Source: a virus
Virus record (IMG/VR): IMGVR_UViG_3300010244_000001
Direction: 5' to 3' (one strand)
Length of the DNA stretch: 64,000 nucleotides
In this document: positions 1 to 64,000 of the stretch, piece by piece
How the letters are laid out: each line of letters starts with the position of its first letter
How positions within the stretch are numbered: the first letter of the stretch is position 1
Position numbers and translations under genes: made by a program
Notes under the pieces: model-generated
Told to the model about the DNA's origin: nothing
What the model saw: the letters and a program-made list of their open reading frames with translations, nothing else
Database searches by the model: none

Positions 1-124
1 TCTTGAGTAGAACGATAAATTGCTTAGTAGTTCTTGAGTAGAACGATAAATTGCTTAGTAGTTCTTGAGTAGAACGATAAATTGCTTAGTAGTTCTTGAG
101 TAGAACGATAAATTGCTTAGTAGT
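1..124. repeat. 4 perfect tandem copies of a 31-bp unit (TCTTGAGTAGAACGATAAATTGCTTAGTAGT); array cut by window edge, degenerate 5th unit follows
   Basis: identical units read at 1-31, 32-62, 63-93, 94-124. Confidence 0.95.
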
Positions 125-261
125 TCTCAGGTCGCAGAACGATTTGGTTGTCCTACAAATTTTCCGATTTTAAAATGTTTGAATATTCTGAATTTTTTGC
201 AAGGTACACACAATTCCAAATAGTTTGAATAGTCTGACAATTCTGGAAATTAATAAATGTG

Positions 262-290
262 TTGACTTCCACCTAATTCCTTGATATACT
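262..290 (+). promoter_or_regulatory. sigma-A-type early promoter
   Basis: TTGACT(262-267)-N17-TGaTATACT(282-290). Confidence 0.75.
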
Positions 291-321
291 ATATTTAGAA
301 ATTAAGAGAGGGAGAAAGGAA

Positions 322-725
322 ATGATAAACATGGCAAAGACAAAGAACAGGTATTTCAATCCGCATCCTAACAAAAAGGAAATAGGAGATTGTGTTATCA
401 GAGCACTATGTAAGGCTATGGACAAAGACTGGGATACAGTGTATAAGGAATTATTTGAACTAGGTTTTGAGATTAAGGGTGTTCCTAATGGGGATGCTTG
501 TTATAAAGAGTCCTAAAAAGGAACAACTTCATTAAACATTCCATTAGAGTAAAGAAAGGAAGTAAGAGACCTACTGTAGACTCTTTCAGTAGAAGTCACA
601 GAGAAGGTACTTACGTATTGAACGTTGCTAATCATTTAGTAACAGTAGTAGATGGGTACTCATACGATACTTGGGATTGCTCAGACAAGTGTTTATATGG
701 GTTTTATGAAAAACCTGAAAACTGA
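322..725 (+). pseudogene. split early gene: 64-aa ORF 322..516 continues as coherent protein in the -1 frame to 725
   Basis: SD GGGAGAAAGGA before ATG 322; after TAA 514-516 the -1 frame reads LKRNNFIKHSIRVKKGSKRPTVDSF...HLVTVVDGYSYDTWDCSDKCLYGFYEKPEN with no start or SD of its own; junction at A5 run 515-519. Confidence 0.6.
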
Positions 726-745
726 GTAAAAATTATAAATAGGTG

Positions 746-775
746 TTGACAAAAGGTTAACACCTATGCTATACT
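746..775 (+). promoter_or_regulatory. sigma-A-type early promoter
   Basis: TTGACA(746-751)-N18-TGcTATACT(767-775). Confidence 0.7.
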
Positions 776-806
776 GAAAGTACAATAAAGATAAGGAGAT
801 AAGGAG

Positions 807-968
807 ATGGGAAATATGAAAGATATTAAATTTACATTTACGACAGACCAACAGGAGATGATTGCGGAGCAATATAACAAAGACCTAAGCAAATTAGAAG
901 AGTACCAGATAGCTGAATTGTTAGATGAGTTTATTTCTGATTCACTATTACTGTTTCGGTTAACGTAA
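807..968 (+). CDS. hypothetical early protein, 53 aa (below ORF-track cutoff)
   Basis: SD AAGGAGATAAGGAG then ATG 807; hand translation MGNMKDIKFTFTTDQQEMIAEQYNKDLSKLEEYQIAELLDEFISDSLLLFRLT*. Confidence 0.6.
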   Translation: MGNMKDIKFTFTTDQQEMIAEQYNKDLSKLEEYQIAELLDEFISDSLLLFRLT

Positions 969-988
969 AATAATTTCATAAAGGGGGG

Positions 989-1017
989 TTGACAGTTATC
1001 CAACCCTCTGCTATAAT
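989..1017 (+). promoter_or_regulatory. sigma-A-type early promoter
   Basis: TTGACA(989-994)-N17-TGcTATAAT(1009-1017). Confidence 0.8.
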
Positions 1018-1052
1018 AAGGGTATAACAAATAAGGAAAGGGAAGTGATTGA

Positions 1053-1301
1053 ATGAAAAAACAAATTGGTAGGACAGTAGGTACGGTAGACTTTGCATTA
1101 TCAAGAGTATTTTATGTATACGGGCATTTAGAAGGCAAGGGGTTACTGGATGATAACATTGATGATTTGGAGGCTATTACACAGATATGTGTTAATGTAG
1201 CTAACGAATGGGAAGAGGGAAGAGATATACGTAATGAGAATGAAGAGGGGCACCCTGTACCTTATGCTGAAAGAGTTTTGTTAAGAAGACACGGTAACTA
1301 G
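1053..1301 (+). CDS. hypothetical early protein, 82 aa
   Basis: SD GGGAAGTGAT just upstream of ATG 1053; TAG stop followed in frame by TAA. Confidence 0.75.
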   Translation: MKKQIGRTVGTVDFALSRVFYVYGHLEGKGLLDDNIDDLEAITQICVNVANEWEEGRDIRNENEEGHPVPYAERVLLRRHGN

Positions 1302-1322
1302 TAAAAAATTTTTAAAAGGGTA

Positions 1323-1351
1323 TTGACAAACAATCAATACCCTGATATACT
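1323..1351 (+). promoter_or_regulatory. sigma-A-type early promoter
   Basis: TTGACA(1323-1328)-N17-TGaTATACT(1343-1351); -35 lies in 5' arm of hairpin 1318-1342. Confidence 0.8.
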
Positions 1352-1383
1352 TAAGTTAATAAATAAGAAAAGGAAGTGATTGA

Positions 1384-1629
1384 ATGATACTTAACAAGGG
1401 AGAAATTGCTTACATCATTGGTTCTTTTGTAGAGGATGAGGAAATGCCTATTCGATACCTGAGAAACATGGGCATAGATGGAGAAAAGTTGGCAGATATT
1501 AGTGATGAACATATGAGTATGGAACTTGATTACGATTATAATAGAGACGACTTTCAAGATGATTTAATTAAAAAGTTGTATGCTATGTTAGAAAGGGAAA
1601 TGGAGATAGAAGATATGGAACTGGACTAA
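1384..1629 (+). CDS. hypothetical acidic early protein, 81 aa
   Basis: SD AAGGAAGTGAT before ATG 1384. Confidence 0.75.
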   Translation: MILNKGEIAYIIGSFVEDEEMPIRYLRNMGIDGEKLADISDEHMSMELDYDYNRDDFQDDLIKKLYAMLEREMEIEDMELD

Positions 1630-1646
1630 AAAAATATATCAGGGTG

Positions 1647-1675
1647 TTGACAATCATTCAATACCCTGATATAAT
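1647..1675 (+). promoter_or_regulatory. sigma-A-type early promoter
   Basis: TTGACA(1647-1652)-N17-TGaTATAAT(1667-1675). Confidence 0.8.
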
Positions 1676-1707
1676 AAAAGTATAATAAATAAAGGGAGAT
1701 GATTTTA

Positions 1708-1968
1708 ATGAGCTTACTTAAAAATTTACCTGAAAGATTTCACTTGAAAAACGATAAGAAGGTACTTAGTGACTTTGTGAACACATATGATACAGGTTTT
1801 TATAAATCACATACAGGCACAAAAGAGCGAGCAGTAATAGCACTTAAGAAAGAGGAATACGTCATGATAGGTATTAAAAGAGAAGACGGAGTTATACGCA
1901 ACTTTAAATATGACAATGAAGGAAACAAAATGTTAGCAGAAAAAGTACCAGCAGAATTTTTTGAATGA
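1708..1968 (+). CDS. hypothetical early protein, 86 aa
   Basis: ATG 1699 in the track lies inside the SD (AAGGGAGATGAT); ATG 1708 has normal spacing. Confidence 0.7.
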   Translation: MSLLKNLPERFHLKNDKKVLSDFVNTYDTGFYKSHTGTKERAVIALKKEEYVMIGIKREDGVIRNFKYDNEGNKMLAEKVPAEFFE

Positions 1969-1984
1969 ATTTTTAAAATATGTA

Positions 1985-2013
1985 TTGACAACTAGCCAAT
2001 AACATGCTACAAT
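1985..2013 (+). promoter_or_regulatory. sigma-A-type early promoter
   Basis: TTGACA(1985-1990)-N17-TGcTACAAT(2005-2013). Confidence 0.75.
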
Positions 2014-2022
2014 AAATAATAG

Positions 2023-2439
2023 ATGCGGATGGGAAGTTATTCAGTGTTCGGACTTAGACAAAAGAATAAGAACAGGAGAGAAACAAAGCTAGAATGTGTT
2101 ATTGATGACATTGAAAGAGCATGTAATGTGAAAGTAGATGCGAAATACATTAAATACCAATCTGTTTTCCGTGTACCTAGAGATTATTGTGTAGGTCGTA
2201 ATCGAATTAGGGTTGACAGAACGTACAAAAACAGTAAACTCATAAGTGGGGGGTTGAATGCGGTCCACGTATACGGTATTACTTACTTACAATATACGAC
2301 ACTTAAGTATATTATGAGAATTAGGAAAGGTAGGATTGTAGATAAGTATTATATCGATTTACCTTACTTACCAGCAGAAGAGTTAGAGAAGTATGCAATA
2401 AAACAAGAAGAGAAATTGAGAAAAAGTGTTGACAACTAA
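2023..2439 (+). CDS. hypothetical basic early protein, 138 aa
   Basis: only long ORF after promoter 1985; weak SD, start 2023 or 2029 uncertain; its last codons contain the next -35. Confidence 0.55.
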   Translation: MRMGSYSVFGLRQKNKNRRETKLECVIDDIERACNVKVDAKYIKYQSVFRVPRDYCVGRNRIRVDRTYKNSKLISGGLNAVHVYGITYLQYTTLKYIMRIRKGRIVDKYYIDLPYLPAEELEKYAIKQEEKLRKSVDN

Positions 2440-2457
2440 ACAATAAGGTGTTATACT
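2429..2457 (+). promoter_or_regulatory. sigma-A-type early promoter
   Basis: TTGACA(2429-2434)-N17-TGtTATACT(2449-2457). Confidence 0.8.
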
Positions 2458-2490
2458 GAAAGTACAATAAAAACAAAGGGGATGACGGTA

Positions 2491-2640
2491 ATGAACAACG
2501 ATAAGTTAATGGACTTGGTGACAGCTTTACTGGATTGTGGATATGGAGATTTAACGATTCTTAACAGTTGTGAGTATGACTTTGACGAACTGGTAGAGGA
2601 ATCTAAAATGATGCTAGGAGAGGTAAATGTAAACAGTTGA
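2491..2640 (+). CDS. hypothetical acidic early protein, 49 aa
   Basis: SD AAAGGGGATGA then ATG 2491; hand translation MNNDKLMDLVTALLDCGYGDLTILNSCEYDFDELVEESKMMLGEVNVNS*. Confidence 0.55.
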   Translation: MNNDKLMDLVTALLDCGYGDLTILNSCEYDFDELVEESKMMLGEVNVNS

Positions 2641-2761
2641 TACACATGCCAATATTGTAAGAAACCAACGTATATATGCAGAATACTTTCAGCGTGAGAT
2701 TGATATTTTTGAAGAGCAAACAGGTTTTATTCTTGATTAGGAATTAATTTCATAAAGGGTA

Positions 2762-2790
2762 TTGACAAGGATTCAATACCCTGATATAAT
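2762..2790 (+). promoter_or_regulatory. sigma-A-type early promoter
   Basis: TTGACA(2762-2767)-N17-TGaTATAAT(2782-2790); hairpin GGGTATTGA/TCAATACCC 2757-2781. Confidence 0.8.
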
Positions 2791-2796
2791 AAATTT

Positions 2797-3018
2797 AGTT
2801 TCATAGAGACAGGTTAATACTTTTTAGGGAATGATTACCCTATCGATTACTTCTTTATAGAATAGTTGGTGGGGTACCATTCCAAGATAATTATTCCATG
2901 TTAGATTCGTTCTTTAAAATCAACTTCCTTTCTTTTTACTGAACGGATGGGATGGGTAGGTGATGGAAAAGCCTACTCATTCCCTAAAGGGTACTAACTT
3001 CAAATTAATTTTTTTTTT
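2797..3018 (+). ncRNA. candidate ORF-less early transcript (about 220 nt)
   Basis: consensus promoter but no SD or ORF over 14 codons before the next promoter; 12-bp long-range pairing TTTAGGGAATGA(2823-2834)/TCATTCCCTAAA(2977-2988); competing local hairpin TAGGG/CCCTA 2825-2842; ends in T9 run 3010-3018. Confidence 0.4.
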
Positions 3019-3027
3019 GAAAAAGTG

Positions 3028-3056
3028 TTGACAAATATCCAATATAATGTTATACT
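3028..3056 (+). promoter_or_regulatory. sigma-A-type early promoter
   Basis: TTGACA(3028-3033)-N17-TGtTATACT(3048-3056). Confidence 0.8.
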
Positions 3057-3087
3057 GAAAGTACAATAAATAGAGGAGATGGTTTAC

Positions 3088-3378
3088 ATGAATATGAAAC
3101 TCGACTATTCCAAAAATGCTTCAGAACGATTTACTGAGGAGAAACTGAATCATTACATGCAAGAGGTTCAGGAACTGATTGATATGGGATGGGATTATGA
3201 AGACGAATTAGAGCCTTTATCGGAGGTATGGATGGAAGACCCTGATATGATAGGAGAAGGGGAATATGCAGTTATACAAGGGGATTATATCATTGCTGAT
3301 GGGTTGACTGAGTTACAATCTGAAGTACTGTATGATGAGATTATGGCATACTTAGAAGGAAACTTAAATTCAAATTAA
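3088..3378 (+). CDS. hypothetical strongly acidic early protein, 96 aa
   Basis: SD GAGGAGATGGT contains track ATG 3079; ATG 3088 better spaced. Confidence 0.7.
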   Translation: MNMKLDYSKNASERFTEEKLNHYMQEVQELIDMGWDYEDELEPLSEVWMEDPDMIGEGEYAVIQGDYIIADGLTELQSEVLYDEIMAYLEGNLNSN

Positions 3379-3391
3379 TTTTAAAAAAGTA

Positions 3392-3420
3392 TTGACAATT
3401 AGTCAAATACATGATATACT
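3392..3420 (+). promoter_or_regulatory. sigma-A-type early promoter
   Basis: TTGACA(3392-3397)-N17-TGaTATACT(3412-3420). Confidence 0.8.
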
Positions 3421-3459
3421 GAAAGCACAATAAAACAAAAGGAAAGGGAGATGATGTTA

Positions 3460-3768
3460 ATGAACTTAAACATTGAGCAACCTAGAGAGGTTATGTACGT
3501 ATTCGACAATGATGGCTTTACAGAAGATAGGTACACGATTGTCCTTATGTATGAAGATGGGGAATCGTTTACTGTAATAAGCAGTGCCAATCCTACACAC
3601 CCTAACGGTAGATATAGTGCTGACGAGGGTTATGATGATGATGATGTGGATGCAAGAGATATTGGTGATGAAATTTACTGGTGGGACTTACCTGAAGAGG
3701 TACAAAAGGCAGTTATAAACAATTTCGACTATCTAACTTATGAAGACGATGATGAGGATGAAGATTAA
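3460..3768 (+). CDS. hypothetical strongly acidic early protein, 102 aa
   Basis: SD AAGGGAGATGATG; ATG 3460 (3451/3454 lie in the SD); C-terminus YEDDDEDED. Confidence 0.7.
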   Translation: MNLNIEQPREVMYVFDNDGFTEDRYTIVLMYEDGESFTVISSANPTHPNGRYSADEGYDDDDVDARDIGDEIYWWDLPEEVQKAVINNFDYLTYEDDDEDED

Positions 3769-3787
3769 AAAAGAATCAAATAGGGTA

Positions 3788-3816
3788 TTGACAAACAATC
3801 AATACCCTGATATAAT
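3788..3816 (+). promoter_or_regulatory. sigma-A-type early promoter
   Basis: TTGACA(3788-3793)-N17-TGaTATAAT(3808-3816); hairpin 3783-3807. Confidence 0.8.
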
Positions 3817-3851
3817 AGAATTATAACAAATCAAAGGGAGAGATGACGTTA

Positions 3852-4052
3852 ATGGAAAAGATACTACAGGACTTAATGAAGATTTACAGTTACAGTACGG
3901 AAGATGCAGAAGAGGCATTAGAATTTGCTTTAGAACTTATGGAAGGGTACAAAAAGCACACTGAAGAAACGGAAACATACGCAACTATCAGTATTAATGA
4001 AATGGAAAAGGCTATTGATAAGTTACATGATTTAGACGATTTATTAATTTAA
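3852..4052 (+). CDS. hypothetical acidic early protein, 66 aa
   Basis: SD AAGGGAGAGATGA; ATG 3852. Confidence 0.7.
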   Translation: MEKILQDLMKIYSYSTEDAEEALEFALELMEGYKKHTEETETYATISINEMEKAIDKLHDLDDLLI

Positions 4053-4060
4053 AATAAGTA

Positions 4061-4089
4061 TTGACATCTATTCAATAGAATGTTATAAT
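4061..4089 (+). promoter_or_regulatory. sigma-A-type early promoter
   Basis: TTGACA(4061-4066)-N17-TGtTATAAT(4081-4089). Confidence 0.8.
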
Positions 4090-4126
4090 GACATTACAAA
4101 ATAAAAACTTAAGGGAGATGATTTTA

Positions 4127-4693
4127 ATGAGTAACCAAGAAAGTAAATTTGAAAATTATTATGAGTACATACAGTCTGAAGCTAATGATTTATTGGATGA
4201 TGTAGAACGTGATATTAAAGATGTGTTAGAGACTGGTACACTGGAATTACCTGATTTCTTTGATGAGTTGGTACATGATTGGGTAGACAATGATTTTATC
4301 TATATAGACTTATTAGATAGTGCTCACATTTTACAACAATCGAACAACGTAGAATACGATTCAGGACTATGGGAAGGGCAAGAACCTATTGAAGCAGTTA
4401 AAACACAAGCATTCTTTACTTACCGTATGGGCTTGATGTTTGAAGTTGAGGACTTAGCTAAAAACATGTTAGACACCTTTATGAATGAATTAGGAGATGA
4501 AATGGAAGACGTTGAGGAAAAAATGGAAGAGATAGATAAAGAGATTGATGAAATTAATGAAGATGAGGAAATGGCAGAATCTGAGAAAGATGAGAAAATA
4601 AACGACCTTGAGAAAGATAGAGAGAAACTTGATGAGCGTTATGATGACCTAGACGACACTAGAGAAAACGCAAGACAAACATACGATAACTAA
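4127..4693 (+). CDS. hypothetical highly acidic early protein, 188 aa
   Basis: SD AAGGGAGATGAT then ATG 4127 (track start 4088 overlaps the -10); E/D-rich C-terminal half. Confidence 0.7.
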   Translation: MSNQESKFENYYEYIQSEANDLLDDVERDIKDVLETGTLELPDFFDELVHDWVDNDFIYIDLLDSAHILQQSNNVEYDSGLWEGQEPIEAVKTQAFFTYRMGLMFEVEDLAKNMLDTFMNELGDEMEDVEEKMEEIDKEIDEINEDEEMAESEKDEKINDLEKDREKLDERYDDLDDTRENARQTYDN

Positions 4694-4725
4694 GTTTGGA
4701 AAGTTACATAATAGGGTATTGACTG

Positions 4726-4754
4726 TTGACAACTATCCAATGCCCTGTTATACT
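4726..4754 (+). promoter_or_regulatory. sigma-A-type early promoter (second -35-like TTGACT at 4719)
   Basis: TTGACA(4726-4731)-N17-TGtTATACT(4746-4754). Confidence 0.75.
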
Positions 4755-4790
4755 AAAATTACAAAATAACAAAAGAGAGGTGTTGGGAAA

Positions 4791-5036
4791 ATGAGGAACA
4801 ACTTTGGGTTGATAGTTGGTATTTCTTTTGTTGTATTCTTTCTATTATCGTTAGTGATACCTGCTCCGTTGATAATAGTTATAGGTATTATAGCAGGTGC
4901 AGTTTGGGGGTTGCATATAAGAAAGGAAAATGAGAGAGTATATCAGGAACAGGAACGAAAAACTATCCATCCTCAAGACAAACTCACGAAAGAAGAGATA
5001 GACCAACTGTACAGGGAATGGAGAAGTAAAAAGTAG
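4791..5036 (+). CDS. small membrane protein, 81 aa
   Basis: SD AGAGAGGTG; hydrophobic N-terminal half (FGLIVGISFVVFFLLSLVIPAPLIIVIGIIAGAVWGL); TAG stop. Confidence 0.7.
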   Translation: MRNNFGLIVGISFVVFFLLSLVIPAPLIIVIGIIAGAVWGLHIRKENERVYQEQERKTIHPQDKLTKEEIDQLYREWRSKK

Positions 5037-5050
5037 AAGGGAGGCTAAAC

Positions 5051-5278
5051 ATGATGAAAAAGTTTATTATGCAAGTAGAAAAAGATAAAGTAATGAATGG
5101 GGTTATCCTAGGGGATGAAGTGCAAGCAGAAGATGGTACAGATATTATCATTACTCAGATTGTACGAATCAATTTAGAGAAGGACTATATCGTTATCATT
5201 GGATATGGCATAGACGTAAACTACAAACCTGAAGATATATCCGATGAGATTGAAGATAAGAAGGGCATAGATAAGTAA
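5051..5278 (+). CDS. hypothetical early protein, 75 aa
   Basis: SD AAGGGAGG before ATG 5051; same operon as 4791..5036. Confidence 0.65.
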   Translation: MMKKFIMQVEKDKVMNGVILGDEVQAEDGTDIIITQIVRINLEKDYIVIIGYGIDVNYKPEDISDEIEDKKGIDK

Positions 5279-5295
5279 TTTTTTTTTCAAAGTTA

Positions 5296-5324
5296 TTGAC
5301 AGTTAGTCGATACTATGTTATACT
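5296..5324 (+). promoter_or_regulatory. sigma-A-type early promoter
   Basis: TTGACA(5296-5301)-N17-TGtTATACT(5316-5324); a second TTGACA at 5352. Confidence 0.7.
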
Positions 5325-5421
5325 TAGTGTAGTAATAAAAAAAAATAGGGGTTGACAACAAAAATCCAGTAGTATAAACTACTTTCATATAAAAGATTAA
5401 AAATGAGGAGGAGAAAGTAGA

Positions 5422-5650
5422 ATGACAAAAGCATTAAAAATTATTGGTATTATTATTGGGGTACTTTTCAAATGACAACGTATGGGATGAACAATGACAA
5501 TTCTTTCTTTTTAGAGAGTGTTAACCCAAATATGAGTTTAGCAGGTAAAATTATCTTTGACGTACCTCAATCGGTAGCTGAAGGGGATGCACAGTTGCAA
5601 GTTAGTGAGGGTATGTGGGGAACAAACACAGGACTTATAAACTTACAATA
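5422..5650 (+). pseudogene. decayed gene: 16-aa TM stub then frame-shifted remnant resembling the end of a DUF4352-type Bacillus surface domain
   Basis: SD GAGGAGGAGAAAG, ATG 5422, MTKALKIIGIIIGVLFK*; another frame continues ...NSFFLESVNPNMSLAGKIIFDVPQSVAEGDAQLQVSEGMWGTNTGLINLQ* to 5650. Confidence 0.4.
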
Positions 5651-5670
5651 AGTGAAAGGTAAAGGGGAGA

Positions 5671-5701
5671 GGGAAACTATAAAGTTTCCTTCTTTTTTTT
5701 T
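5671..5701 (+). terminator. rho-independent terminator
   Basis: stem GGAAACT(5672-5678)/AGTTTCC(5683-5689) then T-run. Confidence 0.75.
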
Positions 5702-5712
5702 ATAAAAATGAG

Positions 5713-5741
5713 TTGACTTTTATCCAACACCATGCTATAAT
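5713..5741 (+). promoter_or_regulatory. sigma-A-type early promoter
   Basis: TTGACT(5713-5718)-N17-TGcTATAAT(5733-5741). Confidence 0.8.
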
Positions 5742-5780
5742 AAAATTAGAAAATAAAGGAAAGGGAAAAGGGATGAGGTA

Positions 5781-6230
5781 ATGGTAACGAAAGCAAAAAA
5801 TGGGAAATACCAAACGAAAATCAGACAAATAAAGATGGAAGGAGTTAAAACAATGCATTGCCCTTATTGTGGACAAAAAGCTAGTTTTACTAGCAGTAAA
5901 GACTATTATGGTGTAGACTATGGAACAAACTTATACGTATGTCATGTATGCCAAGCAAGAGTAGGAACAAAAGGAAATACAGCAAAACCATTAGGAACGA
6001 TGGCAAATGGTAGACTGAGAAGGTTAAGAAAAAGATGCCACAAGCATTTTGACAAGCTATGGAAGGGTAAAGGTAGAGGGGCACGAACAAAAGCCTATCT
6101 ATGGTTATCTTTGGTTATGGAACTACCTAAAGAAGATGCACATATAGGGATGTTCGATGAAACTCAATGTAACGAACTACTGGAAATTTTAGAAAAAGAA
6201 TACAAAAATTTAAATTCAAAAAGCTATTGA
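5781..6230 (+). CDS. zinc-ribbon protein, 149 aa (DUF3268-like from memory)
   Basis: CPYCG...CHVC motif, then PLGTMANGRLRRLRKRCHKHFDKLW and AYLWL...HIGMFDE. Confidence 0.6.
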   Translation: MVTKAKNGKYQTKIRQIKMEGVKTMHCPYCGQKASFTSSKDYYGVDYGTNLYVCHVCQARVGTKGNTAKPLGTMANGRLRRLRKRCHKHFDKLWKGKGRGARTKAYLWLSLVMELPKEDAHIGMFDETQCNELLEILEKEYKNLNSKSY

Positions 6231-6255
6231 CAAATAGACAATAGGATGTTATACT
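6227..6255 (+). promoter_or_regulatory. sigma-A-type early promoter
   Basis: TTGACA(6227-6232)-N17-TGtTATACT(6247-6255). Confidence 0.8.
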
Positions 6256-6306
6256 GAAAGTACAATAAATAAGGGAGATGATTAATATGGATAGAAAAGG
6301 TTTAAA

Positions 6307-6561
6307 GTGAGTAACGAAACAGTAAACAGGATGATGGAAGTTGCAAGTGAAGCAGGTATCGAATTTGAAGTCTTTGAGAATGTATTGAACGACCATGTAA
6401 TATTCTATGATGCTAGTAAAATGAAACTAAAAGGTGTAAGACGTTCTAACTTTATCATCATTCAGGACACGTTCTTAAATTCTCAAAACAGTGAACTGAG
6501 AATGTTTGTTACAGATAGTGAAAAGAAAATGAAGGAATACGAGCAAGCCTTCAGTTACTAA
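6307..6561 (+). CDS. hypothetical early protein, 84 aa, GTG start overlapping the stop of a 7-codon leader ORF (6287..6310)
   Basis: canonical SD AAGGGAGATGAT serves ATG 6287 (MDRKGLK*); main ORF is in the -1 frame from GTG 6307 (GTGA overlap). Confidence 0.6.
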   Translation: MSNETVNRMMEVASEAGIEFEVFENVLNDHVIFYDASKMKLKGVRRSNFIIIQDTFLNSQNSELRMFVTDSEKKMKEYEQAFSY

Positions 6562-6586
6562 TTGTTAAAAAAGTTTTATCAGGGTG

Positions 6587-6615
6587 TTGACAAAAAGACA
6601 ATACGGTGTTATAAT
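6587..6615 (+). promoter_or_regulatory. sigma-A-type early promoter
   Basis: TTGACA(6587-6592)-N17-TGtTATAAT(6607-6615). Confidence 0.8.
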
Positions 6616-6655
6616 GAAATTATAAGATAACAAATAAGGAAAGGAATTGATAAAC

Positions 6656-7270
6656 ATGAGTATGGAAAAGAAATTTATTAACGAACTAAACAATGAGGAA
6701 CTGACGAAAGTATTGAAGAACAATACTAAACTGAAAGAAGACGTAATGGATAGTGCTTTAGATACGGAAATGTTCTGGATAAGGGAACAGTTAGAATACT
6801 TACAAGATGCTTTATTAGATTGGAGCATATCCCCTTCAGGAACAGCTTATTCCAATTACATGAAAATTAAAGATGACAGTACCTTTATTGAAAGTGTCGA
6901 ATCATTAGAAAAGGCAGTACCTGCACTGATTGTGGATGACTTCCCTTTACTGAATAAAGCATTGGAAGTCAAAGAAAAACACGAAACAACGGATATGGCA
7001 GAAACAGATGATGATGAGATTGAAGAAATGGAAGATGAATTAGAAACGGTTGCAGAAGACTTGGCAGGTAGAATCGTATATAGATGGAATCGTCAATTAG
7101 ACTACTGCTTCCTTGATGAAAACCTGATTGACTACTTCCTGGACTTCTATGTAGATGAACGAATGGATGATAACAGTGTTTACATTCTTGTAGATGGGGA
7201 TGTAGAGACCTATACAGACTCAGACTATGAACTATATGAAGACGTAAGCTATACAAAAACGTTTAACTAA
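6656..7270 (+). CDS. hypothetical acidic early protein, 204 aa
   Basis: SD AAGGAAAGGAATTGAT then ATG 6656 (track TTG 6647 lies in the SD). Confidence 0.7.
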   Translation: MSMEKKFINELNNEELTKVLKNNTKLKEDVMDSALDTEMFWIREQLEYLQDALLDWSISPSGTAYSNYMKIKDDSTFIESVESLEKAVPALIVDDFPLLNKALEVKEKHETTDMAETDDDEIEEMEDELETVAEDLAGRIVYRWNRQLDYCFLDENLIDYFLDFYVDERMDDNSVYILVDGDVETYTDSDYELYEDVSYTKTFN

Positions 7271-7293
7271 AATTTGAATAAGGGTATTGACAG

Positions 7294-7322
7294 TTGACAA
7301 ACAATCAATACCCTGATATAAT
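7294..7322 (+). promoter_or_regulatory. sigma-A-type early promoter (duplicate -35 at 7287)
   Basis: TTGACA(7294-7299)-N17-TGaTATAAT(7314-7322). Confidence 0.8.
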
Positions 7323-7352
7323 AAGTATATAACATAAAGGGAGATGATTTGA

Positions 7353-7481
7353 ATGAATAACAAACAAAGGGAACTACTGAAAACGTTAGAAGAAACATAT
7401 CAGGAACTAGCACACGGATGTGAACATGATGACGACTTCCATAGCCTAATCATAGGGCATAATCGTTTATTACCCTTCTAA
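7353..7481 (+). CDS. hypothetical early protein, 42 aa; ends at a TAA that is in frame with the next ORF
   Basis: SD AAGGGAGATGAT, ATG 7353; MNNKQRELLKTLEETYQELAHGCEHDDDFHSLIIGHNRLLPF*. Confidence 0.5.
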   Translation: MNNKQRELLKTLEETYQELAHGCEHDDDFHSLIIGHNRLLPF

Positions 7482-7532
7482 CTGGATGAATTAGGTGCAG
7501 AGTGGGGAGAAGTGAGAGATACAGGGGAAAGA

Positions 7533-7697
7533 ATGAATAACATGGACTTAAACGAAAGAATTAACATGTACAATGATGGGGAATTAGTAGCAGAGAATGT
7601 AACAGTAAAACATACGATAGAAACCAATCAGTATGACCCTTTCGTTGTCGATATGTGTGAAGTACTCAGATATGGAGACCGTTCTTATGACGTATAA
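7533..7697 (+). CDS. hypothetical early protein, 54 aa
   Basis: SD-like GGGGAAAGA before ATG 7533; the frame is open from 7482. Confidence 0.5.
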   Translation: MNNMDLNERINMYNDGELVAENVTVKHTIETNQYDPFVVDMCEVLRYGDRSYDV

Positions 7698-7759
7698 CGA
7701 ATATGGTTAAAAAAGAATTGAGAAAACGATTAAATAAAGACTAGGAGGAATGATTACCA

Positions 7760-8080
7760 GTGAAAAAAGGAAACGAAAAAGAAAAGCTAACGGATGTTAT
7801 CACTCAGGAAGAGAAGTCAGTTAAAACGTGCCATGAATGTGGTATAAATATCATTGGCAACCCTTGGTACCGATTTGTAAAGGAAAGGGGTATCTCAAAG
7901 TCTGTACCTGTATGTGACCATTGTTCAGACCCTTTCCCTCATGGAGCATTCGTGACAGATACACATATCATTCCTTTTAAATCTGAAGATGATAGCAAAG
8001 ATTTTGACACCATAGACAAAGAGAAGTATAACCAACTTATGGATGAAGAGAAGGAAAATTGGAGAAATATTTTATTGTAA
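7760..8080 (+). CDS. Cys-rich (zinc-ribbon-like) early protein, 106 aa
   Basis: SD TAGGAGGAATGAT, GTG 7760; CHECG...CDHC. Confidence 0.7.
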   Translation: MKKGNEKEKLTDVITQEEKSVKTCHECGINIIGNPWYRFVKERGISKSVPVCDHCSDPFPHGAFVTDTHIIPFKSEDDSKDFDTIDKEKYNQLMDEEKENWRNILL

Positions 8081-8084
8081 ACTG

Positions 8085-8113
8085 TTGACAAAAGGACAAT
8101 ATAATGCTATAAT
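8085..8113 (+). promoter_or_regulatory. sigma-A-type early promoter
   Basis: TTGACA(8085-8090)-N17-TGcTATAAT(8105-8113). Confidence 0.8.
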
Positions 8114-8204
8114 GAAATCAGAAATCAGAAATCAGAAATCAGAAATCAGAAATCAGAAATCAGAAATCAGAAATCAGAAATCAGAAATCAGAAATCAGAA
8201 ATTA
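8114..8204 (+). repeat. heptanucleotide microsatellite (GAAATCA) x12 perfect plus 1 imperfect
   Basis: counted units from 8114; abuts the -10 hexamer, so it forms the transcript 5' leader. Confidence 0.95.
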
Positions 8205-8235
8205 ATTAATAAATAAGAAAGAAGAGGAGAAGTAA

Positions 8236-8337
8236 ATGACTAGAGTTGAAGAGGGAGACTTGTGTAAGGTACTAAAGGGTATTATCGATAACTCAAACTC
8301 AAACTCAAACTCAAACTCAAACTCAAACTTAGAGTAA
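8236..8337 (+). CDS. 33-aa peptide with in-frame (Asn-Ser)6 repeat
   Basis: SD AGAGGAGAAGT, ATG 8236; MTRVEEGDLCKVLKGIIDNSNSNSNSNSNSNSNLE*. Confidence 0.45.
   Translation: MTRVEEGDLCKVLKGIIDNSNSNSNSNSNSNLE
8290..8330 (+). repeat. hexanucleotide microsatellite (AACTCA) x6 plus partial
   Basis: counted directly; in frame within 8236..8337. Confidence 0.95.
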
Positions 8338-8358
8338 AAAAAAACAATACTATAACAA

Positions 8359-8455
8359 TTTTACTTTACTATATTAAAGTGAGACGAACCCCTTTATAAA
8401 ATATAATCGAACAAAAAATATTTTTACTTTACTATATTAAAGTGAGACGAACCCC
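8359..8455 (+). repeat. two identical 34-bp direct repeats separated by a 29-bp unique spacer (CRISPR-like geometry, no cas genes in window)
   Basis: TTTTACTTTACTATATTAAAGTGAGACGAACCCC at 8359-8392 and 8422-8455; internal stem ACTTTA/TAAAGT. Confidence 0.9.
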
Positions 8456-8777
8456 AGCTTTTTATATCGTAACGCTATCAGACTTGATGACAAAGTGTGC
8501 ATATGTATATAAACAGTATAACAATTAGCAATATTCACACAACTTAGAATATTCAGACAATTTCAGATTATACCAACCAACACAGAACAATCACAGAGAA
8601 GGCTCATAGGCTTTTCTATGCATATACTAACAAACACTCATGAATAAGTAGAAAACGTCACACAGCCTTCTTAAATGCCCTATATTTGTCTATATTCTTT
8701 TATATCCTTCTGAGAATGCTCATAATCTTATAGATTCTTATAATTTCTCAGATATTTTTATAATCTGAAGATATGTA

Positions 8778-8806
8778 TTGACAAAGGAACAATACCATGA
8801 TATAAT
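8778..8806 (+). promoter_or_regulatory. sigma-A-type early promoter
   Basis: TTGACA(8778-8783)-N17-TGaTATAAT(8798-8806). Confidence 0.8.
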
Positions 8807-8838
8807 GTAGTTACAAACTTAAAGAAAGGGATGATTTG

Positions 8839-8988
8839 ATGATTGTATTACAATGTGAAAACAGCAGTTGCTTAAGTGAAGATTTGGAGACGTATGATGC
8901 GAAGATAGCTGAAACAGGTGAAGACTGGTTCCACTGTAAAGAGTGTGGTAGTAACTTCCATATTCTCAGTGCTCAGTATAATAATTAA
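8839..8988 (+). CDS. 49-aa zinc-ribbon-like peptide
   Basis: SD AAAGGGATGAT, ATG 8839; MIVLQCENSSCLSEDLETYDAKIAETGEDWFHCKECGSNFHILSAQYNN*. Confidence 0.55.
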   Translation: MIVLQCENSSCLSEDLETYDAKIAETGEDWFHCKECGSNFHILSAQYNN

Positions 8989-9005
8989 AATAATCATATA
9001 AACTG

Positions 9006-9034
9006 TTGACAATGAGTTAAGGGTATGTTATTAT
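9006..9034 (+). promoter_or_regulatory. sigma-A-type early promoter
   Basis: TTGACA(9006-9011)-N17-TGtTATTAT(9026-9034). Confidence 0.7.
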
Positions 9035-9040
9035 AGATAT

Positions 9041-9165
9041 ATAAACAAATTAGTTATTGCAGTAGCTGTTTGTTTATAAGGTCAATCCATTTTGGAAACA
9101 AGTATTTCAAACCTTTTACAATTAGCCCAGTGGGAGATTCATTTAAAGTTTCTCCCTTAAATTTT
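9041..9165 (+). ncRNA. candidate small RNA A (promoter-to-hairpin unit without ATG)
   Basis: no ATG in the transcript; 5' hairpin ATAAACAA/TTGTTTAT; 3' hairpin GGGAGA(9132-9137)/TCTCCC(9151-9156) plus TTAAATTTT; paralogue at 10297..10392. Confidence 0.45.
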
Positions 9166-9174
9166 AAAAAGGTG

Positions 9175-9203
9175 TTGACAGATGGACAATAAGGTGTTAT
9201 ACT
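9175..9203 (+). promoter_or_regulatory. sigma-A-type early promoter
   Basis: TTGACA(9175-9180)-N17-TGtTATACT(9195-9203). Confidence 0.8.
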
Positions 9204-9233
9204 TAAGGAAATCAGTCGGAGGAGATGATGTAA

Positions 9234-9323
9234 ATGTTATTTCATATTGTTGCGTTCCTTCTATTCTCAGTTATGTTTTGGATTGGGTTTTGGAGAGGAA
9301 GGGAGAGTAAAGCAAAGTTTTGA
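9234..9323 (+). CDS. 29-aa hydrophobic micropeptide
   Basis: SD GGAGGAGATGATG, ATG 9234; MLFHIVAFLLFSVMFWIGFWRGRESKAKF*. Confidence 0.5.
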   Translation: MLFHIVAFLLFSVMFWIGFWRGRESKAKF

Positions 9324-9343
9324 ATATTTCTTTTAGAAAGGTG

Positions 9344-9372
9344 TTGACAACTAATCAATAGAATGTTATAAT
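9344..9372 (+). promoter_or_regulatory. sigma-A-type early promoter
   Basis: TTGACA(9344-9349)-N17-TGtTATAAT(9364-9372). Confidence 0.8.
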
Positions 9373-9401
9373 AAAGTTAACAAAGATAAGGAGATGATGA
9401 A

Positions 9402-10157
9402 ATGGATAAAGATACAGGAAGGGTGTCACCTGAAATACTTCATGAATGGGACATAGTGGAGAGAGTAGATGGTGGTTGGTTTGCTAATGGAGATTACACA
9501 GCTATTGTAGACCATACGACTGTAGGGAAAGATAATAAGGCTTATATCCACCTTAAGGATACTAAACAAATCATGCCTGAGTTGCAAGTAACTAAAGTCG
9601 GAGTGTATGCCCAAGAATATAGGGACAAAATTAAGGAAAAGGAAGGGGAGAGCAGAGTGTTATTTGAAGTAGGGGACAAAGTACGTAAAAAGAATGGGAA
9701 TACTTTTGTTAATGGTAAAGCGGTTTGTACAGTTAGTTATGTAGAGCCATGTTCTGATTCTGATTATACTCTTATAGTTCTGAAAGAGACAGGTACAAAC
9801 ATATTTGATAAGGATATTGAGTTAGCTTATCAAGGGGAAGAGGAGGATGTGGAAGAGGATTCTGAGAATGTTCCTTACTTTGAGAAAACTACTTCTAACC
9901 CATTATCAGAACTTATTGAACAGGTTGGTTCAAAAAATTCCATTGATGAGAGGATAGATTACTCTTTGTATAGTAGTGTAGATAAGGTAAATCGTATTGT
10001 AGATGATTTGAAAGATGAATATGAAGTAGTTGAAGCATTGCGTGGGGAGTTGAAAGATATTATCAGTCATTATCAGCAGTTGTTTAATGAAGTAAATCAT
10101 AAGAAAACGAAGTTGAACAATGCTATTATTGGATTAGAGAGTGCTTATCTGAATTAA
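9402..10157 (+). CDS. hypothetical early protein, 251 aa; paralogue of 10883..11512
   Basis: SD AAGGAGATGATG; shares the GD-V-RKKNG--F-NG block and a coiled-coil-like tail with 10883..11512. Confidence 0.8.
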   Translation: MDKDTGRVSPEILHEWDIVERVDGGWFANGDYTAIVDHTTVGKDNKAYIHLKDTKQIMPELQVTKVGVYAQEYRDKIKEKEGESRVLFEVGDKVRKKNGNTFVNGKAVCTVSYVEPCSDSDYTLIVLKETGTNIFDKDIELAYQGEEEDVEEDSENVPYFEKTTSNPLSELIEQVGSKNSIDERIDYSLYSSVDKVNRIVDDLKDEYEVVEALRGELKDIISHYQQLFNEVNHKKTKLNNAIIGLESAYLN

Positions 10158-10261
10158 ATATTCTCAATTAGGTACAGTAACTGAGAAAACCAACGCTGTG
10201 TAGATGACTTTTCATTTTCAGATTAGAATCATTCTAATCTAGAGTGATTTTAAATAAGTAG

Positions 10262-10290
10262 TTGACAACGTAAGTAGTTCGTGGTATAGT
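10262..10290 (+). promoter_or_regulatory. sigma-A-type early promoter
   Basis: TTGACA(10262-10267)-N17-TGgTATAGT(10282-10290). Confidence 0.7.
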
Positions 10291-10296
10291 ATAATT

Positions 10297-10392
10297 GTTA
10301 ATATTTCCATCATTGAGGGAATAAAGGTTCCATGTGTGGAAAGCATGGTCAAATAGGGGAGATTCATTTACGTTTTCTCCCTTAAATTTTAA
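10297..10392 (+). ncRNA. candidate small RNA B, paralogue of 9041..9165
   Basis: same 3' module GGGAGATTCATTTA..TTTCTCCCTTAAATTTTAAAAAGGTGTTGACA as RNA A; hairpin TTCCA-TGTG-TGGAA; only a 16-codon ORF with poor SD. Confidence 0.45.
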
Positions 10393-10399
10393 AAAGGTG

Positions 10400-10428
10400 T
10401 TGACAGTTATCCAATAAGATGTTATACT
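10400..10428 (+). promoter_or_regulatory. sigma-A-type early promoter
   Basis: TTGACA(10400-10405)-N17-TGtTATACT(10420-10428). Confidence 0.8.
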
Positions 10429-10460
10429 TAAAGTACAAAATAAAGAGGAGATGATTTGTA

Positions 10461-10673
10461 ATGTTTGGCATTGGGTTGAGCTTAGATAACTTACTTACGA
10501 TTCGTGCATTGATTATGAAAGAGAAAGAGAATATGGAAATGATGATGAAACAGATTGGTGTCAATCCTAAAGAGGATAAGTATTATCAGCGTCTTGTAGA
10601 TGCAGAAGAGAAAGTTGATGGAATAAGGAAATTTGAACAAGATAAAAGGGAAACTTTAAATAAGGGTGTTTAA
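10461..10673 (+). CDS. hypothetical early protein, 70 aa
   Basis: SD GAGGAGATGAT, ATG 10461. Confidence 0.7.
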   Translation: MFGIGLSLDNLLTIRALIMKEKENMEMMMKQIGVNPKEDKYYQRLVDAEEKVDGIRKFEQDKRETLNKGV

Positions 10674-10680
10674 AGGCTTT

Positions 10681-10797
10681 GTGAGACGTTTTTGGGTTTG
10701 CCCTACCAAATACCTTAGTAGCTCTTAGAAACGTCTTCTATGCCTTCATATTTGTCGATTTGAATGATTGTATGATTGATTACTCAGTATCTGATAA
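10681..10797 (+). repeat. dispersed non-coding element, copy B (copy C at 35349..35455; weaker copy near 8600..8700)
   Basis: identical 21-mer CCTTCATATTTGTCGATTTGA at 10743-10763 and 35411-35431; flanks share GTGAGA..CCCTAnCAAATACC..AAACG..TCTA and TACT..GTATCTGA. Confidence 0.8.
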
Positions 10798-10820
10798 GTA
10801 AATTTATTTTTATAAAGGTA

Positions 10821-10849
10821 TTGACAGATATCCAATAGGATGTTATACT
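10821..10849 (+). promoter_or_regulatory. sigma-A-type early promoter
   Basis: TTGACA(10821-10826)-N17-TGtTATACT(10841-10849). Confidence 0.8.
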
Positions 10850-10882
10850 TAGTATAGAAACTTAAGGAAAGGGAGATGTTAA

Positions 10883-11512
10883 ATGAAAGAAGTAAAGTTT
10901 CAAGAGGGAGATGTAGTAAGGAAAAAGAATGGTCAAAAGTTTGCCAATGGAAGATACACATCTACAGTATCAGAGGTTAAGCATACACATATACCTCATG
11001 TTGAGAACGTTATTTGGCTGAAAGAAGCGGGAACGAATGTTGAGGAAAAGTATTTAGAACTAGCTGAGATATATAAGGGAGGATATTCAAAGTTTGAAAT
11101 AGGTGAGTTTATTAAGAGGGTAGACAGATTACCTTTTCCAACAGGTAATACCATTGCTCAGGTAAAAGAGATTGACTTTGCTGAAAATCCTAATAACAAT
11201 CTTATTCTTATTGACAATGGTTTTAGTGTTCTAGAAGCTAACGTAAGACTAGCTGATAAACCAGTAAAGGATAGGGAGGTTAACACTATGAATAAGAATA
11301 CAGAAGAGAATGATATGAATATTACACTGCAATATCTTCAGGCATTAAGTGATGATTTAGGTTCTAAAGCGGAGGTTATTCAATATGGTATTCGTGAATT
11401 AAATAGTAAACTTCAAAACTTTCAGTATGAGTTGAATGAAATTTTTGATAGTCGTAGTAAGATTAATGAAGTTATTGGTACGATTGAAAAACTAAGTAGT
11501 TCAGAGGATTAG
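10883..11512 (+). CDS. hypothetical early protein, 209 aa; paralogue of 9402..10157
   Basis: SD AAGGAAAGGGAGATG; shared motifs with 9402..10157. Confidence 0.8.
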   Translation: MKEVKFQEGDVVRKKNGQKFANGRYTSTVSEVKHTHIPHVENVIWLKEAGTNVEEKYLELAEIYKGGYSKFEIGEFIKRVDRLPFPTGNTIAQVKEIDFAENPNNNLILIDNGFSVLEANVRLADKPVKDREVNTMNKNTEENDMNITLQYLQALSDDLGSKAEVIQYGIRELNSKLQNFQYELNEIFDSRSKINEVIGTIEKLSSSED

Positions 11513-11588
11513 GAAGGGGATTAGGATGATTTACGTTAATGTTAGGGTGTTTGGTTAGGATTAGGTTTAAAATTAAGATAACAGGGGG

Positions 11589-11617
11589 TTGACACTGTTT
11601 CAACTTCCTGATAACAT
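11589..11617 (+). promoter_or_regulatory. weaker sigma-A-type promoter
   Basis: TTGACA(11589-11594)-N17-TGaTAACAT(11609-11617); no coherent ORF downstream. Confidence 0.4.
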
Positions 11618-11821
11618 ATACTCAGGTTACACAAATTATATAAAGGGGAGATGGAGAAACGGAAGAGGAAACAAATTCATTGCGGGACAATTACGTAAAG
11701 AAAGAGGAGTTAACTGGTATCGAATATGAAATAAGGGATATGCAGTAATAAAAGAAGGTGAGGTTAGCCGGGATCTCGGCTAACCAACTAAAAAAAAATT
11801 AAATCGGATTAAATAAATGTA

Positions 11822-11851
11822 TTGACAACTGGTTAACATCTATAGTACAAT
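11822..11851 (+). promoter_or_regulatory. sigma-A-type early promoter
   Basis: TTGACA(11822-11827)-N18-TACAAT(11846-11851). Confidence 0.6.
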
Positions 11852-11882
11852 AAAACTAATCAATCGAAAGGGAAGTGATTTA

Positions 11883-12110
11883 ATGGAAAAATAAACATAT
11901 GTAACAATGGCAGGGAAGAATATGAGAATGGCTGAAACTATTCTAAGAGCAATCGCACCAGAGAGCAAGCCATAGTTTACAACAATGGATATTTTAGAAA
12001 CTGAATCAGTTAATAAATATCTGTATAAAGCACAGTTGACCGAATCAGAGTTAGACGACTTGTTGTCACTTGCTGGTATGGATGCGGTTATAACACAAGT
12101 GGAAGATTAA
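11883..12110 (+). pseudogene. 75-codon reading frame with canonical SD/ATG but two in-frame stops (TAA 11892, TAG 11973)
   Basis: SD AAAGGGAAGTGAT, ATG 11883; MEK*TYVTMAGKNMRMAETILRAIAPESKP*FTTMDILETESVNKYLYKAQLTESELDDLLSLAGMDAVITQVED*, all in one frame. Confidence 0.5.
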
Positions 12111-12129
12111 AAAAAGTTTTAAAAAGCTA

Positions 12130-12158
12130 TTTACAGATAGACAACAAGGTGTTATAAT
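12130..12158 (+). promoter_or_regulatory. sigma-A-type early promoter
   Basis: TTTACA(12130-12135)-N17-TGtTATAAT(12150-12158). Confidence 0.7.
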
Positions 12159-12192
12159 GAAATTAACAAATCAAAGAGAGGGATTGATAAAA

Positions 12193-12513
12193 ATGGAAAA
12201 AACTTATAACGGATTTACAAACTGGGAAACTTGGAACTTCATGCTGTGGAATGGTGAGGTACTGGAAGAGATGATTTTTGACTATGCTTCAGATAGTGAA
12301 ATGGAATCTATCAGTTACAGTGAAGTTTATGAAATTGTAGATGGGTTTATTGATGAATATACAGATGACGACATAGGGACAGTTACAAGGGGAGACGGAT
12401 TTATGCGGGACGCCATGGACAAAATACTACAAAAACTAGATACTCAGGATATAGCGGAACGCGTGCAGGAATCAGTCAATGACCATCTAGAAGACGAGCA
12501 CGTAAACGATTAA
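12193..12513 (+). CDS. hypothetical acidic early protein, 106 aa
   Basis: SD GAGGGATTGAT then ATG 12193 (track ATG 12157 overlaps the -10). Confidence 0.7.
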   Translation: MEKTYNGFTNWETWNFMLWNGEVLEEMIFDYASDSEMESISYSEVYEIVDGFIDEYTDDDIGTVTRGDGFMRDAMDKILQKLDTQDIAERVQESVNDHLEDEHVND

Positions 12514-12531
12514 AAAAAAACTAAATAAGGG

Positions 12532-12561
12532 TTGACAGACAGTTAACCCTTATGATATACT
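12532..12561 (+). promoter_or_regulatory. sigma-A-type early promoter
   Basis: TTGACA(12532-12537)-N18-TGaTATACT(12553-12561). Confidence 0.75.
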
Positions 12562-12592
12562 TAAGTTAGAAATTGAGAGAGGGGGTGAGCAA

Positions 12593-12700
12593 GTGAACAA
12601 ACAAAAAAATCTGGATAGTACAGACAAATTCTTTTTAACTGCATTCGTTATTGTCGTAGCTTTCCTGTGGGTAGAATTAGCTTTTGACATAACAGTTTAA
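12593..12700 (+). CDS. 35-aa membrane micropeptide
   Basis: SD GAGAGGGGGTGA, GTG 12593; (M)NKQKNLDSTDKFFLTAFVIVVAFLWVELAFDITV*. Confidence 0.45.
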   Translation: MNKQKNLDSTDKFFLTAFVIVVAFLWVELAFDITV

Positions 12701-12718
12701 AAAAAATTTGAAAAAGGG

Positions 12719-12748
12719 TTGATAGATAGACAACACCAATGTTATAAT
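12719..12748 (+). promoter_or_regulatory. sigma-A-type early promoter
   Basis: TTGATA(12719-12724)-N18-TGtTATAAT(12740-12748). Confidence 0.7.
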
Positions 12749-12780
12749 AGGGTTATAAGATAAAGAAAGGGATTGATTAA

Positions 12781-13062
12781 ATGGCTTTTGACATGATTAA
12801 CTTTGACATTAAAATGAAGGGATTAGAAACGACTACAGACTTGCTCAATTTTTCAAGAGTGATACTGAGTGAGGCAGAACTAGTAGGAACTCGTAACGAA
12901 CACAAGCGGGTACTAGAAAAACAAGATAAGCTACTGAAAAAGGTGAATAGCGTATTCGAGACTGGTTATTTCACAGGTGATGCATATAGAGAGTTATGGG
13001 AGGCTAAAAACATAATTAACAGTATAGGTGTCAAAGCCAATGAAGTGACGAAAGAAGGCTAA
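12781..13062 (+). CDS. hypothetical early protein, 93 aa
   Basis: SD AAAGGGATTGAT, ATG 12781. Confidence 0.75.
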   Translation: MAFDMINFDIKMKGLETTTDLLNFSRVILSEAELVGTRNEHKRVLEKQDKLLKKVNSVFETGYFTGDAYRELWEAKNIINSIGVKANEVTKEG

Positions 13063-13146
13063 AGACACGACTATTAAAAGCAGGTGGGACTATTCAGATT
13101 CCCACCTGACCAACAGAAAAAAGTTGAATCGGATTGAATAAAGGAT

Positions 13147-13175
13147 TTGACAGATAGACAATACTATGATATACT
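13147..13175 (+). promoter_or_regulatory. sigma-A-type early promoter
   Basis: TTGACA(13147-13152)-N17-TGaTATACT(13167-13175). Confidence 0.8.
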
Positions 13176-13209
13176 GAAAGTACAATATAAAGAAAGGGAT
13201 TGATTAAAT

Positions 13210-13437
13210 ATGACTAACATTTACATGGAAGAGCTGACAAGACTAGAGAGAAAAAAAGAAGAGTTACAAGCGGAACTAGAAGAGTTTATAAGCGAGCCAT
13301 CACAACGAGAGATAGAAGACGAACTAGAAGAGTTAGAAGAGGAGATAGGTAGCGTGGAAGAGCAATTTGAGCAATACAAGTTTGACGGTGGGGACCTGCA
13401 CAAACGTAACGGTGTCAAAGAAATAGACTTCTTATAG
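13210..13437 (+). CDS. hypothetical acidic coiled-coil-like early protein, 75 aa
   Basis: SD AAAGGGATTGAT, ATG 13210. Confidence 0.75.
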   Translation: MTNIYMEELTRLERKKEELQAELEEFISEPSQREIEDELEELEEEIGSVEEQFEQYKFDGGDLHKRNGVKEIDFL

Positions 13438-13503
13438 AATACATGAAGCGGGGCAACTTGTCCCTCCTTCCAAAAAAAAGTTTTATCGGATTGAATAAAT
13501 GTG

Positions 13504-13532
13504 TTGACTTTCAAACAACTAGATGATATAAT
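13504..13532 (+). promoter_or_regulatory. sigma-A-type early promoter
   Basis: TTGACT(13504-13509)-N17-TGaTATAAT(13524-13532). Confidence 0.8.
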
Positions 13533-13566
13533 GGAATTACAAACTTAAAGAAGGGGATTGATAAAA

Positions 13567-13794
13567 ATGAAAAAGCAATACTTTGAAGATATGTACAACG
13601 AACTATATGCAGGAGTTGAAACTTCTATCGAAAGAATTGACACTGATATCGAATGGCTAGAGGTAAACAGAGAACAGAACTATAAAGCCATTAGGGAACT
13701 TGAAATGACCAAGAGAAGGCTAGAAGGTGTTATGAAAGAGGCAGATAGTAAAGAATGGGAATATCGAAACTGGTACGTACAAGAGCAGGATTAA
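13567..13794 (+). CDS. hypothetical early protein, 75 aa
   Basis: SD AAGGGGATTGAT then ATG 13567 (track TTG 13558 lies in the SD). Confidence 0.7.
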   Translation: MKKQYFEDMYNELYAGVETSIERIDTDIEWLEVNREQNYKAIRELEMTKRRLEGVMKEADSKEWEYRNWYVQEQD

Positions 13795-13820
13795 ACTTCC
13801 TGCTTTTTCTTTTTTTTTTA
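13784..13820 (+). terminator. strong rho-independent terminator closing the early array
   Basis: AGCAGGA(13784-13790)/TCCTGCT(13798-13804) plus long T-run. Confidence 0.85.
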
Positions 13821-14091
13821 TTCTTGTACTAATATTCAGACAATTAACCATTGTGTGAATTATCAGACAATTTGGACAATACCCTCCCCCGTACATTTGT
13901 TCGCCATACCCGGCCGGTACCGGGTGCTTGAATCTCTACCTGAGGTCTCGATATTCCAGCCAAAATTTTTATAAATTTGAAACCTATCTTAAACACTTTA
14001 AACGTAAACGGAAAGAGTATAGGTAGTTACATAGACCCTCCCCCGTGTTTATATACAATTTCATTATAAGGGTCCCCTATAGCATATACAT

Positions 14092-14128
14092 AAAAAAAAA
14101 TACGGGTCCCTTTTTGGGAATCCCGTAT
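14092..14128 (-). terminator. rho-independent terminator of the protease gene
   Basis: minus sense ATACGGG...CCCGTAT followed by T9 (plus-strand A-run 14092-14100). Confidence 0.75.
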
Positions 14129-14147
14129 CGGATACTGGTCGTCTTAA

Positions 14148-15176
14148 TTAGTAATCTAAGAATAGATTGGTATACTTCTTCAATATTGCTAGGTAATACC
14201 TACGTAGCTGAATGAGGTACTTCAATCCAATACTACCTGCAAACGGGCTATCGGTAATAATCTTACTTTCTCCGTTCTTACACTTACATTCTTCCTCACA
14301 GTCGCAGTTAGGAGACTCGCATTTGGAGTTATCAGTATCTGGTACTGGTTTGTTCTTATCTGATTTATCCGACATCATGAGAGCCAATGCACCTGCTACA
14401 TGAGGGGAAGCCATACTCGTTCCGTCTAATTTTGCATACTGACCGTTCTTATAAGTGGAGAGGATTTGTACACCGGGAGCAAGCACGTCTACTTCATCAT
14501 TGGTATTAGAGAACCGTGCTAGGTTCCCTTGGTAATCCACTGCACCGACTTGGACAACTTCGGAATAGTAACCGGGGAAGCTGACTTCTGGAGTGAATTT
14601 TAGACCATCTCCAGAGTTACCTGCGGCTGCTACGACAATAATGCCCTTATCTTGAGCTTTACGGATGAGACGTTGCAGTTCTGGATGATGTGGACCTCCG
14701 AGAGACATATTAATAATATCCACGTTTTGGTCGATAGCATAGTCTAAGGCTTTCAATGTCCAGTCCATCTGTCCGTATCCTTCTCCTGATAGGGATTTAA
14801 GGGATACAATGTTTGCGTCATATGCAACACCGACAATGCCATTTCCTTGGTTATCAGCTGCAATAGAACCAGAAGTATGCGACCCATGCCCATTAAAATC
14901 TTCGGGGTCGCCATCTGTTGTAAAGTCTTTAGCTTCAACAATACGGTTCTTTAAATCTGGATGTTTTTGATTGATGCCAGAGTCGATGACTGCAACGGTT
15001 ACATCTTTGCCTGTAATTCCTTTTTTCCATTGGGATTGAGCATTAATCATGTCAATACCTTTAGGGACATGCTCACTCGGGGTTGTTTGAATTTCCTGCA
15101 CTTTATAGTAGGGTAATTGGATAGGGTACTTTTCGTTAAAATCCTGTGCTTGTGTTTTCTTATCTACGTCTGCCAA
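14148..15176 (-). CDS. subtilisin-family (S8) serine protease resembling Bacillus intracellular serine protease (ISP), with Cys-rich C-terminal extension
   Basis: catalytic motifs VAVIDSGI (Asp), HGSHTSG (His), GTSMASPHVAG (Ser); no signal peptide; N-terminal IQLPYY resembles the ISP LIPY motif; TTG start with SD AAAGGAGAT. Confidence 0.85.
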   Translation of the reverse strand: MADVDKKTQAQDFNEKYPIQLPYYKVQEIQTTPSEHVPKGIDMINAQSQWKKGITGKDVTVAVIDSGINQKHPDLKNRIVEAKDFTTDGDPEDFNGHGSHTSGSIAADNQGNGIVGVAYDANIVSLKSLSGEGYGQMDWTLKALDYAIDQNVDIINMSLGGPHHPELQRLIRKAQDKGIIVVAAAGNSGDGLKFTPEVSFPGYYSEVVQVGAVDYQGNLARFSNTNDEVDVLAPGVQILSTYKNGQYAKLDGTSMASPHVAGALALMMSDKSDKNKPVPDTDNSKCESPNCDCEEECKCKNGESKIITDSPFAGSIGLKYLIQLRRYYLAILKKYTNLFLDY

Positions 15177-15262
15177 TCTTATATCTCCTTTCTGATTTAT
15201 GTCTCTAACTCTATTATAACATACAAGGATGCTACTCTCATAATATAGAAGCTGGTGAAAGA

Positions 15263-15290
15263 TAAAAAAATAGTACCTCTGTGGGTACTA
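15263..15290 (-). terminator. rho-independent terminator
   Basis: minus sense TAGTACC-cacaga-GGTACTA then T-run. Confidence 0.65.
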
Positions 15291-15304
15291 CCTTTTAACA
15301 CCTT

Positions 15305-15481
15305 TTAATGCTTTCGTTCCATCTTCTTCCAGCAGATAATACAGTAGTCCTCTCCGAACACGTCTGCTACCAAGTGTTTTCGGGTAACAAAGCAATACAT
15401 CTTACCTACGAGGGTGGGTACCTTGCTCTCCTTCTTCACCTTCTGCTTACCTGTTGTTACTTTTCTGTTTTTTATGGACAT
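15305..15481 (-). CDS. 58-aa basic Cys-containing protein (below track cutoff)
   Basis: SD GGAGGTGGAAACGAA before ATG 15481; MSIKNRKVTTGKQKVKKESKVPTLVGKMYCFVTRKHLVADVFGEDYCIICWKKMERKH*. Confidence 0.55.
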   Translation of the reverse strand: MSIKNRKVTTGKQKVKKESKVPTLVGKMYCFVTRKHLVADVFGEDYCIICWKKMERKH

Positions 15482-15756
15482 TTCGTTTCCACCTCCTCTA
15501 AAACCCTACGTGCCCGAAAACCTTCCTCATTCGTTACAGTGTCGGTGTCCCAATTATCCTCATTGACATAAAAATGTAAAATCTCTTCGTATTCTTCTTC
15601 TTTTTTAAGCATAACATCATTTTTACTTACTTCGATATCAAGTGATTGCTTGTAGTCTTCCAATAGTTCCTCTAACTCATCTACACGTTCTGCTTTACGG
15701 TATAACATCTTTATAATACCTAACAGGGTATCTACATTTTCTTCATACCTATTCAT
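15472..15756 (-). CDS. hypothetical protein, 94 aa
   Basis: ORF in co-directional block; its ATG overlaps the upstream stop. Confidence 0.65.
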   Translation of the reverse strand: MNRYEENVDTLLGIIKMLYRKAERVDELEELLEDYKQSLDIEVSKNDVMLKKEEEYEEILHFYVNEDNWDTDTVTNEEGFRARRVLEEVETKCP

Positions 15757-15887
15757 AGTATTCCACCCTCTTCATCACCTAACATTTCCATTAATTCGTA
15801 AATCATTAAGTTGTCGAAGTCATCTTGGTGTAGTTGATTTCTATTAGCCCAGTATTTAATTTCTTTAGCTAACTCCTTATCGTCCAT
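15753..15887 (-). CDS. hypothetical protein, 44 aa
   Basis: SD GGAGGAGGAAGAAA before ATG 15887; stop overlaps the next ATG (ATGA). Confidence 0.5.
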   Translation of the reverse strand: MDDKELAKEIKYWANRNQLHQDDFDNLMIYELMEMLGDEEGGIL

Positions 15888-16002
15888 TTTCTTCCTCCTC
15901 CATTATCGCCTTTTTCGTTCTCCATCCTCTCCAAAACCCAATCCAAAACACTATGGAGAAAAGAATAAAAGAAGCTATAAACTCAACCCAATCAAATTCC
16001 AT
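15877..16002 (-). CDS. 41-aa membrane micropeptide, paralogue of 9234..9323
   Basis: SD GAGGAGGA; MEFDWVEFIASFILFSIVFWIGFWRGWRTKKAIMEEEENGR*; 25-nt identity (15925-15949, inverted) with 9276-9300. Confidence 0.55.
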   Translation of the reverse strand: MEFDWVEFIASFILFSIVFWIGFWRGWRTKKAIMEEEENGR

Positions 16003-16006
16003 AGAA

Positions 16007-16378
16007 CTAATCCTCCTCTATTTTTTCTAATATGTATATCTCTTCTTTTTGGTCAACAATTTCGTATCCTTGTTCTGCAACTTCATTAAAATCATGTATG
16101 ACTGCCTGATACTGAGTAGTTGGTCCCTTAATTGCTACAAGAGTAACCAATGTTGCAAATAATAAAAAAGCAGTAAATGTAACGATAACTCCTGTTGTTG
16201 AGTCTTTATTCATTTTTCTATCCCTAATCATATCTACCGCTAGTCCGATACTTAGCCCTAACATGGCTAGTACAAGTAGTGAAGCGAGAACAATCATTAA
16301 GTAGAACGGGAAATTACTTGTAGATTCGTATAATATTTCCAGATGAAGCACCTCCTTCCTATAAAATTCTATTTGCAA
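16007..16378 (-). CDS. membrane protein, up to 123 aa (start uncertain)
   Basis: two hydrophobic segments; strong internal SD AGGAAGGAGGTG suggests a downstream non-ATG start. Confidence 0.55.
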   Translation of the reverse strand: MQIEFYRKEVLHLEILYESTSNFPFYLMIVLASLLVLAMLGLSIGLAVDMIRDRKMNKDSTTGVIVTFTAFLLFATLVTLVAIKGPTTQYQAVIHDFNEVAEQGYEIVDQKEEIYILEKIEED

Positions 16379-16864
16379 CTAGCTCTCTAAAATTCTTTTT
16401 ACTTCTTTAAGGTGTTCAATCATATTGTCCTCGTTCCCAACGAATTTACCATGAACTTCGTTTCCTCCGACAATCAAATGATTCAATGAAGCAGAAGGGA
16501 TACCTTTATGGAACTGAGGATTAAGTGCTCTCAGGTTAGAAGTGTACCCAATAATAATCTTATCACTATAATTATCTCCTCCCTCATTTAAACCTGAAGC
16601 ATATAGAACTTCACCTACGGTACCATCTGCTTTCCCTCCTGTAAGGTTAGCAACGAGTATGTCACAGTCTTTAATTTCGTCTGTATCTGCCTTGTAAATG
16701 TCCATAGGTGTTGGGTCACTAGCTTCTTTATCATTTATAGATTTGTTACGTATTGCTGCGTAAACATCAAAACCTAAATCCTCAATTCGTTGTGCTACTT
16801 TATCTGATTCTGTTGCTTCCCCTGTTGTAGATATTGGGAAAGCCAAATACACCTTTAATGCCAT
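16379..16864 (-). CDS. nucleoside 2-deoxyribosyltransferase-like protein, 161 aa
   Basis: KVYLAFP N-terminus and ADGTVGEVLYASG (D-G-T-x-x-E) motif recalled from that fold. Confidence 0.5.
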   Translation of the reverse strand: MALKVYLAFPISTTGEATESDKVAQRIEDLGFDVYAAIRNKSINDKEASDPTPMDIYKADTDEIKDCDILVANLTGGKADGTVGEVLYASGLNEGGDNYSDKIIIGYTSNLRALNPQFHKGIPSASLNHLIVGGNEVHGKFVGNEDNMIEHLKEVKRILES

Positions 16865-16866
16865 GG

Positions 16867-17154
16867 TTACTTCTCCTCAACTTTCTCATATGTTTTGTTA
16901 AATATATCTTCGTCAATGGGATAAAACTCTCCGTCTATCCCTTTTACTATGTAGTCTCCTTCTTTCGCAAACATCTCACCTTCCCACGTCTTTACAGTAG
17001 GCATAGGTGGTTCTCCTTTATAGATAAAGTTTTCTCCTACCCAGTCTACATGGTGACCAGCAAAGTTCTGTATTTCACCTACACTATCCCATGTTCCTGT
17101 ATATTGTACTGCTTCAATAACAACTGGTTTCTTCCGATACTTCATAACTCCCAT
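16867..17154 (-). CDS. hypothetical protein, 95 aa
   Basis: tightly packed ORF in the minus-strand block. Confidence 0.65.
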   Translation of the reverse strand: MGVMKYRKKPVVIEAVQYTGTWDSVGEIQNFAGHHVDWVGENFIYKGEPPMPTVKTWEGEMFAKEGDYIVKGIDGEFYPIDEDIFNKTYEKVEEK

Positions 17155-17156
17155 TA

Positions 17157-17537
17157 CTATACCTCCTTTAATAAATCAGGTTGTTCATACATGTTCCCGA
17201 TAACTTTAAATACAATAAACGTATTATGAAACATTGGTTCTTTTTCTCGATTTCGTATCGATGCAGTTCTCTTGTCCAGCCATCGATGTTTGAAAGAAGG
17301 AGCATCGTATACGATAACGTTTCTCATCATACCTTCTCCACCAATTGTACTTTCCAGTATATCACCTTCACATATCATCTTACCTTGAGAATCGTACACT
17401 CCTGTACACTGCATGAGTATAACGTCCTCCATTGCAACAACCCGGTTTGTAAGGTCTACATTTTCCAAATCCCAGTCTATAGCATGAACTTCATCGATAA
17501 CATGTAGATTTTTGTGATAAGCTCTAAACATATTCAT
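17157..17537 (-). CDS. YopX-like protein, 126 aa
   Basis: FRAY..., QCTGVYDSQGKMICEGDIL pattern typical of the YopX family (from memory). Confidence 0.5.
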   Translation of the reverse strand: MNMFRAYHKNLHVIDEVHAIDWDLENVDLTNRVVAMEDVILMQCTGVYDSQGKMICEGDILESTIGGEGMMRNVIVYDAPSFKHRWLDKRTASIRNREKEPMFHNTFIVFKVIGNMYEQPDLLKEV

Positions 17538-17898
17538 CCAAAAACTCCCCCTTCCCTATTGCTTTTAATGCTGATTTACATATGGCTAAGGGTAGCTTCC
17601 TTTCATACCCTTCGTGCCTGTCCTTAAAAAACCCATTAGAAAAATACTCATCTATAATTACACTTACCATTCCATCTTTAACATGTATATTTACCTCATC
17701 AAACTCATGTTGCATCTTTTCTACTACATCCCAAGCTTCTGATATGTCCGTAGAGTAATTTGGTATAACTAAACCGTAGTGAGCAACTGCACACCCTTCT
17801 ATACCATCTGGACAAGGTATAGGTTCACTTACTGGTTCGTTATCAAATACATACTTATGAATCCTTAAATCTATCTTTTTGTTTAAACTAATACGCAA
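17524..17898 (-). CDS. hypothetical protein, 124 aa
   Basis: ORF overlapping its neighbour by 14 nt. Confidence 0.6.
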   Translation of the reverse strand: MRISLNKKIDLRIHKYVFDNEPVSEPIPCPDGIEGCAVAHYGLVIPNYSTDISEAWDVVEKMQHEFDEVNIHVKDGMVSVIIDEYFSNGFFKDRHEGYERKLPLAICKSALKAIGKGEFLDEYV

Positions 17899-17903
17899 CT
17901 TAT

Positions 17904-18215
17904 CTACCCCTCCTTCACTTTATTCTCCGTGTCCTCGATAGCCTTAAGTAGAACGGTATTGGAGGTTTCCACTTCATGTATGTATTCATCTAATCTTTGA
18001 GCGTCATTTACCTCTACAAGCAGTTCCTTATCACTGATAAACTTTAAAGCCTTTAGAATCGTATCTTTGTACCCTTTGAACTTCCAACCTTCTACATCTT
18101 TCTTTTCTTTAGGACTATAATAAGTTTCCAATCGTTCCACTACAACATTTAGTTCATCATAGTATACAACTCGTACATCATTTGATACAGATAGGAGTAC
18201 GTCTCCTTTTTTCAT
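17904..18215 (-). CDS. hypothetical protein, 103 aa
   Basis: ORF; its ATG overlaps the upstream stop. Confidence 0.65.
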   Translation of the reverse strand: MKKGDVLLSVSNDVRVVYYDELNVVVERLETYYSPKEKKDVEGWKFKGYKDTILKALKFISDKELLVEVNDAQRLDEYIHEVETSNTVLLKAIEDTENKVKEG

Positions 18216-18442
18216 TATTTATCCCCTCCCTTTTCAGACTCCATCACCTTAAATCCAATAGCTTTGGCAACTTTAGAATCTTTAAAGTGTTTACTTGAAC
18301 GTAAAGCACTGTCATATGACGGGTGTGCTTTAATAGAAGGTCTTGTACTACTTCCACCACCCATAGGAAATGTAATTTCCCCTTCTCCGTTATCGTACAC
18401 TACAACGTATAAATCGTCTGATTCACTTACTTTTCGTTCCAT
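18215..18442 (-). CDS. hypothetical protein, 75 aa
   Basis: SD AAAGGAGGAGAT upstream. Confidence 0.65.
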   Translation of the reverse strand: MERKVSESDDLYVVVYDNGEGEITFPMGGGSSTRPSIKAHPSYDSALRSSKHFKDSKVAKAIGFKVMESEKGGDK

Positions 18443-18611
18443 ATTATCTCCTCCTTTTGTTTAACTTACGTATAACTATACTATAAAATATACGGTTAGT
18501 CAACACTTATTTTACAATTATATTGGAAAATTTTGTTCGTAGACGAATCTAATAATATATGGTTTAATGAATATTGTAAGAAAAAAAAAACATTTTAAGG
18601 AGGAATTGTTA

Positions 18612-19472
18612 ATGAAGGCAAAAATTATCTCATTAACCGCTTTGCTACTACTCGTAGCACTAACTGCTACTGTTTCAGTATCAGCATCAGAAAACAATAC
18701 ATACACTGTTCAGGAAGGAGACTCTATGTGGAAGATTGCAGGTGAACATGGTGTAACTACTATATCATTAATTGAGGCAAACCCACAAGATGATACACCA
18801 AATTCCTTGTACGTAGGTCAACAACTCTATATTCCTGAAAACCCTAACAGTAATGAGGGAAACTATATCGTTAAGATAGGAGATACAATGTGGAAAATAT
18901 CTGATAAGTTAGGTGTTACAACGCAACAACTTATTGATGCTAACCCACAAGAAAGTACACCTGACTCTATCTCAGTCGGACAAGTTCTTAATGTTCCATC
19001 GGAAGATGAGCCTGTACAGCCACCTAAACCAGAGCCAGAACCTAAACCAGAGCCAGAACCTGAGGAGGAGGACCAACAGGAGCAACAAGGAGAGCTCTCT
19101 CCGTTTGAACACGAGGTTGTGCAACTTACTAATCAGGAAAGGGTAGAAAGAGGTTTACAACCCTTGAAAGTTGATTCTGAGCTTTCCAAGGTAGCAGACC
19201 TTAAATCTAAAGATATGCAACAACGAGGGTATTTTTCACATAACAGTCCAACTTACGGTTCTCCATTTGAAATGATGACTCATTTCGGAATCGAATGGAC
19301 TACCGCTGCTGAAAACATTGCTCAAGGTTACATAACCCCAGAGTCTGTTGTTGAAGGATGGATGAATAGCCACGGACATAGAGATAATATCCTAAACTCT
19401 GATGTAACCCACATTGGTGTTGGATACGTAGACGAAGGAAGATATTGGACACAAATGTTCATCCGCAAATAA
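18612..19472 (+). CDS. secreted 2x LysM plus CAP/SCP (YkwD-like) domain protein, 286 aa
   Basis: SD AAGGAGGA then ATG 18612; signal-like KIISLTALLLLVALTATVSVSA; two YxVxxGDxMWKI...VGQxLxxP LysM units; PEPK linker; C-terminal YFSHNSPTYG...AENIA...GWMNSHGHRDNIL. Confidence 0.8.
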   Translation: MKAKIISLTALLLLVALTATVSVSASENNTYTVQEGDSMWKIAGEHGVTTISLIEANPQDDTPNSLYVGQQLYIPENPNSNEGNYIVKIGDTMWKISDKLGVTTQQLIDANPQESTPDSISVGQVLNVPSEDEPVQPPKPEPEPKPEPEPEEEDQQEQQGELSPFEHEVVQLTNQERVERGLQPLKVDSELSKVADLKSKDMQQRGYFSHNSPTYGSPFEMMTHFGIEWTTAAENIAQGYITPESVVEGWMNSHGHRDNILNSDVTHIGVGYVDEGRYWTQMFIRK

Positions 19473-19482
19473 AAAAAAAAGT

Positions 19483-19504
19483 AAGCCACCTTTTTAGGTG
19501 GCTT
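19483..19504. terminator. bidirectional terminator hairpin
   Basis: AAGCCACC(19483-19490)/GGTGGCTT(19497-19504), A-run on one side and T-rich on the other; convergent genes. Confidence 0.75.
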
Positions 19505-19507
19505 TAT

Positions 19508-20254
19508 TTACGTCCCTTGACTGTAAACTGTTCCATTGTTAATAATAGATTCCCACGCATCTCTTGCTAAATCGATATGTCTGGATATAGTGCTACCAAA
19601 CTCAAAATGTTTATTTCCCCATCCATACTTGAGGTCGTCAAACATTTCTGAAATTAAATCATCCGAACTTCTATCTTTTAGTGAGGTGTCCCCATACATT
19701 GTAGGGTACATCTCGATATACCAGTATAATACCTCGTTTCTATTGTCTGAGCAAGCCAAGTTGAATAGGCAATCAAGTAACACTTCCTTCAGTTCCCGTT
19801 CTTTACGGGTCAACCCAATCATATATTCGGGTTTTATAATAGAAATTTTCTCCAGTAAACTATCTTCACTATATTCCTCTTCCTCAGGGTACTTCCACTC
19901 TATATCCAAAAATTCATCATTCATAACATAGTGGGTGATTACTCTCTCATCCATTGGTGTTGTTCTTCCTTTGAAAACAGGCTCTAACTCTCCGTCTGTA
20001 TATACCGTAAGTACTCTTTCTTTATCGGTGAGTATCATGAGGTAATTTACGGGTTCTAAGATGTTATTGACACTCAATACACCTTCGTCTTCAACAAGGT
20101 CTAGTAGGTCTTGAGGAAGTTCCTCGAAGTTGTTTTCAATAAACGTATACAACTCTGGCTCTACAACTGCAATTGGTGCTTCGTCAATGTAGTCTAACTT
20201 ATCTCCTGTCTTCCATTCAAAACATTCCGGTATATACCCTGCATAACCTTTCAC
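19508..20254 (-). CDS. hypothetical protein, 248 aa (GTG start) preceded by a 12-codon leader ORF 20258..20296
   Basis: canonical SD AAGGGAGATGA serves ATG 20296 (MKLKTFIGVVTN, then TAG); the main ORF continues in the same frame from GTG 20254. Confidence 0.65.
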   Translation of the reverse strand: MKGYAGYIPECFEWKTGDKLDYIDEAPIAVVEPELYTFIENNFEELPQDLLDLVEDEGVLSVNNILEPVNYLMILTDKERVLTVYTDGELEPVFKGRTTPMDERVITHYVMNDEFLDIEWKYPEEEEYSEDSLLEKISIIKPEYMIGLTRKERELKEVLLDCLFNLACSDNRNEVLYWYIEMYPTMYGDTSLKDRSSDDLISEMFDDLKYGWGNKHFEFGSTISRHIDLARDAWESIINNGTVYSQGT

Positions 20255-20384
20255 TGACTAATTCGTTACAACACCTATAAATGTTTTCAACTTCATATGT
20301 CATCTCCCTTTCTCGTTTTTTTAATTTTTATATAGTAACAGTATATAACAAATATTGTAACTTGTGTGTAATCCTTATAAAAAT

Positions 20385-20404
20385 AGGCTCCTGTCATGGA
20401 GCCT
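20385..20404 (-). terminator. terminator-like hairpin
   Basis: AGGCTCC/GGAGCCT, followed in minus sense by ATTTTTAT. Confidence 0.5.
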
Positions 20405-21000
20405 TACTCAACCACCATTATGTTACGTATTTCGTGTATAACTTCGTCAATCTGAGCATAAAGTTCGTCAAGGGTAGAGTCGTTATAAATATCGTAATCT
20501 ACATCGTACCCATCGATAGATGCCTCTGTTTCAAATTGTAACTGTTCTACCGTTACTTCTTCTCCGTTTGCTCTCATACGTTCTACACGTGTTTCGTCAG
20601 GACAGTTGACTCTGATGGTGGTGAACCCTTCTGCTCGACATCTTTCAATCTCATTAGGTTGTCTACCATCACTAATTACAGGAATAAAATCTGCTTGGTC
20701 ATCCAAAATGTCATAAGATTCTGCCATTTCTTTAACTTTATCTATGGTTTCAAAACACTTATCCACCCATACATCATAACCGTCTACTTCTCTACGAAGT
20801 TGACCATATAGCTGGTAACCACGTGCGGGCTTTGGTTCTCTAGGAACATGGGGGTAATCGTTATGAAATCCATCCTTCAACCTAGCTCCAAAAGCAAAGG
20901 GTGTCATACCATACTTATCCACTAAATAATCCTTAACTGTGTCCTTACCCGCTCTCATCTTTGCAATGAGGAGTATCTTTAACCCATTACCATTCCCCAT
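20404..21000 (-). CDS. deoxynucleoside monophosphate kinase-like P-loop protein, 198 aa
   Basis: ILLIAKMRAGKDTVKDYL resembles the T4 gp1-type GxxRSGKDT loop (from memory). Confidence 0.5.
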   Translation of the reverse strand: MGNGNGLKILLIAKMRAGKDTVKDYLVDKYGMTPFAFGARLKDGFHNDYPHVPREPKPARGYQLYGQLRREVDGYDVWVDKCFETIDKVKEMAESYDILDDQADFIPVISDGRQPNEIERCRAEGFTTIRVNCPDETRVERMRANGEEVTVEQLQFETEASIDGYDVDYDIYNDSTLDELYAQIDEVIHEIRNIMVVE

Positions 21001-21722
21001 TTTTAAGTTCCTCCCTTAAATTTTTCTTAACATAACTTTGAACAACTTCATGTAAACTGTTTCTTGTATCTGTGTCTAACTTATGTTGCTTGTAATTAGG
21101 CTTAATTTTGTCAAATACTTCGTATTGTCTACCTAGTTCAAATTTAATACGTCCCTGAGATACGTCACCTTTCTTGACCTTTAGCAAGTGTTTTCTTGCA
21201 TTTTCATTTTCCCCGTAGTAAATTGCACTTTTAAAATCATTGAAGTTGGTAACTAAGAACCTTACCATGAAATCTGATACCCTCATTGCAGATGAAGCTG
21301 CCTTAAAGGCTTTATCTTCATTTTCCGTACCTATATTTTTATGATACTTCTTATTTTCTTGATGGAACATACCTCTACAAGCATCATATAGGTAAGGTAA
21401 ATTCATTCGTGCAATTGGACCTCTATTTGCAAGTAACTCACGACACAAATCCGAATCATATGTTTCAAAGTCTTCACTAAACAATACTTCTAAAAAGGTA
21501 ATATTACTCTTAGTTAACAAGTTTGGTAGTTTACGAATATCGTGAAAACTGTGGTCCTCTGTTGGTGTTACCGAACCTTTTTTTAACTTCCTTACCATTA
21601 TACATGTCGTCAAAAGTAGGGTAAACAAACGTCTTGTAATCCAAATCAGATGTTTCTAACTGTAAATTATAATTATGTGAACCTGTTAAGGCTTTAAATA
21701 CCTTTTTGTTATCTACCATCAT
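20987..21722 (-). pseudogene. pol-beta-type nucleotidyltransferase-like gene split by a frameshift at an A7 run
   Basis: N-terminal ORF (21531..21722) has LTGSHNYNLQLETSDLDYKTFV (GS...DxD); it joins 20987..21628 if one A is removed or added at minus-strand A7 (plus 21578-21584): ...NGKEVKKGSVTPTEDH... Confidence 0.55.
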
Positions 21723-21742
21723 TATACATCTCCTCTACTGAA

Positions 21743-21931
21743 TCATTCGAGACCTAACTTACGTACAGCTCTTTCTTTCGCATATTCTTCTCCAGTAAGT
21801 TTCTTATATACCTGTTTATTTGTTAAGTATACTTCTGGAAGTAAACCTTCACGTTTGTCTTTTGAAGTATCCCATGCAATTAAGTTCCTTGCCACAATAC
21901 TTACCATTTCTTTTTCTGTCACAGTGGTCAT
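21743..21931 (-). CDS. hypothetical protein, 62 aa
   Basis: ORF in block. Confidence 0.55.
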   Translation of the reverse strand: MTTVTEKEMVSIVARNLIAWDTSKDKREGLLPEVYLTNKQVYKKLTGEEYAKERAVRKLGLE

Positions 21932-22009
21932 CTCCTATCCTTCACTATTTCTTTCCCTCAACCAATCTGGTAAAAACACATCATCTTTTACTTCGGTATG
22001 GGGAGTTGT

Positions 22010-22153
22010 CTATTTACACATAAAACAGTGCAAATGCTTAACGTGGTACTTTTCTTTTAATTTACTCTGCCTACGTTGAATCGTCAACAGATTGCCACAC
22101 TCCTCACATTTTAACGTTGTTGGAGTAATTTTTGTTTTACTTCCTGCAGCCAT
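22010..22153 (-). CDS. 47-aa zinc-ribbon-like peptide (below track cutoff)
   Basis: SD AGAGGAGGTG; MAAGSKTKITPTTLKCEECGNLLTIQRRQSKLKEKYHVKHLHCFMCK*. Confidence 0.5.
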   Translation of the reverse strand: MAAGSKTKITPTTLKCEECGNLLTIQRRQSKLKEKYHVKHLHCFMCK

Positions 22154-22216
22154 AATCTGATTCTACACCTCCTCTTTCTCCTGTTGCCTTTAAGTATGTA
22201 TGTTCAGAGTAATTAC

Positions 22217-22246
22217 ACTATAACATAGACTGTAACTAAAAGTCAA
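22217..22246 (-). promoter_or_regulatory. sigma-A-type promoter (minus strand)
   Basis: minus sense TTGACT-N18-TATAGT preceded by TGt. Confidence 0.65.
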
Positions 22247-22297
22247 CACTATTTTGTATATTTTTAAAGAAGGACTCCCCTAGCCCTTCTAACTTAA

Positions 22298-22867
22298 TTA
22301 TAGCATATTACCATACTTATCTCGGTTTCTTCGTAACTTCTCATAACAAGCCTGTATGACCTTCGCATCATATAAAGCTGAATGTTTATTCCCTTTAATT
22401 GGAGTATCAATAAATGCTTCCCTACTAATATCAGGGTCGATACCGTGAACCTTAAATAAAGGAGCGATGTCTAGAAATATATAATTCACGTTATCTGGTA
22501 AGTCATGTGCTCCTCCAAGTAGCTCATTCATAAGTACTCCGTCATAGAATCCAGTGTCAAAATAGAACTCTACTCGTTTGAATTGCTTTAGCCACTCCCG
22601 TAAAGCCTTACTTATCTCTAAAAAAGTACCCTTAATAAAACTGGTATCTCCTGTAGTCTGCATACCAAAATTAAATTTATCGTTAAAAATAAGGTTGTCT
22701 ATAACATGCTCCTGAATAAAGTTATCAGGTTGGTGGTCTATTTGACCTTGACTAAAATCTGAGAACTCACAGTAAAATTCCTTCCCATTGTCTGCTACAA
22801 TTCCTAAGCTTACTGGTGTTGTGTACTGGTGTAACCCAGTAAATTCAAAATCTGCATAAAGATTCAT
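22298..22867 (-). CDS. DnaQ-like DEDDh 3'-5' exonuclease, 189 aa
   Basis: ADFEFTG (Exo I DxE) and HSALYDAKV (Exo III H-x4-D). Confidence 0.65.
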   Translation of the reverse strand: MNLYADFEFTGLHQYTTPVSLGIVADNGKEFYCEFSDFSQGQIDHQPDNFIQEHVIDNLIFNDKFNFGMQTTGDTSFIKGTFLEISKALREWLKQFKRVEFYFDTGFYDGVLMNELLGGAHDLPDNVNYIFLDIAPLFKVHGIDPDISREAFIDTPIKGNKHSALYDAKVIQACYEKLRRNRDKYGNML

Positions 22868-24297
22868 ATTGCTACCTCCAATTCGTTTTCTTCAGCAAAT
22901 TTATTTAGAGCCTTTCGTTCATCTTCATTAGGTAGTCTATTAAACTGTCCTCGTGCTTGAGAAAGTTGCTTGTTACGTACCTCTACAGTTACCAAAGGCT
23001 CCTCTAAGTCTTTATTATCTCTAAGGAACATAATCTCTGTAAACCCATTAACAACCTGTTTAATGTACGAACCAACGCAGTGAGATAAGGCGTTCCCTTT
23101 AAACACAAGGTCTTTAGTTATTTTTGGTGTTACAATTGAATAGTCTTTGTTAACTTTACTCTCATAGTCTCTATATCTATTCGTAGCTTTTTCAAATTTC
23201 TCATTTTCTATCGTATTCGCAACTGCATCATAATTACGTTTTATAATATCGTGGTATGTTTTTAGAAATCTTGGGTACCTGTCGAATCGTTTGTAATCCA
23301 TATCTTTACACATACGGTAGTAGTCTCGATACTGCATTAATGCTTCGGTAAACTCCATTCCCTGACTTAGCAAGCACTCAAATAATAAGTATTCCATTAA
23401 TTTCTTTGGGTTCGGAATGCTGTACTCTGTAATAAACCCGAAGAAGGTATTACTGAATATAGGGTTGTCCCTTTTTAATTTTCGCAAAGAGTCTGCGTAT
23501 TCCTTAATTCCATTTCTAAATAGGAAATTATTCAACCTTCCGTCAATATTATAGTGGTCTTGGCTCTCCAACTTTTTAATTAACTGAATATAGCTCCTAA
23601 AATCGTCAATATGTTTCTGTTCAAACTCACTAACATCTCTTATTAGAAACGGTGTAATAGGTTCATCAGACTCTTGGATAAACTTCAATTGGGATTTTGT
23701 CAACCCAAAAATTTGATGTAACTTTCTTGTATTGTTCATGCTTGCTTGTTTAATCATATTCCTTATTCCGTTATGACTCATCATTTTTATGTCCATTCCT
23801 GCTTTATATATGAGTTCTAATTTGTTGTACTCTGTCATCAACCGAATTAAAGCTCGTGAAGACATATTAACCCTTTCATCTCCAAGAGAACCAATAACAT
23901 CCACCATTTCCTTATACATACCTTCATTTTCTTTTACAGATACCATTTCAAAGAATTTTTCTACTTTTTCCTTAGTACCTTCCTTGTCCGTAACAACACC
24001 TTGTACCACATACCAAGGTTTTCTATCTTTCTCTCGTGGGATTACTGTATCTAAGTTTGATACAGAGAACTGGACTTGTCTACCGTTCCTTACGATATGA
24101 TACTCCTTGTTTCTCAAATCATACAGCATTTCTGTTAGAATCGTTTTACCTTTGCTAGTATCATAGTATGTAGCGTAAAAATGAAAAGAATATGGAGTTT
24201 TCTCAATCATGTAATAGCTAGTGTCACCAATCTGTTGTGTAAGTTCATATTTTCCGTCTTTAATAGCATTTAATACGTCTTTAAATGTGTGTTTCAT
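22864..24297 (-). CDS. hypothetical protein, 477 aa (PcfJ-like C-terminus, low confidence)
   Basis: long ORF; ALSHCVGSYIKQV motif recalled from PcfJ-like proteins. Confidence 0.75.
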   Translation of the reverse strand: MKHTFKDVLNAIKDGKYELTQQIGDTSYYMIEKTPYSFHFYATYYDTSKGKTILTEMLYDLRNKEYHIVRNGRQVQFSVSNLDTVIPREKDRKPWYVVQGVVTDKEGTKEKVEKFFEMVSVKENEGMYKEMVDVIGSLGDERVNMSSRALIRLMTEYNKLELIYKAGMDIKMMSHNGIRNMIKQASMNNTRKLHQIFGLTKSQLKFIQESDEPITPFLIRDVSEFEQKHIDDFRSYIQLIKKLESQDHYNIDGRLNNFLFRNGIKEYADSLRKLKRDNPIFSNTFFGFITEYSIPNPKKLMEYLLFECLLSQGMEFTEALMQYRDYYRMCKDMDYKRFDRYPRFLKTYHDIIKRNYDAVANTIENEKFEKATNRYRDYESKVNKDYSIVTPKITKDLVFKGNALSHCVGSYIKQVVNGFTEIMFLRDNKDLEEPLVTVEVRNKQLSQARGQFNRLPNEDERKALNKFAEENELEVAI

Positions 24298-24329
24298 CTA
24301 TAACATCTCCTTTTTAAGTCTGTAACATT

Positions 24330-24358
24330 ACTATAACACACAGAAAAGGACAAGTCAA
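24330..24358 (-). promoter_or_regulatory. sigma-A-type promoter overlapping a terminator hairpin
   Basis: minus sense TTGACT(24358-24353)-N17-TGtTATAGT. Confidence 0.65.
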
Positions 24359-24371
24359 CATCGACTTGTCC
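24342..24371 (-). terminator. rho-independent terminator
   Basis: GGACAAGTC(24348-24356)/GACTTGTCC(24363-24371), minus-sense TTTTCT after the stem. Confidence 0.7.
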
Positions 24372-24392
24372 ATTTATTTCCTTTTAATTTAT

Positions 24393-25436
24393 TTAGTTGC
24401 CTTTTGTATACAAGTGTTTTTTGAAACCTAATACAACTGCTCTATCACTTAACTCTTCAATATCGTACTCACTATTAAATGGCAGTTTCTTCAGGTAGAA
24501 CCTCATAAGTTCAATTTCAGAATCCGTATAGCTATTCTTGTTACGTAGTTCTTTTTCGATTTCCTCCATAAGATTGATATTCTCATGAGTTACTGTTTCA
24601 TCGAAGTCTTCCACCTTATTATGAAGGTCACTACCTGAAAAAATTAACTCTCCATCTTCCCATATAGTGAGGATACCACTTTCCTCTTCTTCATCTAAAT
24701 CTTCGCAATAGCAGTCGGAGTAATCGTTACATCCACAACTGGGCTCTTCGTCATCATCATCGTCTTCTTCATCGTATATACCTAAATAACGTGGGAGGTC
24801 ATCCGGTTCGGTAAATTGATATTCCGTACCATCAACTTCAATCACTACGGTGTCACCTTCAAAAGCAATACTTCCTTGTTTCGTCTCACCATCAATAATT
24901 ACAAAGAAGTGAGCGATACCAACTCCCTCTCTAACAGTTTCAACAGCCTTTTTCAGTTCCCCTTTAAATTTTTCCTTGTAATCCTCTTCTGAATTGTTGA
25001 AACCCAAGTTATCAATTACATAACCCACATAGTCTTCAATTGTTGCAACTGGCACTCCGTCTTCTTCCTCTTCAGTGTCTCTATCTAAGAGGGTACCGAA
25101 AATTTCAGAGAATGCATCTACGTAATCTTGAGTATCTTTAACTAGTCTGTCGTATACATTCTCGGGCTTGTCTAGAAGGGAGGTCAATTTGAAATCTACA
25201 TAATCGGATTTAACACTATTATCAAAATACTCTCCTGCTGGTTTAATTTTACCTTTCTTAGCTTTCAAGTCTTCGTCCTCGATGTAATCCACAAAACCTT
25301 CCATGTATGTAAGAAGTTCAATCGCTTCTTCCTGTAAATCCTGTGATTCTACTGTATGACCTAGTTCTACCATTTTACGAATACTTGACGCATAGGCATA
25401 AACATCACTTACATATTTTTTTAGTTTATCGTTCAT
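24393..25436 (-). CDS. hypothetical acidic protein, 347 aa
   Basis: long ORF, D/E-rich, CGCNDYSDCYC cluster. Confidence 0.75.
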   Translation of the reverse strand: MNDKLKKYVSDVYAYASSIRKMVELGHTVESQDLQEEAIELLTYMEGFVDYIEDEDLKAKKGKIKPAGEYFDNSVKSDYVDFKLTSLLDKPENVYDRLVKDTQDYVDAFSEIFGTLLDRDTEEEEDGVPVATIEDYVGYVIDNLGFNNSEEDYKEKFKGELKKAVETVREGVGIAHFFVIIDGETKQGSIAFEGDTVVIEVDGTEYQFTEPDDLPRYLGIYDEEDDDDDEEPSCGCNDYSDCYCEDLDEEEESGILTIWEDGELIFSGSDLHNKVEDFDETVTHENINLMEEIEKELRNKNSYTDSEIELMRFYLKKLPFNSEYDIEELSDRAVVLGFKKHLYTKGN

Positions 25437-25468
25437 CTTATCTCCTCCTATTTTTTTTTATCTAAACA

Positions 25469-26164
25469 TCAGTCTGGCATTTCGTCTACCCAAGAAGAGA
25501 AGTATCCTCGATGGTTGACAGAAAGGTTGGCAAAGTCCACGTCAGTAAATGTATCTGATTCTATCCCTCTTTTAAAATGGTGTTTTAACTTGGAGAAACC
25601 AGAATCATTTACGTCTATGTCAATTTGACCATTGTGACCTGCCATTAGTATATAGCAGTCATCTTCCAATCTTGTTAGAGTTTTCTTGATTTCTTTCGGT
25701 TTCCCGTTCTGAATTTCATCCACTATAACCCCTTTGTTTTCAAGTGTCCTACCTCTAAGGTATGTATGAGCTACTACGTTATAGTCACCTTCAAAATCCT
25801 CATCACAAATTCTATCAATATCTAAACCTTGAGGGTTAACACCAGCCCTTACCAATGCTTCTATAAAAGGTCTCGCATACTCTTTTATTTTATCAGAAAC
25901 GTCACCCGGTAGGTATCCTAGAGATTCCTCCTGTACAGGGAACACAACATAGTAAATCCCATTAATATGTCCCTTATCCAATAGAGCTTTCATTGCTTGG
26001 GTTGCAACTGTTGTCTTTCCTGACCCTGTTCTGGAGTCCACAACAACTCGACCTTTTTTATACAGTTTGTTAACCATATCTTCTTGGTCTCTATCTAATT
26101 TGTTCTTATACGGGAAATCCCTTTTAGTCAGTTTACTCAAATCCAATGGTTCTTTATTTGCCAT
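25469..26164 (-). CDS. PhoH-like ATPase, 231 aa
   Basis: Walker A SRTGSGKTTVA; Walker B GVIVDEIQN. Confidence 0.7.
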   Translation of the reverse strand: MANKEPLDLSKLTKRDFPYKNKLDRDQEDMVNKLYKKGRVVVDSRTGSGKTTVATQAMKALLDKGHINGIYYVVFPVQEESLGYLPGDVSDKIKEYARPFIEALVRAGVNPQGLDIDRICDEDFEGDYNVVAHTYLRGRTLENKGVIVDEIQNGKPKEIKKTLTRLEDDCYILMAGHNGQIDIDVNDSGFSKLKHHFKRGIESDTFTDVDFANLSVNHRGYFSSWVDEMPD

Positions 26165-26293
26165 GAGATATCTCCTTTGACTTGTATAATTTCATTTTCA
26201 GTTTCTAACTACATTATACCATATCTGTATGACTCCCTTATTCAAGACTAGTTACACTGTAACATAACTATATATTACGGTCATCCCTTTTGT

Positions 26294-26323
26294 AAAAAAA
26301 AAATAACCCTTTTCAGGGTTATT
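26294..26323 (-). terminator. rho-independent terminator
   Basis: AATAACCCT/AGGGTTATT with minus-sense T10. Confidence 0.8.
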
Positions 26324-26333
26324 GTTCAACTCG

Positions 26334-27122
26334 TTACTTTTTTGTATATCCTCTTTCTTCTGCTAAATACAGTAGTGCAACTGCATCTGATACACTTAGT
26401 TCTCTTTTCTCGAGTGCCTCTCTCCACTGAGAAGAAAGTCCTTGGTCTTCCCAATTAAAAAGCTGTCCTTGAACTGCTTTATTAAGTGCGTGATTACTTG
26501 GTTGCAACATTTCACCTGTTCCTCCCTTAACTTCTTTTACTGGAGTACTACTTGTCCTTTTTAGGTTGAAAATCTTAACAACACCATTCGTATGACCGTC
26601 CGATATAACATCTACGAATTGGCTTTCTGTTACGGCGTCTCCATCTACACCATTACTATCGATAAACAGGTTTTCTGTTAGGATAGCGGATGGGATAGTT
26701 TGTCTTAGTACTGCGAAGTTAGCTTTCTTCGTACCTCTGTCTGGCGTATCCCATTTAGAAGTAATTGCTTTATAAATCTCCTCATGTAGAATAGATTGAC
26801 GTTGAGCGGTTGTAGAACTGGAAGATAGACCTTCGTAGATATAATCTTCATAACCGTTAGCCGAACCGTTGAAAGCATTTAGATGAATCGAAATAAATAG
26901 GTCTGCTCCTCCTTGGTTAGCTAAGTCTGAACGTTTTGATAAGCTCAATAAAGTATCATCGTCACGAGTTAACCTTACTTCTACGTTGTCGTATTGTTCT
27001 AATTTACGTTTCGTTTCTTTAGCAATGTCCAAGGCAATATCTTTTTCTTTAATGCCGTTACCGATTGCGCCAGAATCTCCTCCACCATGTCCGGGGTCTA
27101 GATACACAATCTTCTTACTCAC
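26334..27122 (-). CDS. N-acetylmuramoyl-L-alanine amidase (Amidase_3-type endolysin) with C-terminal binding region, 262 aa
   Basis: VYLDPGHGGGDSGA, LFISIHLNAF; GTG 27122 preferred because of SD AAAGGAGGT (track ATG 27158 lacks one). Confidence 0.85.
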   Translation of the reverse strand: MSKKIVYLDPGHGGGDSGAIGNGIKEKDIALDIAKETKRKLEQYDNVEVRLTRDDDTLLSLSKRSDLANQGGADLFISIHLNAFNGSANGYEDYIYEGLSSSSTTAQRQSILHEEIYKAITSKWDTPDRGTKKANFAVLRQTIPSAILTENLFIDSNGVDGDAVTESQFVDVISDGHTNGVVKIFNLKRTSSTPVKEVKGGTGEMLQPSNHALNKAVQGQLFNWEDQGLSSQWREALEKRELSVSDAVALLYLAEERGYTKK

Positions 27123-27237
27123 TATGGTGTACCTCCTTTTCTTCTGTATGGTCTTCACATAACGGTTCTGTATTGTTTTGGAAGTCTTTTTGTGCTACTT
27201 CGATTGTTTTCCCACAAACTGCACATTCTGTTTGCAT
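27115..27237 (-). CDS. 40-aa Cys/His peptide
   Basis: SD AAAGGAGGT before ATG 27237; MQTECAVCGKTIEV...PLCEDH. Confidence 0.5.
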   Translation of the reverse strand: MQTECAVCGKTIEVAQKDFQNNTEPLCEDHTEEKEVHHSE

Positions 27238-27280
27238 AACTTTACCTCCTTTACATATTTCTCTTATAATATAACGATAG

Positions 27281-27598
27281 CTAAACGATTCGAGTATCGA
27301 TTTCTTCAATTATTTCCGAAAATTTTGTATCTGCATTGAAATAAAAGACAAACTCTATACCTGATATGTTACTAGTCTCGTGTTTCTCAGCAGACACAGG
27401 ACAATTAAAGTCCTCTTGATTATTAATCGCTCGAGCTACACGAATAAAATTATCAGTCTCTTGAGCCTTGTCAATCATTAACTGAGAAGGGATAAAGACA
27501 GCGTGTTCTGTCCTCATCCTTCCTACTGTTTTTCGATTCTGGTAACGGGCAACTATATCCCTCAACTGGTTTAATAGGGGTTTACGTTCGTTACTCAT
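27281..27598 (-). CDS. hypothetical protein, 105 aa
   Basis: ATG 27598 close to the upstream stop 27591-27593 (GATGAGTAA arrangement). Confidence 0.6.
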   Translation of the reverse strand: MSNERKPLLNQLRDIVARYQNRKTVGRMRTEHAVFIPSQLMIDKAQETDNFIRVARAINNQEDFNCPVSAEKHETSNISGIEFVFYFNADTKFSEIIEEIDTRIV

Positions 27599-28349
27599 CA
27601 GTATCCTCATCCTCTTCTTGTGGTAGATTATTTTTAGCCCATTCTTCATAATTTTCGTTTCTTACAAAAGCAACGTTAAAAGCAATCTCTCCACCTTCAA
27701 TACCAGAATTAATTGGAGAAACCCCTGTAGGAAGGCTATTTGTACCGTCATCCGTAATTACTGTCACATCAGTACCAAGATTAACTACTTCTCCATTTGC
27801 TACACGGACCCCAAATTTTCCTTGCAATGTGTCCATGTTTAACCCAAAGTAAACAGCATTTCTAAAAATAGTTTTATGTACGTCTGGATTATCATGCCAG
27901 TTACTTACAATTTGTACAAGGTTAAACTGTTGTGTCTCGTCTGGTGATTTAGCAATAAGAAACTTGTAATCTTTAAAGTTCTCGTTAGCAAGGTCAGTTA
28001 ATAAATCTAATACATACTCATACTCATCTTCTGTAGGTTTCTTATTCATGAGATGAGATATAGATAAGTCATAGTTACTCTCGTTCATATCCTTACCTAA
28101 ATAGTCACCGATACTTATTTCCTTCATTTCATTTTCACTAATATCTTTATAGTTCTCTTTACTCATTCTTTCTTCCTCCTTCTTCATTATATGCTTCACT
28201 TCGTTAATAAATTTCTGAATATCAAATATGTACATTGTAGCTCTTAAATCGATTTGTCTAGCTTTGTACAATCCCACACCTACTGTAACTGTGTAAGCTA
28301 CCAAAGCTATTACACTATATATTATACCAAAAATATAAAACTCAGGCAT
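27591..28349 (-). CDS. membrane-anchored protein, 252 aa
   Basis: N-terminal TM FYIFGIIYSVIALVAYTVTVGVGLY. Confidence 0.7.
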   Translation of the reverse strand: MPEFYIFGIIYSVIALVAYTVTVGVGLYKARQIDLRATMYIFDIQKFINEVKHIMKKEEERMSKENYKDISENEMKEISIGDYLGKDMNESNYDLSISHLMNKKPTEDEYEYVLDLLTDLANENFKDYKFLIAKSPDETQQFNLVQIVSNWHDNPDVHKTIFRNAVYFGLNMDTLQGKFGVRVANGEVVNLGTDVTVITDDGTNSLPTGVSPINSGIEGGEIAFNVAFVRNENYEEWAKNNLPQEEDEDTDE

Positions 28350-28350
28350 T

Positions 28351-29313
28351 CTACGTACTTCTTTCTGTTTTATCTTCGGATTCGGTTTCTATTTCCCCAC
28401 TGATACCTAGTAGGTTTTTTAATTCCTCAGATTCGATTTCCCAAGAACCGTCATCTTGCTGTTCTAACCCTGATTGCATAAACACAGGTCTTGCTTCCTG
28501 CTGGTCTTCCATTTTTACTCCTTTATTTTCTGTAGAAGCTGTCTTCATAAGTTCAAAGAATCCTCTGGTAGCGACTCCTGATACTTGTCCATTAGAACGG
28601 TAGAAGTCCATTTTCAGATAGTCACCCTCTTCTGAATAACCAATAATACCTACAATGCCTCCGTCCTCGCCTTTGATGGATAAGTAAAATTGGGAGTTGT
28701 CTTGGAATGATTTGTTGCCTTGTGGCATATTTTTCGTTTCCACCTTCAGCTTTGCTACGTCCTTAGGGTCTGTTTCCTTTTCCCCACCAAAAATGTCCGT
28801 ATTTAATTCTCTTGCATGTCTAATCTGCGGTTGTTGTTCCTCCTCAGAACCACCAGACTCCTGCTCTCCTCCCTCATCACTGTTCGGGTCTTCCCAAACA
28901 GTTATTTCCATTTCTTTGCCATTACGAGTAACTGTTCGTTTCACAGGGACTAGCTTACTAAAATCTTTCTTTTCTCTTTTTGATAGTTCTTCTGGTTTTA
29001 AATCACAAGATTTAGCATATAGATACATGTCATACATTGAACTGAAACCGTACATATCTAATAAACCTCTGTATACCTTAGATAAGGATTCATTTCTTTT
29101 AATAACATCTTGCATATCCTTTACTTTCGTTATGGACTTTATAAAATTTGTAGTTATTTGAGATTCTTGTAACCCTGTAACGTCATCATTTTCTTTAACT
29201 ATCTCTTCTAAGTTACTGTTAGCTATATCAGTTAGTTTATTCATAAGTTTATCCATACCTGATTCGGATATATTGTACTTTTTTGGCAATTCTATAACCT
29301 CCTTATAATACAA
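28351..29313 (-). CDS. hypothetical protein, 320 aa
   Basis: long ORF abutting its neighbour. Confidence 0.75.
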   Translation of the reverse strand: MYYKEVIELPKKYNISESGMDKLMNKLTDIANSNLEEIVKENDDVTGLQESQITTNFIKSITKVKDMQDVIKRNESLSKVYRGLLDMYGFSSMYDMYLYAKSCDLKPEELSKREKKDFSKLVPVKRTVTRNGKEMEITVWEDPNSDEGGEQESGGSEEEQQPQIRHARELNTDIFGGEKETDPKDVAKLKVETKNMPQGNKSFQDNSQFYLSIKGEDGGIVGIIGYSEEGDYLKMDFYRSNGQVSGVATRGFFELMKTASTENKGVKMEDQQEARPVFMQSGLEQQDDGSWEIESEELKNLLGISGEIETESEDKTERST

Positions 29314-29350
29314 TTATAACATATGTTATACACATTTTCCAGTTTTAAAC

Positions 29351-29378
29351 AAAAAGAAAGGGACAATTAATTGTCCCT
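29351..29378 (-). terminator. rho-independent terminator
   Basis: palindrome AGGGACAATTAATTGTCCCT then minus-sense TTCTTTTT. Confidence 0.7.
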
Positions 29379-29390
29379 AATTATCTTTTA

Positions 29391-29975
29391 TTATGATGTT
29401 GTACCACCGCTACCACTATCTGAATGGTATCCTTCTAGTGTTTCAATTCTACTAATGATGTCATTATACTGCTGTTGTGTACCAAAACCATCTTGACCAT
29501 CGGTTCCGTATTCCCCAGCAGGACCTTGAGGACCCTGTTCACCTTGAGGTCCTTGGAGTGAATCTAACCATTCCTGCTCGGTACCTTCAAAACCGTTATT
29601 TACAGCTATTTCATAAGCTGAGTCTCCGTCTTCACCAGACGGTCCTTGTGGACCTTGTTCACCGTCTTGACCATCTACTCCGTCTTCCCCAGCAGGACCT
29701 TGGGGACCAGTTAAGTTCATCAACAGATTCCATCTACCGTTTTCTTTCTCATAGAAATCTCCGTTAGAAGTGTTAAGGTAGACATCTCCGTCTTCACCTG
29801 TGGTAGACTGTGGTACCGATTCTCCACTGCGTAAAGACATCCCTACCCCACCTTCAACAGCCAAGTTATTAACAACTTGTTCGAGTTTCATTAATTTCAT
29901 AGCAAGCGAATGTGTGTCATCGAGAGAGTTACCATACACTGTATCTCTGTCTTGTGGAAGTTTATCGTATATCAT
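29391..29975 (-). CDS. collagen-like (Gly-X-Y) repeat protein, 194 aa, possibly fibre-associated
   Basis: GPQGPAGEDGVDGQDGEQGPQGPSGEDG and GPQGEQGPQGPAGEYGTDGQDG. Confidence 0.75.
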   Translation of the reverse strand: MIYDKLPQDRDTVYGNSLDDTHSLAMKLMKLEQVVNNLAVEGGVGMSLRSGESVPQSTTGEDGDVYLNTSNGDFYEKENGRWNLLMNLTGPQGPAGEDGVDGQDGEQGPQGPSGEDGDSAYEIAVNNGFEGTEQEWLDSLQGPQGEQGPQGPAGEYGTDGQDGFGTQQQYNDIISRIETLEGYHSDSGSGGTTS

Positions 29976-30018
29976 TTATTTTTCAAATCTTTCTTATTCT
30001 ATTTATATAATATAGAGA

Positions 30019-31815
30019 TTAATACCCTCTACTAAATATGTCTGTAGACTTTGGAATGGAATTAGACACAGTTGTATAACCAAAGGCATTTTCTTCTTCC
30101 TGAGAAATAAATGGTTCTAATACATGCTCTAACCCTATCATCGAATAAACACTTGACTGGCTATAGTGGTCGTCACCACGATTAGTGATAATCTGGTAAA
30201 CTTCTCCCGTTTTATCGTCTTCCTCATCACGTATAACTACGTTTTTCCAGTGATTAATATATAGTTCCAAGTCTTGGTCTATATCTCTGTAAAACCCTAA
30301 TCTACCCATTTTCATATCTGAAATGTGACGTTTGTTTTGCGTGAGTTTATCAATTGTAACCATGGAACGGTTTTCAGACCACTGAGGCATAACTTGTCCT
30401 GTTGAACGTGGTGCAGAGTTTACTTTTACACCATACACTTTCCCAGCTCCGAAGTATTGAATGAGTTTGTCTACGTAGTTTCCACTATCACCAATATCTG
30501 CACAAATAATGTCTGGGTTGTAAGGAACAATCTCATTAATAACTTGTTCCAAGTCAGCTTCAATGTTTGCTACCCCTTTAGCTCTTTCTACTGAAAATAC
30601 CCGTATAATATCCATTAAACCATTGTCTCTAAAACCACGTACTGTTACCCAATGTCTGTTTCCCCAGTCTATCCCACAAGATATAAAACGATATCCTCCT
30701 CTGTTCATCATTGGTTGAGGTAAATCGTCTCCTCTTCTGTGGTCAAGAACGTCTCCGTCTTGTACAGCCAATGCTAAGTCCTGATAGGGGTGCCCTAGCA
30801 CGTAGTTATAAAAATGCTGTTTTGACTGGGATGTTAGTTCCTTCCTTTTCAACTCATCTGCACTTATCCACACTACATTGAGCTGTGAAATAAGGTACCC
30901 ACGTGTTCCTCCACCGTCTCGTGTTCTCTCTGGGTACTTCGGAACCCAACTTCCTGAATACCACCTGTCTAAAGGTTTCCCACAACTTTGACAAATAAAT
31001 CGGAATGTTCCTTCTCTAACTGTTTTAGCTAGTATGTCTACTCCATCTTCATCAAGACATTCAATATTATTCTCATAATCAAGTTGTTGCCAGTGTCCAC
31101 AAGAATCGCATTTATGCATATACACATGTTGGTCTGACTCTGTAAATGCTCTATGGATGCCATAATCAGGGACGGTTGGCGTAGAAAATTTTCTAACAAT
31201 CCCGTACTGTGAAGAAGACATAGACTCCATAGCTGAAATTTCTGCTGATGAGTTTACCCGGTCATACTCGTCCAATGCTAACCAATCCACATCCACACCC
31301 TCTACAGCAGAGCCTTTAGAGGAAGACCGAAAGAATATAAAACTGTTTCTAATTTTCTTCTTCTGAAGAGAGTCTACATCTTTATCTAGAATTGTTGAAT
31401 AGTACCCTTTTTGCAGAATCGGGTCAATACGTGTCCCGACAAAATCCTTCATTTGGTTGTTGGTTGGGAAGGTATAAAGGCACTTTGGGGCATTATAACT
31501 GTTTATATCAGCAAAGTGAATCATCTCCGCAGCTGAAATTTCTGAGAGCCCTAATTGCCTCGATTTCATTACCACCTTGTTCCGATGATTATCATTGACG
31601 AGTTGGACCTGCCAAGGTCTATGACTATGGGCTTTTGTTGTATCGTGTCCGCTAATGTGAAAAGTAATTGGATGGTTCTTTACCGTGTGATTCTTAAGAA
31701 GATAGGAAGAGGGGTTGAGCATGGTTAGTACGTAAGCCAGTTCTTCATTTGTTAAATCAGTACGTCCGAATGTTTGTTTCGCTATATTTGTTATCAGTTT
31801 TCCGTCCATACCCAT
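30019..31815 (-). CDS. terL: terminase large subunit, 598 aa
   Basis: KSRQLGLSE resembles the T4 gp17 SRQLGKT Walker A; WLALDEYD Walker B-like; size. Confidence 0.75.
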   Translation of the reverse strand: MGMDGKLITNIAKQTFGRTDLTNEELAYVLTMLNPSSYLLKNHTVKNHPITFHISGHDTTKAHSHRPWQVQLVNDNHRNKVVMKSRQLGLSEISAAEMIHFADINSYNAPKCLYTFPTNNQMKDFVGTRIDPILQKGYYSTILDKDVDSLQKKKIRNSFIFFRSSSKGSAVEGVDVDWLALDEYDRVNSSAEISAMESMSSSQYGIVRKFSTPTVPDYGIHRAFTESDQHVYMHKCDSCGHWQQLDYENNIECLDEDGVDILAKTVREGTFRFICQSCGKPLDRWYSGSWVPKYPERTRDGGGTRGYLISQLNVVWISADELKRKELTSQSKQHFYNYVLGHPYQDLALAVQDGDVLDHRRGDDLPQPMMNRGGYRFISCGIDWGNRHWVTVRGFRDNGLMDIIRVFSVERAKGVANIEADLEQVINEIVPYNPDIICADIGDSGNYVDKLIQYFGAGKVYGVKVNSAPRSTGQVMPQWSENRSMVTIDKLTQNKRHISDMKMGRLGFYRDIDQDLELYINHWKNVVIRDEEDDKTGEVYQIITNRGDDHYSQSSVYSMIGLEHVLEPFISQEEENAFGYTTVSNSIPKSTDIFSRGY

Positions 31816-31816
31816 A

Positions 31817-32236
31817 TTATTGTGCCTCCTCGTTCTCCTTATTTTGTGCTATATCCATCTTTCTAATCAACTCAGATACATCATCTTCTGACATATCGCT
31901 AATATCCATTCTTCCCTTTTCGTCTGCTGTTGCTTTACCTTCCTGTAGGGTGTCGTTTAGTGCCCTCTCTTGTCTCATATTAAGTTCTGGTAAAGTACCT
32001 TGACCTTCTTGACCTTCCATAGCACTATCAATACCGTTAATCTCTTTATAAATACCTAGTACACGAGTTAAGTCAGACATATTGTCTACAGGTATCTCTC
32101 CAGAATCAAGTCGTTGTATAAACTGTTTCAAAGACTTAGAAGCAGCTGAGTTTATCAAGTCTCTTAATGCTTCCTCTGAAGAACCGTGGTCTTTCTTATT
32201 ATTAAGTTCTTGCCTTAATTTATTTGTCATCGACAT
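31817..32236 (-). CDS. hypothetical protein, 139 aa (possible small terminase by position only)
   Basis: immediately upstream of terL. Confidence 0.6.
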   Translation of the reverse strand: MSMTNKLRQELNNKKDHGSSEEALRDLINSAASKSLKQFIQRLDSGEIPVDNMSDLTRVLGIYKEINGIDSAMEGQEGQGTLPELNMRQERALNDTLQEGKATADEKGRMDISDMSEDDVSELIRKMDIAQNKENEEAQ

Positions 32237-32510
32237 CTTTCAATTCTCCTTTCTGTTTTAACGTGGTGTAACATGAGTGTATTTCTGAACACGTATCCAC
32301 TGTTAAATCTTTGTTAATATGGAAATGGATGTGTGATTGAATGGTTACATACTTCTGTTCATTCATCACTAAAGAAGAAAGAGGACGACCACATACAACA
32401 CATAACCGTGGTGTATGTACCCGTTTATCCCCTTTGTTAAAAGTATGTCTTCTTTCCGAGTTACTGAATAAACTCTTTCGTTTTTCTTTAACTTCTGATT
32501 TACTTACCAA
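32220..32510 (-). CDS. Cys-containing protein, 96 aa
   Basis: ORF; CVVCG motif. Confidence 0.55.
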   Translation of the reverse strand: MVSKSEVKEKRKSLFSNSERRHTFNKGDKRVHTPRLCVVCGRPLSSLVMNEQKYVTIQSHIHFHINKDLTVDTCSEIHSCYTTLKQKGELKDVDDK

Positions 32511-33034
32511 CTGTCATCGTCCTTTTCATCCCATGCTGTGAAATTATCATTCAAGTATTTATCATAAGCTTTCATTTTTTCTTCTAAAAAAGCATCTTCG
32601 TCAAACGACTCATCTTCAATCACAGACATATACAAATACGGAAGTTCTAAGATAATCTCCCCAAGAATACGGTTAATAACATCGGTTGTAAAAGTTATAC
32701 TATACTTGATGAATTGAGTTACAAGACTTGCATCATACTTATCGTGCAAGTCATTAATAATTTCTTCTTCCGATTTGTCACTTTCTGCCTGTAGAAATGC
32801 ATAATCGTAAGACATATGCGTTGCAGTCAAGGTAATAATTGTCTCTATGTCTGCAAGTAGTTGATTTGCATATTCTGTATCAGGGACTTCCTCTCCCTCT
32901 TCATCTTCGAGTATAGGGGTGATAAAACCTGCTTTACTCAGAATCATTGGAGATACATCACGTACTGCGAAGTCCTGTGTCAAGTCTTTATACAAACTTA
33001 TTTCTTGTTCCGTAAGTCCAAACATTTTGAACAC
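32504..33034 (-). CDS. hypothetical acidic protein, 176 aa
   Basis: ORF in block. Confidence 0.65.
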   Translation of the reverse strand: MFKMFGLTEQEISLYKDLTQDFAVRDVSPMILSKAGFITPILEDEEGEEVPDTEYANQLLADIETIITLTATHMSYDYAFLQAESDKSEEEIINDLHDKYDASLVTQFIKYSITFTTDVINRILGEIILELPYLYMSVIEDESFDEDAFLEEKMKAYDKYLNDNFTAWDEKDDDSW

Positions 33035-33041
33035 CTACTTT

Positions 33042-33332
33042 CTATTTGTGTTTGTATTCTTTATTTTCAATTTCTTCTTCATGTCTTTTCAACGCAACGT
33101 CTGTAAGTTCTTTTAATTCCCTTTCAGCTTTTTTCTTTTTCTTATTTAATATTCTGTCATAGAATACAGAAACAAAGAACGCAACGATTGCTCCGATAAT
33201 ACCGAAACCTAAGTTTGTTATGTCAAGGTCTATGATATTTTTTGATATGAATGTTATCAACCCGTAAACCACAAGTTCAGCAATTATCACTGACAATAGT
33301 TTATATAAAAAATGCATTTTGTACTTCTTCAC
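33042..33332 (-). CDS. membrane protein, 96 aa
   Basis: two hydrophobic segments, Lys-rich tail. Confidence 0.6.
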   Translation of the reverse strand: MKKYKMHFLYKLLSVIIAELVVYGLITFISKNIIDLDITNLGFGIIGAIVAFFVSVFYDRILNKKKKKAERELKELTDVALKRHEEEIENKEYKHK

Positions 33333-33455
33333 CTATACAGACCTCCTAACTTGTCTCTTTCTGTTAATATAAGAGTTTGAAGTTGGAATCATTTGGAAAA
33401 CGGTGTACAAAACCCCTATATTATAGAAAGACATCTAAAGTCGGAGAGTTTACAT

Positions 33456-33731
33456 ATGGGATTTTTTGTTATATCTATGTTAACTAGCACAGTATTTTAT
33501 GTAATTGCACTATATATGTCCTACATTGTATCGTTCGACCTCTATATAGGTATAAAATATAAGTTAATTCGTCCTATTATTATATCTGTAGGGTTTATAT
33601 TATTCTGTTATATCTCTATTATATCAGATATTATCTTGTTCAGCTATTTACTGTACTTACAGATAGCTTTAAAAAACGGTTTCTTTTCAATTATTGTAAT
33701 TACATCTTTGTTTAAACATAAAAAGTCATAA
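33456..33731 (+). CDS. multi-pass membrane protein, 91 aa (holin candidate, speculative)
   Basis: SD GGAGAG then ATG 33456; about 3 TM segments. Confidence 0.5.
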   Translation: MGFFVISMLTSTVFYVIALYMSYIVSFDLYIGIKYKLIRPIIISVGFILFCYISIISDIILFSYLLYLQIALKNGFFSIIVITSLFKHKKS

Positions 33732-33757
33732 GTCAAAGGTAAAAAGGAGGTTTGGGT

Positions 33758-34093
33758 ATGGTTGGGGGAAAATGTCAAGATACAGTTAAAACCGAGTTTA
33801 AAGACCTTATACAAAGTCTTGTTGAAAGCAATCGAACTCGACACCACCTATACATCATTCACAGATTACTTTCATTAGGTCTTCTCATTGATTTTAGTTT
33901 CAGATATAGAAACGTAAGTGAACCAAATAAAATCGGTATCGAACTTGATTTGAAAGAATACGGACAAGTTATGTTCATCGTTGATACTGATACCAGTTAT
34001 GCTGAGTTTGCTTCGTATGGATGCAAAGACCTTCTGAATAATTTTATAGTTGGATATAACACCCAGCTTAAAGAGAAAACACTTTTACACTAG
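33758..34093 (+). CDS. hypothetical protein, 111 aa
   Basis: SD AAAAGGAGG then ATG 33758. Confidence 0.65.
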   Translation: MVGGKCQDTVKTEFKDLIQSLVESNRTRHHLYIIHRLLSLGLLIDFSFRYRNVSEPNKIGIELDLKEYGQVMFIVDTDTSYAEFASYGCKDLLNNFIVGYNTQLKEKTLLH

Positions 34094-34112
34094 AGGAAAG
34101 GTGGGGATAATT

Positions 34113-34505
34113 TTGTCACAAGAAAGGAAGTATAACCAGAATTATAATAGTATGAACGATAATAGAGACTACAACCAAAATAAACCTCAAAGTGATAAAG
34201 AGATTGTCCACAAACTAAAGCATATTGAGTTAGTTCTCCAAGATAGGAAGAACGATACAGACAACCTGAAAGAGGTAGTTGAAGAGTTGAAGACGATAGT
34301 TCAAGACCTAGACAAGCATATGTCTATCCAATCTGAAAAGCAATCCCACCTATATTACAGGGTAGAACAATTGCAGAAACAGTTAGAATCCTTGGAAACC
34401 GAAGGGAAAAGTACAGATAACAGACAACGAGATTTAGTTGAAAAAGCTCTTATGGCTTTGTTAGGTGGAATTATCGCTTATATTTTTAGCAGCCCTAATG
34501 GTTAG
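34113..34505 (+). CDS. XhlA-like coiled-coil protein with C-terminal TM anchor, 130 aa
   Basis: SD AAAGGTGGGG, TTG 34113; coiled-coil centre, ALMALLGGIIAYIFS tail. Confidence 0.5.
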   Translation: MSQERKYNQNYNSMNDNRDYNQNKPQSDKEIVHKLKHIELVLQDRKNDTDNLKEVVEELKTIVQDLDKHMSIQSEKQSHLYYRVEQLQKQLESLETEGKSTDNRQRDLVEKALMALLGGIIAYIFSSPNG

Positions 34506-34542
34506 GAAATATGCTATAATAAAATAAGAAAGGGTGAACTAA

Positions 34543-34773
34543 ATGCAACCAAAAACAGTAAGAATAACAATGTTGGATGGAAGTCAATGGTACGTCCCTG
34601 AAGACACTTTTGTTCATGCAGGGGTTTCTGAGCGTGCTGACTCCATCATTTCAAACTATATTCGTGGTACGAGAGGTCCTTTACTAAAAGTAAATAAGAA
34701 TGCAGACATGAGTGGGGAATATGAAAAAGTAAATGCTCACTTCATTCTTAGTATGCATGTAGAGTACGAATAA
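34543..34773 (+). CDS. hypothetical protein, 76 aa
   Basis: SD AAGGGTGA, ATG 34543. Confidence 0.65.
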   Translation: MQPKTVRITMLDGSQWYVPEDTFVHAGVSERADSIISNYIRGTRGPLLKVNKNADMSGEYEKVNAHFILSMHVEYE

Positions 34774-34777
34774 AAAA

Positions 34778-34803
34778 AGAGGGACATTTTGAAGTGTCCC
34801 TCT
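34778..34803. terminator. bidirectional terminator
   Basis: AGAGGGACA/TGTCCCTCT flanked by A7 and TTTTAT; convergent genes. Confidence 0.8.
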
Positions 34804-34816
34804 TTTATGTCTTACT

Positions 34817-35107
34817 TTAATCCTCGTTAGGTGAACGACCACCAAGCCTTCGTTGGTTATCCATACGTTCTTCTACGTCTTCTGCTTCTTCTTCAGTTAA
34901 ATCCTCAAATAAATCTCTGTACCCTTTATCGAATACATCTTCCAACTCCATAAGTTTTGCAGGTCTTGGAAACTTCAATCCATTTTCCCAGTAAGATACG
35001 GTTGAGTAATTAACACCCATTCTATCCGCTAAACTGTAAATTGTTAAACCTGCATCCAAACGATACTTCTTCAATCTTTTTGGTACTTCCATTTTCTTTC
35101 CTGCCAT
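34817..35107 (-). CDS. XRE-family helix-turn-helix regulator, 96 aa
   Basis: LKKYRLDAGLTIYSLADRMGVNYSTVSYWENG. Confidence 0.8.
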   Translation of the reverse strand: MAGKKMEVPKRLKKYRLDAGLTIYSLADRMGVNYSTVSYWENGLKFPRPAKLMELEDVFDKGYRDLFEDLTEEEAEDVEERMDNQRRLGGRSPNED

Positions 35108-35147
35108 TTATATCATCTCCATTTGTTTTATTTTGATTATTAACCTC

Positions 35148-35176
35148 ATGTTAACATTTTGTTGCTCTTTTGTCAA
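35148..35176 (-). promoter_or_regulatory. sigma-A-type promoter for the XRE gene
   Basis: minus sense TTGACA-N17-TGtTAACAT. Confidence 0.6.
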
Positions 35177-35243
35177 CCTCTTCTTAGTTTTTGTTACCTG
35201 AGAAGATGTTATCAGCAGTTATTCAATACTGAATGTATTTCTT

Positions 35244-35272
35244 ATAGTAGCAAGATATTGGACATTTGTCAA
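35244..35272 (-). promoter_or_regulatory. second upstream promoter (minus)
   Basis: minus sense TTGACA-N17-TACTAT. Confidence 0.45.
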
Positions 35273-35348
35273 TAGTAATTTACTTCTGTACTATTTATTA
35301 CAACCTAACTTTTATATGTCACGATTTACAACCACTTTTAAAGGTTCT

Positions 35349-35455
35349 GTGAGAATACTTTAAAAATACCCTAACAAATACCCACGAATAGAATTAAAAA
35401 CGATTCTACCCCTTCATATTTGTCGATTTGAGCTCTTACTGTATCTGAGTATAGG
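35349..35455 (+). repeat. dispersed non-coding element, copy C
   Basis: see 10681..10797. Confidence 0.8.
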
Positions 35456-35521
35456 GTACATTCTCCATATTTGTTCTCAAATCTGTATGGGTTTAATATT
35501 TATATTTAATTACGTATAGTA

Positions 35522-35537
35522 TGTGAATAAATTCACA
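35522..35537. promoter_or_regulatory. palindromic site TGTGA-ATAAAT-TCACA
   Basis: perfect TGTGA-N6-TCACA inside a roughly 130-bp unit repeated at 35915-36060. Confidence 0.5.
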
Positions 35538-35931
35538 ATCCCTTACTAATCTCTTATTACGGGTTCCCTCTGCCTGACTCTTCCTCCAATTTCTTCGGTA
35601 GTATTTTCAACCATTTCTGTATTTAATCTCCGTCATATCAACATTTTTACTAATTTCTGATTCAATCATTACCGTATTCCTATTTTAAGTCCTCTGTATA
35701 TACTCCGGTATTAATACTCTATATATTACTCCGGAGTAGAATACCGGAATATATACAAGGAAGATAAAATCAAAAGGATGTCATAAAAATAACCCTAAAT
35801 TTCTGTAAGTACTGGTATATCAGCAATTAAATACAGACAAACAATCTTTATTGTATGTTATCTCTGCAAAACAAAGAGGGAAAGAGTCAGAAATAGAATG
35901 TATGTTTAGATGTACGTAATTAAGTATAGAT

Positions 35932-35947
35932 TGTGAATAATTTCACA
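35932..35947. promoter_or_regulatory. palindromic site TGTGA-ATAATT-TCACA
   Basis: second perfect TGTGA-N6-TCACA, same position in the repeated unit. Confidence 0.5.
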
Positions 35948-36334
35948 TGTCTCAATTAAATTTTAGTTACGGTTTCCCTTTTTCTGACTGATTTCTGTTC
36001 TTACTCTTCATTCATTTTACTCTGATTCAGAAAACTCAGTATTTAATCTCTGATTCAGGGAAACATTGCTTATAGAAAATATGATGTCTGTATTTACAGT
36101 ACGTCATATCAAGGTTTTAAAGTAATTAGGACATATACGTGTCTCAATTTCTTACTTATCTACTCTGTATATACTTATATAAATAATACTAAGAGAATAT
36201 TAAATAGAGTATAATAAGAATACTAATTATAGATTTGGATATTAGAATGTATATTAGTAGGACGTGTCAAGAAATCGAACAAATGTTCCACTAAGAAAAA
36301 GAGAAAAGAAATTTAAAATTTTTAATAAAACCTC

Positions 36335-36363
36335 TTGACTCTTTCAGAAGACCATGTTATAGT
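36335..36363 (+). promoter_or_regulatory. sigma-A-type promoter of the vWA/TROVE-like gene
   Basis: TTGACT(36335-36340)-N17-TGtTATAGT(36355-36363). Confidence 0.7.
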
Positions 36364-36460
36364 ATGGTTACAGTTTTTAAACACACATTACTCATTACCG
36401 ATTTTATTTTGTAACACTGTAACTCGTAAACCGAAACTAGTAGCTTATGGATAAAAACAA

Positions 36461-36519
36461 GAGACCCTAACAGCAAAGACATCAAACGTATACCTCCTAT
36501 AGTTAATACACAGGGTCTC
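36461..36519 (+). ncRNA. Y-RNA-like helix module 1 (in the 5' UTR of 36535..38079)
   Basis: GAGACCC-TAACAGCAAA-loop-GGGTCTC. Confidence 0.5.
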
Positions 36520-36534
36520 GAAAGGAATGATAAA

Positions 36535-38079
36535 ATGGGATTTTATGATAAATTACAAGAAGAAAATACGAAAACATTTACTCAGAACGGTGCTCCAACT
36601 TTCAGTTCTTCATTAAATAAGAACTTGGATTTCTTTGCATTAGCAGGAGCATCAAGGAACTGGAATGAAATAGATATTAAAGAGAAGTTTCTTAAGGCTT
36701 TTAACGAAGACCCAGAAACTGCTTTACGTAACTTAGTAAGACTTAGAGACATTCGTAATGGAGGACTAGGTGAACGGAGAGCTTTTAGAGCTTCTGTAGA
36801 CTATCTTATCCATTCAAGTGGGAAAGAGCAAATACTTTTAGGGTTAATAGAATACTTGCCTTATATCGGACGATTTGACGACATCATTTACATCTTCTCG
36901 GAAACAGAAGATAAAGAGATGAAACATAAAATTGCAAGGATTCTATCTGGACAGCTACTCAGAGATTTTGAACATAAACGGAAAAACGAGTCATCTTCTC
37001 TTTTGGCTAAATGGATGCCTAGCGTAAATACTTCTAATAGTGAAGTTAAACAGACAGCTAAAGAACTTATTTATTACATGTACGGAGAATGGTCACCTGA
37101 GAACGAGAAGATGTATCGTAAAACACTATCATCATTAAGAGAACACATCAACGTAACAGAAAAACGTCTTACGAATAAAGATTACAACAAGATTAACTAT
37201 TCTCAGGTACCATCACTTGCATCTATTCGATACCGTAATGCTTTCATGCGTAATGATGAAGAACGATACAGAGAGTATTTAAACGGACTAGATACGGGTG
37301 AGACGAAAGTAAATTCTTCTGTAACTTACCCTTATCAGATTGTTGAGGCTTATAGATATAGTGGTATGGGAGAAGACAAACTACTAGAAGAAGCTTGGAA
37401 GTCTTTACCTGACTATATCGGGGATAATGACGAACGAGCTGTTGTAGTGGCAGATACAAGTGGTTCGATGGTGGGAACACCAATGAATGTATCTATTTCC
37501 TTAGCTATTTACTGTGCTCAACGACTAAAAGGAGAGTTTCACGGGAAATACATCTCTTTCTCAACTAACCCAACAATTAACGAAGTATATGATAATGCAT
37601 CTTTGAAGGACAACATTGATATTGTACGGAGGACAGATTGGGGAGCTAACACGGATTTCAATAAAGTTCTCAAACTCATTCTTGATACAGCAGTGAGTAA
37701 CAACATGTCTCAAGATGATATACCTAATAAAATTATCTGCTTATCGGATATGGAATGGGATGTAGCGAACGGAGGTTATGGTTTCGGTACGAGAAGGGCA
37801 GAAGAGCTCAACGAAACAACGTATAATCGTGCTAAGCGCAAGTTTGAAGAGCATGGTTACACGATTCCTCAAATGGTGTTCTGGAATGTAGATGCTAAAG
37901 GCAGTACGATTCCTGTACGTAAAGACGAAGTAGGTACTGCATTAGTAAGTGGTCTAACACCTGCTATATTTGAGACAGTCTTGAGTGGAGAGATTATGAA
38001 CCCAGAAAAGCTTATGTTAGACACTCTGTATCAGGATAAGTTTGACTACGTTAAAGACATCCTAAAACACGAGGTATAA
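36535..38079 (+). CDS. vWA-domain protein with Ro60/TROVE-like or DUF2828-like N-terminal region, 514 aa
   Basis: FTQNGAPTFSSSLNKNLDFFALAG, RDIRNGGLGERRAF, MIDAS-like VVVADTSGSM. Confidence 0.85.
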   Translation: MGFYDKLQEENTKTFTQNGAPTFSSSLNKNLDFFALAGASRNWNEIDIKEKFLKAFNEDPETALRNLVRLRDIRNGGLGERRAFRASVDYLIHSSGKEQILLGLIEYLPYIGRFDDIIYIFSETEDKEMKHKIARILSGQLLRDFEHKRKNESSSLLAKWMPSVNTSNSEVKQTAKELIYYMYGEWSPENEKMYRKTLSSLREHINVTEKRLTNKDYNKINYSQVPSLASIRYRNAFMRNDEERYREYLNGLDTGETKVNSSVTYPYQIVEAYRYSGMGEDKLLEEAWKSLPDYIGDNDERAVVVADTSGSMVGTPMNVSISLAIYCAQRLKGEFHGKYISFSTNPTINEVYDNASLKDNIDIVRRTDWGANTDFNKVLKLILDTAVSNNMSQDDIPNKIICLSDMEWDVANGGYGFGTRRAEELNETTYNRAKRKFEEHGYTIPQMVFWNVDAKGSTIPVRKDEVGTALVSGLTPAIFETVLSGEIMNPEKLMLDTLYQDKFDYVKDILKHEV

Positions 38080-38216
38080 ATTTTTTCAATAAATTTCTCT
38101 AAAAGGGTATACAAACTGTAAAATTGTGGTATAATATAAGTATAGACTAAACATAAGTAGTTCCATCGGTAAGTAAGTTATTGTATGTATCTTACTTACC
38201 TCCTTACAAAGTTATA

Positions 38217-38264
38217 AAGACACTAACAGCAAATAAACTTACAACTTACATTATAAGGTGTCTT
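38217..38264 (+). ncRNA. Y-RNA-like helix module 2
   Basis: AAGACAC-TAACAGCAAA-loop-GTGTCTT; preceded by a 10-bp hairpin 38168-38200. Confidence 0.5.
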
Positions 38265-38318
38265 GATAATAACTATATAGAAAACAGCCAAAAGCGATAA
38301 ATGTTATAATACAATTAT

Positions 38319-38382
38319 AGGCTCTAACAGAAACAATACTTAATACCCACCACGCCATTTGTAGTGAATAACAAAAGAGTCT
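38319..38382 (+). ncRNA. Y-RNA-like helix module 3
   Basis: AGGCTC-TAACAGAAAC-loop-GAGTCT (one G-U pair). Confidence 0.45.
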
Positions 38383-38428
38383 TGTTAGAAAATTGAATTT
38401 CACCTAAAGTAGTAAGCATAGTATAAAT

Positions 38429-38584
38429 AAGACACTAACAGCAAACCATAAAAATAATATTCCACTAGTCTAGGAAAGTTGCTGGTTCGAGCTCAGCTCA
38501 TTGGGGTTACGAGGGGAGCCCCGATGATGGTGTAACTGGATAACACGTAAAACAATGTGTCTTGAAACCCCCCCCCCTTTTTTT
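38429..38584 (+). ncRNA. Y-RNA-like module 4 enclosing a tRNA-like element (YrlA-like), ending in C10T7
   Basis: AAGACAC(38429-38435)...GTGTCTT(38557-38563); T-arm mimic GCTGG-TTCGAGC-TCAGC 38481-38497; 8-bp stem CATTGGGG/CCCCGATG. Confidence 0.55.
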
Positions 38585-38697
38585 ATTACTCTCATTCAGT
38601 GTATAATGTTTTCCTTCCTTTCATTGTATGCTGAATGAGGGTAGTAACCCTCATCCATGCAGGAACATCCCATACGGATGATGAAGTGGTAGTAATC
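38584..38697 (+). ncRNA. additional structured RNA candidate
   Basis: nested stems ATTACT/AGTAAT, CTCATTCAG(38591-38599)/CTGAATGAG(38631-38639), GAGGGT/ACCCTC, CATCC/GGATG; no ORF. Confidence 0.35.
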
Positions 38698-38808
38698 AAA
38701 ATAAATTTAAAAGAGTCATGAACTATTTGTTCTAGAGGTGAGTTTGGTCAACTCACTTCAAATTCCACCTTTGAATCAGTGAGTGGGTGAGAGCACTTAC
38801 TGTACACG

Positions 38809-38846
38809 AATCCTACAGGTTTTACTAACTTGTAGGATTTTTTGTG
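38809..38846 (+). terminator. rho-independent terminator closing the ncRNA cluster
   Basis: AATCCTACA/TGTAGGATT plus T6. Confidence 0.8.
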
Positions 38847-38954
38847 TTTCCTCTATATTATAGAGGTAGATGTTCATACACGCTTTTTTAGAAGTAAACT
38901 ATGTTATAATAAGTATAGACGTATTTAGAACGGTAAAGGGGTAGTTTATAGCTT

Positions 38955-39290
38955 ATGGCATCATTCAGTGAAGACGAGAAATGGTTAGAGGCTAAGAAGA
39001 TAGTAGGTGCGAACAACTCTTGGATAGATATTATTAGTGTATATAGATATCTAGGAGGTAAGAACGTCTTTGTCTATATAATTGGAGATAAAGACAAAAG
39101 GCAGATTGTAGATATAGTTGATGATGAAAATAACGTTCTACTGATAAGCAAATACGGGGAACCAATTATAGAAGACTATGATACGGTAGAGAAAAGCAGA
39201 AAATCATTCAACTATTCAGAAGACATTGAAGAAAGAACTTATTATATAGCAGGTAAGGAAGCATCAGTAATAGAAGAAAGTCAGAGATAG
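38955..39290 (+). CDS. hypothetical protein, 111 aa
   Basis: ORF preceding the portal gene. Confidence 0.65.
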   Translation: MASFSEDEKWLEAKKIVGANNSWIDIISVYRYLGGKNVFVYIIGDKDKRQIVDIVDDENNVLLISKYGEPIIEDYDTVEKSRKSFNYSEDIEERTYYIAGKEASVIEESQR

Positions 39291-39308
39291 GAAGATGGTG
39301 AAATCATA

Positions 39309-40958
39309 ATGGGAGTCCTTGATTGGCTACCGAATAGAAAAAAGGTAGAAGATAATATTGTCAGGGTTGATGATGATTTATCTAAAGCAATACGTAAAAT
39401 AGAAGATGACCAGATTCAGAAGAGTAAGGGTAACAGTAAAGCAAAAGCATATGAGGAGCCTTTATTAGCTAACTTCTCAATGAACCCAGAGTACAAGGAA
39501 GTTCCTTCAGTAAATGGCATACATAACCTCTTAGAGACCCTCAGAGGTTGGTCTCGTAAGAACATAATCCTAAATTCAATTATAAATACTCGTGTCAATC
39601 AGGTGTCTTTATTTTGTGCTCCAGCCCGTTATAACGAAAAAGGGATTGGATATGAAGTTAGATTAAAAGACCCTTTACAAACACCAAGTACACACGATGA
39701 AGCAAATTTCAAGCGTATTGAGAATTTTCTAGAGCATACAGGGAAAGATACGAAGGACTTTACAAGAGATAATTTCAGAACATTCGTAAAAAAGCTTGTA
39801 AGAGACCGTTTGATTTACGATAAAATTAATTTTGAGCTTACATACGACTCTAAATCAAACTTGAATAATTTTAAGGCTGTAGACGCTTCAACGATATACG
39901 TAGCTGTAGACGAGGAAGGTAGAGAGCCTACTGGAAAGAACGCTTCAAGGTATGTTCAGATTCTTGACAAAGTGAAAGTAGCTGAGTTTAAGGCAGATGA
40001 AATGGCTTGGGAAGTCCATAATCCACGTACAGATGTTACAGTAGGTAGATATGGATACCCAGAGTTAGAGATTGCTATGAATCATCTCCAGTATCATGAG
40101 AATACAGAGATATTTAACGCAAGGTACTTCTCTCAAGGTGGTACTACAAGAGGTCTTCTACATATTAAAACTGGACAAGAACAGTCACAACAAGCTTTGT
40201 CTGCATTCCGTAGAGAATGGCAGTCTATGTTTAGTGGTGTAAACGGAGCCTGGAAGATACCCGTTGTAACTGCTGAGGACGTGAAGTTTGTTAATATGAC
40301 TCAATCCTCTAAAGACATGGAGTTCGAGAAGTGGCTTAACTATCTGATTAACGTTATCTCAAGTTTGTATCAGATAGACCCTTCTGAAATTAACTTCCCT
40401 AACCGTGGAGGTGCTACAGGAAGCTCTGGTAACACTTTAAATGAGAGTGGTACAGAAGAGAAGTTTAGGAACTCTAAAGATAAAGGTCTTGAACCTTTAC
40501 TTAAGTTTATCGAAGACGCAATAAATAAGTATATCGTTTCTCAGTTTGGAGACAAGTATACCTTTAAGTTTGTCGGTGGAGATACTGAAACGGAAGCTGA
40601 GATTATTAACATGCTTGCTGAAAAATCTAAGATTGGTCTTACAATTAATGACGTTCGTGAAGAGCTTGGATACCCTGAAGTTGAGGGTGGAGATGTAACT
40701 CTTGCAGGTGTACACGTACAACGTTTAGGTCAGTTAATGCAAGAAGAGCAGATTCAACAACAGAAACAAATGGAACAACAACAGTTCATAGCCCAACAAA
40801 CAGGATACAATGGAAATATGGATGACGTTAACGGTAAGGATTCATTTAATCAAGGTGTTGGTAAGGACGGTCAGACGAAACAAGAGAACAATACGAACAG
40901 TACTCCTCAAGGTGGACAAGGAGATAATGAAAACGTAACGAATGATTGGGAGATTTAA
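39309..40958 (+). CDS. portal protein (by size and position), 549 aa
   Basis: first large gene of a portal-protease-scaffold-capsid series; Q/N-rich tail. Confidence 0.6.
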   Translation: MGVLDWLPNRKKVEDNIVRVDDDLSKAIRKIEDDQIQKSKGNSKAKAYEEPLLANFSMNPEYKEVPSVNGIHNLLETLRGWSRKNIILNSIINTRVNQVSLFCAPARYNEKGIGYEVRLKDPLQTPSTHDEANFKRIENFLEHTGKDTKDFTRDNFRTFVKKLVRDRLIYDKINFELTYDSKSNLNNFKAVDASTIYVAVDEEGREPTGKNASRYVQILDKVKVAEFKADEMAWEVHNPRTDVTVGRYGYPELEIAMNHLQYHENTEIFNARYFSQGGTTRGLLHIKTGQEQSQQALSAFRREWQSMFSGVNGAWKIPVVTAEDVKFVNMTQSSKDMEFEKWLNYLINVISSLYQIDPSEINFPNRGGATGSSGNTLNESGTEEKFRNSKDKGLEPLLKFIEDAINKYIVSQFGDKYTFKFVGGDTETEAEIINMLAEKSKIGLTINDVREELGYPEVEGGDVTLAGVHVQRLGQLMQEEQIQQQKQMEQQQFIAQQTGYNGNMDDVNGKDSFNQGVGKDGQTKQENNTNSTPQGGQGDNENVTNDWEI

Positions 40959-41061
40959 TTTCTCCTAATCTATTTTCATAACAACGTTGTGATTCTGTTA
41001 TATTACGCTATAGTAAAAACTGAATATCGTAGTATGATATAATAGAAGGGAGTGAGAAGCC

Positions 41062-41865
41062 CTGAATACTGTTGACAATGGAAATAGTAAAGTAGATATT
41101 TTTGTTCCCATAAACATAAACGACTCTATTAAGAAGAGTGAGGAAGACCCTTCCAGTAAATCTTGGTATGTTCGAGGTTACGCTACAACCCCTGATTTGG
41201 ATTTACAGGGTGATATCGTTGACCCTGATGGTCTAGACATTAGTCACTTTATCCGAGAAGGTTGGGTTAACTATGAACACCAACAGGGGGAAGAATATCG
41301 TATAGGTGCTCCTACAGACAAAACATATATCGATAAAAATATCGGTTTATATGTAGAAGCGAAGTTGAACAAGAGCAACCCTCATGCACAATCGGTTTGG
41401 AACTTGGCTAATAACATTGCTAAATCTGGTATTGACAGAAAACTAGGATTCTCCATTGAAGGTATGGCTAAGGAACGAGACAAAACAGACCCTAGGATTA
41501 TCAGAAAAGCATCCATAACGAACATAGCTCTTACAACGAGCCCAGCTAATCCGAATGCAACGTGGGAAACGTTTATGAAGAGTTTCTTAACAGGACATGG
41601 TACTACTCCTGAAACACAAACAGATGCAGCTGCACTTCGAACGGAATCATTTGCTCAGAACTTATATAATCTATCTTTTGCTTATAAAAACCTTGGGGAA
41701 CCTCAAGAGTTTGATAAAGTATGGAGAGAGGTTGGTGGATATCTAGATTCAATGGATAGGTATACTCCAGAAAGTGCAGTAATGTTCCTACAATTATTTA
41801 AAGGGTACTCCAGAAGTGATGCTGTTGCTAAATTAGATAAGATGATTAGTCAAGAAAATAAATAA
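41062..41865 (+). CDS. prohead maturation protease (HK97/S78-like); start uncertain, possibly CTG 41062
   Basis: frame open from 41056; N-terminal ...WYVRGYATTPDLDLQGDIVDPDG typical of prohead proteases lies upstream of track start 41197; SD AAGGGAGTGA at 41046-41055. Confidence 0.6.
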   Translation: MNTVDNGNSKVDIFVPININDSIKKSEEDPSSKSWYVRGYATTPDLDLQGDIVDPDGLDISHFIREGWVNYEHQQGEEYRIGAPTDKTYIDKNIGLYVEAKLNKSNPHAQSVWNLANNIAKSGIDRKLGFSIEGMAKERDKTDPRIIRKASITNIALTTSPANPNATWETFMKSFLTGHGTTPETQTDAAALRTESFAQNLYNLSFAYKNLGEPQEFDKVWREVGGYLDSMDRYTPESAVMFLQLFKGYSRSDAVAKLDKMISQENK

Positions 41866-41884
41866 ATGAAAGGAGCTACATTTC

Positions 41885-42943
41885 ATGAGTGAAAAACAAA
41901 CGTTCTCTAAACTCGTTGAAGAGTTAGACAATTCCACTGAAACTGAAGAACAGGAATTAGAAAAAAACCAAAACACTGAGGAAGAAGAGACGACTGAAGA
42001 GGATAAAGATACGCAGGAAGAAGATACCACTGAGGAAGAAGATACCACTGAGGAAGAAGATACCACTGAGGAAGAGGATACTGATTCCGATTCTGATTCT
42101 GAGTCTGATTCTGAAGAAGATGACGATGATGAAGAAGACGAGGACGATGATGAAGAGGATGTAGAGAAAGCCGAACGTTCTAAGAATGGTAAGGATACCA
42201 ACCAAAGCAAGAACGCAGGAAAAGCCAAAAAGGACCCTGCTAAGGAAACTAGAGACAAAAAGGCTAAACGTAAAAAAGGTAAGAAAGCAGCCGAAAAGGC
42301 AGATAAGGAAACGGACATTGATAATGGTAAGGGTGAAATTAAAAAGTCTGAAGATTCAGATGAGGAAGTTCTGAGTGACCAAGATATTGTAGGTGCTTTT
42401 GAAGCGTTAACTAAATCTTATGGTGCTGTTATTCAAAAGAACGATAAACTTATCCAGAAAGTTGAATCTCTTGAGAAGTCATTAGAAAGTATAGCGGATA
42501 GTGTTCAGACTCTAGTAGAAGACGAATACGAGGATGAAGACGAAGACGAAACTGATGATGGTTCCGAAGAAGAAGAGGATGAGGAAGAAGAAAAAGAGTC
42601 TAAGCCTAAAGGAAAGAAAAAGAAGAAAAAAGACGAGGACTCTGAAGAGGAAGAAGTAGAGAAATCAGAAAAACCTGAGGGTAAATCTGTGAGCTACATT
42701 TCTAAGTCTGAAACAGAAACAGTTGAAGATGCAGAAACGGAAGAAGAGGAGCAAGAGTTTAACCCTAGAGACCATGTTTCCGCAATCGTAGACTATGTAG
42801 TTAAGAACCAATATACTTTAGAACCTAGCACAAAAGCAGTTTACCGTGGGGCAGTACAGCGTGTAAAACGTGGAACTCCAACAGACCAAGATATGGAATT
42901 GTTTCAAGAATTTGCAAAAAGTCAAGAAAATTCCAAAAAATAA
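41885..42943 (+). CDS. highly acidic scaffold-like protein, 352 aa
   Basis: position between protease and capsid; E/D/K low complexity. Confidence 0.6.
   Translation: MSEKQTFSKLVEELDNSTETEEQELEKNQNTEEEETTEEDKDTQEEDTTEEEDTTEEEDTTEEEDTDSDSDSESDSEEDDDDEEDEDDDEEDVEKAERSKNGKDTNQSKNAGKAKKDPAKETRDKKAKRKKGKKAAEKADKETDIDNGKGEIKKSEDSDEEVLSDQDIVGAFEALTKSYGAVIQKNDKLIQKVESLEKSLESIADSVQTLVEDEYEDEDEDETDDGSEEEEDEEEEKESKPKGKKKKKKDEDSEEEEVEKSEKPEGKSVSYISKSETETVEDAETEEEEQEFNPRDHVSAIVDYVVKNQYTLEPSTKAVYRGAVQRVKRGTPTDQDMELFQEFAKSQENSKK
42017..42070 (+). repeat. 18-bp x3 perfect in-frame tandem repeat (EEDTTE), followed by GATTCT-type hexamers
   Basis: GAAGAAGATACCACTGAG at 42017, 42035, 42053. Confidence 0.9.
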
Positions 42944-43092
42944 ACGATACAGTGCTATATTAAGTGAGGAATACCTGATATAGGTTTAACAGGGGGTTTC
43001 TACTCCTCCTACCCCTCTGTTTACTGTAAAACGAAGTAAAAAGTGAATTACTAAACTAATTATAAAATCCAATAGAAGGGAAGATAAAGTAA

Positions 43093-44526
43093 ATGGGTAG
43101 CGAAATTAAAGATAACCAGATTCCAAATGAAGCCAAGACTAAGTTAGACGAAGTTATTTCTAAAACATTTACCACTGGCTATGGTATTTCACCAGAAGGT
43201 CAGCAAGATGCAGCCGCATTAAGACGAGAATCTCTAGATGATGAAGTGAAGATGTTAACTTATGATACAAACGACTTCACCATCTACCCAATGATTAATA
43301 AACAACAAGCACGTTCTACCGTTGAGAAATATTCTATTTTCAACCAACACGGACGTACTGGACATAGCCGATTTGTACGTGAGGTTGGGGTAGCTTCCAT
43401 TAACGACCCTAATATCCGTCAAAGAACGGTTAACATGAAGTTCTTAAGTGATACGAAACAACAATCACTTGCTTCTGGTTTGGTTAACAACATCTCTGAC
43501 CCAATATCTGTATTGACTGACGATGCAATTGCAGTTATTGCTAAGTCAATTGAATGGGGTATTTTCTACGGGGATGCAGCACTTTCTTCTGAAGACGATA
43601 AACAAGCAGGTATCGAATTTGATGGTCTACATAAACTGATTGACCAGAACACAAATATTGTAGATATTCGTGGTGAAACTCTTACAGAAGCAGATTTGAA
43701 CAAAGCATCTGTTATCGTAGGTAAAGGTTATGGACAAGCAACAGACGCTTTCATGCCTATCGGTGTACAAGCTGACTTCACTAACAATTTGCTAGACCGT
43801 CAACGTGCAATTATGCCTTCTCAAAACGGTGGTATGTCTACTGGTTTCACTGTAAACGAGTTCTTATCTACACGAGGTATGATTCGTCTACATGGTTCTA
43901 CAATCATGGAAAACGATAAAGTACTTGTAGAAGATAAGACTCCACAACAAAATGCACCACTACCTCCACAGTCTGTCACTACTACAGTACAAACAGGTGC
44001 ACAAGGTAACTTCCGTGAATCTGACCTTGGTACACAGGCTTATAAGGTAGTTGTATTCTCAGATGAAGCTGAATCAGTAGCTTCTGAAGAAGCAGTAGCG
44101 ACAGTTTCTAATACAACAGATGCAGTACAAATTACGGTTGGTCTACAGTCACTGTACCAAAACCAACCACAATTTATTACAGTGTACCGTCAAGGTGATG
44201 AAACTGGTTACTTCTTCGAGATTGCTCGTATACCAGTAAGCAAAATAAATGAAAATCAACAAATTGTATTTACAGATAGAAACGAAGTTATCCCAGAAAC
44301 AACGGACGTATTCGTTGGAGAGATGAGTCCACAAGTTCTTAGCTTGCTAGAACTTCTTCCAATGATGAGATTACCACTAGCACAAATGAACGCTACTGTA
44401 ACGTTCACAGTACTTTGGTACGGTGCTCTTGCTCTTTACGCTCCGAAGAAGTGGGTACGTATTAAGAACGTTAAATACATCCCTGCACTTGCAGCAGATG
44501 TTACTCCTACTCCTGCACGGTACTAA
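43093..44526 (+). CDS. major capsid protein (by position and size), 477 aa
   Basis: follows protease and scaffold; strong SD; terminator after. Confidence 0.65.
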   Translation: MGSEIKDNQIPNEAKTKLDEVISKTFTTGYGISPEGQQDAAALRRESLDDEVKMLTYDTNDFTIYPMINKQQARSTVEKYSIFNQHGRTGHSRFVREVGVASINDPNIRQRTVNMKFLSDTKQQSLASGLVNNISDPISVLTDDAIAVIAKSIEWGIFYGDAALSSEDDKQAGIEFDGLHKLIDQNTNIVDIRGETLTEADLNKASVIVGKGYGQATDAFMPIGVQADFTNNLLDRQRAIMPSQNGGMSTGFTVNEFLSTRGMIRLHGSTIMENDKVLVEDKTPQQNAPLPPQSVTTTVQTGAQGNFRESDLGTQAYKVVVFSDEAESVASEEAVATVSNTTDAVQITVGLQSLYQNQPQFITVYRQGDETGYFFEIARIPVSKINENQQIVFTDRNEVIPETTDVFVGEMSPQVLSLLELLPMMRLPLAQMNATVTFTVLWYGALALYAPKKWVRIKNVKYIPALAADVTPTPARY

Positions 44527-44580
44527 GCGCACAAGGTAGTTAAGTAGGGAGTACGTATAAAATCGAATAAAAGTTAATAA

Positions 44581-44610
44581 GGGGCAGAGAATTTTCTGTC
44601 CCTTTTTTAT
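44581..44610 (+). terminator. terminator after the capsid gene
   Basis: GGGGCAGAGA...TCTGTCCC plus T6. Confidence 0.6.
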
Positions 44611-44636
44611 TTAACGAATGATAAGGAGAGAAGATA

Positions 44637-44900
44637 ATGTTATTTAATCAGTTTGTAGCAAATAAACAGGTAGCAACAAAGTATGGACAAATTACTTTTA
44701 ATGAAAAAGGTGAGTCTAGAGACCTCAATACTACTGAGCAAAAAGATTTAGGTAAACTACCCGGGTTTAAATACGTAGAAGAAAAGAAACAAGCACCTAA
44801 AACAGAAGACGAAGAACCTAAAAAGGAGACTTCCACAACTTCTAAATCACAGAAAAATACACGAACAGCATCCAAAAAGAGTGAGTCAGAAGAAAAATAA
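44637..44900 (+). CDS. Lys/Glu-rich protein, 87 aa
   Basis: SD AAGGAGAG. Confidence 0.6.
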   Translation: MLFNQFVANKQVATKYGQITFNEKGESRDLNTTEQKDLGKLPGFKYVEEKKQAPKTEDEEPKKETSTTSKSQKNTRTASKKSESEEK

Positions 44901-44922
44901 TAAAGAACGGTGAGGGATAAGA

Positions 44923-45795
44923 ATGATTACAAATGATAATAACGGAAACCCTTACGGACACAATAATGAGAAATTAGTAAAACCAGAAGATGTAAACAAG
45001 TATACACTGGATGATTATGGTTTAACAGTGGAAGCGGTTAAAGCAAACCACTTTGGTGTTGATATAACAGACCCAAGAACAGGACAACATCTACCAGACT
45101 ACTTTTATAAGTCTAAAATAGAGTCTGCTGTAGCCAAAGCAGAAAAAGATTTGGATATTGTTTTACTACCTAGGATATATGACGAACACCACGATTTTAA
45201 CAGAAACGACTTCCAAAGTCATATGTTTCTTCATGCTCATCATAGACCTATTGTTCAACTAGAGGAAGCTACGTTAGAGTACGGAGGACAAATGGTTTTT
45301 GACTACCCTACAAGATGGTGGAGAATATATAATTTATCTGGACATATTCAGATGCTACCTACAATGTTGTTATCTGGAGACCAAGGACCACTAAATTTGG
45401 CACAGGTATATTCAGGGTACCCAATGATTGCAGGGATACCTCACCTTGTCGGAAATCAGACTGCTCCTCAAATGTTCCATATCCAATATGTAGCAGGTAT
45501 GCTACCTCCAGAAAGAAGAGGGGTAGCCTTAGAACACGAAATGCACCCCGACTTATGGGAGTTAATTATTAAAATGACTCTTATTGAAGTATTCGAGCAG
45601 TGGGGACGTTTAATTATTGGTCCGGGTATCGCAAGTATGTCTATGGATATTGATGGTGTAAGACAGAATATTGATACAACTCAGTCAGCAATGTACGGTG
45701 GTGCATCCGCAGAGATTGTACAATTAAATAATGATATTCAAGGTTTAAAAACACGTTTGAAATCCTACTACGGTATGAATTTAGGTATTATTTAA
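44923..45795 (+). CDS. structural protein, 290 aa (head completion or connector region)
   Basis: position. Confidence 0.7.
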   Translation: MITNDNNGNPYGHNNEKLVKPEDVNKYTLDDYGLTVEAVKANHFGVDITDPRTGQHLPDYFYKSKIESAVAKAEKDLDIVLLPRIYDEHHDFNRNDFQSHMFLHAHHRPIVQLEEATLEYGGQMVFDYPTRWWRIYNLSGHIQMLPTMLLSGDQGPLNLAQVYSGYPMIAGIPHLVGNQTAPQMFHIQYVAGMLPPERRGVALEHEMHPDLWELIIKMTLIEVFEQWGRLIIGPGIASMSMDIDGVRQNIDTTQSAMYGGASAEIVQLNNDIQGLKTRLKSYYGMNLGII

Positions 45796-45808
45796 GGAGG
45801 TGTAACCA

Positions 45809-46597
45809 TTGGCAGAAAAACCAACGATGCTACAACAAGTAGCAGCACCAAGTATAAGCCCTGACGTTGTAGATAATCACAACAGAACTACCTCCTTACC
45901 TACTTTGTGGGAAAAGTCCTATCTTTGTCCTTGTAGAAACAAAGCAACCAGACAACCCAATCAGTCCTGTAAACTATGTCATGGACGAGGTATTGCTTAC
46001 TTACCTGCAAAACCCTTAAATGTAACAATACAATCTCAAGAAAAAGGAATAATGAATGCTGACTTAGGATTACTCGATTCAGGTACAGCAATAGGTACCC
46101 CTGATAGAAATTCTCAAGTTTCTTTCAGGGACAGGATTACATTAGAAAATGTTAAGGTATCGCAGTCCTTTATTTTTGATGTAAGTGAAAAGAGGGTAAG
46201 TAATGGTTTCTACATGGTGTATGACGTGAATGAAATTGAGTTTGCTACAACCATGGATGGTGAGATTCGAGAAGGAACTGACTATGAACTTGATTTAAAA
46301 AATAACTTACTCTTTCCTAAGGAGCACTTGTCAGGTAAAAACGTATCCTTAAATATTAAGACTACTTTAAGGTATATGGTGGCTGACTTACTAAAAGAAC
46401 ATAGGTATGCTCCTCAACAAGATGGAACGTTTGAACCTATGCCTCAGAAACTGTTATTGAAACGTGAGGACATATTTGTAGATAAAGAAGCTTTTGAGTT
46501 AGGAACAAACGAAGAAGAAACAGGAGAAATGATAGATACGAAACGACAACCTTCTGTTGATGGACTAAACGGATTCTTTAGGAATGGGGGTATCTAA
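45809..46597 (+). CDS. structural protein, 262 aa
   Basis: SD AAGGAGGTG, TTG 45809. Confidence 0.7.
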   Translation: MAEKPTMLQQVAAPSISPDVVDNHNRTTSLPTLWEKSYLCPCRNKATRQPNQSCKLCHGRGIAYLPAKPLNVTIQSQEKGIMNADLGLLDSGTAIGTPDRNSQVSFRDRITLENVKVSQSFIFDVSEKRVSNGFYMVYDVNEIEFATTMDGEIREGTDYELDLKNNLLFPKEHLSGKNVSLNIKTTLRYMVADLLKEHRYAPQQDGTFEPMPQKLLLKREDIFVDKEAFELGTNEEETGEMIDTKRQPSVDGLNGFFRNGGI

Positions 46598-47230
46598 ATG
46601 CCTAAGCGTTCACAAAGACCTAGTTTGTTTAAGAATGACCAATCGATTAAGAGAAGTATGCAAAATATCGGTGATGCTCTTGTTGATGGTACCCTATCCG
46701 CAGGTATGGATGCAATAAGACAGCAGGATTCTAACGATATAGAGATTAAGAAAAAACCTAAATACTTAGAGGTAACAGAAAGAAGAATGCATAAACTTGA
46801 TGTTATCGATTTAAAACCCTACTTTGCAAGGAGTAGTAAGAAGGAAAGGAAAAAAGACGGTGGATGGTATCTTACGATACCTATTAAAAGAAAAACCCGT
46901 GATATGTCTAGACGAATGTATGACCAACTACGTTCGATTGATATGTCTCCAAATGAGAGACAGACAGTCGTATCCGATTATTTATACGATAGAAGACGTG
47001 ATTCTGATGCAAGTATGCTTAACTATACTCCGAGGTCAAAAAACATTGAGAAACGTAGGAGTGGAAATAATAGACATACCTATACAGCATTTAGAACTGT
47101 TTCAGATGAGTCACCAGCTAATAGTTGGATGATTAATAGACAGAATGTGAATGAGAAAGATACTTCTAAAACATTCGTTAAAAACGTAGATAGGCTTATG
47201 AAATGGAAAATGAAAAATGGTTGGCAGTAA
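46598..47230 (+). CDS. structural protein, 210 aa, basic
   Basis: TAAATG junction with the upstream gene. Confidence 0.7.
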   Translation: MPKRSQRPSLFKNDQSIKRSMQNIGDALVDGTLSAGMDAIRQQDSNDIEIKKKPKYLEVTERRMHKLDVIDLKPYFARSSKKERKKDGGWYLTIPIKRKTRDMSRRMYDQLRSIDMSPNERQTVVSDYLYDRRRDSDASMLNYTPRSKNIEKRRSGNNRHTYTAFRTVSDESPANSWMINRQNVNEKDTSKTFVKNVDRLMKWKMKNGWQ

Positions 47231-47242
47231 GGAGGGAAATAG

Positions 47243-48112
47243 TTGCTACCTAGCATAGATACATATTTACATGGCGAAATAGAGGATAAACTGAAAATTA
47301 TCCAGTCCAGTTGCTATATTATGGGGGAAATACTAAAAGATATCCAACCTGAAGTTGCCCGAAATTTTATAAGAACTTACTGTGGGGATAAGGGTAGAGA
47401 AATACCGATTGTATATACGATGCCTCAAGAGAAAATGCAATTACAAGGCTCCATATACATAGGACTTAGACAAGGTGCTGAAGAACACCAAAGTATAGGT
47501 AACATAGAAGAGACCTACTTCTTTAAGGAAGACGGTGCCATACGAGAAAACGCTATTGTACAAGTTAGTGAAGATAACACAAGACTGTGCTTTGATTTGA
47601 GTAAGGAAATTGGAGAGTTGATTAATGTTGAAGGGTTAGCCTTTTCAGATAGCGACAATGTAACTATTGAAGACGGCAAATTGTATTTTAGATACGACCC
47701 TAACTTAATCGGGACGACCTTCGCAGTACACTATACAGCAGTAGCAGATTCTGATAATGAAGATGTGGACACTGATGAGCAGGGGTTAAAAAAAGGTTTT
47801 TCTACAATTGAGAATTACTCCATACTAGCTCTTTCAACAAATATGGATACAGTCAGGTGTATTGATTTAATCCTCAAAGCAATTCTCATAATGATGAGGG
47901 ACAACCCTAATGAGAAAGGCAACTACCTCCTACAAAGACTACAGTTCGGTCAAATTGATGAGGTAGATACAGAGGTAGGAAATAACAGTGATGCAAGACC
48001 TATGATTCTTTATGGAAGGGAAACGATTGTAACTTATACAACATCCTATAGTTTAGATATACCATTAGAGAACAAAATAAAAGAACTGATTTTAGATGTA
48101 AGCTTAGATTAG
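47243..48112 (+). CDS. structural protein, 289 aa
   Basis: SD GGAGGG, TTG 47243. Confidence 0.7.
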   Translation: MLPSIDTYLHGEIEDKLKIIQSSCYIMGEILKDIQPEVARNFIRTYCGDKGREIPIVYTMPQEKMQLQGSIYIGLRQGAEEHQSIGNIEETYFFKEDGAIRENAIVQVSEDNTRLCFDLSKEIGELINVEGLAFSDSDNVTIEDGKLYFRYDPNLIGTTFAVHYTAVADSDNEDVDTDEQGLKKGFSTIENYSILALSTNMDTVRCIDLILKAILIMMRDNPNEKGNYLLQRLQFGQIDEVDTEVGNNSDARPMILYGRETIVTYTTSYSLDIPLENKIKELILDVSLD

Positions 48113-48125
48113 AGAGGTGAGCATT

Positions 48126-48431
48126 ATGGCTGAAGTAGATAAATATAAAGGAAACGAAACAGAAGAAGAACTAAACCAGCCAGAAGTATCAGATAGTTAT
48201 GAAAGTAATAGCACAAATGAGTCTACAAAGCCTAAGAAGGCTAAAGATAAAAAACCTAAACCAATTAAGCCTTATGTACACATTGATACCTTCTTACAAA
48301 CAGCTATAGAAGTGTTTGACATTAGTAATGTTCAAGCACAAGGATTCAAAGCTAAGATGAGAGGGAACCATTATCAACGTGATGAAAAGGTTTTTGTAGA
48401 AGAACTTAAGAAGTACCTTAATTTAAAATAA
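48126..48431 (+). CDS. hypothetical structural-module protein, 101 aa
   Basis: SD GAGAGGTGA then ATG 48126. Confidence 0.65.
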   Translation: MAEVDKYKGNETEEELNQPEVSDSYESNSTNESTKPKKAKDKKPKPIKPYVHIDTFLQTAIEVFDISNVQAQGFKAKMRGNHYQRDEKVFVEELKKYLNLK

Positions 48432-48455
48432 TCACATAGAAAGGAAGATAAAGAC

Positions 48456-50168
48456 ATGGCAGTATCTTACGGATACGACAGAACTCGTCCTAGAACAAGG
48501 GTAACACTTGATTCTAGTAACCTAGGTTCTGCAAATGTAGCAAGTGAAAAGCCTTTAATACTGCTTGGTTCTGCTACAGGTGGACAACCACATGCACCAC
48601 AAGAAGTTACAGACTTTTCTCAAGCAAGTAACATTTTCCGTGGTGGAGAACTACTTGATGCTATTGAAATGGCATGGAATCCCTCTCCGAATGTGGAAAA
48701 CAAAGCAGGACGTATTTTTGCAGTAAGAACAGATGAAGCGAAACAAGCAAATCTAACCGAAGGAGCTATTACTGTTGTTTCTAATCTGTATGGTTACGAT
48801 GCTAACAGTATTCAGGTTTCTTACGGGGATAACGAGTTAACTGGTTCTAAACGATTTAGTGTATTCTTTACGCAAGACCGTTATGAACGAGTGTATGATA
48901 ACATTGGTAATATCTTCTCTGTTACATATACTGGAGATCAACCTCAGGCAACTGTAACAATTAAAGAGGATACCAATACAAATCAAGCGACACAGCTTGT
49001 ATTGTCTGTAGGTGAAGGAACAGACAGCATGCAACCAGTTCGTACTTATGAGTTGGGTGAGGGTGTTTATAAGGACACGAATATTCTTGTAAACGACATT
49101 AACAACCTTCCAGACTTTGAAGCTAGTATGAACTTCCGTGGAGGTAGCAAGAACGTACCTACAAACACGTTAGACCCTATGGAAGCTACAGATATTACAG
49201 GTGGCGAAGTAACGGTTACAGCAGTTGCAGGTGACCTTGTACGTCAAACACGTAATGACCGTTATATTTCTATCGAAATCGACCCTACGAAAGAAATGCC
49301 AGACACAATCCCGTTGTCTAATCTTTCAGGTGCAGAAACTTCACCTTCCCCTGCTTCTTGGGCTTCGATTTTCGATACCGTATCTGATTTAGGTGCTTAT
49401 TACATTGTACCTTTAACAGATGATGAAGCTATCCATGGGGAACTTGTACAATTCCTACGTGATGAATCTCGAAATGGGAACCACTTGAGAGGAGTTGTAG
49501 GCGGTGGATTTGAATCATCTGTCAACGAGTTGGTGTCTCGTCAGACGAATTTAAGCAGTTCTAGAGTATCTCTGGTTGGGGATTCTGTTACTCGAAGAAT
49601 GTCTGATGGACGAGTATATAATGCTCCTGCATACATGTATGCAGCTGCTCTTGCAGGTATAGCGAGTGGACTACCAATTGGAGAACCAATTACTTATAAA
49701 CACACATCTATTGAAGCAATAGATAGGAAATTCTCAGGTTCTCAGTTAGACCAGCTAGACGATTCTGGTGTAATTATGACTGAGTTTGTACGTACACGTA
49801 ATAACTCGTACTACCGTATTGTAAGTGACCCTACAACTTACAACGCTAGTTCTGAACCTGTACAGAATACAATGAGTTTGGGTGAAGTTTCCGACTTCCT
49901 TACAACAGATATTCGTACAATGCTGGATGAAAACTTTATTGGTTCTCGTGTCCAAAGTACATCAGCATCTATCCTTAAAAACGCTGTAGAATCTCTCCTA
50001 GACCAACAGAAAAATGTTGGTGGGTTGATTGTAGACTACAGTCCAGAGGATGTACAAGTTGTAATTAATGGAGATACAGCACGAATTAATATTACTGTAC
50101 AACCTGCACAAGGATTGAGTTATATCAACGTTCATATCAACTATGAAGATAATGAACTTGTTGGATAA
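48456..50168 (+). CDS. tail sheath protein (size and position), 570 aa
   Basis: large gene directly before the tube gene. Confidence 0.65.
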   Translation: MAVSYGYDRTRPRTRVTLDSSNLGSANVASEKPLILLGSATGGQPHAPQEVTDFSQASNIFRGGELLDAIEMAWNPSPNVENKAGRIFAVRTDEAKQANLTEGAITVVSNLYGYDANSIQVSYGDNELTGSKRFSVFFTQDRYERVYDNIGNIFSVTYTGDQPQATVTIKEDTNTNQATQLVLSVGEGTDSMQPVRTYELGEGVYKDTNILVNDINNLPDFEASMNFRGGSKNVPTNTLDPMEATDITGGEVTVTAVAGDLVRQTRNDRYISIEIDPTKEMPDTIPLSNLSGAETSPSPASWASIFDTVSDLGAYYIVPLTDDEAIHGELVQFLRDESRNGNHLRGVVGGGFESSVNELVSRQTNLSSSRVSLVGDSVTRRMSDGRVYNAPAYMYAAALAGIASGLPIGEPITYKHTSIEAIDRKFSGSQLDQLDDSGVIMTEFVRTRNNSYYRIVSDPTTYNASSEPVQNTMSLGEVSDFLTTDIRTMLDENFIGSRVQSTSASILKNAVESLLDQQKNVGGLIVDYSPEDVQVVINGDTARINITVQPAQGLSYINVHINYEDNELVG

Positions 50169-50228
50169 TAGTCGGGGAGATACACTCCCCTACTACTTTA
50201 CAAACTTAATAGACAGGAGTGAATACAT

Positions 50229-51559
50229 GTGGCTAGTGTAACGAATCAAACAGTACAGTCCGCTAATACGGTGTACTTTATGATTAAAAACGTACCAATT
50301 GCCAGAGCACAGTCCATCTCCTCAGAACGTAGTTTCGGTACTACTGGGGTATACCAAATCGGTTCTATCATGCCTCAAGAACATGTGTACTTACGTTATG
50401 AGGGTATAGTTTCGGTTGAGAGATTCCGGATGAAACGTGAGAACTTGGCTTCATTAGGGTGAAAGTCCTAGACAACTCGCCCCCGTAGGTTGAAAGACCT
50501 ACAGGACAAGAGGGTAAACTGCTGGAAGCCCCTAAAGCTCTGTAAACTACAACGTAACTGGAAACGGTAAACGTGAATGTGACCGAAAGGTAGAAAGAAT
50601 TACAGAGATGGCATAAGCTAAAACATAATGCTACGTGCTACAGAATGGGAAATCAGCATCCACTTTCCTTTAAAATGGAAAAGGTTCAACGACTAAAATC
50701 CTCTACCATAAAGGTAATTATATAGTCTAAACCCGAACAAATAAGTGGAAACACTGGGTACAAATTGTCGCAGCTCTAGGAGAAGAAGTTTTACAGATGG
50801 ATATTATGGATATTGTTCTTTTTGACAACTACACACAAGAGGTCGTAATAGCATATCGTGGGTTAGTGTAAGTATACTGGGCTCACGTAAAACAGATGAA
50901 ATTGACGGGAACATCCTTACAGCCTTTTCTACCAACTGTACGTAGTAATACAGTACAGGGCTAAACTAACTATTTAGGTAGGGTAAAAAAGAAAAGGATT
51001 GGATAATCCGCAGGGAAGTCTCCTATAAGGAGAAACCTTCAACGACTGTAATATCTGCATTTACGAATGAAGGTACAGTCTAATCCCTTTAAGTATCAGG
51101 AAACTGAGGGTATGAAATATAATGGCAGTATAGACACATACAGTGAATCTGTGAATGTGGGAGAAATTTCCTCAGAGTTAATAGCTGGCTCTGATTAAAC
51201 AGTGTTAATTGACGGGAACTTCCTAAAGCTCTACACACCAACTATACGTAGAAATACAGTATAGGGCTGAACTAACTATTCAGGTAAGGTAAAAGAGGTA
51301 GAGATGGAACAATGGAAAATCCGCATCCAAGTCTCTCAAGGAGAGAAAGGTTCAACGACTATCCCAACGGTGATATAAAGTCACAACAGGAGTAGGGCTT
51401 ACATAAGTAAGTAGGTGAGAACCCTTTAAATCGAAATACACTGCATAGATGATATAGTCTAATCCGACTGAGTAATCAGTATGAAAATATCTCGAAAGAG
51501 ACGGTATAAAATTCGCAGCCCGATTTTATTTTCTCACATCCGCCAATGTCAGAGCGTAA
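50229..51559 (+). CDS. tail tube-like gene in four exons: join(50229..50455,50757..50864,51111..51179,51484..51559), 159 aa (hand model, boundaries within a few nt)
   Basis: SD AGGAGTGA, GTG 50229; each proposed exon is open in frame, total 480 nt; every 5' junction follows TT at codon position 2; every intron ends in G. Confidence 0.55.
50456..50756 (+). ncRNA. group I intron 1 (about 301 nt, no ORF)
   Basis: core GGTTCAACGACTAAAA(50683-50698) pairing with ATATAGTCT(50721-50729), P7-like; P2-like hairpin GTAGGT/ACCTAC. Confidence 0.6.
50865..51110 (+). ncRNA. group I intron 2 (about 246 nt, no ORF)
   Basis: CCTTCAACGACTGTA...TACAGTCTAA, with covarying P7 GACTGTA/TACAGTC. Confidence 0.55.
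51180..51483 (+). ncRNA. group I intron 3 (about 304 nt, no ORF), paralogue of intron 2
   Basis: GGTTCAACGACTATCC...GATATAGTCTAA; 5' half aligns with intron 2 (AATTGACGGGAAC..TCCT.A.AGC..CCAACT.TACGTAG.AATACAGTA.AGGGCT.AACTAACTATT.AGGTA.GGTAAAA). Confidence 0.55.
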
Positions 51560-51572
51560 TCGACATAGTAAA

Positions 51573-51603
51573 AGGAGTCCTTTAAAAGGCTCCTTTTTTT
51601 TTG
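51573..51603 (+). terminator. rho-independent terminator after the tube gene
   Basis: AGGAGTCC/AGGCTCCT plus T9. Confidence 0.75.
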
Positions 51604-51632
51604 TTGACTTATTGTCATACCTATGTTATAGT
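51604..51632 (+). promoter_or_regulatory. sigma-A-type promoter
   Basis: TTGACT(51604-51609)-N17-TGtTATAGT(51624-51632). Confidence 0.7.
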
Positions 51633-51663
51633 TAAGTTACAGAATAATATTGGAGGTGTATTA

Positions 51664-52779
51664 ATGACTAAACGGTTAACGTATGAGGAAGTAAAGGATT
51701 TTATAGAATCGGAAGGTTTTACACTATTAAGTGACGAATATACTAGAGGTAAAGAAAAGTTAACGATTAGATGTAAAAAGGGTCACGAGGAGCCTATCAT
51801 TTTTAATAATTTTAAAACAAGAAGACGTTGCCCTAAATGTGCCATTGAAGAACGGAATGAAAAGAAGAGGATAAAGCCTGATAAAGTTAAAGAATTGGTA
51901 GAGTCTGAAGGGCATGAACTTTTAGAAATTACTGAAGGTTATAAGGGTGAACATAAGAGATTGTTAGTTAGTTGTCCGAACAAAGACCACGAACCCTACC
52001 CAGTATCGTACCAAAATTTTAATAAAGGTAAAAGATGTCCCGAGTGTAAAGCAGATAAGAATAGAATACCTTTCAAAGAGGTTAAGGATACTATAGAGAG
52101 TGAAGGGTTTAAGTTATTGAGCAAAAAGTATAAATCAAGGAAACATACAATAAATGTTGAATGCCCTCAAGGTCATATATACCCAACAACTTATGATTTG
52201 TTTTTATCTGGAAAACGGTGTGGTAAATGTAACATGAGTAGAGGGGAAAATTTACTTTACTTTATTTTAAAGAATATTTTACCCGAAAACAATTTTTATT
52301 ACCAGTACCCTGTAACTATCGACAATAATAATTATCGGTACGATTTCTGTGTTGACTCTGATTTTAGACTTTTTATTGAGTTCGATGGTACACAGCACTA
52401 CAAGTCTGTTTCAGAATTTGGTGGCAAAGAAGGTTTTTATCAGTGTGTGGCTAGTGACAAAGTAAAGAACGATTTTGTAGAGAACAATATTGATTCTCTA
52501 CTTTTAAGGGTTCCTTATTTTTACAGCATAGAAAATGTGTATTACTCAGTTGTCCAATATCTGAAAGAAAATGACGTGCTAGTTACAGAAATTGAAGACT
52601 TATCAAAGTTGAACAATGCGTTATATGTAAATACTAGACAAGAAGATATAGCAAGTTACTACCTTACGAACTCGATTTCTGATACATCTAAAAAGTTTAA
52701 TGTACATAAAGCAACTGTGTATAAATATTTTAAGAAGGTATATGGTACAAGTAAATCTAAATATAAGAAAGAAATTTAA
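51664..52779 (+). CDS. free-standing nuclease-like protein: 3 zinc-ribbon repeats, PD-(D/E)XK (Vsr/DUF559-like) core and C-terminal HTH, 371 aa
   Basis: SD GGAGGTG, ATG 51664; three roughly 55-aa repeats (EEVKDFIESEGFTLLS...CxxGH...CPKC); YRYDFCV...FIEFDGTQHY. Confidence 0.55.
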   Translation: MTKRLTYEEVKDFIESEGFTLLSDEYTRGKEKLTIRCKKGHEEPIIFNNFKTRRRCPKCAIEERNEKKRIKPDKVKELVESEGHELLEITEGYKGEHKRLLVSCPNKDHEPYPVSYQNFNKGKRCPECKADKNRIPFKEVKDTIESEGFKLLSKKYKSRKHTINVECPQGHIYPTTYDLFLSGKRCGKCNMSRGENLLYFILKNILPENNFYYQYPVTIDNNNYRYDFCVDSDFRLFIEFDGTQHYKSVSEFGGKEGFYQCVASDKVKNDFVENNIDSLLLRVPYFYSIENVYYSVVQYLKENDVLVTEIEDLSKLNNALYVNTRQEDIASYYLTNSISDTSKKFNVHKATVYKYFKKVYGTSKSKYKKEI

Positions 52780-52788
52780 AATAAACAC

Positions 52789-52817
52789 TTGACAGTAAAT
52801 CAACATAATGGTATAGT
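52789..52817 (+). promoter_or_regulatory. sigma-A-type promoter
   Basis: TTGACA(52789-52794)-N17-TGgTATAGT(52809-52817). Confidence 0.75.
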
Positions 52818-52851
52818 GTAACTATAATAAAAATTACAAGGAGGAATCAAA

Positions 52852-53118
52852 ATGGAAATACCTATTGGAGTTAAGTTAATAGTAAATCGTATTTTCGGTG
52901 AGGATAATGACGTAAAAATAGAAGATTGGGATTCAGATAGAATAATGGTTTCAGATGGAGATACGGAGTATAATATTCGGACTTGGAATATTACGGATAG
53001 GTATGTAGATTGGACTCTATTCAGAATGGTGTATAACGATAATGGTAGAGGTCATGGTGAGGTAATGAGTGAGGGTGTTTATCCTATCGAGGAAGACTTA
53101 CCTAATGAATATCAGTAA
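52852..53118 (+). CDS. hypothetical protein, 88 aa
   Basis: SD AAGGAGGAA, ATG 52852. Confidence 0.7.
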   Translation: MEIPIGVKLIVNRIFGEDNDVKIEDWDSDRIMVSDGDTEYNIRTWNITDRYVDWTLFRMVYNDNGRGHGEVMSEGVYPIEEDLPNEYQ

Positions 53119-53160
53119 GGAGTTGGAAAATATGAAAACATGGAATGAATATAAGAACAA

Positions 53161-53646
53161 ATGTCAGAACACACTCATATGAATGGTATCGAAGTAATTG
53201 AGGGAATAAGGAATTCTTATCAATATGATACCAATTCTAGTGTTCCGATTGGTGGTCGAGTGTACTACGAACCTTTAGACGAGGTAGATGATGTAGAAAT
53301 AGGTTGGGACCAGAGCATTACTCTAGTTCACTATGATGTTATTGAAGGACCTCCCGAGGCTGTTAAAGTGCAGACATTTATTGGTGATGAAAACAGAGCC
53401 ACAGATGTAAAAGATGCACCTTTAAAAGGGGCTTATGTTGAGCAAGAGTTCATATTCGGTGCTCTTACCGATAACAGAGCTAGTGTAACTGCGTCAGGGT
53501 TTACTGACAATAGGGGGTTTGTAGAACTAGCGGTGGAGATACCTGAGCATGAACCTTCAGAGTATTATAATATACTCACAACTATAACTTATCAAGGACA
53601 AGAGAAAGGTAACATTAGTACAGTCTATCAAATGGAAATGAGCTAA
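53161..53646 (+). CDS. hypothetical protein, 161 aa; no SD of its own, overlapped by a 16-codon leader ORF 53132..53182
   Basis: SD AAGGAG serves ATG 53132 (MKTWNEYKNKCQNTLI*); the main ORF is in the -1 frame. Confidence 0.6.
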   Translation: MSEHTHMNGIEVIEGIRNSYQYDTNSSVPIGGRVYYEPLDEVDDVEIGWDQSITLVHYDVIEGPPEAVKVQTFIGDENRATDVKDAPLKGAYVEQEFIFGALTDNRASVTASGFTDNRGFVELAVEIPEHEPSEYYNILTTITYQGQEKGNISTVYQMEMS

Positions 53647-53655
53647 TTCCTCGAT

Positions 53656-53686
53656 GAGAACCTCCGTTTTCTGGAGGTTCTTTTTA
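53656..53686 (+). terminator. rho-independent terminator
   Basis: GAGAACCTCC/GGAGGTTC plus T5. Confidence 0.8.
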
Positions 53687-53785
53687 TACGATTATTACAC
53701 TTACCTTACAATTGTGTAACATGTGAATATTTTACCTATATAAGTACTATATTGTTGTAGTATAAATTATAAAGGAGTTTTTAAG

Positions 53786-54388
53786 ATGGATATGAAGAAA
53801 GTTTTAGTATCGTTAATGGTACTAACAGGAGTTATTATAGGGGGAGAAACAGTAACGTCTGTATCTGCATCTGCAAACTCCTTTAATGAAAACAGTATAG
53901 TAGACTACTTGTATTCTCAAGGAGAAGACTTTTCTTTTGAGTACAGAGAGGAACTAGCAGAAAAGTACGGAATCACCAACTACGAAGGTACAGCTAAACA
54001 GAACCTTACTTTGCTAGATGAATTACAAGAAAACAATGGTTCCGAAACAGTTGTGACAGGTGTAAGTACAGTTAACCAAGAACAAGAAAGTAATACAATG
54101 ACTGTGGAAGCAACAGCATATACCGCAGGTGTAGAGTCCACAGGTAAAAATCCTAGCGATGACGGTTACGGGATAACAGCTAGCGGTACGGTTGTAGAGG
54201 AAGGCAGAACATTAGCGTGTGGGCAATATTTTGATATAGGTACACACATATACATACCTATAATGGGTAGTACGTACATTTGTGAAGACAGAGGTGGAGC
54301 GGTTACAGGTATAGACATTTATATGGATAGTGTAAAAGATGCTCGCGAGTTTGGAAGAAAGAATGTTGAGGTAACTATTTTAGATTAG
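53786..54388 (+). CDS. secreted 3D-domain (MltA/YuiC-like) cell-wall protein, 200 aa
   Basis: signal-like MKKVLVSLMVLTGVIIGGETVTSVSASA; VEATAYTAG...ICEDRGGAVTGIDIYMDS. Confidence 0.7.
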   Translation: MDMKKVLVSLMVLTGVIIGGETVTSVSASANSFNENSIVDYLYSQGEDFSFEYREELAEKYGITNYEGTAKQNLTLLDELQENNGSETVVTGVSTVNQEQESNTMTVEATAYTAGVESTGKNPSDDGYGITASGTVVEEGRTLACGQYFDIGTHIYIPIMGSTYICEDRGGAVTGIDIYMDSVKDAREFGRKNVEVTILD

Positions 54389-54413
54389 AGGCTCTGAGGA
54401 GTCTCTTTTTTTT
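54387..54413 (+). terminator. rho-independent terminator
   Basis: AGAGGCTC/GAGTCTCT plus T8. Confidence 0.65.
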
Positions 54414-54424
54414 ATAATAAGGTG

Positions 54425-54453
54425 TTGACTTTTAATTAATTTAGTATTATAAT
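54425..54453 (+). promoter_or_regulatory. sigma-A-type promoter
   Basis: TTGACT(54425-54430)-N17-TATAAT(54448-54453). Confidence 0.7.
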
Positions 54454-54489
54454 AAATTTAAAATAACAAAACAAAGGGAGATGACTGTA

Positions 54490-55163
54490 GTGAAAAAAAA
54501 AGTGTAACATTTACAGAAAGAGAAGCTATTAGGAAACATATTGAATATTTACAAGAGGAGAGAGTACGACTTTTAGATGAGATTACTAAATCATTCGACA
54601 GATTAAGGAAACTAGACGAAATTGAGGGTGTACATAATAGATACCTTGATTTTGATGAAGAGGATATGGAAGATGTAAGATGGCTCGTAGAACATGGTGA
54701 TGTTTCAGAAGATGATGATGAATATGAAGAAGAGGATAATAAAGAGGAAAGTGGATTTAAACCGTGTAACCTTAGTATCGAGGAAGCCATTCAGAAACAT
54801 GGAGAGGAAAACGGATATGACCCTTTTGAAGATGAAGACCTTGATGAAATTGATAATGAAGAAGATGAAACACAATCAGAAATCGATAATGCTCAGGTAG
54901 AGTACTTAAAAAATTACGATAATAACAACACTGTTACTAAGGTACACCCTAGAAAATCTCACTATAGGGATGTAAAACAGATTGCTAAAATTGATGTATC
55001 GATTCTCAAAGAAGCAGGAAGACCGATGAAGTCTAAAGAGATTATCGATAAATTATAGGAAAGAGATGTAAAAGTTAGTAGCCCGTACTCATTAATTGCT
55101 CAAGTTAGAAAATATGAACCTAGAATTGAACAGGCTTCTTTTGGATACTACCAATACCGTTAA
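54490..55163 (+). pseudogene. acidic protein gene needing a shift at an A9 run right after its GTG start, and carrying an in-frame TAG (55056) inside a winged-helix-like C-terminus
   Basis: SD AAAGGGAGATGA, GTG 54490, A9 54493-54501, then GTG TAA; with A10 the frame reads MKKKSVTFTEREAIRKH... through track ORF 54666..55058; after TAG the same frame continues ERDVKVSSPYSLIAQVRKYEPRIEQASFGYYQYR*. Confidence 0.55.
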
Positions 55164-55189
55164 TACACAGAATACAGAACACAGCTTAT

Positions 55190-55221
55190 AACCACTACCA
55201 ACGAGGTAGTGGTTTTTCTTT
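55190..55221 (+). terminator. rho-independent terminator
   Basis: AACCACTACC/GGTAGTGGTT plus TTTTCTTT. Confidence 0.8.
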
Positions 55222-55291
55222 GTGTGTTATAATAGAATTAACAATGCTATATTACTTAGTAGACGAGATTTTAAAACAGGAGGAATGAAAC

Positions 55292-55726
55292 GTGGCAGAG
55301 CAAGAAGAATTTGAAAAAGAGATGCAAGGTTTCAATAAGTCGGAAGAAACCAAGCAAGAAGAACAAGAACAAGAAGAAAAAATTGAACAGAAGAAAACCA
55401 TTGATAGAATTGTCCGTGGAGTTAACGATACATTTGAAAAAGATTACAACTTTGACGATTTAGGATTGAAATTTACAGTTAAAATAAAAGCTCCCAATGC
55501 TTTAGAGATTGGTCGAATACAGGCTAGAATGTCTGCCTATTTAGGGGGTATGAATAATTATGCTAGTGAATATATGAGTGTTGTATATTCAACTTTAGCT
55601 ACCCTTCGTACAACAGGTGTGGACGTTCCTAAAGAGTTAGAAAAGGATGAAGATATTTATAACTTAGATATTATTTATTTGATTGGACGTGATTTCCAGC
55701 ATTGGCTGGATAACTTTCAACTTTAA
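55292..55726 (+). CDS. tail assembly chaperone, short form, 144 aa
   Basis: SD AGGAGGAATGA, GTG 55292; position before the tape measure gene. Confidence 0.7.
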   Translation: MAEQEEFEKEMQGFNKSEETKQEEQEQEEKIEQKKTIDRIVRGVNDTFEKDYNFDDLGLKFTVKIKAPNALEIGRIQARMSAYLGGMNNYASEYMSVVYSTLATLRTTGVDVPKELEKDEDIYNLDIIYLIGRDFQHWLDNFQL

Positions 55727-56369
55727 GGTCAAACAACAGGGAGGACTAAAAAAGTTAGCCCGAAATAACTATATGAGGAATATTTGGGCTATAATGACAA
55801 AATTTAAAGTTCTCCCTACAAATGAAGATTTCAGAAATTTAACAAATGACCAAATCGATTTAATTTTACACTCTATGGAAGAAGATTATAGACAAGCTGA
55901 CCGTGCCCGTAGAGGTCTTGGTGCTGAAGATGAAGGATACGATGAGTCCTTTGAAGATGAGGTATGGAACAGAGATGTTGGTGACTGGGAAGTGCTTAAA
56001 GAAGGTCACGACCCTAATGAAATCGCTAAACAAGTTGAACAACTTACAAGAGAAGAAGACCAGAAAAATCTGTATTCTAAGTTTGAGAACTTAGAAGAGT
56101 ACAATGCCTTCCGTGAAGCAGGAGGTAAAACAGACAGAGAGAATGAAGTTGAACAGTATATAAATAGGCAAATCCAAGCAGCTGAAGAAAAGGCTAAGAT
56201 GATGAGAGAAGACGGTAAAGGTAAAAGACTGGTTGATGATAAAGATAACCCAGACATTTCTGATAATTCAGATAACAGCACTTCTGAATTAGACAAGCAA
56301 GCTATAGAGAGGTCTATTGAAATGTTTAATGCACAAGATGATGACGATGATGAGTTCACGAAGCTTTAA
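55292..56369 (+). CDS. tail assembly chaperone, long form by +1 frameshift: join(55292..55723,55725..56369)
   Basis: ORF 55683..56369 has no convincing SD or ATG and overlaps in the +1 frame; junction CTT TAA G at 55721-55727. Confidence 0.5.
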
Positions 56370-56375
56370 AGGAGG

Positions 56376-56408
56376 GCAGAGGTAAAACAATCCTCTGCTC
56401 TTTATTTT
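56376..56408 (+). terminator. terminator-like hairpin between chaperone and tape measure genes
   Basis: GCAGAGG/CCTCTGC plus TCTTTATTTT. Confidence 0.5.
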
Positions 56409-56431
56409 AGGAGAAAGGAGAGTGGTTAAAC

Positions 56432-59400
56432 TTGGCTAATAAAGAGAAGTATATGTTTGAGGTTGAAGCCCAGACAGGTAAAGCTGAACAAAGTCTAAAA
56501 AGTATTCAACAGAGAATGGATGAAATTGAAAAGATACGTAACCGTGGTTCGGATAACTATGATACAACTTCTCAAAAAGAAATGTATAAAGCAATGCGTA
56601 ATATGTCTGAGTTAACTCAACAGTACAAAGAAGCTAACAGAGAATTGGAATCAATTAAGTCAAATATGTCTAACATGTTTGATTCTATTCAAGTTCCTAA
56701 AAATGCTTCTAGGGAACAGTTAAATCAGATGAATAGCTTAAGGACTGCTTCCTATAAAAATGCACGAGCAGCAGTACAGCAACAACGAGAACTGCAACAA
56801 GCCTATGCCAAATCCCTTAGTCAGCTAAGGGAACTGTCTTCCTTCCAACAGACCCCCTCTAAGGCATTCAGGAGTCCTTTAGGTTCTAATGATATCCGTA
56901 ACGTTAGTCAAGACCCTGTTAGAGCTAGAGGGCAAACTGAGGCACTAGCTAACAGGGAGAGTGGAGCAGATAGCGTAACAGATAGACTTAAGGAACAAAT
57001 GAAAGAGGTAAGAGAGCTAGACAAACGTACCTCTAACAGAGCAAGACAAGCAACTGCTTCTAAGTATATGTCCTACCAACAGTCTAGTGACTTCGGTGCA
57101 GATGTTATGAGAAGTAGAAATGACTTCACAGATGATAGAGAAAAGAATTTACAGTCAATGACGAGAAACAATATGGAGCGGTCACGCTTATCTAGAGAAG
57201 TTAGTCAAGTACAAAGTAACCCCGATAACTACTCACAAGAAGAACGAGACCGTGCCTTTCAAATGCAAGAAACGATTAGGGAAATAGACAGAGAGCAAGA
57301 TATTCGAGAGAAGCTTAATCGAACTCTTAATCAGACAATGGAGAATGTAGAGCAAGCTAACTCAGATATCCTTGGAGCTGGAGTAGAAGCAAGACCGAAA
57401 CGTGGTACCATAAGTAGTATGGCTGTAGAACGTGCCCCTTCTATCGGTATGGGTATATCTGGTGCAGTAGGTCTAACCCTTGGAGGAATGTACGCTAGAG
57501 GTGATTCTGCTGAGAGTAATATGAGAGATGATATCATAGCTATAGGTCAGAGAACAGAACAAGACCGATGGAGACAGAATGTAAGAGACGATGCTATAAA
57601 TTCAGGTCTCGAAAACAGGTTAGGGTTTACTGGTCAAGAAATGCTTACTTTCCAACAAAATTATCTAGGAAATAGGGGATATCAAAGCATGGAAGACCTA
57701 GACACAGCTATGACTTCTCAAGCAGAGTTTTCTCGTGTAACAGGTTCCAGTGCTGAAACCACCAGCCAATTCTGGAGTGGTATGTTTGACAGCGCAGCAC
57801 TAGTTGGTAACGATGTAAAAGATATCCAAAATGCTTTTGTAGGTGGTATTAAAGAGAGTGGTATGCAAGGTCGTGAGGAAGCTCAATTAAAAGCCACTGA
57901 AAGCTTAGTTAGTACAATTTCACAAGGACGTACTGTAGGTCGTGAAGGTGTCTTGAATCTAATGGGGCTACAATCAGTACTAAATCAATCTGGAGTTAAA
58001 CCTTTACGAGGTGAAACAGGTAGTCAATTTCTTCAAGATATTAATACTGGTATTAGACAGGGTATTGATGACCCATCTACTAGGTTGATGTTTGGTCAGG
58101 GTTCAATATACCAAGGTCTAGGAGGTTCTTGGGAACTAGCACAACAAATGGAAAAAGGTATACAAGACCCAAGGAATATTAGAACTATTGGTAGTATTGC
58201 TGAAAGCTTTTCTAGCACTGAAGAGGGGCAAAACTATGCATCCCTCCAATTCCTAAGAGGTAATTTAGGTGTAGATGCTTCTACAGAACAAGTAGAAGGA
58301 CTAATGGACTTATACAGAAGTGGGCAACTCTCAGATGAGAATATACAAGATGTAATGCAATCCACTCAACAAACGGGAGAGGAAGCTTCTCAGGAAAGTG
58401 CAGAAAGATATTCAGAATCAAACGAAGCTACAAGAAATCAGAGTGAAGCAGTATCAGAAAAACAAGCAATAAATATAAATGACTTTGGGGATTTAGTAAG
58501 GTCTGCTAATTCAGCTATGAGTCAAGTACCTACGCTTGCTTACGCAGTAATAGCTGCTTTTGGTTCCCTTGCAGTTTCCATCGCAGGTATTGCAAGTATG
58601 CTTGGTACATCAGGTGGAGTTGGTAAAGTTGGTCAATGGTTGTCTCGTACTGGAGGTAAGTATAACGACCCCGATGGAGGAAAAGGACCTTTCGTAGATA
58701 AAAACGGAAACCCTATCTCAAGCCAAAAACAACAAACTGGTGGAGGAGGATTCTTCTCCTTCGGTGGATTTGGTGGTGGAGATGACTCTACAACTAGAGA
58801 TGGTAAAGGACCGGCAGGAAGAGTTGGTGGTTTATTTAACAAAGCAAAACAAGGACCTAGTAAGGCAAAAAACTGGGCAAAAAATATCTTCTCTGGTGGA
58901 GGAGGTAACAGCTCAGGCATCCTACCCCAAGCTCCCGGTGGAGGAAACTTTTTAGGAGGTCTCGGTAAAGTAGCAGGAAAGGCATTCTTACCTCTAAGCT
59001 TACTATCTACTGCTGGCAGTGTAATTAACTCCTCTTCCGCATCTTCTACAGGAAATGCTCTTGGAAGTCTTGGGGGAGGACTCGGTGGCGGTGGAATAGG
59101 AGCAGCCATCGGTACGATGATTATGCCCGGTATAGGTACTGCTATTGGTGGAGGTATTGGAAGTATAGTAGGCTCATTCGGTGGCTCTAAGATAGGTGAG
59201 GCTATAGGAGGGTTGTTTGGTGGAGGAGACAGCGAATCTTCTACTCAGGAAGAAACGACTTCTCAAACAAATACCGACCAAGAAAGTAGTAGCCAAAGTC
59301 AACTAGACCGAGAGAACACGACTCAAGCAGCCAATACCGAGAGACTTAGAACAGACAACATTGCTAATATGAGGTCTAATTTAAACCAACAACAAGGGTT

Positions 59401-60157
59401 GGTTAATCAGATTAGGGACTTGTTACAACAGTCTGCTATACAGAACGGTGTTGTTGGAAATGTAGGAAATTCAATGGGTACAACCAATGCAGGTAATCCA
59501 GCCCAACAAGTTGCAGGAAGTGGAAATGCAGAAAAGATATGGAATTTCTTTGCAAACAACGGTTTTAATCCACAAGCAACTGCCGGTATTATGGGTAACT
59601 TACAGCAGGAATCAGGTTTAGACCCAACAGCAGTAAACCCGACTAGTGGAGCCTCTGGTGTGGGGCAATGGTTAGATGGTCGTTTAGACAACCTACATTC
59701 TTTTGCTTCAGATAGAGGAACAAGCCCTAAAAATTTACAAACTCAGCTAGAATTTATGTTACATGAGATGCAAGGTGGAGACGCAGGAACCGACTTTTCT
59801 CCATATGGAGGTCTAGATGCCTTTAAAAATGCTGATGATGTTAATAAAGCAACAAATGTGTTTGAAGATGTGTTTGAACGTTCTGGGGGCTCTGCAATGG
59901 GTAATCGAAGAGATTATGCTAATGAGTTCCTTAATAGGTACCAATCCTCTGCTAATACAGGAAACACAGCTACACAGGTTTCCACTGCGTCTGCTAATCC
60001 TGAGATAACATCAACGATTAACGTACAAGTAAGTGCAGATGAAAAGGTGTCAGATAAAGTAAATGACAGTAAAGATATGGAACAAACAGCTAGAAATATT
60101 CACGACCGAGTTTATGGTTCGATGAACTTCCATTCTATAGATACAGTGAGGATTTAA
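56432..60157 (+). CDS. tail tape measure protein with C-terminal lysozyme-like domain, 1241 aa
   Basis: length, coiled-coil N-terminal half, Gly-rich and TM-like centre, IWNFFANNGFNPQATAGIMGNLQQESGLDP near the C-terminus; TTG start with SD GGAGAGTGG. Confidence 0.8.
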   Translation: MANKEKYMFEVEAQTGKAEQSLKSIQQRMDEIEKIRNRGSDNYDTTSQKEMYKAMRNMSELTQQYKEANRELESIKSNMSNMFDSIQVPKNASREQLNQMNSLRTASYKNARAAVQQQRELQQAYAKSLSQLRELSSFQQTPSKAFRSPLGSNDIRNVSQDPVRARGQTEALANRESGADSVTDRLKEQMKEVRELDKRTSNRARQATASKYMSYQQSSDFGADVMRSRNDFTDDREKNLQSMTRNNMERSRLSREVSQVQSNPDNYSQEERDRAFQMQETIREIDREQDIREKLNRTLNQTMENVEQANSDILGAGVEARPKRGTISSMAVERAPSIGMGISGAVGLTLGGMYARGDSAESNMRDDIIAIGQRTEQDRWRQNVRDDAINSGLENRLGFTGQEMLTFQQNYLGNRGYQSMEDLDTAMTSQAEFSRVTGSSAETTSQFWSGMFDSAALVGNDVKDIQNAFVGGIKESGMQGREEAQLKATESLVSTISQGRTVGREGVLNLMGLQSVLNQSGVKPLRGETGSQFLQDINTGIRQGIDDPSTRLMFGQGSIYQGLGGSWELAQQMEKGIQDPRNIRTIGSIAESFSSTEEGQNYASLQFLRGNLGVDASTEQVEGLMDLYRSGQLSDENIQDVMQSTQQTGEEASQESAERYSESNEATRNQSEAVSEKQAININDFGDLVRSANSAMSQVPTLAYAVIAAFGSLAVSIAGIASMLGTSGGVGKVGQWLSRTGGKYNDPDGGKGPFVDKNGNPISSQKQQTGGGGFFSFGGFGGGDDSTTRDGKGPAGRVGGLFNKAKQGPSKAKNWAKNIFSGGGGNSSGILPQAPGGGNFLGGLGKVAGKAFLPLSLLSTAGSVINSSSASSTGNALGSLGGGLGGGGIGAAIGTMIMPGIGTAIGGGIGSIVGSFGGSKIGEAIGGLFGGGDSESSTQEETTSQTNTDQESSSQSQLDRENTTQAANTERLRTDNIANMRSNLNQQQGLVNQIRDLLQQSAIQNGVVGNVGNSMGTTNAGNPAQQVAGSGNAEKIWNFFANNGFNPQATAGIMGNLQQESGLDPTAVNPTSGASGVGQWLDGRLDNLHSFASDRGTSPKNLQTQLEFMLHEMQGGDAGTDFSPYGGLDAFKNADDVNKATNVFEDVFERSGGSAMGNRRDYANEFLNRYQSSANTGNTATQVSTASANPEITSTINVQVSADEKVSDKVNDSKDMEQTARNIHDRVYGSMNFHSIDTVRI

Positions 60158-60234
60158 TAGTATCCTCACTTTTTCCTTAAAGTAATCGTGATATAATAGA
60201 TATAAGAGACGTTTGAAAGAAAGAGGTGAACTAT

Positions 60235-62682
60235 ATGGGAAATCCCACATTATTAAGATTTCCAAGTTTTGAGTGCGAATTAGTCACGGAAAACAGTTCG
60301 TATATTATAACATACGACTTGAATAAAGAACTAACTTCTAATGATTTTGAAAATTCAATCATTTCGTTTAGTACAAAAAACTCTATGCAAGATGATACAC
60401 CTGTCTTTTCTATAATTATTTCAGCAAAAGAGAAGTGGGATAACATTTTAGGTCCTAATGACCTTATACGTTTGAAAGCTATACCTGATACGAAAGCAGG
60501 AGAGCCAGAAAATCCTGTTATACTTGTAGGTTTAATATCTGATGTACATAAAGAAGGGGAGTATAATGATGGGGTTCTACTATATCGTATAACTGGTAAA
60601 GCTATGGCAAAAGCACTAACGGATTTTGAGGTAGGAGTTATTCAAGAAGTTTCTGCAATCATATCTAACGTTGGTTGGTTGCCAGATGACCCTGAAACTG
60701 GTTTGGACTTTTCAGGTAACACAGCTGCTGGTATTGGTGAAGAACTTATGGATAAGTTTGTTTTTGAATATGCTAATTATTACTTTGCAGGTGGTAGAAC
60801 CTTAGACGATTTCTTTATTTATGAGTTCGAAAGTTGGACAGAAGACGAATCCCTTTCAGATACAACTCCGTTTATTAACTACCAAGGAAGTCTTAGGCAG
60901 TTTTTAGAAGACATAGCAGCTAAACCTTTTAATGAAATATACTTTGAGTATACACCCGATGGTAAATGTAAAGCTATTATGAGACCTACACCATTCGACC
61001 CCGATAAATGGGATAGACTACCTACATACGGATTTACAAGTGAGACTGTGTTAGAAGAGTCTTTTGGTAAATCGGATTCAGAAATGTATTCTGTTTATGT
61101 TGTCCAACCTCCGAATGCGGTAAATCTTACTACAATGGACTTAGGGGTGTTTCCTAAATTCCACCCTGATTTAATTAACAAATATGGTTACAAACGATTG
61201 GATGCTAAAAATAGATATTTGTTATCTTCTCACGTTGTAGATATGCACAACGAGCAAGGGGACGGACCAAGCTTTGATGACGATGAGCAACTAGGCATAC
61301 CAGATGAAGATAATACGGGAATACCTTCTTATGATGATGTTATGTGGGTTATTGAACAGAATGGGTATGATACCCCTGAAGAATTGGAAGGTATGAAGGA
61401 TTTTGCAGTACAAAATATATTATCTTTCTTCCCTGATATGGCAGATGATGTAGCAGAAGGTATTGTTGAACACTTATCAACTGATACTTTTACGGAGAAC
61501 GCTTACCTAACTTTAATAGCTGAAAGTGGAGATACAGAAGAAGGGGAATTTCAGGGAGTCAGAGACCGAGACAATACAGGAATCCCTACATATGAAGAGT
61601 TGATGGATGTGATTGAATCGAATGATTACAATGACCCAGAAACACTTAGAAATGAGAGAAATTTTGTAAATAGCAATATTAAGTCTTTCTATCCTGATAT
61701 GCCAGATTCTTTAGTTACTAATGTTATCGATAGTCTTATCGAAGAATCCTTTAATGAGGAAAGTTACTTAAATATGGTTGCAAGTTCTGGAGCCAATGAA
61801 GAAATGGGTACAGAAGCTAACAATGAAAAAGACGTTGCAACAGAAAAGGTGGAAGAGTACACACAAAGACTTTTTAATTGGTATTGTGAGAATGCAAACT
61901 TCTATTCTGGGGATATACGTGTTCTCGGTAACACGAATTACAGAGTAGGTTCTAGAGTGTTTTACAGAGACTATGAGAGAAACACGACATGGGAATTTTA
62001 CGTTGAGTCCGTTCAACACGAATTTAGTTTTACAAACGGATTTGTAACTATTCTAGGTGTAACAAGAGGTTTGCCGAACAACGGAGAATCCCGATTCACC
62101 AATTTATGGGGGAAGTCCCAAGACTTTAAAGGTGGGTATTTAGGTGAACCGTCTATAGCAGAGTCTATTGAGAATGCTCAAGAAACCTCTACATCAGGAG
62201 CTACAGGTAGTTTCGGAAATAATGCAGGAGGGAACATTGCTATGTCAGCATTAGCTACGGGACGTACTATGTTAGACAGACCTTCTATTTATGACTTAGG
62301 AGGAGGAAGACAACAACAGAGCCCCTTCGCAACTGACCCTATAATTGTAGACTGCTCGTCATTTATATGGTGGTGCTACTATGAGAACGGTATAGCACTT
62401 AAAGGAGGTAAAACAGGCATGACCACAGATACTATTAGACAGGACCCTCGATTTGTAACAATGTCTGAAAGAGGTTCAGATGTCAACCAAGCGATAGATA
62501 ATTTAGTTCTGGGAGACCTTGTTTACTTTGACACATACAAAAATTATGGTCACGTAGGTATTTATAATGGGAACGGTACATTTATAGGTGCTCAAAGCTC
62601 CTCAGGTATATCGGAGGCAGACATGAATAACAGTTATTGGGCTCAAAGATTTAAAGGGCACGTCTTGAGATATAGAGGTTAA
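60235..62682 (+). CDS. tail-associated protein with C-terminal NlpC/P60 endopeptidase domain, 815 aa
   Basis: SD AAGAGGTGA then ATG 60235; DCSSFIWWCY (Cys) and YGHVGIY (His); internal roughly 87-aa tandem duplication. Confidence 0.8.
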   Translation: MGNPTLLRFPSFECELVTENSSYIITYDLNKELTSNDFENSIISFSTKNSMQDDTPVFSIIISAKEKWDNILGPNDLIRLKAIPDTKAGEPENPVILVGLISDVHKEGEYNDGVLLYRITGKAMAKALTDFEVGVIQEVSAIISNVGWLPDDPETGLDFSGNTAAGIGEELMDKFVFEYANYYFAGGRTLDDFFIYEFESWTEDESLSDTTPFINYQGSLRQFLEDIAAKPFNEIYFEYTPDGKCKAIMRPTPFDPDKWDRLPTYGFTSETVLEESFGKSDSEMYSVYVVQPPNAVNLTTMDLGVFPKFHPDLINKYGYKRLDAKNRYLLSSHVVDMHNEQGDGPSFDDDEQLGIPDEDNTGIPSYDDVMWVIEQNGYDTPEELEGMKDFAVQNILSFFPDMADDVAEGIVEHLSTDTFTENAYLTLIAESGDTEEGEFQGVRDRDNTGIPTYEELMDVIESNDYNDPETLRNERNFVNSNIKSFYPDMPDSLVTNVIDSLIEESFNEESYLNMVASSGANEEMGTEANNEKDVATEKVEEYTQRLFNWYCENANFYSGDIRVLGNTNYRVGSRVFYRDYERNTTWEFYVESVQHEFSFTNGFVTILGVTRGLPNNGESRFTNLWGKSQDFKGGYLGEPSIAESIENAQETSTSGATGSFGNNAGGNIAMSALATGRTMLDRPSIYDLGGGRQQQSPFATDPIIVDCSSFIWWCYYENGIALKGGKTGMTTDTIRQDPRFVTMSERGSDVNQAIDNLVLGDLVYFDTYKNYGHVGIYNGNGTFIGAQSSSGISEADMNNSYWAQRFKGHVLRYRG

Positions 62683-62700
62683 TGAAAGGAGTGTAAAGAA

Positions 62701-63819
62701 ATGGCTGATAATATAGGAGGTTTCCAAACACCCCTATCTTCAATGAGGTTTCAATCTCAATTAGGTAAAGAGCATGAAAGACGATATAAAGAAGGGGAGA
62801 ATGCCTTACGGTTATCCATAGCAGAGGTCGTTAAAGTGAACTATAAATATAATACCGTTGACGTTGTGACTAAGTTGTACAAGAACTCAACGGTAAGAAA
62901 CCCTATAAATAACGGTAAGTTTTCTGCAAAGTTACCTATTTCCTTTGGTGGACGTACACCAGAAGGACATCCTTACGGGACAAATACGTTGGTTAGTGTC
63001 GGTTCCCTTGTACTTATTGGGTTCATTGAAGGGGATAAGGATTACCCTGTTGTACTAAACATATACGGGGATGTAGATAACCAATCTCAATTAACACAAA
63101 CAACTTTTACAAGTGCAGAGGAATCAGATGAATTTATACAAAGAGAAGTGTGGAAGTTGTTTACTTTATATCCTTCTTTGACGTATGAGAGTACAGATGG
63201 TAGAGGTAGCAAGGAAGTTACACTACCCGGTAGGACATTCCTTTATGTTACAGATACAGACCCTGAGAATGCTTATGTACGAGACACTGGTTTTGACTAT
63301 GAACACCTACCTAGTTCTAGATATTCCAGTGGGGACGCTATTGAACCTAAATCACCACAAACTCCTACTTTACTATACGTTCACCAAGGGGTATATGATA
63401 AACATAGAGTAACCTTCTTTATAAAGTCTGATGGGACACTACGAATTGGTAGTAGGCACTTAGACGGTAACGGAATTACTTTTCAGGAGTTAACCCCAAA
63501 CGGTAAAATAAATTTAGAACAAAGAAAAGGTACAATAAGTCCCGAACTCGATTTTGAGAGGGAGAAATTTTCAAAAATGAGTATTGAGGATGACGGAACA
63601 GTTATTTTAAAATCCCAAAACCACACAATTACTTTAACTAACGAGAACATATTTGTCAACAGTATCAACCTCTTAGAGTGGATTGATTGGGTCAATAACT
63701 ATTTATACAGTCTAGATGAAAGAGTAACAAATTTAGAAAGAAAAGTAGCAGATTTACAGAACTATGTATCATCTATAAATGCAAGAGTTGTAGAGATAGA
63801 AGACATGCTTAACATATAA
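62701..63819 (+). CDS. baseplate-region structural protein, 372 aa, coiled-coil C-terminus
   Basis: SD AAAGGAGTG; position. Confidence 0.7.
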   Translation: MADNIGGFQTPLSSMRFQSQLGKEHERRYKEGENALRLSIAEVVKVNYKYNTVDVVTKLYKNSTVRNPINNGKFSAKLPISFGGRTPEGHPYGTNTLVSVGSLVLIGFIEGDKDYPVVLNIYGDVDNQSQLTQTTFTSAEESDEFIQREVWKLFTLYPSLTYESTDGRGSKEVTLPGRTFLYVTDTDPENAYVRDTGFDYEHLPSSRYSSGDAIEPKSPQTPTLLYVHQGVYDKHRVTFFIKSDGTLRIGSRHLDGNGITFQELTPNGKINLEQRKGTISPELDFEREKFSKMSIEDDGTVILKSQNHTITLTNENIFVNSINLLEWIDWVNNYLYSLDERVTNLERKVADLQNYVSSINARVVEIEDMLNI

Positions 63820-63875
63820 TTACTACCATACGGATTTCTGTTCGTCCTATATTATAAGTAGAGGTGGTGAAAACC

Positions 63876-64000
63876 ATGCCAATGCAAGACGGAAGAAATA
63901 CATTGAAAAGAATTGAATTTGAAGTCGGAGACCGATTGTTTAAATTTGCTATAAACCCAGAAAACTATGTAGATTCTAGACCCCATCGTACAGCAGTTTC
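63876..64000 (+). CDS. structural protein, 5' part only (runs off window)
   Basis: SD GAGGTGGTGA, ATG 63876; MPMQDGRNTLKRIEFEVGDRLFKFAINPENYVDSRPHRTAVS... Confidence 0.6.
   Translation, partial: MPMQDGRNTLKRIEFEVGDRLFKFAINPENYVDSRPHRTAV

What the first reader, a model, noticed from the sequence alone, without database searches (positions are those of the whole stretch)
36335..38584. Ro60/Y-RNA-like locus: vWA/TROVE-like protein flanked by four copies of a covarying RNA helix, one with a tRNA T-arm mimic
The 514-aa protein (36535..38079) has a MIDAS-type vWA motif (VVVADTSGSM) behind an N-terminal region whose motifs I associate with Ro60/TROVE or DUF2828 proteins.

Around it, all in the gene's orientation, one RNA module occurs four times. 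Each copy reads 5' arm, near-invariant UAACAGCAAA (UAACAGAAAC in copy 3), variable loop, 3' arm.
- Copy 1: GAGACCC/GGGTCTC, 36461-36519, inside the gene's own 5' UTR.
- Copy 2: AAGACAC/GTGTCTT, 38217-38264.
- Copy 3: AGGCTC/GAGTCT, 38319-38382.
- Copy 4: AAGACAC/GTGTCTT, 38429-38563.

Copies 1 and 2 differ at two arm positions, and both changes are compensated on the other arm (G-C to A-T, C-G to A-T). That indicates selection on an RNA helix.

Copy 4 encloses a canonical T-arm mimic, GCTGG-TTCGAGC-TCAGC (38481-38497), plus further stems. Bacterial Ro (Rsr) binds Y RNAs through a conserved helix, and YrlA-type Y RNAs carry a tRNA-like domain, so this looks like a phage RNP of that type with an unusual multi-copy RNA set. 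A split pol-beta nucleotidyltransferase-like gene, a PhoH-like ATPase and a DEDDh exonuclease elsewhere in the window fit an RNA-surveillance or repair theme.
Basis: partly seen in the sequence, partly recalled or inferred. Interest (0 to 1): 0.85.

Follow-up and report, generated by a model that had tools for sequence, protein, structure and literature searches.

The report
Phage Ro-like protein with Y-like RNAs
This phage encodes a ring-shaped RNA-binding protein resembling the Ro60 autoantigen, flanked by four small structured RNAs (one mimicking a tRNA), and the same protein-RNA pairing recurs in many unrelated phages even though the RNA family matches nothing in Rfam 15 or the papers I could search.

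Summary

**Protein.** The 514-aa protein (36535-38079) belongs to DUF2828+DUF7788 / PHROG 850. It has no sequence match to TROVE. Its confident AlphaFold model (pLDDT 91.7) has Ro60 structures as its best full-length PDB matches.

**RNA copies.**
- A covariance model built only from other phages ranks them as the top four hits in the window. Copies 2 and 1 are significant (E 2e-7 and 4e-5). Copies 3 and 4 are marginal by this model.
- Copy 4 has a V hairpin, T arm, closed acceptor stem and D arm, in the order reported for YrlA.

**Recurrence.** The module reads 7-bp stem, NN, ACAGCAA, variable insert, 3' arm, G.
- It occurs in 80 of 92 DUF2828 loci, almost always on the gene strand.
- All seven stem pairs show compensatory changes.
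- Hosts span Listeria, Enterococcus, Staphylococcus, Bacillus, Mycobacterium, E. coli, Campylobacter and Sinorhizobium phages; a giant-virus contig has it too.
- In the reverse direction, full modules predict a nearby same-strand DUF2828 gene.

**Reading.** This is most likely a Ro/Y-RNA-type RNP with a different recognition motif (ACAGCAA rather than GNCGAA). I found no match in Rfam 15 and no description in the searchable literature. Expression, binding and function are untested.

The parts
36335..36363 (+). Sigma-70-type promoter of the Ro-like gene: TTGACT, 17-nt spacer, TATAGT, with TG upstream of the -10
   Evidence: Consensus scan scored 10 of 12 matches. A promoter of the same type sits upstream of the leader module in both close relatives, L003 and L004. 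Function is inferred.
36461..36519 (+). RNA module copy 1, in the 5' UTR: GAGACCC-UA-ACAGCAAA-35 nt-GGGUCUC, then G
   Evidence: Strict descriptor hit. Covariance model R2 gives 31.0 bits, E 3.7e-5. The minimum-free-energy fold is the terminal stem, z = -2.2. Relatives L003 and L004 carry a leader module at the same place.
36521..36537 (+). Shine-Dalgarno (AAAGGA) and AUG of the gene, starting 2 nt after the 3' arm of copy 1
   Evidence: Read from the sequence. A module ends within 40 nt of the start codon in 18 of 92 loci: 15 nt here, 17 nt in L003. L004 is not in that count (no gene model was built for it); its module ends at 4122 and the ATG read from the sequence is at 4139, about 16 nt on.
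36535..38079 (+). Ro60-like RNA-binding protein, 514 aa: helical N-terminal domain (DUF2828) plus C-terminal vWA/MIDAS domain (DUF7788)
   Evidence: Pfam and PHROG 850 hits. AlphaFold2 model pLDDT 91.7, pTM 0.91. Foldseek top hits are Ro60 structures 1yvr, 1yvp and 9l5y. MIDAS residues are invariant.
38108..38135 (+). Promoter-like site (TATACA, 16-nt spacer, TATAAT, with TG) ahead of the downstream RNA cluster
   Evidence: Consensus scan scored 10 of 12 matches. This is a consensus match only.
38168..38200 (+). 13-bp hairpin between the promoter-like site and copy 2
   Evidence: Inverted repeat I21. Fold z = -2.6. Role unknown.
38217..38264 (+). RNA module copy 2 (short type): AAGACAC-UA-ACAGCAAA-24 nt-GUGUCUU, then G
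   Evidence: Descriptor hit. Covariance model R2 gives 39.6 bits, E 2.3e-7. Fold z = -2.4.
38318..38383 (+). RNA module copy 3 (divergent): UAGGCUC-UA-ACAGAAAC-...-GAGUCUU, then G. It has 6 pairs, and an extended -10 box (TGTTATAAT, 38302-38310) lies just upstream
   Evidence: Covariance model R2 gives 16.4 bits, E 0.19, the third-best hit in the window. Its arms match the AAGGCUC/GAGUCUU modules of L003 and L004. The fold is not more stable than shuffles, z = -0.1. This is the weakest copy.
38429..38563 (+). RNA module copy 4 (long, tRNA-like type): AAGACAC-UA-ACAGCAAA-insert-GUGUCUU, then G
   Evidence: Descriptor hit. Fold z = -2.7, and 0 of 200 shuffles fold as well. After in-silico circular permutation at the acceptor loop, ARAGORN calls a cloverleaf tRNA.
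38460..38476 (+). Copy 4: V-arm / anticodon-arm-like hairpin UUCC-ACUAGUCUA-GGAA
   Evidence: Present in both the minimum-free-energy and centroid folds. ARAGORN uses it as the anticodon arm in the permuted construct.
38481..38497 (+). Copy 4: T-arm mimic GCUGG-UUCGAGC-UCAGC
   Evidence: Read from the sequence. It forms the T arm in the ARAGORN cloverleaf. T-arm-like hairpins occur in 39 of 218 modules family-wide, against 0.46 expected.
38498..38527 (+). Copy 4: acceptor-stem-like helix (UCAUUGGGG/CCCCGAUGA) closed by a loop
   Evidence: Present in both the minimum-free-energy and centroid folds. ARAGORN cloverleaf.
38530..38546 (+). Copy 4: D-arm mimic GUGU-AACUGGAUA-ACAC
   Evidence: ARAGORN cloverleaf of the permuted sequence. 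It is not formed in the unconstrained minimum-free-energy fold.
38564..38850 (+). Highly structured non-coding tail: C10/T8 tract, a 26-bp hairpin (38583-38647), further hairpins and an intrinsic terminator (38808-38840 plus U-run). It probably marks the 3' end of the RNA transcription unit
   Evidence: Fold z = -7.8. Terminator scan. No homology in L003 or L004, where about 20 tRNA genes occupy this position. Whether it belongs to the system is uncertain.

Best explanation
The locus encodes a phage ribonucleoprotein of the Ro60/Y-RNA type, built from a divergent protein lineage and a cognate, apparently undescribed RNA family.

**Shown**
- The protein (DUF2828 helical domain plus vWA/MIDAS domain) has the Ro60 fold.
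- Each RNA has a 7-bp basal stem formed by its two ends.
- An invariant, predicted single-stranded ACAGCAA lies two nucleotides after the 5' arm, and a G follows the 3' arm.
- The insert is variable. It is short in copies 1-3. In copy 4 it is a circularly permuted tRNA-like domain (V hairpin, T arm, closed acceptor stem, D arm).
- Protein gene and RNA modules co-occur, on the same strand, across phages of many host phyla.

**Inferred**
- By analogy with Ro60 and Y RNA, the ring protein recognises the basal stem plus ACAGCAA. Ro60 contacts mainly the 5' strand of a conserved stem.
- The variable insert would then be the effector end. It would present a tRNA or anticodon-arm mimic to tRNA-handling enzymes or nucleases, and/or gate the ring's access to other RNAs.
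- Copy 1 lies in the gene's own leader, with its 3' arm 2 nt from the Shine-Dalgarno sequence. Bound protein could therefore repress its own translation, or copy 1 could be cut out of the mRNA leader as another small RNA.
- The likely biological role is control of RNA, especially tRNA, integrity during infection and counter-defence.
For: **Protein**
- Pfam DUF2828 and DUF7788, and PHROG 850 'RNA-binding protein' at 1.7e-129.
- AlphaFold2 model pLDDT 91.7.
- Foldseek top four PDB hits are all Ro60, full length, TM 0.53-0.58, E 8e-8 to 4e-6.
- The MIDAS residues are invariant, as are several Arg/Lys residues in the N-terminal domain: R41, R74, K159, R195 and R202.

**RNA family**
- ACAGCRA occurs 499 times on the gene strand and 76 times on the opposite strand in 92 DUF2828 loci.
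- 234 occurrences have a complementary 7-nt arm, against about 37 in arm-swap or shuffle controls. 80 of 92 loci have at least one module.
- Every stem position shows 4-6 pair types. In a leave-one-out test the omitted position pairs in 80-86% of cases.
- The covariation score is 0.845, against 0.21 when shuffled and 0.07-0.19 when slid.
- G-U pairs and the strand bias indicate RNA rather than DNA.
- A model trained only on other phages recovers the window's copies as its top four hits.

**Reciprocal test**
- 43 IMG/VR stretches carry a full AAGACAC-type module. 20 of them hold a DUF2828 gene in the same stretch, all on the same strand, at a median distance of 461 nt.
- Only 1 of 77 stretches that have the 14-mer without the 3' arm holds the gene.

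**Cultured phages**
Modules are present in A511, EFDG1, E. coli phage dune, mycobacteriophage Rumpelstiltskin, Campylobacter CP8, Staphylococcus S-CoN_Ph1, Bacillus Thrax1 and phiM7. Vibrio ValKK3 has only a doubtful leader candidate.

**tRNA likeness**
- Shown: - The arm order V-T-AS-D equals that of YrlA (Chen 2014, PMC4201824).

**Context**
- RtcB lies 1.3 kb downstream in A511.
- tRNA clusters adjoin the locus in most of these phages.

**Functional precedent**
Against: - No expression data: the RNA ends, processing and abundance are unknown.
- Protein-RNA binding is inferred only from co-occurrence and analogy.
- There is no sequence-level homology to TROVE. TM 0.57 with rmsd about 8 A leaves open how closely the ring geometry is kept.
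- The conserved RNA motif differs from every known Ro-binding site.
- Copy 3 is degenerate and may be decaying.
- Bas63 gp130 alone, from a plasmid or inserted in T7, was enough to counter Ppl. At least that activity may therefore not need the phage RNAs. That gp130 belongs to this family is itself inferred.
- 12 of 92 loci had no strict module.
- 23 of 43 full modules had no DUF2828 gene within the stored stretch. Many of these lie near a stretch end.
- The pairing statistics on alignment A2 are partly circular, because the sequences were selected for pairing. The leave-one-out, strand-bias and cross-model tests are not.
Confidence: 0.75

Rival explanations
1. The modules are processing or stability signals of phage small-RNA and tRNA operons. 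They would act as punctuation for RNase cleavage or as protective end-stems, independently of the DUF2828 protein. Their linkage to the gene would then reflect only shared residence in the tRNA region.
For: In many phages the modules are interleaved with tRNA genes. The flanks are conserved: A/U before the 5' arm, and G after the 3' arm in 87% of modules. This could mark cleavage sites.
Against: This window has no tRNA gene at all, yet it keeps four modules tightly flanking the gene. Staphylococcus and mycobacteriophage loci have modules abutting the gene; Rumpelstiltskin has no annotated tRNA in the stretch and S-CoN_Ph1 only one, about 2 kb from its modules. An invariant 7-nt single-stranded motif, kept across hosts from Actinobacteria to Campylobacter, fits a conserved phage-encoded reader better than diverse host RNases. 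Full modules predict the gene nearby on the same strand, 20 of 43 against 1 of 77.
Confidence: 0.12
2. Only cis-regulation is involved. The modules are binding sites on mRNAs or precursors through which the protein autoregulates its own expression and that of neighbouring genes. They are not free-standing trans-acting small RNAs.
For: Copy 1 lies in the leader, 2 nt from the Shine-Dalgarno sequence. The same arrangement is seen in L003 and L004, and a module lies within 40 nt of the start codon in 18 of 92 loci. In ValKK3 the candidate 3' arm overlaps the AUG, and in phiM7 a mini-module abuts the Shine-Dalgarno sequence.
Against: Most modules are not next to any start codon. Many lie downstream of the gene or among tRNAs. 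Elaborate tRNA-like inserts are unnecessary for an operator. Several modules have their own -10-like boxes.
Confidence: 0.08
3. The repeats act at the DNA level, as interrupted inverted repeats serving as operators, recombination sites or homing sites. Alternatively they are chance features of AT-rich intergenic DNA.
For: They are inverted repeats in intergenic DNA close to an HTH_3 regulator gene at 34817-35107.
Against: - There is a tenfold strand bias, 240 against 24.
- G-T 'pairs' are common, for example position 4 in L003 and L004. They would be A-C mismatches on the other strand.
- Arm spacing varies from about 25 to 120 nt.
- Shuffles give 0.16 hits per window.
- tRNA-like inserts are present.
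- The module is conserved in phages whose loci show no HTH neighbour.
Confidence: 0.03

Closest known systems
Bacterial Rsr (Ro60) with YrlA/YrlB Y RNAs (Salmonella, M. smegmatis; Chen et al. 2014, PMC4201824)
   Same: - Ring-type helical domain plus vWA/MIDAS protein.
- Two or more small RNAs encoded within a few kb on the same strand.
- RNA ends pair into a basal stem, with a conserved motif on the 5' strand.
- One RNA carries a tRNA-like domain in the order V-T-acceptor stem-loop-D, and the others are short.
- Frequent linkage to RtcB, seen in A511.
   Different: - The protein belongs to DUF2828/DUF7788 and has no detectable TROVE sequence signature.
- The RNA motif is ACAGCAA instead of GNCGAAN0-1G.
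- One copy sits in the mRNA leader next to the Shine-Dalgarno sequence.
- In other members the short RNAs often carry anticodon-arm-like hairpins.
- A PNPase partnership is untested.
Thermus phage phiLo phiRo60 with Yrl1/Yrl2 (NAR 2025, PMC12135203; PDB 9KOP, 9L5Y)
   Same: - A phage-encoded Ro60-fold protein with two RNAs encoded just upstream.
- It is the second-best structural match to this model.
- It was proposed to hijack host RNA-decay machinery against defence.
   Different: - phiRo60 was found in UniProt as a Ro60 homologue and its Yrl RNAs carry the CGAA motif.
- The present protein shares 17% identity over the structural alignment.
- The present RNAs lack CGAA.
Bas63 gp130 (Felixounavirus; PhageMaP preprint 10.1101/2024.10.10.617714)
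   Same: - It is Ro60-like by structural comparison and lies directly upstream of the phage tRNA cluster. The DUF2828 gene of the Felixounavirus 'dune' has the same position.
- The authors guessed that some neighbouring 'tRNA genes' might be Y RNAs.
- It is experimentally an anti-defence factor, countering Ppl.
   Different: - No RNA partner was identified there.
- Here the candidate RNAs are pinpointed. In dune they lie between annotated tRNAs at L085 5712-5778, 6266-6333 and 6355-6480, and they are not tRNA genes.
- That gp130 is a DUF2828 orthologue is my inference.
Actinobacteriophage 'Ro-like RNA binding protein' annotation (cluster L mycobacteriophages) and PHROG 850 'RNA-binding protein'
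   Same: Same protein family. tblastn at 32% identity over 98% of the query hits genes annotated this way.
   Different: These are annotations only. I found no RNA partner annotated or described. Three modules fill the unannotated gap just downstream of the gene in Rumpelstiltskin (L086 5463-5719).

Membership tests
Ro60/TROVE - Y RNA ribonucleoprotein | Protein carries the TROVE sequence signature (Pfam PF05731) or is detectably homologous in sequence to Ro60 | tested here: not met
   There is no TROVE hit at E<=1. phmmer of the protein against PDB sequences finds nothing. A profile of 56 homologues against PDB hits only a vWA domain.
Ro60/TROVE - Y RNA ribonucleoprotein | Protein fold: helical-repeat ring domain followed by a vWA domain with a MIDAS site | tested here: met
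   The AlphaFold2 model has pLDDT 91.7. The Foldseek top four PDB hits are Ro60 chains aligned over the full length, TM 0.53-0.58, probability 1.00. DxSxS, T and D of the MIDAS site are invariant. Ring closure was not inspected directly.
Ro60/TROVE - Y RNA ribonucleoprotein | Partner RNA: 5' and 3' ends pair into a basal stem that carries a conserved protein-binding element on the 5' strand | tested here: met
   There is a 7-bp terminal stem with compensatory changes at all 7 positions, and an invariant ACAGCAA 2 nt after the 5' arm. That this element is the binding site is inferred.
Ro60/TROVE - Y RNA ribonucleoprotein | Canonical Ro-binding sequence (GGUCCGA in metazoa; GNCGAAN0-1G in YrlA/YrlB) | tested here: not met
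   The 5' ends read (A/U)AGRCNC-NN-ACAGCAA. No Rfam family matches in the window or in four related loci.
Ro60/TROVE - Y RNA ribonucleoprotein | RNA genes lie within a few kb of the protein gene on the same strand | tested here: met
   In the window one copy lies 15 nt upstream of the gene and three lie 138-484 nt downstream, all on the + strand. Family-wide, 240 modules are on the gene strand and 24 on the opposite strand. In the reciprocal test 20 of 20 were on the same strand.
YrlA-type Y RNA | tRNA-like domain with V arm, T arm, closed acceptor stem-loop and D arm, in that order | tested here: met
   Copy 4 has the V hairpin at 38460-38476, the T arm at 38481-38497, the acceptor stem-loop at 38498-38527 and the D arm at 38530-38546. 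ARAGORN calls a tRNA after in-silico permutation. The order is as described for YrlA. Tertiary pairs and modifications were not tested.
Ro60/TROVE - Y RNA ribonucleoprotein | Physical association of protein and RNA; the RNA is stabilised by the protein; tethering to an exoribonuclease such as PNPase | not testable with these tools
   This needs RIP, CLIP or EMSA, and genetics.
DUF2828 / DUF7788 (PHROG 850) | Scores above the Pfam gathering thresholds for both domains | tested here: met
   PF11443 scores 115.6 bits (cut-off 29). PF25043 scores 153.2 bits (cut-off 27.1). phrog_850 matches at 1.7e-129.
Canonical tRNA gene | Recognised by ARAGORN or Rfam RF00005 in its native linear order | tested here: not met
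   ARAGORN finds 0 tRNA genes in the window. Rfam gives no tRNA hit. Copy 4 is recognised only after circular permutation.
Intrinsic terminator | GC-rich hairpin immediately followed by a U-tract | tested here: not met
   The only terminator-like site in 35000-39400 is at 38808-38840. The module 3' arms are followed by G and no T-run.

The most novel reading that the evidence does not exclude
DUF2828 proteins and ACAGCAA-stem RNAs form a second, sequence-distinct lineage of Ro/Y-type RNPs. The lineage is pan-viral: it covers phages of at least five bacterial phyla, and the same module occurs three times among tRNA genes on a bona fide giant-virus contig. Its RNAs load tRNA or anticodon-arm mimics onto the ring. 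Loops such as CUUUUAA (Lys-UUU-like) and CUGUUAA (Asn-GUU-like) recur in members. The mimics would decoy, sense or repair damage from tRNA-targeting host immunity. The leader copy would provide autoregulation.
Probability: 0.3. Interest if true: 0.9.

Novelty: new variant of a known kind. Interest (0 to 1): 0.75.

Why it matters
**Background.** Ro60/Y RNA biology concerns RNA quality control, and Ro60 is an autoantigen in lupus and Sjogren's syndrome. It has rested on one protein family and one type of binding site.

**What this adds.** Here a structurally Ro-like but sequence-unrelated family appears to have its own cognate small-RNA family with a different recognition motif. The family is present in 711 of 50,697 phage records, including tractable phages such as Listeria A511, Felix-like coliphages, cluster L mycobacteriophages and Staphylococcus and Campylobacter phages.

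**Consequences.**
- It names concrete candidate partners for proteins now annotated only as 'RNA-binding protein', 'DUF2828' or 'hypothetical'.
- It explains unannotated gaps in several phage genomes, and some probably spurious tiny ORFs.
- It gives testable RNAs for the reported anti-defence activity of Bas63 gp130.
- It suggests that tRNA or anticodon mimicry on a Ro-like scaffold is a widespread viral strategy.
- DUF2828 proteins are also found in giant viruses and, per Pfam's description as I recall it, in eukaryotes. The motif may therefore guide searches there.

Tried and rejected
- **Rfam 15.** The gathering threshold on the whole window, and E<=10 on 35000-39500, gave nothing relevant. 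Four related loci gave only tRNA and tmRNA.
- **Megablast.** The locus has no near-identical DNA among GenBank phages.
- **Sequence searches against PDB.** The single sequence and the 56-sequence profile gave no Ro60 match.
- **First covariance model (R1).** I built it from modules with the loop cut out. It failed because real inserts of 25-120 nt were penalised too heavily, and only a fragment of copy 2 was found. Its top hits were an unrelated repeated hairpin. I replaced it with R2, built from full-length short modules.
- **Homology of the structured tail.** blastn of 38564-38955 against relatives found only the terminator and late-promoter segment.
- **Papers.** The supplement of Chen 2014 (list of phages) and the Annual Review and NAR 2016 papers on Ro and RNA repair are not held. 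I could not check whether any DUF2828 phage was covered there.
- **Literature searches.** Terms were DUF2828, DUF7788, PF11443, 'Ro-like RNA binding protein', YrlA, and Ro60 + phage + Y RNAs. None returned a description of this RNA family. This shows absence from the held library, not proof of novelty.
- **Not checked.** Canonical TROVE phages were not fetched to confirm that they lack ACAGCAA modules.

Full report
**1. What is in the sequence**

The region reads as a compact unit on the + strand.
- A good sigma-70-type promoter lies at 36335-36363: TTGACT, 17-nt spacer, TATAGT, with TG.
- A roughly 165-nt leader contains RNA module copy 1 (36461-36519).
- A Shine-Dalgarno sequence begins 2 nt after that module, and a 514-aa ORF follows at 36535-38079.
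- An 876-nt non-coding stretch follows the ORF. It holds a promoter-like site (38108-38135), a hairpin, copies 2, 3 and 4, a strongly structured tail and a terminator (38808-38840).
- A small ORF and the portal gene come next.

Three results show this is not chance.
- The repeat finder groups the four copies into one family.
- A strict descriptor hits only copies 1, 2 and 4 in the whole 64 kb, on either strand. Dinucleotide shuffles average 0.16 hits, and 0 of 200 reach three.
- A covariance model trained only on modules from other phages returns the four copies as its four best hits in the window, at E 2.3e-7, 3.7e-5, 0.19 and 0.43.

Copy 3 is degenerate: ACAGAAA, one U-U pair, and a fold no better than shuffles. 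Copy 4 scores low only because its 110-nt insert exceeds what the short-module model can span.

**2. The protein**

- Pfam gives DUF2828 (3e-33) and DUF7788 (8e-45). PHROGs gives phrog_850 'RNA-binding protein' at 1.7e-129.
- There is no TROVE hit, and neither the sequence nor a 56-sequence profile finds Ro60 among PDB sequences.
- The AlphaFold2 model is confident: pLDDT 91.7, pTM 0.91.
- Its four best PDB matches are all Ro60: Xenopus 1yvr and 1yvp, and Thermus phage phiLo 9l5y. They align over the full length with TM 0.53-0.58 and E 8e-8 to 4e-6. Everything below them matches only the vWA half.
- The MIDAS residues and a set of basic residues in the helical domain are invariant across homologues.
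- The family is large. tblastn finds it in 711 phage records (Escherichia 120, Mycobacterium 95, Salmonella 77, Vibrio 56, Listeria 54 and others). Some are already annotated 'Ro-like RNA binding protein'.
- The fold also occurs in giant viruses.

The protein's Ro likeness is therefore real, but at fold level only, and annotators have already recognised it.

**3. The RNAs are a conserved family tied to this protein**

*Other loci.*
- The first two cultured relatives I opened carry three modules each in the gap just upstream of the gene. These are Listeria A511 and Enterococcus EFDG1, whose proteins are about 40% identical to the window protein. Two of the EFDG1 modules enclose T and D arms.
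- The two closest relatives (64-65% protein identity; L003 and L004) are syntenic with the window. Each has one module in the leader abutting the Shine-Dalgarno sequence and three to four downstream. About 20 tRNA genes follow, which the window lacks.

*Statistics over 92 sequences* (84 IMG/VR and other loci, 7 further cultured phages, and the window).
- ACAGCRA occurs 499 times on the gene strand and 76 times on the other strand.
- 234 of these have a complementary 7-nt arm downstream, against about 37 in controls.
- 80 of 92 sequences have at least one module, usually two to four.

*Consensus and structure.*
- The consensus is (A/U)AGRCNC-NN-ACAGCAA-W ... GNGYCU(U/A)-G.
- The region after the motif is G-poor, and lengths are bimodal, about 50-80 nt and about 120-140 nt.
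- Every stem position shows four to six pair types.
- When one position is left out of the search, it still pairs in 80-86% of candidates.
- The covariation score is 0.845, against 0.21 shuffled and 0.07-0.19 slid. The alignment used for that score was selected for pairing, so only its diversity measures are informative.
- Frequent G-U pairs and the tenfold strand bias exclude a DNA-level repeat.

*Cultured phages with modules*.
- E. coli Felixounavirus 'dune': between annotated tRNAs.
- Mycobacteriophage Rumpelstiltskin: three modules in an unannotated gap after the gene.
- Campylobacter CP8.
- Staphylococcus S-CoN_Ph1: modules overlap tiny 'hypothetical' CDSs.
- Bacillus Thrax1: six modules.
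- Sinorhizobium phiM7.
- Vibrio ValKK3 has only a doubtful leader candidate, whose 3' arm would overlap the AUG.

*Reciprocal test.* I scanned IMG/VR for the exact 14-mer AAGACACNNACAGCAA.
- 43 stretches had the full module. 20 of them contain a DUF2828 gene, always on the same strand, at a median of 461 nt.
- Only 1 of 77 stretches with the 14-mer but no 3' arm contains the gene.

**4. The tRNA-like domain**

- In L004 the minimum-free-energy fold is a cloverleaf mounted on the basal stem. It has a 5-bp anticodon-like stem, a T arm, a 7-bp acceptor stem closed by a loop, and a D arm.
- In the window's copy 4 the order is V/anticodon-like hairpin, T arm, closed 9-bp acceptor-like stem, then D arm.
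- After circular permutation at the acceptor loop, ARAGORN calls a tRNA, even when the native hairpin is used as the anticodon arm. I assembled this construct myself, so it is supportive rather than independent evidence.
- This arm order is the one described for YrlA.
- Family-wide, 39 of 218 unique modules contain a T-arm-type hairpin, against 0.46 expected.
- About 40 short modules contain an anticodon-arm-like hairpin with loops such as CUUUUAA (13), CUGUUAA (8) and CUUGAAA (7). The window's copies 1-3 lack these.

**5. How it most likely works**

*Shown.*
- The protein has a Ro-fold.
- The RNA family is conserved, strand-specific and covarying, and is genetically linked to the protein.
- One RNA per locus typically mimics tRNA.
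- One module often sits in the gene's leader.

*Inferred from the Ro60/Y RNA paradigm* (Stein 2005 and Chen 2013/2014, as summarised in PMC4201824 and PMC12135203).
- The protein binds the basal stem plus the single-stranded ACAGCAA.
- The RNA both regulates access to the ring and brings in partners through its variable end.
- The leader copy allows translational autorepression, or is simply processed from the mRNA 5' end. M. smegmatis YrlA and YrlB are processed from a precursor upstream of rsr in this way.

*Biological role.* RNA or tRNA quality control and counter-defence is suggested by three things.
- The recurrent neighbourhood of tRNA clusters.
- RtcB in A511.
- The report that the Ro60-like gp130 of the Felixounavirus Bas63 counters the Ppl defence system.

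gp130 alone sufficed in that assay, so the RNAs may modulate the activity rather than enable it.

**6. Comparison with what is known, and novelty**

- Phage Ro60 with Y-like RNAs is a known kind. Examples are TROVE-encoding mycobacteriophages, CcrColossus and Bacillus phage G (cited in PMC12135203), and Thermus phiLo with structures.
- The DUF2828 family's Ro likeness is known to annotators. The PhageMaP authors guessed that Y RNAs might hide among neighbouring tRNA genes.
- I could not find the RNA family itself anywhere: its ACAGCAA motif, its architecture or its distribution. Rfam 15 has no matching model, and full-text searches returned nothing.
- Chen et al. searched only genomes annotated with TROVE, and they found a different motif.
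- I therefore rate this as a new variant of a known kind, with the caveat that several relevant papers and supplements were not available to me.

**7. Verdict**

Its significance is broader than the window, because it defines a candidate RNA partner family for a very widespread phage protein. Expression, binding and function remain to be shown.

- Interest: 0.75.
- Confidence in the Ro/Y-type RNP explanation: 0.75.

Noticed in passing
L097 (IMGVR_UViG_GVMAG-M-3300017963-53_000001), minus strand, about 714-660, 424-372 and 172-118: Three full modules (AAGACAC-UA-ACAGCAAU...GUGUCUUG) alternate with tRNA-Leu and tRNA-Arg genes. The contig is genuinely from a giant virus: it has the NCLDV major capsid protein and an Rpb3/Rpb10-like RNA polymerase subunit. 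No DUF2828 gene lies in the stored 11.3 kb. Giant viruses do encode DUF2828-fold proteins.
   Followed up: partly
Related loci, e.g. L060 3806-3867, L055 307-366, L023 3876-3932, L037 2119-2180: Many short modules in other phages enclose an anticodon-stem-loop-like hairpin with 7-nt loops: CUUUUAA (13 modules), CUGUUAA (8) and CUUGAAA (7). This points to anticodon-arm mimicry. The window's own short copies lack it.
   Followed up: partly
window 1314-1346, 2753-2785, 3779-3811, 7278-7317 (+): A repeated hairpin AAGGGTATTGACA-N8(14)-ATACCCTGAT occurs four times. It places a TTGACA-like box inside a 7-bp stem, and may be a family of regulated early promoters. It surfaced as false hits of the first covariance model.
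   Followed up: no
window 38564-38850 (+): This non-coding stretch is very strongly structured (z = -7.8). It holds a C10/T8 tract, a 26-bp hairpin and several further hairpins before the terminator. It has no homology in the two close relatives, which carry about 20 tRNA genes at this position.
   Followed up: partly
L003 about 6260-6440 and L004 about 6620-6860: A conserved non-tRNA element (...CTTATCGTGAC...TACTTGACGAAAG...) is embedded in the tRNA arrays of both close relatives. It may be another non-coding RNA, and Rfam does not call it.
   Followed up: no
L002 (Enterococcus phage EFDG1) 110-460 and 3400-3800: Rfam calls a phage-encoded tmRNA (140.6 bits) upstream of the tRNA cluster. Separately, each of the three EFDG1 modules is preceded by a conserved hairpin (GTTCC...GGAAC) containing a CTAACAGG-like or CTACTAGG-like loop.
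   Followed up: no
L088 5510-5599 and 5729-5857; L091 2063-2182; L004 4001-4138: Some annotated or called coding sequence overlaps modules and is probably spurious. Examples are the tiny 'hypothetical protein' CDSs of Staphylococcus phage S-CoN_Ph1, gp166 of phiM7, and the 45-codon N-terminal extension of protein P0002. The real start of P0002 appears to be the ATG at L004 4139.
   Followed up: partly
window 36213-36308 versus L003 3602-3700: About 100 nt upstream of the gene's promoter is 75% identical between the window and its relative. It includes GACGTGTC.AGAAATCGAACAAATGTTCCA. It may be an operator for the divergent HTH_3 regulator at 34817-35107.
   Followed up: no
L003 3211-3456: A small acid-soluble spore protein gene (PF00269) lies just upstream of the locus in the 152-kb relative. 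This hints at a spore-forming Firmicute host for this phage group.
   Followed up: no

Follow-up and report, generated by a model that had tools for sequence, protein, structure and literature searches.

The closest described counterpart of the locus analysed here is orf142 of Staphylococcus phage Twort, which encodes a tail tube protein (PMC11878797). It is split by three ORF-less introns of ~250-340 nt each, two of them close paralogues flanking a short exon of 23 nt (PMC10136302), and it is followed by a phrog_559-related nuclease gene with its own promoter (Twort ORF018). In Bastillevirinae phages, Weglewska et al. (NAR 2025; PMC11878797) found introns only in the DNA polymerase, large terminase, thymidylate synthase and ribonucleotide reductase genes, and asked why only genes of nucleotide and DNA metabolism are invaded; the same survey lists phrog_559 as an endonuclease inside terminase introns. 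Collaborative homing, in which an ORF-less intron in an essential gene lies beside a free-standing nuclease gene and the two co-occur across genomes, is exemplified by cyanophage S-PM2 psbA with F-CphI, by T3/T7-like phages and by the ICP1 terminase (PMC3984707, PMC6083498, PMC10448857). A Bacillus prophage also carries a group I intron in its tail-tube gene, with an in-frame stop near the 5' end of the intron.

The sequence studied here comes from a single metagenome assembly; the window, i.e., the whole 64-kb stretch that was analysed, is a portion of JGI metagenome contig Ga0212156_100008, and all features described below lie on its + strand. The initial annotation had read the gene downstream of the tail sheath gene as a tail-tube gene interrupted by three ORF-less group I introns, and had named Twort orf142 as a precedent. 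Our results bear out these statements. The gene product matched phrog_985 and the phi812 tube protein (PDB 8q01_A); the region gave three full-length matches to the Rfam model RF00028; the longest internal ORF of introns 1-3 was no more than 43 aa in the ORF list; and Twort orf142 proved to be the homologous gene, residues 1-115 of its product being colinear with the window protein at 63% identity (tblastn). With a probability of about 0.88, the locus is the tail-tube gene of a Bastillevirinae-like (Herelleviridae) phage, consisting of four exons split by three ORF-less group I introns. We infer splicing of the three introns from the colinearity of the exons, from the core helices and their covariation, and from occupancy of the same sites elsewhere. 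The window gene adds to a known type, the Twort-like three-intron tube gene, at sites that are new relative to Twort.

The three intron cores lie within 50461-51515, directly 3' of the tail sheath gene (48456..50168; 570 aa in the ORF list), which is directly upstream of the tube gene and in the same orientation. Megablast matches of the sheath region fell under features annotated 'tail sheath protein' and 'tail tube protein' in Bacillus Herelleviridae. The tube gene starts with GTG, and a Shine-Dalgarno sequence, AGGAG (50215..50219), can be read at a distance of 9 nt from it. The stop after 77 codons of the tube-like frame was confirmed (ORF at 50229-50462), and gene callers give only this 77-aa stub for an essential tube gene. 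The same annotation error is present in the genomes of cultured phages (Moonbeam CPT_Moonbeam64, KSAP7 orf26). The terminator reported after the last exon was likewise recovered: a terminator scan revealed an intrinsic-terminator-like hairpin followed by a T run at 51570..51597, 10 nt past the tube stop codon, closing the sheath-tube transcript. No tRNAs, nuclease paralogues or further group I matches were found elsewhere in the 64-kb window.

Exon junctions were set by alignment to intron-less tube proteins, and the exon strand of P1 was checked separately. The resulting gene is join(50229..50460, 50768..50863, 51125..51178, 51516..51559), 426 nt encoding 141 aa plus a stop codon. Homology-guided exon joining thus recovers the true 141-aa protein. 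The tube protein of Bacillus phage P59 (141 aa) mapped to the window in four colinear blocks (tblastn), and the corrected product was colinear with both the P59 and the phi812 tube proteins. Exon 1 (50229..50460, 232 nt) comprises codons 1-77 and the first base (T) of codon 78, ends in UUAGGGU, and showed 95% identity to P59 tube residues 1-77. Exon 2 (50768..50863, 96 nt) runs from the last two bases of codon 78 to the first base of codon 110, with 90% identity to P59 residues 79-109 (tblastn). Exon 3 (51125..51178, 54 nt) extends from the last two bases of codon 110 to the first base of codon 128; 16 of 17 residues were identical to P59 residues 111-127 (SIDTYSESTNVGEISSE), inside a longer tblastn HSP. 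Exon 4 (51516..51559, 44 nt) completes codon 128 with two bases, continues through codons 129-141 and closes with a TAA stop; it was placed by tblastn against P59 residues 128-141. Omission of exon 2 or of exon 3 would leave the reading frame intact, as in Twort. The junction codons (splice junction marked by a slash) are T/TC (Phe78), T/GC (Cys110) and T/CA (Ser128), all phase 1, and encode the same residues as P59 F78, C110 and S128. All four exons were intact and in frame, free of stops and frameshifts, with 86-100% identity to functional homologues.

The 141-aa product matched the phi812 tail tube protein (PDB 8q01_A) with E=8.8e-51, colinearly over residues 1-138. A longer join of 159 aa from the initial annotation, which contains all four exons, matched phrog_985 with E=1.1e-57, and a Pfam search of this 159-aa product returned no family; the source's gene call covering exon 1 carries PF26461. 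The window gene has both the full-length colinear homology and the place directly after the sheath gene that identify a Herelleviridae tail tube (phrog_985; Phi812_tail_tube).

The catalytic-core signature TTCAACGACT, reported earlier as present in three copies, was found at 50685, 51038 and 51351 and nowhere else in the 64-kb window (three copies, expected 0.13; none of 100 shuffles reached three). AGTCTAA followed within 20-50 nt in two of the three copies (expected 0.00), and the partner of the third copy, ATAGTCTAA, was located ~90 nt downstream. The consensus UUCAACGACU...AUAGUCUAA, corresponding to J6/7 and J8/7 flanking P7, occurred three times. A match to the Rfam group I model had been suggested as a check, and RF00028 matched intron 3 at 51169-51482 (43.8 bits, E=1.9e-9), intron 2 at 50821-51110 (37.8 bits, E=1.1e-7) and intron 1 at 50416-50740 (32.8 bits, E=3.6e-6); these matches are significant, and all three lie under the curated gathering score of 50, so that E-value mode was used. 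Each match covered the full model length (positions 1-253). When the whole window was scanned with RF00028, the E-values were 7.4e-8, 4.6e-6 and 1.5e-4, and nothing else matched. A default Rfam scan at gathering thresholds reported nothing in this region, because all three scores are below 50; default thresholds thus miss these reduced IA-type introns. Several introns of relatives at the same sites exceeded the gathering score (92.1, 91.6, 61.8, 61.4 and 56.3 bits).

Intron 1 (50461..50767, 307 nt) has an internal guide sequence (IGS) GUCCUAG at 50465-50471, with a proposed P1 loop of only GAAA. Its P3 pairs 50509-13 with 50700-04, P4 50520-25 with 50653-58, P7 50691-95 with 50723-27, P8 50704-07 with 50713-16, and P9 50731-34 with 50756-59; no P10 was found for this intron. 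In intron 2 (50864..51124, 261 nt), a P10 guide AUACUG (50874-79) precedes the IGS GCUCACG (50881-87), and the guide pairs over 6 bp with 3' exon bases 51126-51131 (CAGUAU). P3 of intron 2 is formed by 50893-97/51053-57, P7 by 51044-49/51075-80, P8 by 51058-61/51066-69, and P9 by 51085-88/51107-10. Intron 3 (51179..51515, 337 nt) has a P10 guide GCUG at 51184-87 (P10 of 4 bp) and an IGS GCUCUGA at 51188-94; P3 lies at 51200-05/51438-43, P7 at 51357-62/51454-59, hairpins P7.1 and P7.2 within 51370-51423, and P9 at 51464-66/51502-04. Introns 2 and 3 are paralogues with a common guide core CUGG(G)CUC, and the P4-P6 region of intron 3 showed 84% identity to the DNA-polymerase intron of phage Mater. 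The strands of P1, P3, P4, P5, P5a-c, P6, P7 and P9 were complementary in each of the three introns. P1 pairings were UUAGGGU/GUCCUAG, CGUGGGU/GCUCACG and UCAGAGU/GCUCUGA for introns 1-3, and in all three a U·G pair closes the helix where the 5' exon ends. Every intron ends in G at the corrected sites (50767, 51124 and 51515). The MFE z-scores of the introns were modest (-3.9 for intron 1, then -1.4 and -2.4), and MFE folding cannot represent the pseudoknot.

P1, P3, P4-P6, P7 and P9 covary across related introns. In an alignment of seven tube-gene introns, 89.6% of cells were paired, vs. 30-43% when the partners were slid by 1-3 columns. Changes on both sides were observed in 30 of 57 pairs, including four of the seven P1 pairs, and none of 500 shuffles reached any of the five measures. 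P1 covaries with synonymous exon changes: UCAGAGU/GCUCUGA in the window is AGUGAGU/GCUCACU in Moonbeam, and CGUGGGU/GCUCACG is likewise CGUGGAU/GUUCACG in L008 (L numbers denote related loci). The covariation noted earlier for P7 of intron 2 was real (GACUGU/ACAGUC vs. GACUAU/AUAGUC).

These structures suggest the following course of expression. The late sheath-tube transcript would be made as far as the terminator at 51570-51597. Each intron would fold into P1, a P3-P7 pseudoknot, P4-P6 with a P5abc-type three-way extension, and P9. Exogenous guanosine would attack after the U of the U·G wobble that ends P1, and the freed 5' exon would then attack after the terminal G of the intron, aligned by P10 in introns 2 and 3. 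Three such reactions would yield the 426-nt ORF for the 141-aa tube protein. On unspliced RNA, translation would end 0, 2 or 6 codons into the intron (TGA, TAA and TAA, respectively).

Introns in the tube gene are common among relatives and often unannotated. Site 1 (codon 78) is also occupied in L023 (92.1 bits), L070 and L089 (91.6 bits); site 2 (codon 110) in L008, L009, L018, L088, L089, L072, L073 and Staphylococcus phage KSAP7; and site 3 (codon 128) in Moonbeam. Phase was read from junction DNA in L023, L070, L008, L009, L018, Moonbeam, L088, L089 and KSAP7, and the sites of L072 and L073 were placed by tblastn residue coordinates only. There are at least ten sites in total across Bacillus- and Staphylococcus-infecting lineages (70/71, 78, 104/105, 110, 115/116, 128, 129, 132/133, 134/135 and 137). 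Intron-less tube loci numbered 64 (52 unique sequences).

As in Twort, the window has three ORF-less introns of ~250-340 nt in the same host gene, two of them close paralogues flanking a short exon (54 nt in the window), and a phrog_559-related nuclease gene with its own promoter-like site follows. The Twort introns, however, interrupt the gene at 115/116 (phase 0), codon 129 (phase 2) and codon 137 (phase 1), positions that were inferred from L004 and agree with the published 23-nt exon. None of them coincides with a window site; the nearest pair is 4 nt apart. The insertions in Twort and in the window are independent, and the host gene is the same. Further differences are the Rfam scores (64-101 bits in Twort vs. 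33-44 bits in the window), the lack of P8 in window intron 3, and the nucleases, which are only 24% identical. The single intron of the Bacillus prophage, by comparison, resides in a temperate prophage.

The introns surveyed in Bastillevirinae (PMC11878797) share phage lineage and intron family with those of the window. For introns 2 and 3, matches were found in the DNA-polymerase intron of SIOphi and in unannotated or endonuclease-annotated regions of SBSphiJ-type phages, and the window nuclease belongs to phrog_559. In contrast to the surveyed introns, those of the window are ORF-less and interrupt a structural gene, and the nuclease is free-standing. Moonbeam, whose genus was covered by the survey, has an unannotated tube-gene intron at site 3. 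A structural late gene is thus an intron hot spot too, contrary to the survey's conclusion that only metabolism genes are invaded (PMC11878797).

A gene for a free-standing putative homing endonuclease of 371 aa (51664..52779; RBS GGAGG at 51652-56) starts 105 nt past the tube stop codon. It is preceded by a promoter-like site at 51604..51632 (TTGACT-17-TATAGT with an extended -10 TG), identified by consensus match only (10 of 12 positions). The ORF matched phrog_559 (E=2.7e-55) and also phrog_9084, labelled 'homing endonuclease' in PHROG. Its domains are three CapR-type zinc ribbons, a probable PD-(D/E)xK core and a C-terminal HTH; in Pfam, CapR was matched with E=1.7e-9 and DUF559 weakly (E=0.038). 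Residues C37, C56, C59, C125, C128, C186, C189, D227, E239, G242, D265 and K268 were invariant in 30 homologues. The AF2 model had a pLDDT of 90.2. A Foldseek search of the whole model against PDB gave no match at E<=1e-3, and a PDB sequence search gave no match; the best weak Foldseek matches, above that threshold, were PD-(D/E)xK-type nucleases, including R2 proteins and Nt.BspD6I.

The arrangement at the locus is that of collaborative homing, a free-standing endonuclease gene adjoining a gene with ORF-less introns. Of 7 non-redundant loci with introns, 6 had a nuclease homologue after the tube gene, vs. 2 of 52 intron-less ones (Fisher p=4e-6), an association for which L088 and L089 are not independent evidence, since they were found through the nuclease. 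The clade of the window nuclease (48-54% identity) always accompanied a site-2 intron (window, L008/L009, L018, L088 and L089). A second nuclease clade goes with the 3' end of the tube gene (Moonbeam at site 3, L073 at site 132/133, and Mater and L069 with their duplicated 3' end). The co-occurrence, together with clades that track the intron site, suggests that collaborative homing with the downstream nuclease keeps the introns in place and spreads them at the DNA level, a proposal to which we give roughly even odds. During co-infection, the nuclease (51664-52779) would cleave tube alleles that lack introns, at codon 110 or close to it, and repair would copy the nuclease gene plus neighbouring introns by co-conversion; other nuclease lineages would have driven earlier invasions, of which introns 1 and 3 would be the remains. 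A single nuclease by itself cannot account for three sites. The window differs from the described collaborative homing systems in having three introns with one nuclease and in the nuclease type (zinc ribbons with a probable PD-(D/E)xK core).

A rather unlikely alternative to collaborative homing is that the introns are real and the nuclease is unrelated to them, being an independent selfish gene or having another target; the introns would then be static and vertically inherited, or would have arrived by reverse splicing guided by P1 and P10. L072, which has three introns and no such nuclease downstream, fits this reading and speaks against homing, and the paralogy and common guide core of introns 2 and 3 would also be accommodated. 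So would the occupation of the same site by different intron lineages. Classic homing targets are expected in the most conserved DNA, and the intron sites showed no enrichment there among the 52 intron-less alleles (percentiles 0.22-0.94), which likewise speaks against homing. Also in line with an unrelated nuclease, a common G[AG]GU...CAG context surrounds the three junctions: in the spliced CDS, G[AG]GT.{0,3}CAG matched only the three junctions and was absent from intron-less P59, a motif that is descriptive only because it was defined after the sites were seen. The association between introns and nuclease and the tracking of intron sites by nuclease clades argue against an unrelated nuclease. 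So do Mater and L069, in which the nuclease cassette is accompanied by a duplicate, remnant 3' end of the tube gene, as expected if the cassette invaded by recombination there.

Collaborative homing can be extended to the family as a whole. Somewhat more tentatively than for the window itself, we propose that the 141-codon tube gene of Herelleviridae is a recurrent battleground of collaborative homing, in which each site is matched by a separate lineage of zinc-ribbon/PD-(D/E)xK nucleases, free-standing and encoded immediately 3' of the gene. The intron, or the swapped 3' gene end in Mater and L069, would serve as the immunity determinant, and the three-intron allele would be a layered record of successive invasions. 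The observed alleles form a series with an intron at site 2 only, at sites 1+2 (L089) and at sites 1+2+3 (window). The tube protein is the one marker whose tree conflicts with Herelleviridae taxonomy (PMC7409376), a conflict that this proposal, if true, would account for. Alleles with 0, 1, 2 and 3 introns, together with site-matched free-standing nucleases, constitute a natural system for cooperation between ORF-less introns and nucleases.

P8 is normally part of the conserved group I core. Introns 1 and 2 each have a P8 hairpin of 4 bp, and relatives of intron 3 carry P8 hairpins with stems of 5-10 bp. In intron 3, P8 is absent: only CAUAG (51444-51448) lies between P3' and J8/7, and it cannot form a helix. 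Intron 3 was filed as group I because every other core element is present, its activity being in doubt, and it prompts one to ask whether a P8-less group I ribozyme can function. Exact-match searches of metagenome and viral collections gave no second copy of the intron 2 and intron 3 sequences, so that the P8-less state rests on one assembly. One reading of these observations is that the gene is decaying: at least one element would no longer splice, most likely intron 3 because of its lost P8, and the sequence would represent a defective variant or a chimeric assembly without a full-length tube protein. The scores of all three introns under the Rfam gathering threshold, and the single assembly, would fit such decay. 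We regard it as improbable, however. No exon is disrupted or out of frame, identity to functional homologues is 86-100%, and the P1 and P10 complementarity of intron 3 is kept and covaries with the exon. The tube protein is essential in a contractile-tail phage, and the contig, at 132 kb, is near a full genome for the family. Of the eight Bastillevirinae introns validated in PMC11878797, four spliced in vivo only, which indicates that weak-looking cores can still function.

The exon junctions of the initial annotation did not hold, although its introns did. Its splice model, join(50229..50455,50757..50864,51111..51179,51484..51559) with phase-2 junction codons TT/G, TT/T and TT/A, is in frame, has introns that end in G and 5' sites that follow U, and gives a 159-aa product that matches tube proteins over its whole length; it can be dismissed, because 18 of its residues have no counterpart in any homologue (tblastn placed the 159 query residues against only 423 nt, i.e., 141 codons, in every intron-less homologue), and only the corrected junctions reproduce P59 F78, C110 and S128. 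Alignment to intron-less tube proteins, named there as a check, thus confirmed colinear exons and excluded the 159-aa join. The phase-1 codons T/TC, T/GC and T/CA from the P59 blocks replace the earlier ones, and the corrected sites preserve the U·G pairs of P1, the pairings of P10 and the covariation of P1 with Moonbeam and L008. Single-intron relatives define the same positions. An alternative for junction 2, GGGTT/.../CAGT (Phe110), satisfies the U and G rules; it was rejected because the five homologues examined (P59, Moonbeam, phi812, Twort and KSAP7) all have Cys110 and because single-intron relatives define T/GY.

The tail-tube gene of the window carries three group I introns. This three-intron gene is a real feature of a kind that is already known: several group I introns in a Herelleviridae tail-tube gene with an adjoining free-standing homing-type nuclease. 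The tail sheath gene (570 aa; 48456-50168) was followed by an ORF with a GTG start at 50229 that stopped after 77 codons. TTCAACGACT was present three times in the 1.1 kb after this stop (50685, 51038 and 51351) and nowhere else in the 64-kb window (0.13 copies expected by chance). Each copy had an (A/C)AGTCTAA partner downstream. The Rfam group I intron model RF00028 reported nothing at default Rfam settings. In E-value mode, the scan proposed in the initial annotation gave three matches of full model length, 51169-51482 (43.8 bits, E=1.9e-9), 50821-51110 (37.8 bits, E=1.1e-7) and 50416-50740 (32.8 bits, E=3.6e-6), and none elsewhere in the window. These findings confirmed the three group I core signatures first noticed after the 77-aa tube ORF.

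The 159-aa product proposed in the initial annotation corresponds to only 423 nt (141 codons) in intron-less tube genes. The Bacillus phage P59 tube protein (QIW88681, 141 aa) aligned with the window in four colinear blocks, and the inter-block residues F78, C110 and S128 were recovered exactly with the junctions GGGT|...G|TC, GGGT|...G|GC and GAGT|...G|CA. The exons were accordingly placed at join(50229..50460, 50768..50863, 51125..51178, 51516..51559), totalling 426 nt and encoding 141 aa plus a stop codon. Introns 1, 2 and 3 were 307, 261 and 337 nt long, all in phase 1. Thus, group I introns in the tail-tube gene were correctly recognized at the outset, but the original splice coordinates were not borne out: the corrected exons are colinear with the intron-less P59 protein, whereas 18 residues of the 159-aa join lack a counterpart in homologues. 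The tube product matched the phi812 tail tube protein of known structure (PDB 8q01_A) over residues 1-138 with E=8.8e-51; a match to phrog_985 (E=1.1e-57) was already given by the 159-aa join, in which all four exons are included. The unspliced frame ended at TGA, TAA and TAA, respectively 0, 2 and 6 codons into introns 1, 2 and 3; such early stop codons have been described as usual for Bacillus group I introns (PMC2504315). On the source record, the 132-kb contig Ga0212156_100008 of JGI metagenome 3300020217, the gene caller showed only the 77-aa stub.

At the corrected sites, every 5′ exon end paired with an internal guide sequence, with a terminal U·G wobble, forming P1 (UUAGGGU/GUCCUAG, CGUGGGU/GCUCACG and UCAGAGU/GCUCUGA in introns 1, 2 and 3). 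All three introns ended in G, and P10 pairing was found in intron 2 (CAGUAU/AUACUG) and intron 3 (CAGC/GCUG). Strands of P3, P4, P5, P5a-c, P6, P7 and P9 were complementary in all three. We aligned the window introns with four introns of other genomes that occupy these sites; 89.6% of cells were paired, vs. 30-43% when partners were slid by 1-3 columns, a percentage somewhat favoured because the structure used for counting was written from intron 3, itself in the alignment. Double-sided changes, which are not favoured in this way, occurred in 30 of the 57 pairs. None of 500 shuffles reached any of the five measures. The most telling covariation is that of P1 across synonymous codons: the Ser127 codon is TCA in the window and AGT in Bacillus phage Moonbeam, and the guides, CUCUGA and CUCACU, match each. 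The motif G[AG]GT.{0,3}CAG, defined only after the insertion sites were known, occurred exactly three times in the spliced coding sequence, once per junction (positions 232, 328 and 382), and was absent from the intron-less P59 tube gene. Either constraints imposed by P1/P10 or a common insertion preference may underlie it.

Intron 3 had P7.1 and P7.2 hairpins and lacked P8. Only CAUAG (51444-51448) lay between P3′ and J8/7, whereas the introns of L018 and Moonbeam and the polymerase intron of SIOphi have a hairpin there. A P8-less core would be unusual for a group I intron, so the activity of intron 3 is uncertain. Intact exons, the retention of P1 and P10, and the essential nature of the tail-tube gene argue for its predicted splicing. 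No second copy of the intron 3 sequence was found in the collections searched.

The phage collection contained no close relative of the window. Among 80 IMG/VR loci encoding the tube N-terminus, the gene was uninterrupted in 64 (52 unique sequences). Site 1 (codon 78) was also occupied in L023, L070 and L089; site 2 (codon 110) in L008, L009, L018, L088, L089, Staphylococcus phage KSAP7 and, as placed by tblastn residue coordinates alone, L072 and L073; and site 3 (codon 128) in Moonbeam. Phase was read off junction DNA in L023, L070, L008, L009, L018 and Moonbeam. Additional sites were 70/71 (L072, L073), 104/105 (L021, L072) and 132/133 (L073). The metagenomic relatives L072 (3001-4352; 70/71, 104/105 and 110) and L073 (3001-4400; 70/71, 110 and 132/133) had three introns each, and L089 (1-900; 78 and 110) had two. 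Many introns of relatives surpassed the Rfam gathering score. A 352-nt insertion at site 2 of L088 (3012-3363), adjoined by a nuclease of the same clade as that of the window, was clear by exon homology and escaped Rfam detection at E<=1e-3, so such introns are under-counted when screening relies on covariance models.

The tail-tube gene is repeatedly mis-annotated in deposited genomes. Moonbeam (KM236246.1) has an unannotated intron that shares its site with window intron 3 (L002 1342-1659, about 41515-41832; Rfam 44.2 bits), and its deposited CDS CPT_Moonbeam64 runs into the intron and is truncated. This intron is absent from the list of a 2025 Bastillevirinae survey (PMC11878797). For orf26, the tube gene of the Silviavirus KSAP7 (LC492751.1), only a stub is annotated. 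By exon homology, it holds two unannotated introns, at codons 110 and 134/135 (L092 about 1455-1756 and about 1831-2140), with no Rfam match at E<=1e-3. The codon-110 intron is identical to window intron 2 in site and phase (T|GT). Bastillevirinae intron hosts reported so far are DNA polymerase, terminase, thymidylate synthase and ribonucleotide reductase genes (PMC11878797); a structural gene now joins them.

Orf142 of Staphylococcus phage Twort is also a tail tube protein gene (PMC11878797). Its residues 1-115 are encoded contiguously and three introns follow, at 115/116, codon 129 and codon 137, consistent with the 23-nt exon published for the stretch between introns 2 and 3 (PMC10136302). 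The window and Twort thus share the host gene but no insertion site. Twort ORF018 (L004 1655-2968), named 'intron encoded nuclease', lies beyond both the stop codon and the terminator of orf142 and is therefore free-standing, not intron-internal. It is related to phrog_559, and its layout is that of the window nuclease.

In the window, a terminator (51570-51597) and then a promoter-like site (TTGACT-17-TATAGT) separate the tube gene from a free-standing 371-aa nuclease ORF with its own RBS (51664-52779). The nuclease matched phrog_559 (E=2.7e-55) and phrog_9084 'homing endonuclease', and carries CapR-type zinc ribbons. D227, E239, D265 and K268 were invariant in 30 homologues. It is probably of PD-(D/E)xK type; structure and PDB sequence searches gave no confirmation of the fold. 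Among 7 non-redundant loci with introns, 6 had a homologue immediately after the tube gene, vs. 2 of 52 intron-less loci (p=4e-6); the three-intron gene of L072 had none downstream. In the two intron-less exceptions, phage Mater (L017 3380-4480) and L069 (3370-4700), the nuclease cassette precedes a duplicated tube 3′ remnant, covering residues about 126/131-141, with a second terminator; it looks as though a copy of the gene end had arrived with the cassette.

Nuclease clades tracked intron sites across genomes. The window clade (48-54% identity) always accompanied a site-2 intron (L008/L009, L018, and L088 and L089, the last two found through the nuclease and so not independent), a second clade went with the tube gene 3′ end, and the L023 nuclease (site-1 intron) stood apart from both. 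L089 combines a window-clade nuclease with introns at sites 1 and 2, and therefore completes a series of site 2 only, 1+2, and 1+2+3. In intron-less alleles, intron sites did not coincide with unusually conserved DNA. The pattern fits the collaborative homing described for S-PM2, T3-like phages and ICP1 (PMC3984707, PMC10448857), with cleavage by the nuclease only putative.

Core identity of 75-82% indicates that introns 2 and 3 are paralogues. The P4-P6 region of intron 3 shared 84% identity with the DNA-polymerase intron of Mater, which contains an HNH sequence. For the P4-P6 region of intron 1, identity was ~76% to an intron of Silviavirus phages of Staphylococcus, including the codon-110 intron of KSAP7. 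The same site is occupied by different intron lineages in different genomes.

What the first reader, a model, noticed from the sequence alone, without database searches (positions are those of the whole stretch)
55721..55727. prfB-like 'shifty stop' CUU UAA G predicted to fuse the two tail-chaperone ORFs by +1 frameshifting
Two overlapping ORFs precede the tape measure gene, as is usual for tail assembly chaperones. Here the second ORF (open from 55683) lies in the +1 frame rather than -1 and has no credible SD or ATG. The first ORF ends CAA CTT TAA G. Slippage of Leu-tRNA from CUU to UUU places AAG GTC AAA... in frame. The logic is the same as the E. coli prfB site CUU UGA C. The result would be a fusion of roughly 358 aa.
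Basis: partly seen in the sequence, partly recalled or inferred. Interest (0 to 1): 0.65.

Follow-up and report, generated by a model that had tools for sequence, protein, structure and literature searches.

The report
Tail chaperone +1 frameshift site
This SPO1-like phage almost certainly makes a long tail-assembly chaperone by a +1 ribosomal frameshift, as its relatives are already annotated to do, but the slip site conserved across the family is UUU_C, six bases upstream of the proposed CUU_UAA_G.

Summary
The sequence is as described. ORF1 (55292-55726, 144 aa) ends CAA CTT TAA G. A 214-codon extension continues in the +1 frame to 56369, just upstream of the tape-measure/tail-lysin gene. 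The window comes from a Herelleviridae (SPO1-like) myovirus.

In 65 of 65 distinct related junctions ORF2 is in the +1 frame. No junction has a start codon with a credible Shine-Dalgarno upstream of its invariant Gly-Gly motif. GenBank and RefSeq already annotate the joined chaperone in several relatives. So the fusion is well supported and is not new.

The proposed mechanism is only partly supported. The codon before the stop varies across the family; CTT occurs only in the window's nearest clade. The invariant feature is TTT_C, three codons before the stop. It is TTT in 65/65, while other conserved Phe positions use TTT 50-68% of the time. The next codon is usually a rare CGN. That is the known +1 motif UUU_CGN (influenza PA-X, amalgaviruses; UUU_Ynn in bacteria). 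Annotators already place the join there.

The window keeps TTT_C (55715-55718), but CGN has become the common codon CAA. CUU_UAA_G therefore remains a possible second or backup site. Either route gives 358 aa, differing at two residues (NF or QL).

The parts
55278..55283 (+). Shine-Dalgarno AGGAGG for ORF1, 8 nt upstream of the GTG start
   Evidence: read directly
55292..55726 (+). ORF1: short tail assembly chaperone (144 aa), the product of standard decoding
   Evidence: phrog_1038 E 8e-55 and phrog_4988 positions 3-139
55683..55726 (+). Stretch where the 0 and +1 frames are both open (44 nt); any frameshift must occur here
55715..55718 (+). TTT_C: the family-invariant candidate +1 slip site (tRNA-Phe UUU to UUC). 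The A-site codon here is CAA (55718-55720), where most relatives have CGN
   Evidence: 65/65 junctions; annotated joins in relatives are placed here; full re-pairing possible
55721..55727 (+). Conserved only in the nearest clade
   Evidence: not conserved family-wide
55719..56369 (+). +1-frame extension (the T-like part of the fusion), read from AAC 55719 if the slip is at TTT_C or from AAG 55725 if at the stop; ends at TAA 56367-56369
   Evidence: phrog_4988 positions 141-348, E 7e-81; invariant Gly-Gly lies upstream of any usable start codon
56376..56408 (+). Terminator-like hairpin (GCAGAGG / CCTCTGC, 9-nt loop) plus T-tract, between the chaperone genes and the tape-measure gene
   Evidence: read. 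The scan did not list it because the loop exceeds the tool's 8-nt limit. Relatives have annotated or mapped terminators at this place
56432..60157 (+). Tape measure / tail-associated lysin (1241 aa), the presumed client of the chaperones
   Evidence: phrog_1047 E 1e-293

Best explanation
ORF1 and the +1 ORF are the G/GT-type tail assembly chaperone pair of a Herelleviridae myovirus. Most ribosomes terminate at TAA 55724-55726 and make the 144-aa chaperone. A minority shift +1 within the last four codons and make a 358-aa fusion that continues to 56369. The most likely main slip is peptidyl-tRNA-Phe (anticodon GAA) moving from UUU (55715-55717, a G:U wobble pair) to UUC (55716-55718, Watson-Crick), after which AAC UUU AAG GUC... 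is read, giving ...HWLDNF-NFKVKQQGG.... This is the family's conserved UUU_C(GN) site. In this phage the usual rare CGN A-site codon has mutated to the common CAA, so the downstream CUU_UAA_G may add to or back up the shift. Shown: frame arrangement, homology, lack of an independent start, nucleotide-level invariance of TTT_C. Inferred: that shifting occurs, its exact site and its efficiency.
For: (1) ORF2 is +1 and open through the ORF1 stop in 65/65 distinct junctions, drawn from 17 named genera plus metagenomes. (2) In 40 of the 59 junctions where the Gly-Gly motif was located, the ORF2 frame has no ATG/GTG/TTG upstream of it, and 0 of 65 have a start there with an SD match of 5 nt or more. 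(3) In most junctions the overlap is only 17 nt (xx ACC TTT CGN NNN stop), and TTT to TTC is then the only re-pairing slip available. (4) Phylogeny-matched control: junction Phe is TTT 65/65, against 39:18 and 25:25 TTT:TTC at other conserved Phe positions. Junction Arg is CGN 54/54 (45 of them the rare CGA/CGC/CGG), against 43-56% AGA/AGG at other invariant Arg positions. TTT followed by C is avoided elsewhere in these genes (25 of 450). (5) TTTC is the only invariant run of bases in the junction alignment, and there is no conserved RNA structure. (6) Curated records join the CDS exactly after this Phe (..NTF|ADKV..). (7) UUU_Ynn is known to be prone to +1 shifts in bacteria, and UCC_UUU_CGU / UUU_CGN is an established +1 PRF motif (PMC5009743; PMC5052127). 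(8) Four other lineages have UUU_CAA with no shifty stop (GGA_UGA, CUC_UGA, UUC_UGA, UAC_UAA), so UUU_CAA appears to be sufficient. (9) In a near relative the last codon is ATT: the 0-frame residue changes from Leu to Ile while the +1 codon stays TTT.
Against: No protein-level evidence exists for this phage, and I found none for any Herelleviridae chaperone in the held literature. The window lacks the CGN A-site codon; CAA is common here (29 per 1000 codons), so pausing at UUU_CAA should be weak. The window and four of its five nearest relatives carry CUU_UAA, which re-pairs fully in +1 with a stop in the A site. The third-position T of that codon fits either model. The GenBank joins are annotators' judgements, not measurements.
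Confidence: 0.58

Rival explanations
1. One reading: in this phage the +1 shift occurs mainly at the shifty stop. Peptidyl-tRNA-Leu slips from CUU (55721-55723) to UUU while UAA waits in the A site, giving ...DNFQL-KVKQQGG....
For: CUU_U re-pairs fully in +1 and is the classic prfB P-site codon. A stop in the A site supplies the pause that the common CAA after UUU does not. CTT_TAA is present in four of the five nearest relatives. The window alone has lost CGN, so function may have moved to this site.
Against: The site is not conserved across the family: most lineages have TAC, AGA, AAG, AGG and similar codons before the stop, which cannot re-pair. One near relative has ATT_TAA. Every relative with CTT_stop also keeps UUU_CGN, so CTT is not needed to explain their fusion. 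Here the stop is UAA followed by G, not the weak UGA_C whose 3' C is conserved and important in prfB (PMC5009743). From my own knowledge, unverified here, UAA is read by both release factors. No SD-like stimulator lies 3 nt upstream.
Confidence: 0.27
2. There is no frameshift. ORF2 is made separately, either by initiation at TTG 55683, GTG 55689 or ATG 55773, or by termination-reinitiation after the ORF1 stop.
For: Many records annotate ORF2 as a separate gene starting at the internal ATG. Gene callers do the same in metagenomes.
Against: No SD precedes any of these starts. The ATG is not conserved: the motif reads YAR, YSR, LSR or YGR in the Listeria, Enterococcus and Staphylococcus phages. 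The invariant Gly-Gly and the flanking conserved residues lie upstream of it. 40 of 59 junctions have no start codon at all upstream of that motif. The constant +1 offset and the invariant TTTC would be left unexplained.
Confidence: 0.06
3. The shift is -2 rather than +1 at the same TTTC, so Phe is read twice, as one GenBank record (Phrodo, ..NTFFADKV..) annotates.
For: A -2 shift reaches the same frame as +1. One curated record uses it.
Against: After a -2 move the P-site tRNA-Phe would sit on AAC here, or ACC/TCC in relatives, and cannot pair (sequence). All other curated joins use +1. UUU_C is a documented +1 site.
Confidence: 0.03
4. Transcriptional slippage or a sequencing or assembly error produces the frame change.
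For: None specific.
Against: No homopolymer longer than 3 nt lies in the overlap. The same +1 arrangement occurs in 65 independent sequences.
Confidence: 0.01

Closest known systems
Annotated +1 frameshifted tail assembly chaperones of Bacillus Herelleviridae (Troll, Taffo16, AvesoBmore, Anthos, Chotacabras, Hobo, Anthony, Bubs) and Lactobacillus phage LfeInf; PHROG 4988
   Same: Homologous proteins (53% identity over 95% of the fusion). Same position upstream of the tape measure, same +1 offset, same TTT_C three codons before the stop. The join is annotated directly after that Phe.
   Different: The window has CAA instead of CGN after TTT, and CTT rather than AGA or AAG before the stop. It has no close relative: megablast finds nothing and the best ORF2 protein identity is 65%.
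Influenza A PA-X site UCC_UUU_CGU and the amalgavirus UUU_CGN +1 PRF motif
   Same: The same proposed event: P-site tRNA-Phe slips from UUU to UUC with a CGN codon in the A site and no RNA structure needed. Many relatives carry the identical nonamer TCC_TTT_CGT (A5W, Romulus) or [A/T]CC_TTT_CGN.
   Different: Those are eukaryotic RNA viruses on 80S ribosomes. The window itself has AAC_UUU_CAA. I found no paper extending this motif to phages.
Phage lambda G/GT (and P2 E/E+E') tail chaperone frameshift
   Same: Two products with a shared N-terminus, encoded just upstream of the tape measure. The long form is made by a low-frequency programmed shift near the end of the short ORF (PMC5009743).
   Different: Lambda shifts -1 on a heptanucleotide; this one shifts +1. 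No detectable sequence or Pfam relationship.
E. coli prfB CUU_UGA_C
   Same: CUU in the P site next to a stop codon, with +1 re-pairing onto UUU.
   Different: UAA_G instead of UGA_C. No SD-like stimulator 3 nt upstream. No autoregulatory logic. The site is not conserved among homologues.
Listeria phages PSA, A118 and A500 tail gene +1 shift at CCC_UGA
   Same: A phage structural gene extended by a +1 shift at the last sense codon before a stop, in a low-GC Firmicute host.
   Different: A different gene (major tail protein), a different slippery codon (CCC), and siphoviruses.

Membership tests
G/GT-type frameshifted tail assembly chaperone pair | Located immediately upstream of the tape-measure gene in the tail module | tested here: met
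   Sheath 48456-50168, chaperone pair 55292-56369, tape measure/lysin 56432-60157
G/GT-type frameshifted tail assembly chaperone pair | The second ORF overlaps the end of the first in another frame and has no translation start of its own | tested here: met
   +1 offset in 65/65. No SD-linked start. The conserved Gly-Gly lies upstream of any start codon in 40 of 59 junctions
G/GT-type frameshifted tail assembly chaperone pair | A conserved slippery sequence within the overlap | tested here: met
   TTT_C in 65/65, with a matched codon control
G/GT-type frameshifted tail assembly chaperone pair | Both the short and the fused protein are made, at a set ratio, and both are needed for tail assembly | not testable with these tools
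   No proteomic or genetic data found for this family. No natural in-frame fusion among the database hits, which fits a need for both forms
G/GT-type frameshifted tail assembly chaperone pair | Sequence or fold relationship to characterised chaperones | tested here: inconclusive
   PHROG 1038/4988 are labelled 'tail assembly chaperone', but there is no Pfam hit and no solved homologue. Structure prediction was not run
prfB-type shifty stop | CUU in the P site directly followed by a stop codon, with ORF2 in +1 | tested here: met
   CTT TAA at 55721-55726
prfB-type shifty stop | Weak termination context (UGA followed by C) | tested here: not met
   UAA followed by G. The importance of the 3' C is stated in PMC5009743
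prfB-type shifty stop | SD-like stimulator about 3 nt upstream of the shift codon | tested here: not met
   The upstream sequence TGGCTGGATAACTTTCAA has no SD core of 4 nt or more
prfB-type shifty stop | The shift site is conserved among homologues | tested here: not met
   The codon before the stop is variable. CTT or TTT occurs only in the window's wider clade
UUU_CGN / UUU_Ynn +1 PRF site | 0-frame UUU followed by a pyrimidine, so that tRNA-Phe can re-pair on UUC or UUU | tested here: met
   TTT_C at 55715-55718; 65/65 relatives
UUU_CGN / UUU_Ynn +1 PRF site | CGN (Arg) codon in the A site | tested here: not met
   The window has CAA. 54 of 65 relatives have CGN, and 45 of those are CGA/CGC/CGG
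UUU_CGN / UUU_Ynn +1 PRF site | Downstream ORF in the +1 frame, expressed only as a fusion | tested here: met

The most novel reading that the evidence does not exclude
The window captures a shift site in transition. The ancestral UUU_CGN site has been weakened by a single G-to-A change (CGA to CAA), and the adjacent CUU_UAA_G, already present in the clade, now carries much of the +1 frameshifting. That would be a natural tandem of two +1 sites 6 nt apart, giving two fusion isoforms (NF and QL). More broadly, the whole Herelleviridae family would be using on bacterial ribosomes the same UCC_UUU_CGN cassette as influenza PA-X. I found no paper saying this.
Probability: 0.25. Interest if true: 0.45.

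Novelty: new member of a known kind. Interest (0 to 1): 0.3.

Why it matters
For annotation, the two ORFs should be recorded as one short chaperone plus one joined 358-aa CDS. The many records that call the ORF2 homologue an "RNA polymerase beta subunit" (phrog_1316) or start it at an internal ATG are probably wrong. For the study of recoding, the family offers a large natural series of UUU_C +1 sites on Gram-positive ribosomes: CGA, CGC, CGT, CGG, CAA or CTG in the A site, with or without an adjacent shifty stop. That series could be used to test what, beyond tRNA scarcity, makes UUU_CGN shift-prone, a question the amalgavirus literature leaves open. The finding itself, a frameshifted tail chaperone, is expected and already annotated in relatives.

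Tried and rejected
- Megablast of the region against phage genomes found nothing. Relatives appear only with blastn or tblastn.
- Pfam gave no significant hit for either ORF. Sequence search of the PDB gave nothing meaningful.
- RNA structure as a stimulator: the window alone folds weakly (z = -2.06), and the 14-sequence alignment has zero consensus pairs. Rejected.
- An SD-like stimulator upstream of either site: none that is conserved.
- Phage tRNAs that might alter A-site decoding: none in the window.
- Literature on experimental proof of this frameshift in SPO1-like, Kayvirus or A511-type phages: none found. The A511 tail paper and Schwartz & Curran 1997 are not held.
- Natural in-frame fusions: none among the database hits. 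The only full-length proteins are annotated joins.
- The idea that loss of CGN is compensated by a shifty stop: four other UUU_CAA lineages have no shifty stop, and CTT_stop lineages keep CGN. No such correlation was seen.

Full report
**Observation.** Bases 55721-55727 read CTTTAAG. ORF1 runs 55292-55726 (GTG start with AGGAGG 8 nt upstream, 144 aa) and ends ...GAT AAC TTT CAA CTT TAA. A second frame, +1 relative to ORF1, is open from 55683 to 56369. Joining them gives 358 aa. The 1241-aa tape measure/tail lysin starts at 56432.

**What it is.** ORF1 matches the PHROG tail-assembly-chaperone family 1038 (E 8e-55). ORF1 and the +1 extension together tile one 350-position fused profile, phrog_4988, at positions 3-139 and 141-348. 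tblastn finds the extension in 714 phage records, nearly all Herelleviridae of Staphylococcus, Bacillus, Enterococcus, Listeria, Lactobacillus and Brochothrix. The nearest are only about 60% identical, and megablast finds nothing, so this phage is new at roughly genus level. The flanking genes are the expected tail module: sheath, tube, chaperones, tape measure/lysin, baseplate.

**The fusion is already annotated in relatives.** Bacillus phages Hobo, Anthony and Bubs and Lactobacillus phage LfeInf carry a two-piece joined 'tail assembly chaperone' CDS next to the short one. A 21-member protein cluster holds 347-aa fused proteins from Troll, Taffo16, AvesoBmore, Anthos/Beyonphe and Chotacabras. 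Other records annotate two separate genes and often start ORF2 at an internal ATG or call it 'RNA polymerase'.

**Comparative evidence for a frameshift.** I collected 96 loci giving 65 distinct junctions, from 17 named genera plus IMG/VR contigs.
- ORF2 is +1 in 65/65, and in most the overlap is only 17 nt.
- The ORF2 product has an invariant Gly-Gly near its N-terminus.
- In 40 of the 59 junctions where that motif was located, the frame has no ATG/GTG/TTG upstream of it. None of the 65 has a start there with an SD match of 5 nt or more.
- The internal Met used by many annotators is not conserved.
- No gene-caller-derived protein spans both halves, so natural in-frame fusions seem to be absent.

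Independent initiation is therefore very unlikely, and a programmed +1 shift is the best reading.

**Where the shift occurs.**
- The codon before the stop is not conserved: TAC in most Staphylococcus, Listeria and Enterococcus phages; AGA, AAG or AGG in Bastille-like phages; also GGA, GTA, AGC, TAT, TTC. Most of these cannot re-pair in +1.
- Every junction has TTT_C inside the overlap. In 60 of 65 it sits exactly three codons before the stop, as NNC TTT CNN NNN stop.
- The matched control in the same 65 sequences:

| Position | Codon counts |
|---|---|
| Junction Phe | TTT 65/65 |
| Other conserved Phe positions | TTT:TTC 39:18 and 25:25 |
| Junction Arg | CGN 54/54, of which 45 are the rare CGA/CGC/CGG |
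| Other invariant Arg positions | 43-56% AGA/AGG |
| TTT followed by C elsewhere in these genes | 25 of 450 |

- Counting each genus-level lineage once (18 lineages), TTT every time has a rough chance of 0.56^18, about 3e-5 (my inference).
- TTTC is the only invariant run of bases in the junction alignment, and there is no conserved RNA structure.
- The curated fused proteins read ..NTF|ADKV.. where the 0 frame reads ..NTFRR*, so the join is placed directly after this Phe. One record (Phrodo) writes it as a -2 shift..NTFFADKV...

[quoted passage not shown] Nibert et al. describe UUU_CGN as the amalgavirus +1 motif, with tRNA-Phe slipping from UUU to UUC (PMC5052127). Many relatives carry exactly TCC_TTT_CGT or [A/T]CC_TTT_CGN. 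I found UUU_CGN discussed only for eukaryotic viruses. I found no experimental paper on this frameshift in Herelleviridae.

**The window itself.**
- It reads AAC_TTT_CAA_CTT_TAA_G. Only two codons in its 14-codon overlap can fully re-pair in +1: TTT (55715) and CTT (55721).
- It keeps TTT_C, but its A-site codon is CAA, a common codon here at 29 per 1000.
- Its five nearest relatives read NNC TTT CGN CTT TAA (four) or ...CGG ATT TAA (one). So CTT_TAA is locally semi-conserved, always beside an intact UUU_CGN, and the window differs by one G-to-A change.
- Four other lineages have UUU_CAA with no shifty stop, which suggests that UUU_CAA is sufficient.
- In the ATT variant the 0-frame residue changes while the +1 codon stays TTT. 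That favours translation of the +1 frame at that codon, and so a shift upstream of it.
- Against the prfB analogy: the stop is UAA-G rather than UGA-C, and there is no upstream SD-like element.
- Even so, CUU_UAA is a real slippery configuration, and it supplies the pause that CAA lacks.

My estimates: about 0.9 that a +1 fusion is made; about 0.58 that UUU_C is the main site here; about 0.27 that the shifty stop is the main site. The two products differ only in two residues (NF or QL).

**Verdict.** The feature is an expected member of an already annotated class. The modest new content is the family-wide UUU_C(GN) signature and this phage's variant with two adjacent candidate sites.

Noticed in passing
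window 50229-51559: The tail-tube gene is split into four exons by three related group I introns. They lie at 50451-50740, 50853-51110 and 51169-51482. Each matches Rfam RF00028 over the full model, below the gathering score (32.5-43.8 bits, E 1e-6 to 8e-10), and all were missed by the whole-window scan. Exon translations match tube proteins of Listeria, Enterococcus and Mammaliicoccus phages. The intron core is 70-77% identical to unannotated DNA after the sheath gene in Staphylococcus Herelleviridae. From memory, phage Twort orf142 also has three group I introns.
   Followed up: partly
window 51601-52779: A free-standing HNH homing-endonuclease ORF (392 aa, phrog_559 E 1e-55) lies immediately downstream of the intron-rich tube gene. 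It is not inside any of the three introns.
   Followed up: no
relatives, e.g. L011 1270-1857, L012 1270-1845, L014 1156-1785: Homologues of the +1 extension are widely annotated as 'RNA polymerase (beta subunit)' (phrog_1316) and started at a non-conserved internal ATG. This is probably an annotation error that has propagated.
   Followed up: partly
junctions of most relatives (e.g. L001 1486-1502): In most junctions a +1-frame stop, made by TGG CTA/TTA R.., sits so that the overlap is exactly 17 nt. This confines any +1 product to the last few codons. The window has a longer overlap of 44 nt.
   Followed up: no
P0056 versus P0055/P0057/P0060/P0062: GenBank is inconsistent about the direction of the same frameshift. 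Phrodo is annotated as -2 (..NTFFADKV.., 348 aa), while its near-identical relatives are annotated as +1 (..NTFADKV.., 347 aa).
   Followed up: no
window 55190-55214 and 56376-56408: Terminator-like hairpins flank the chaperone pair, and TGTTATAAT (an extended -10-like sequence) lies at about 55226-55234. So the pair may be its own transcription unit, as reported for a P100-like Listeria phage.
   Followed up: no
window 53786-54388: A secreted-looking peptidase with a 3D-domain-like C-terminus (phrog_2307, L-alanyl-D-glutamate peptidase) and two ORFs with no family match (52852-53118, 53161-53646) sit between the tube and chaperone genes, where relatives have fewer genes.
   Followed up: no
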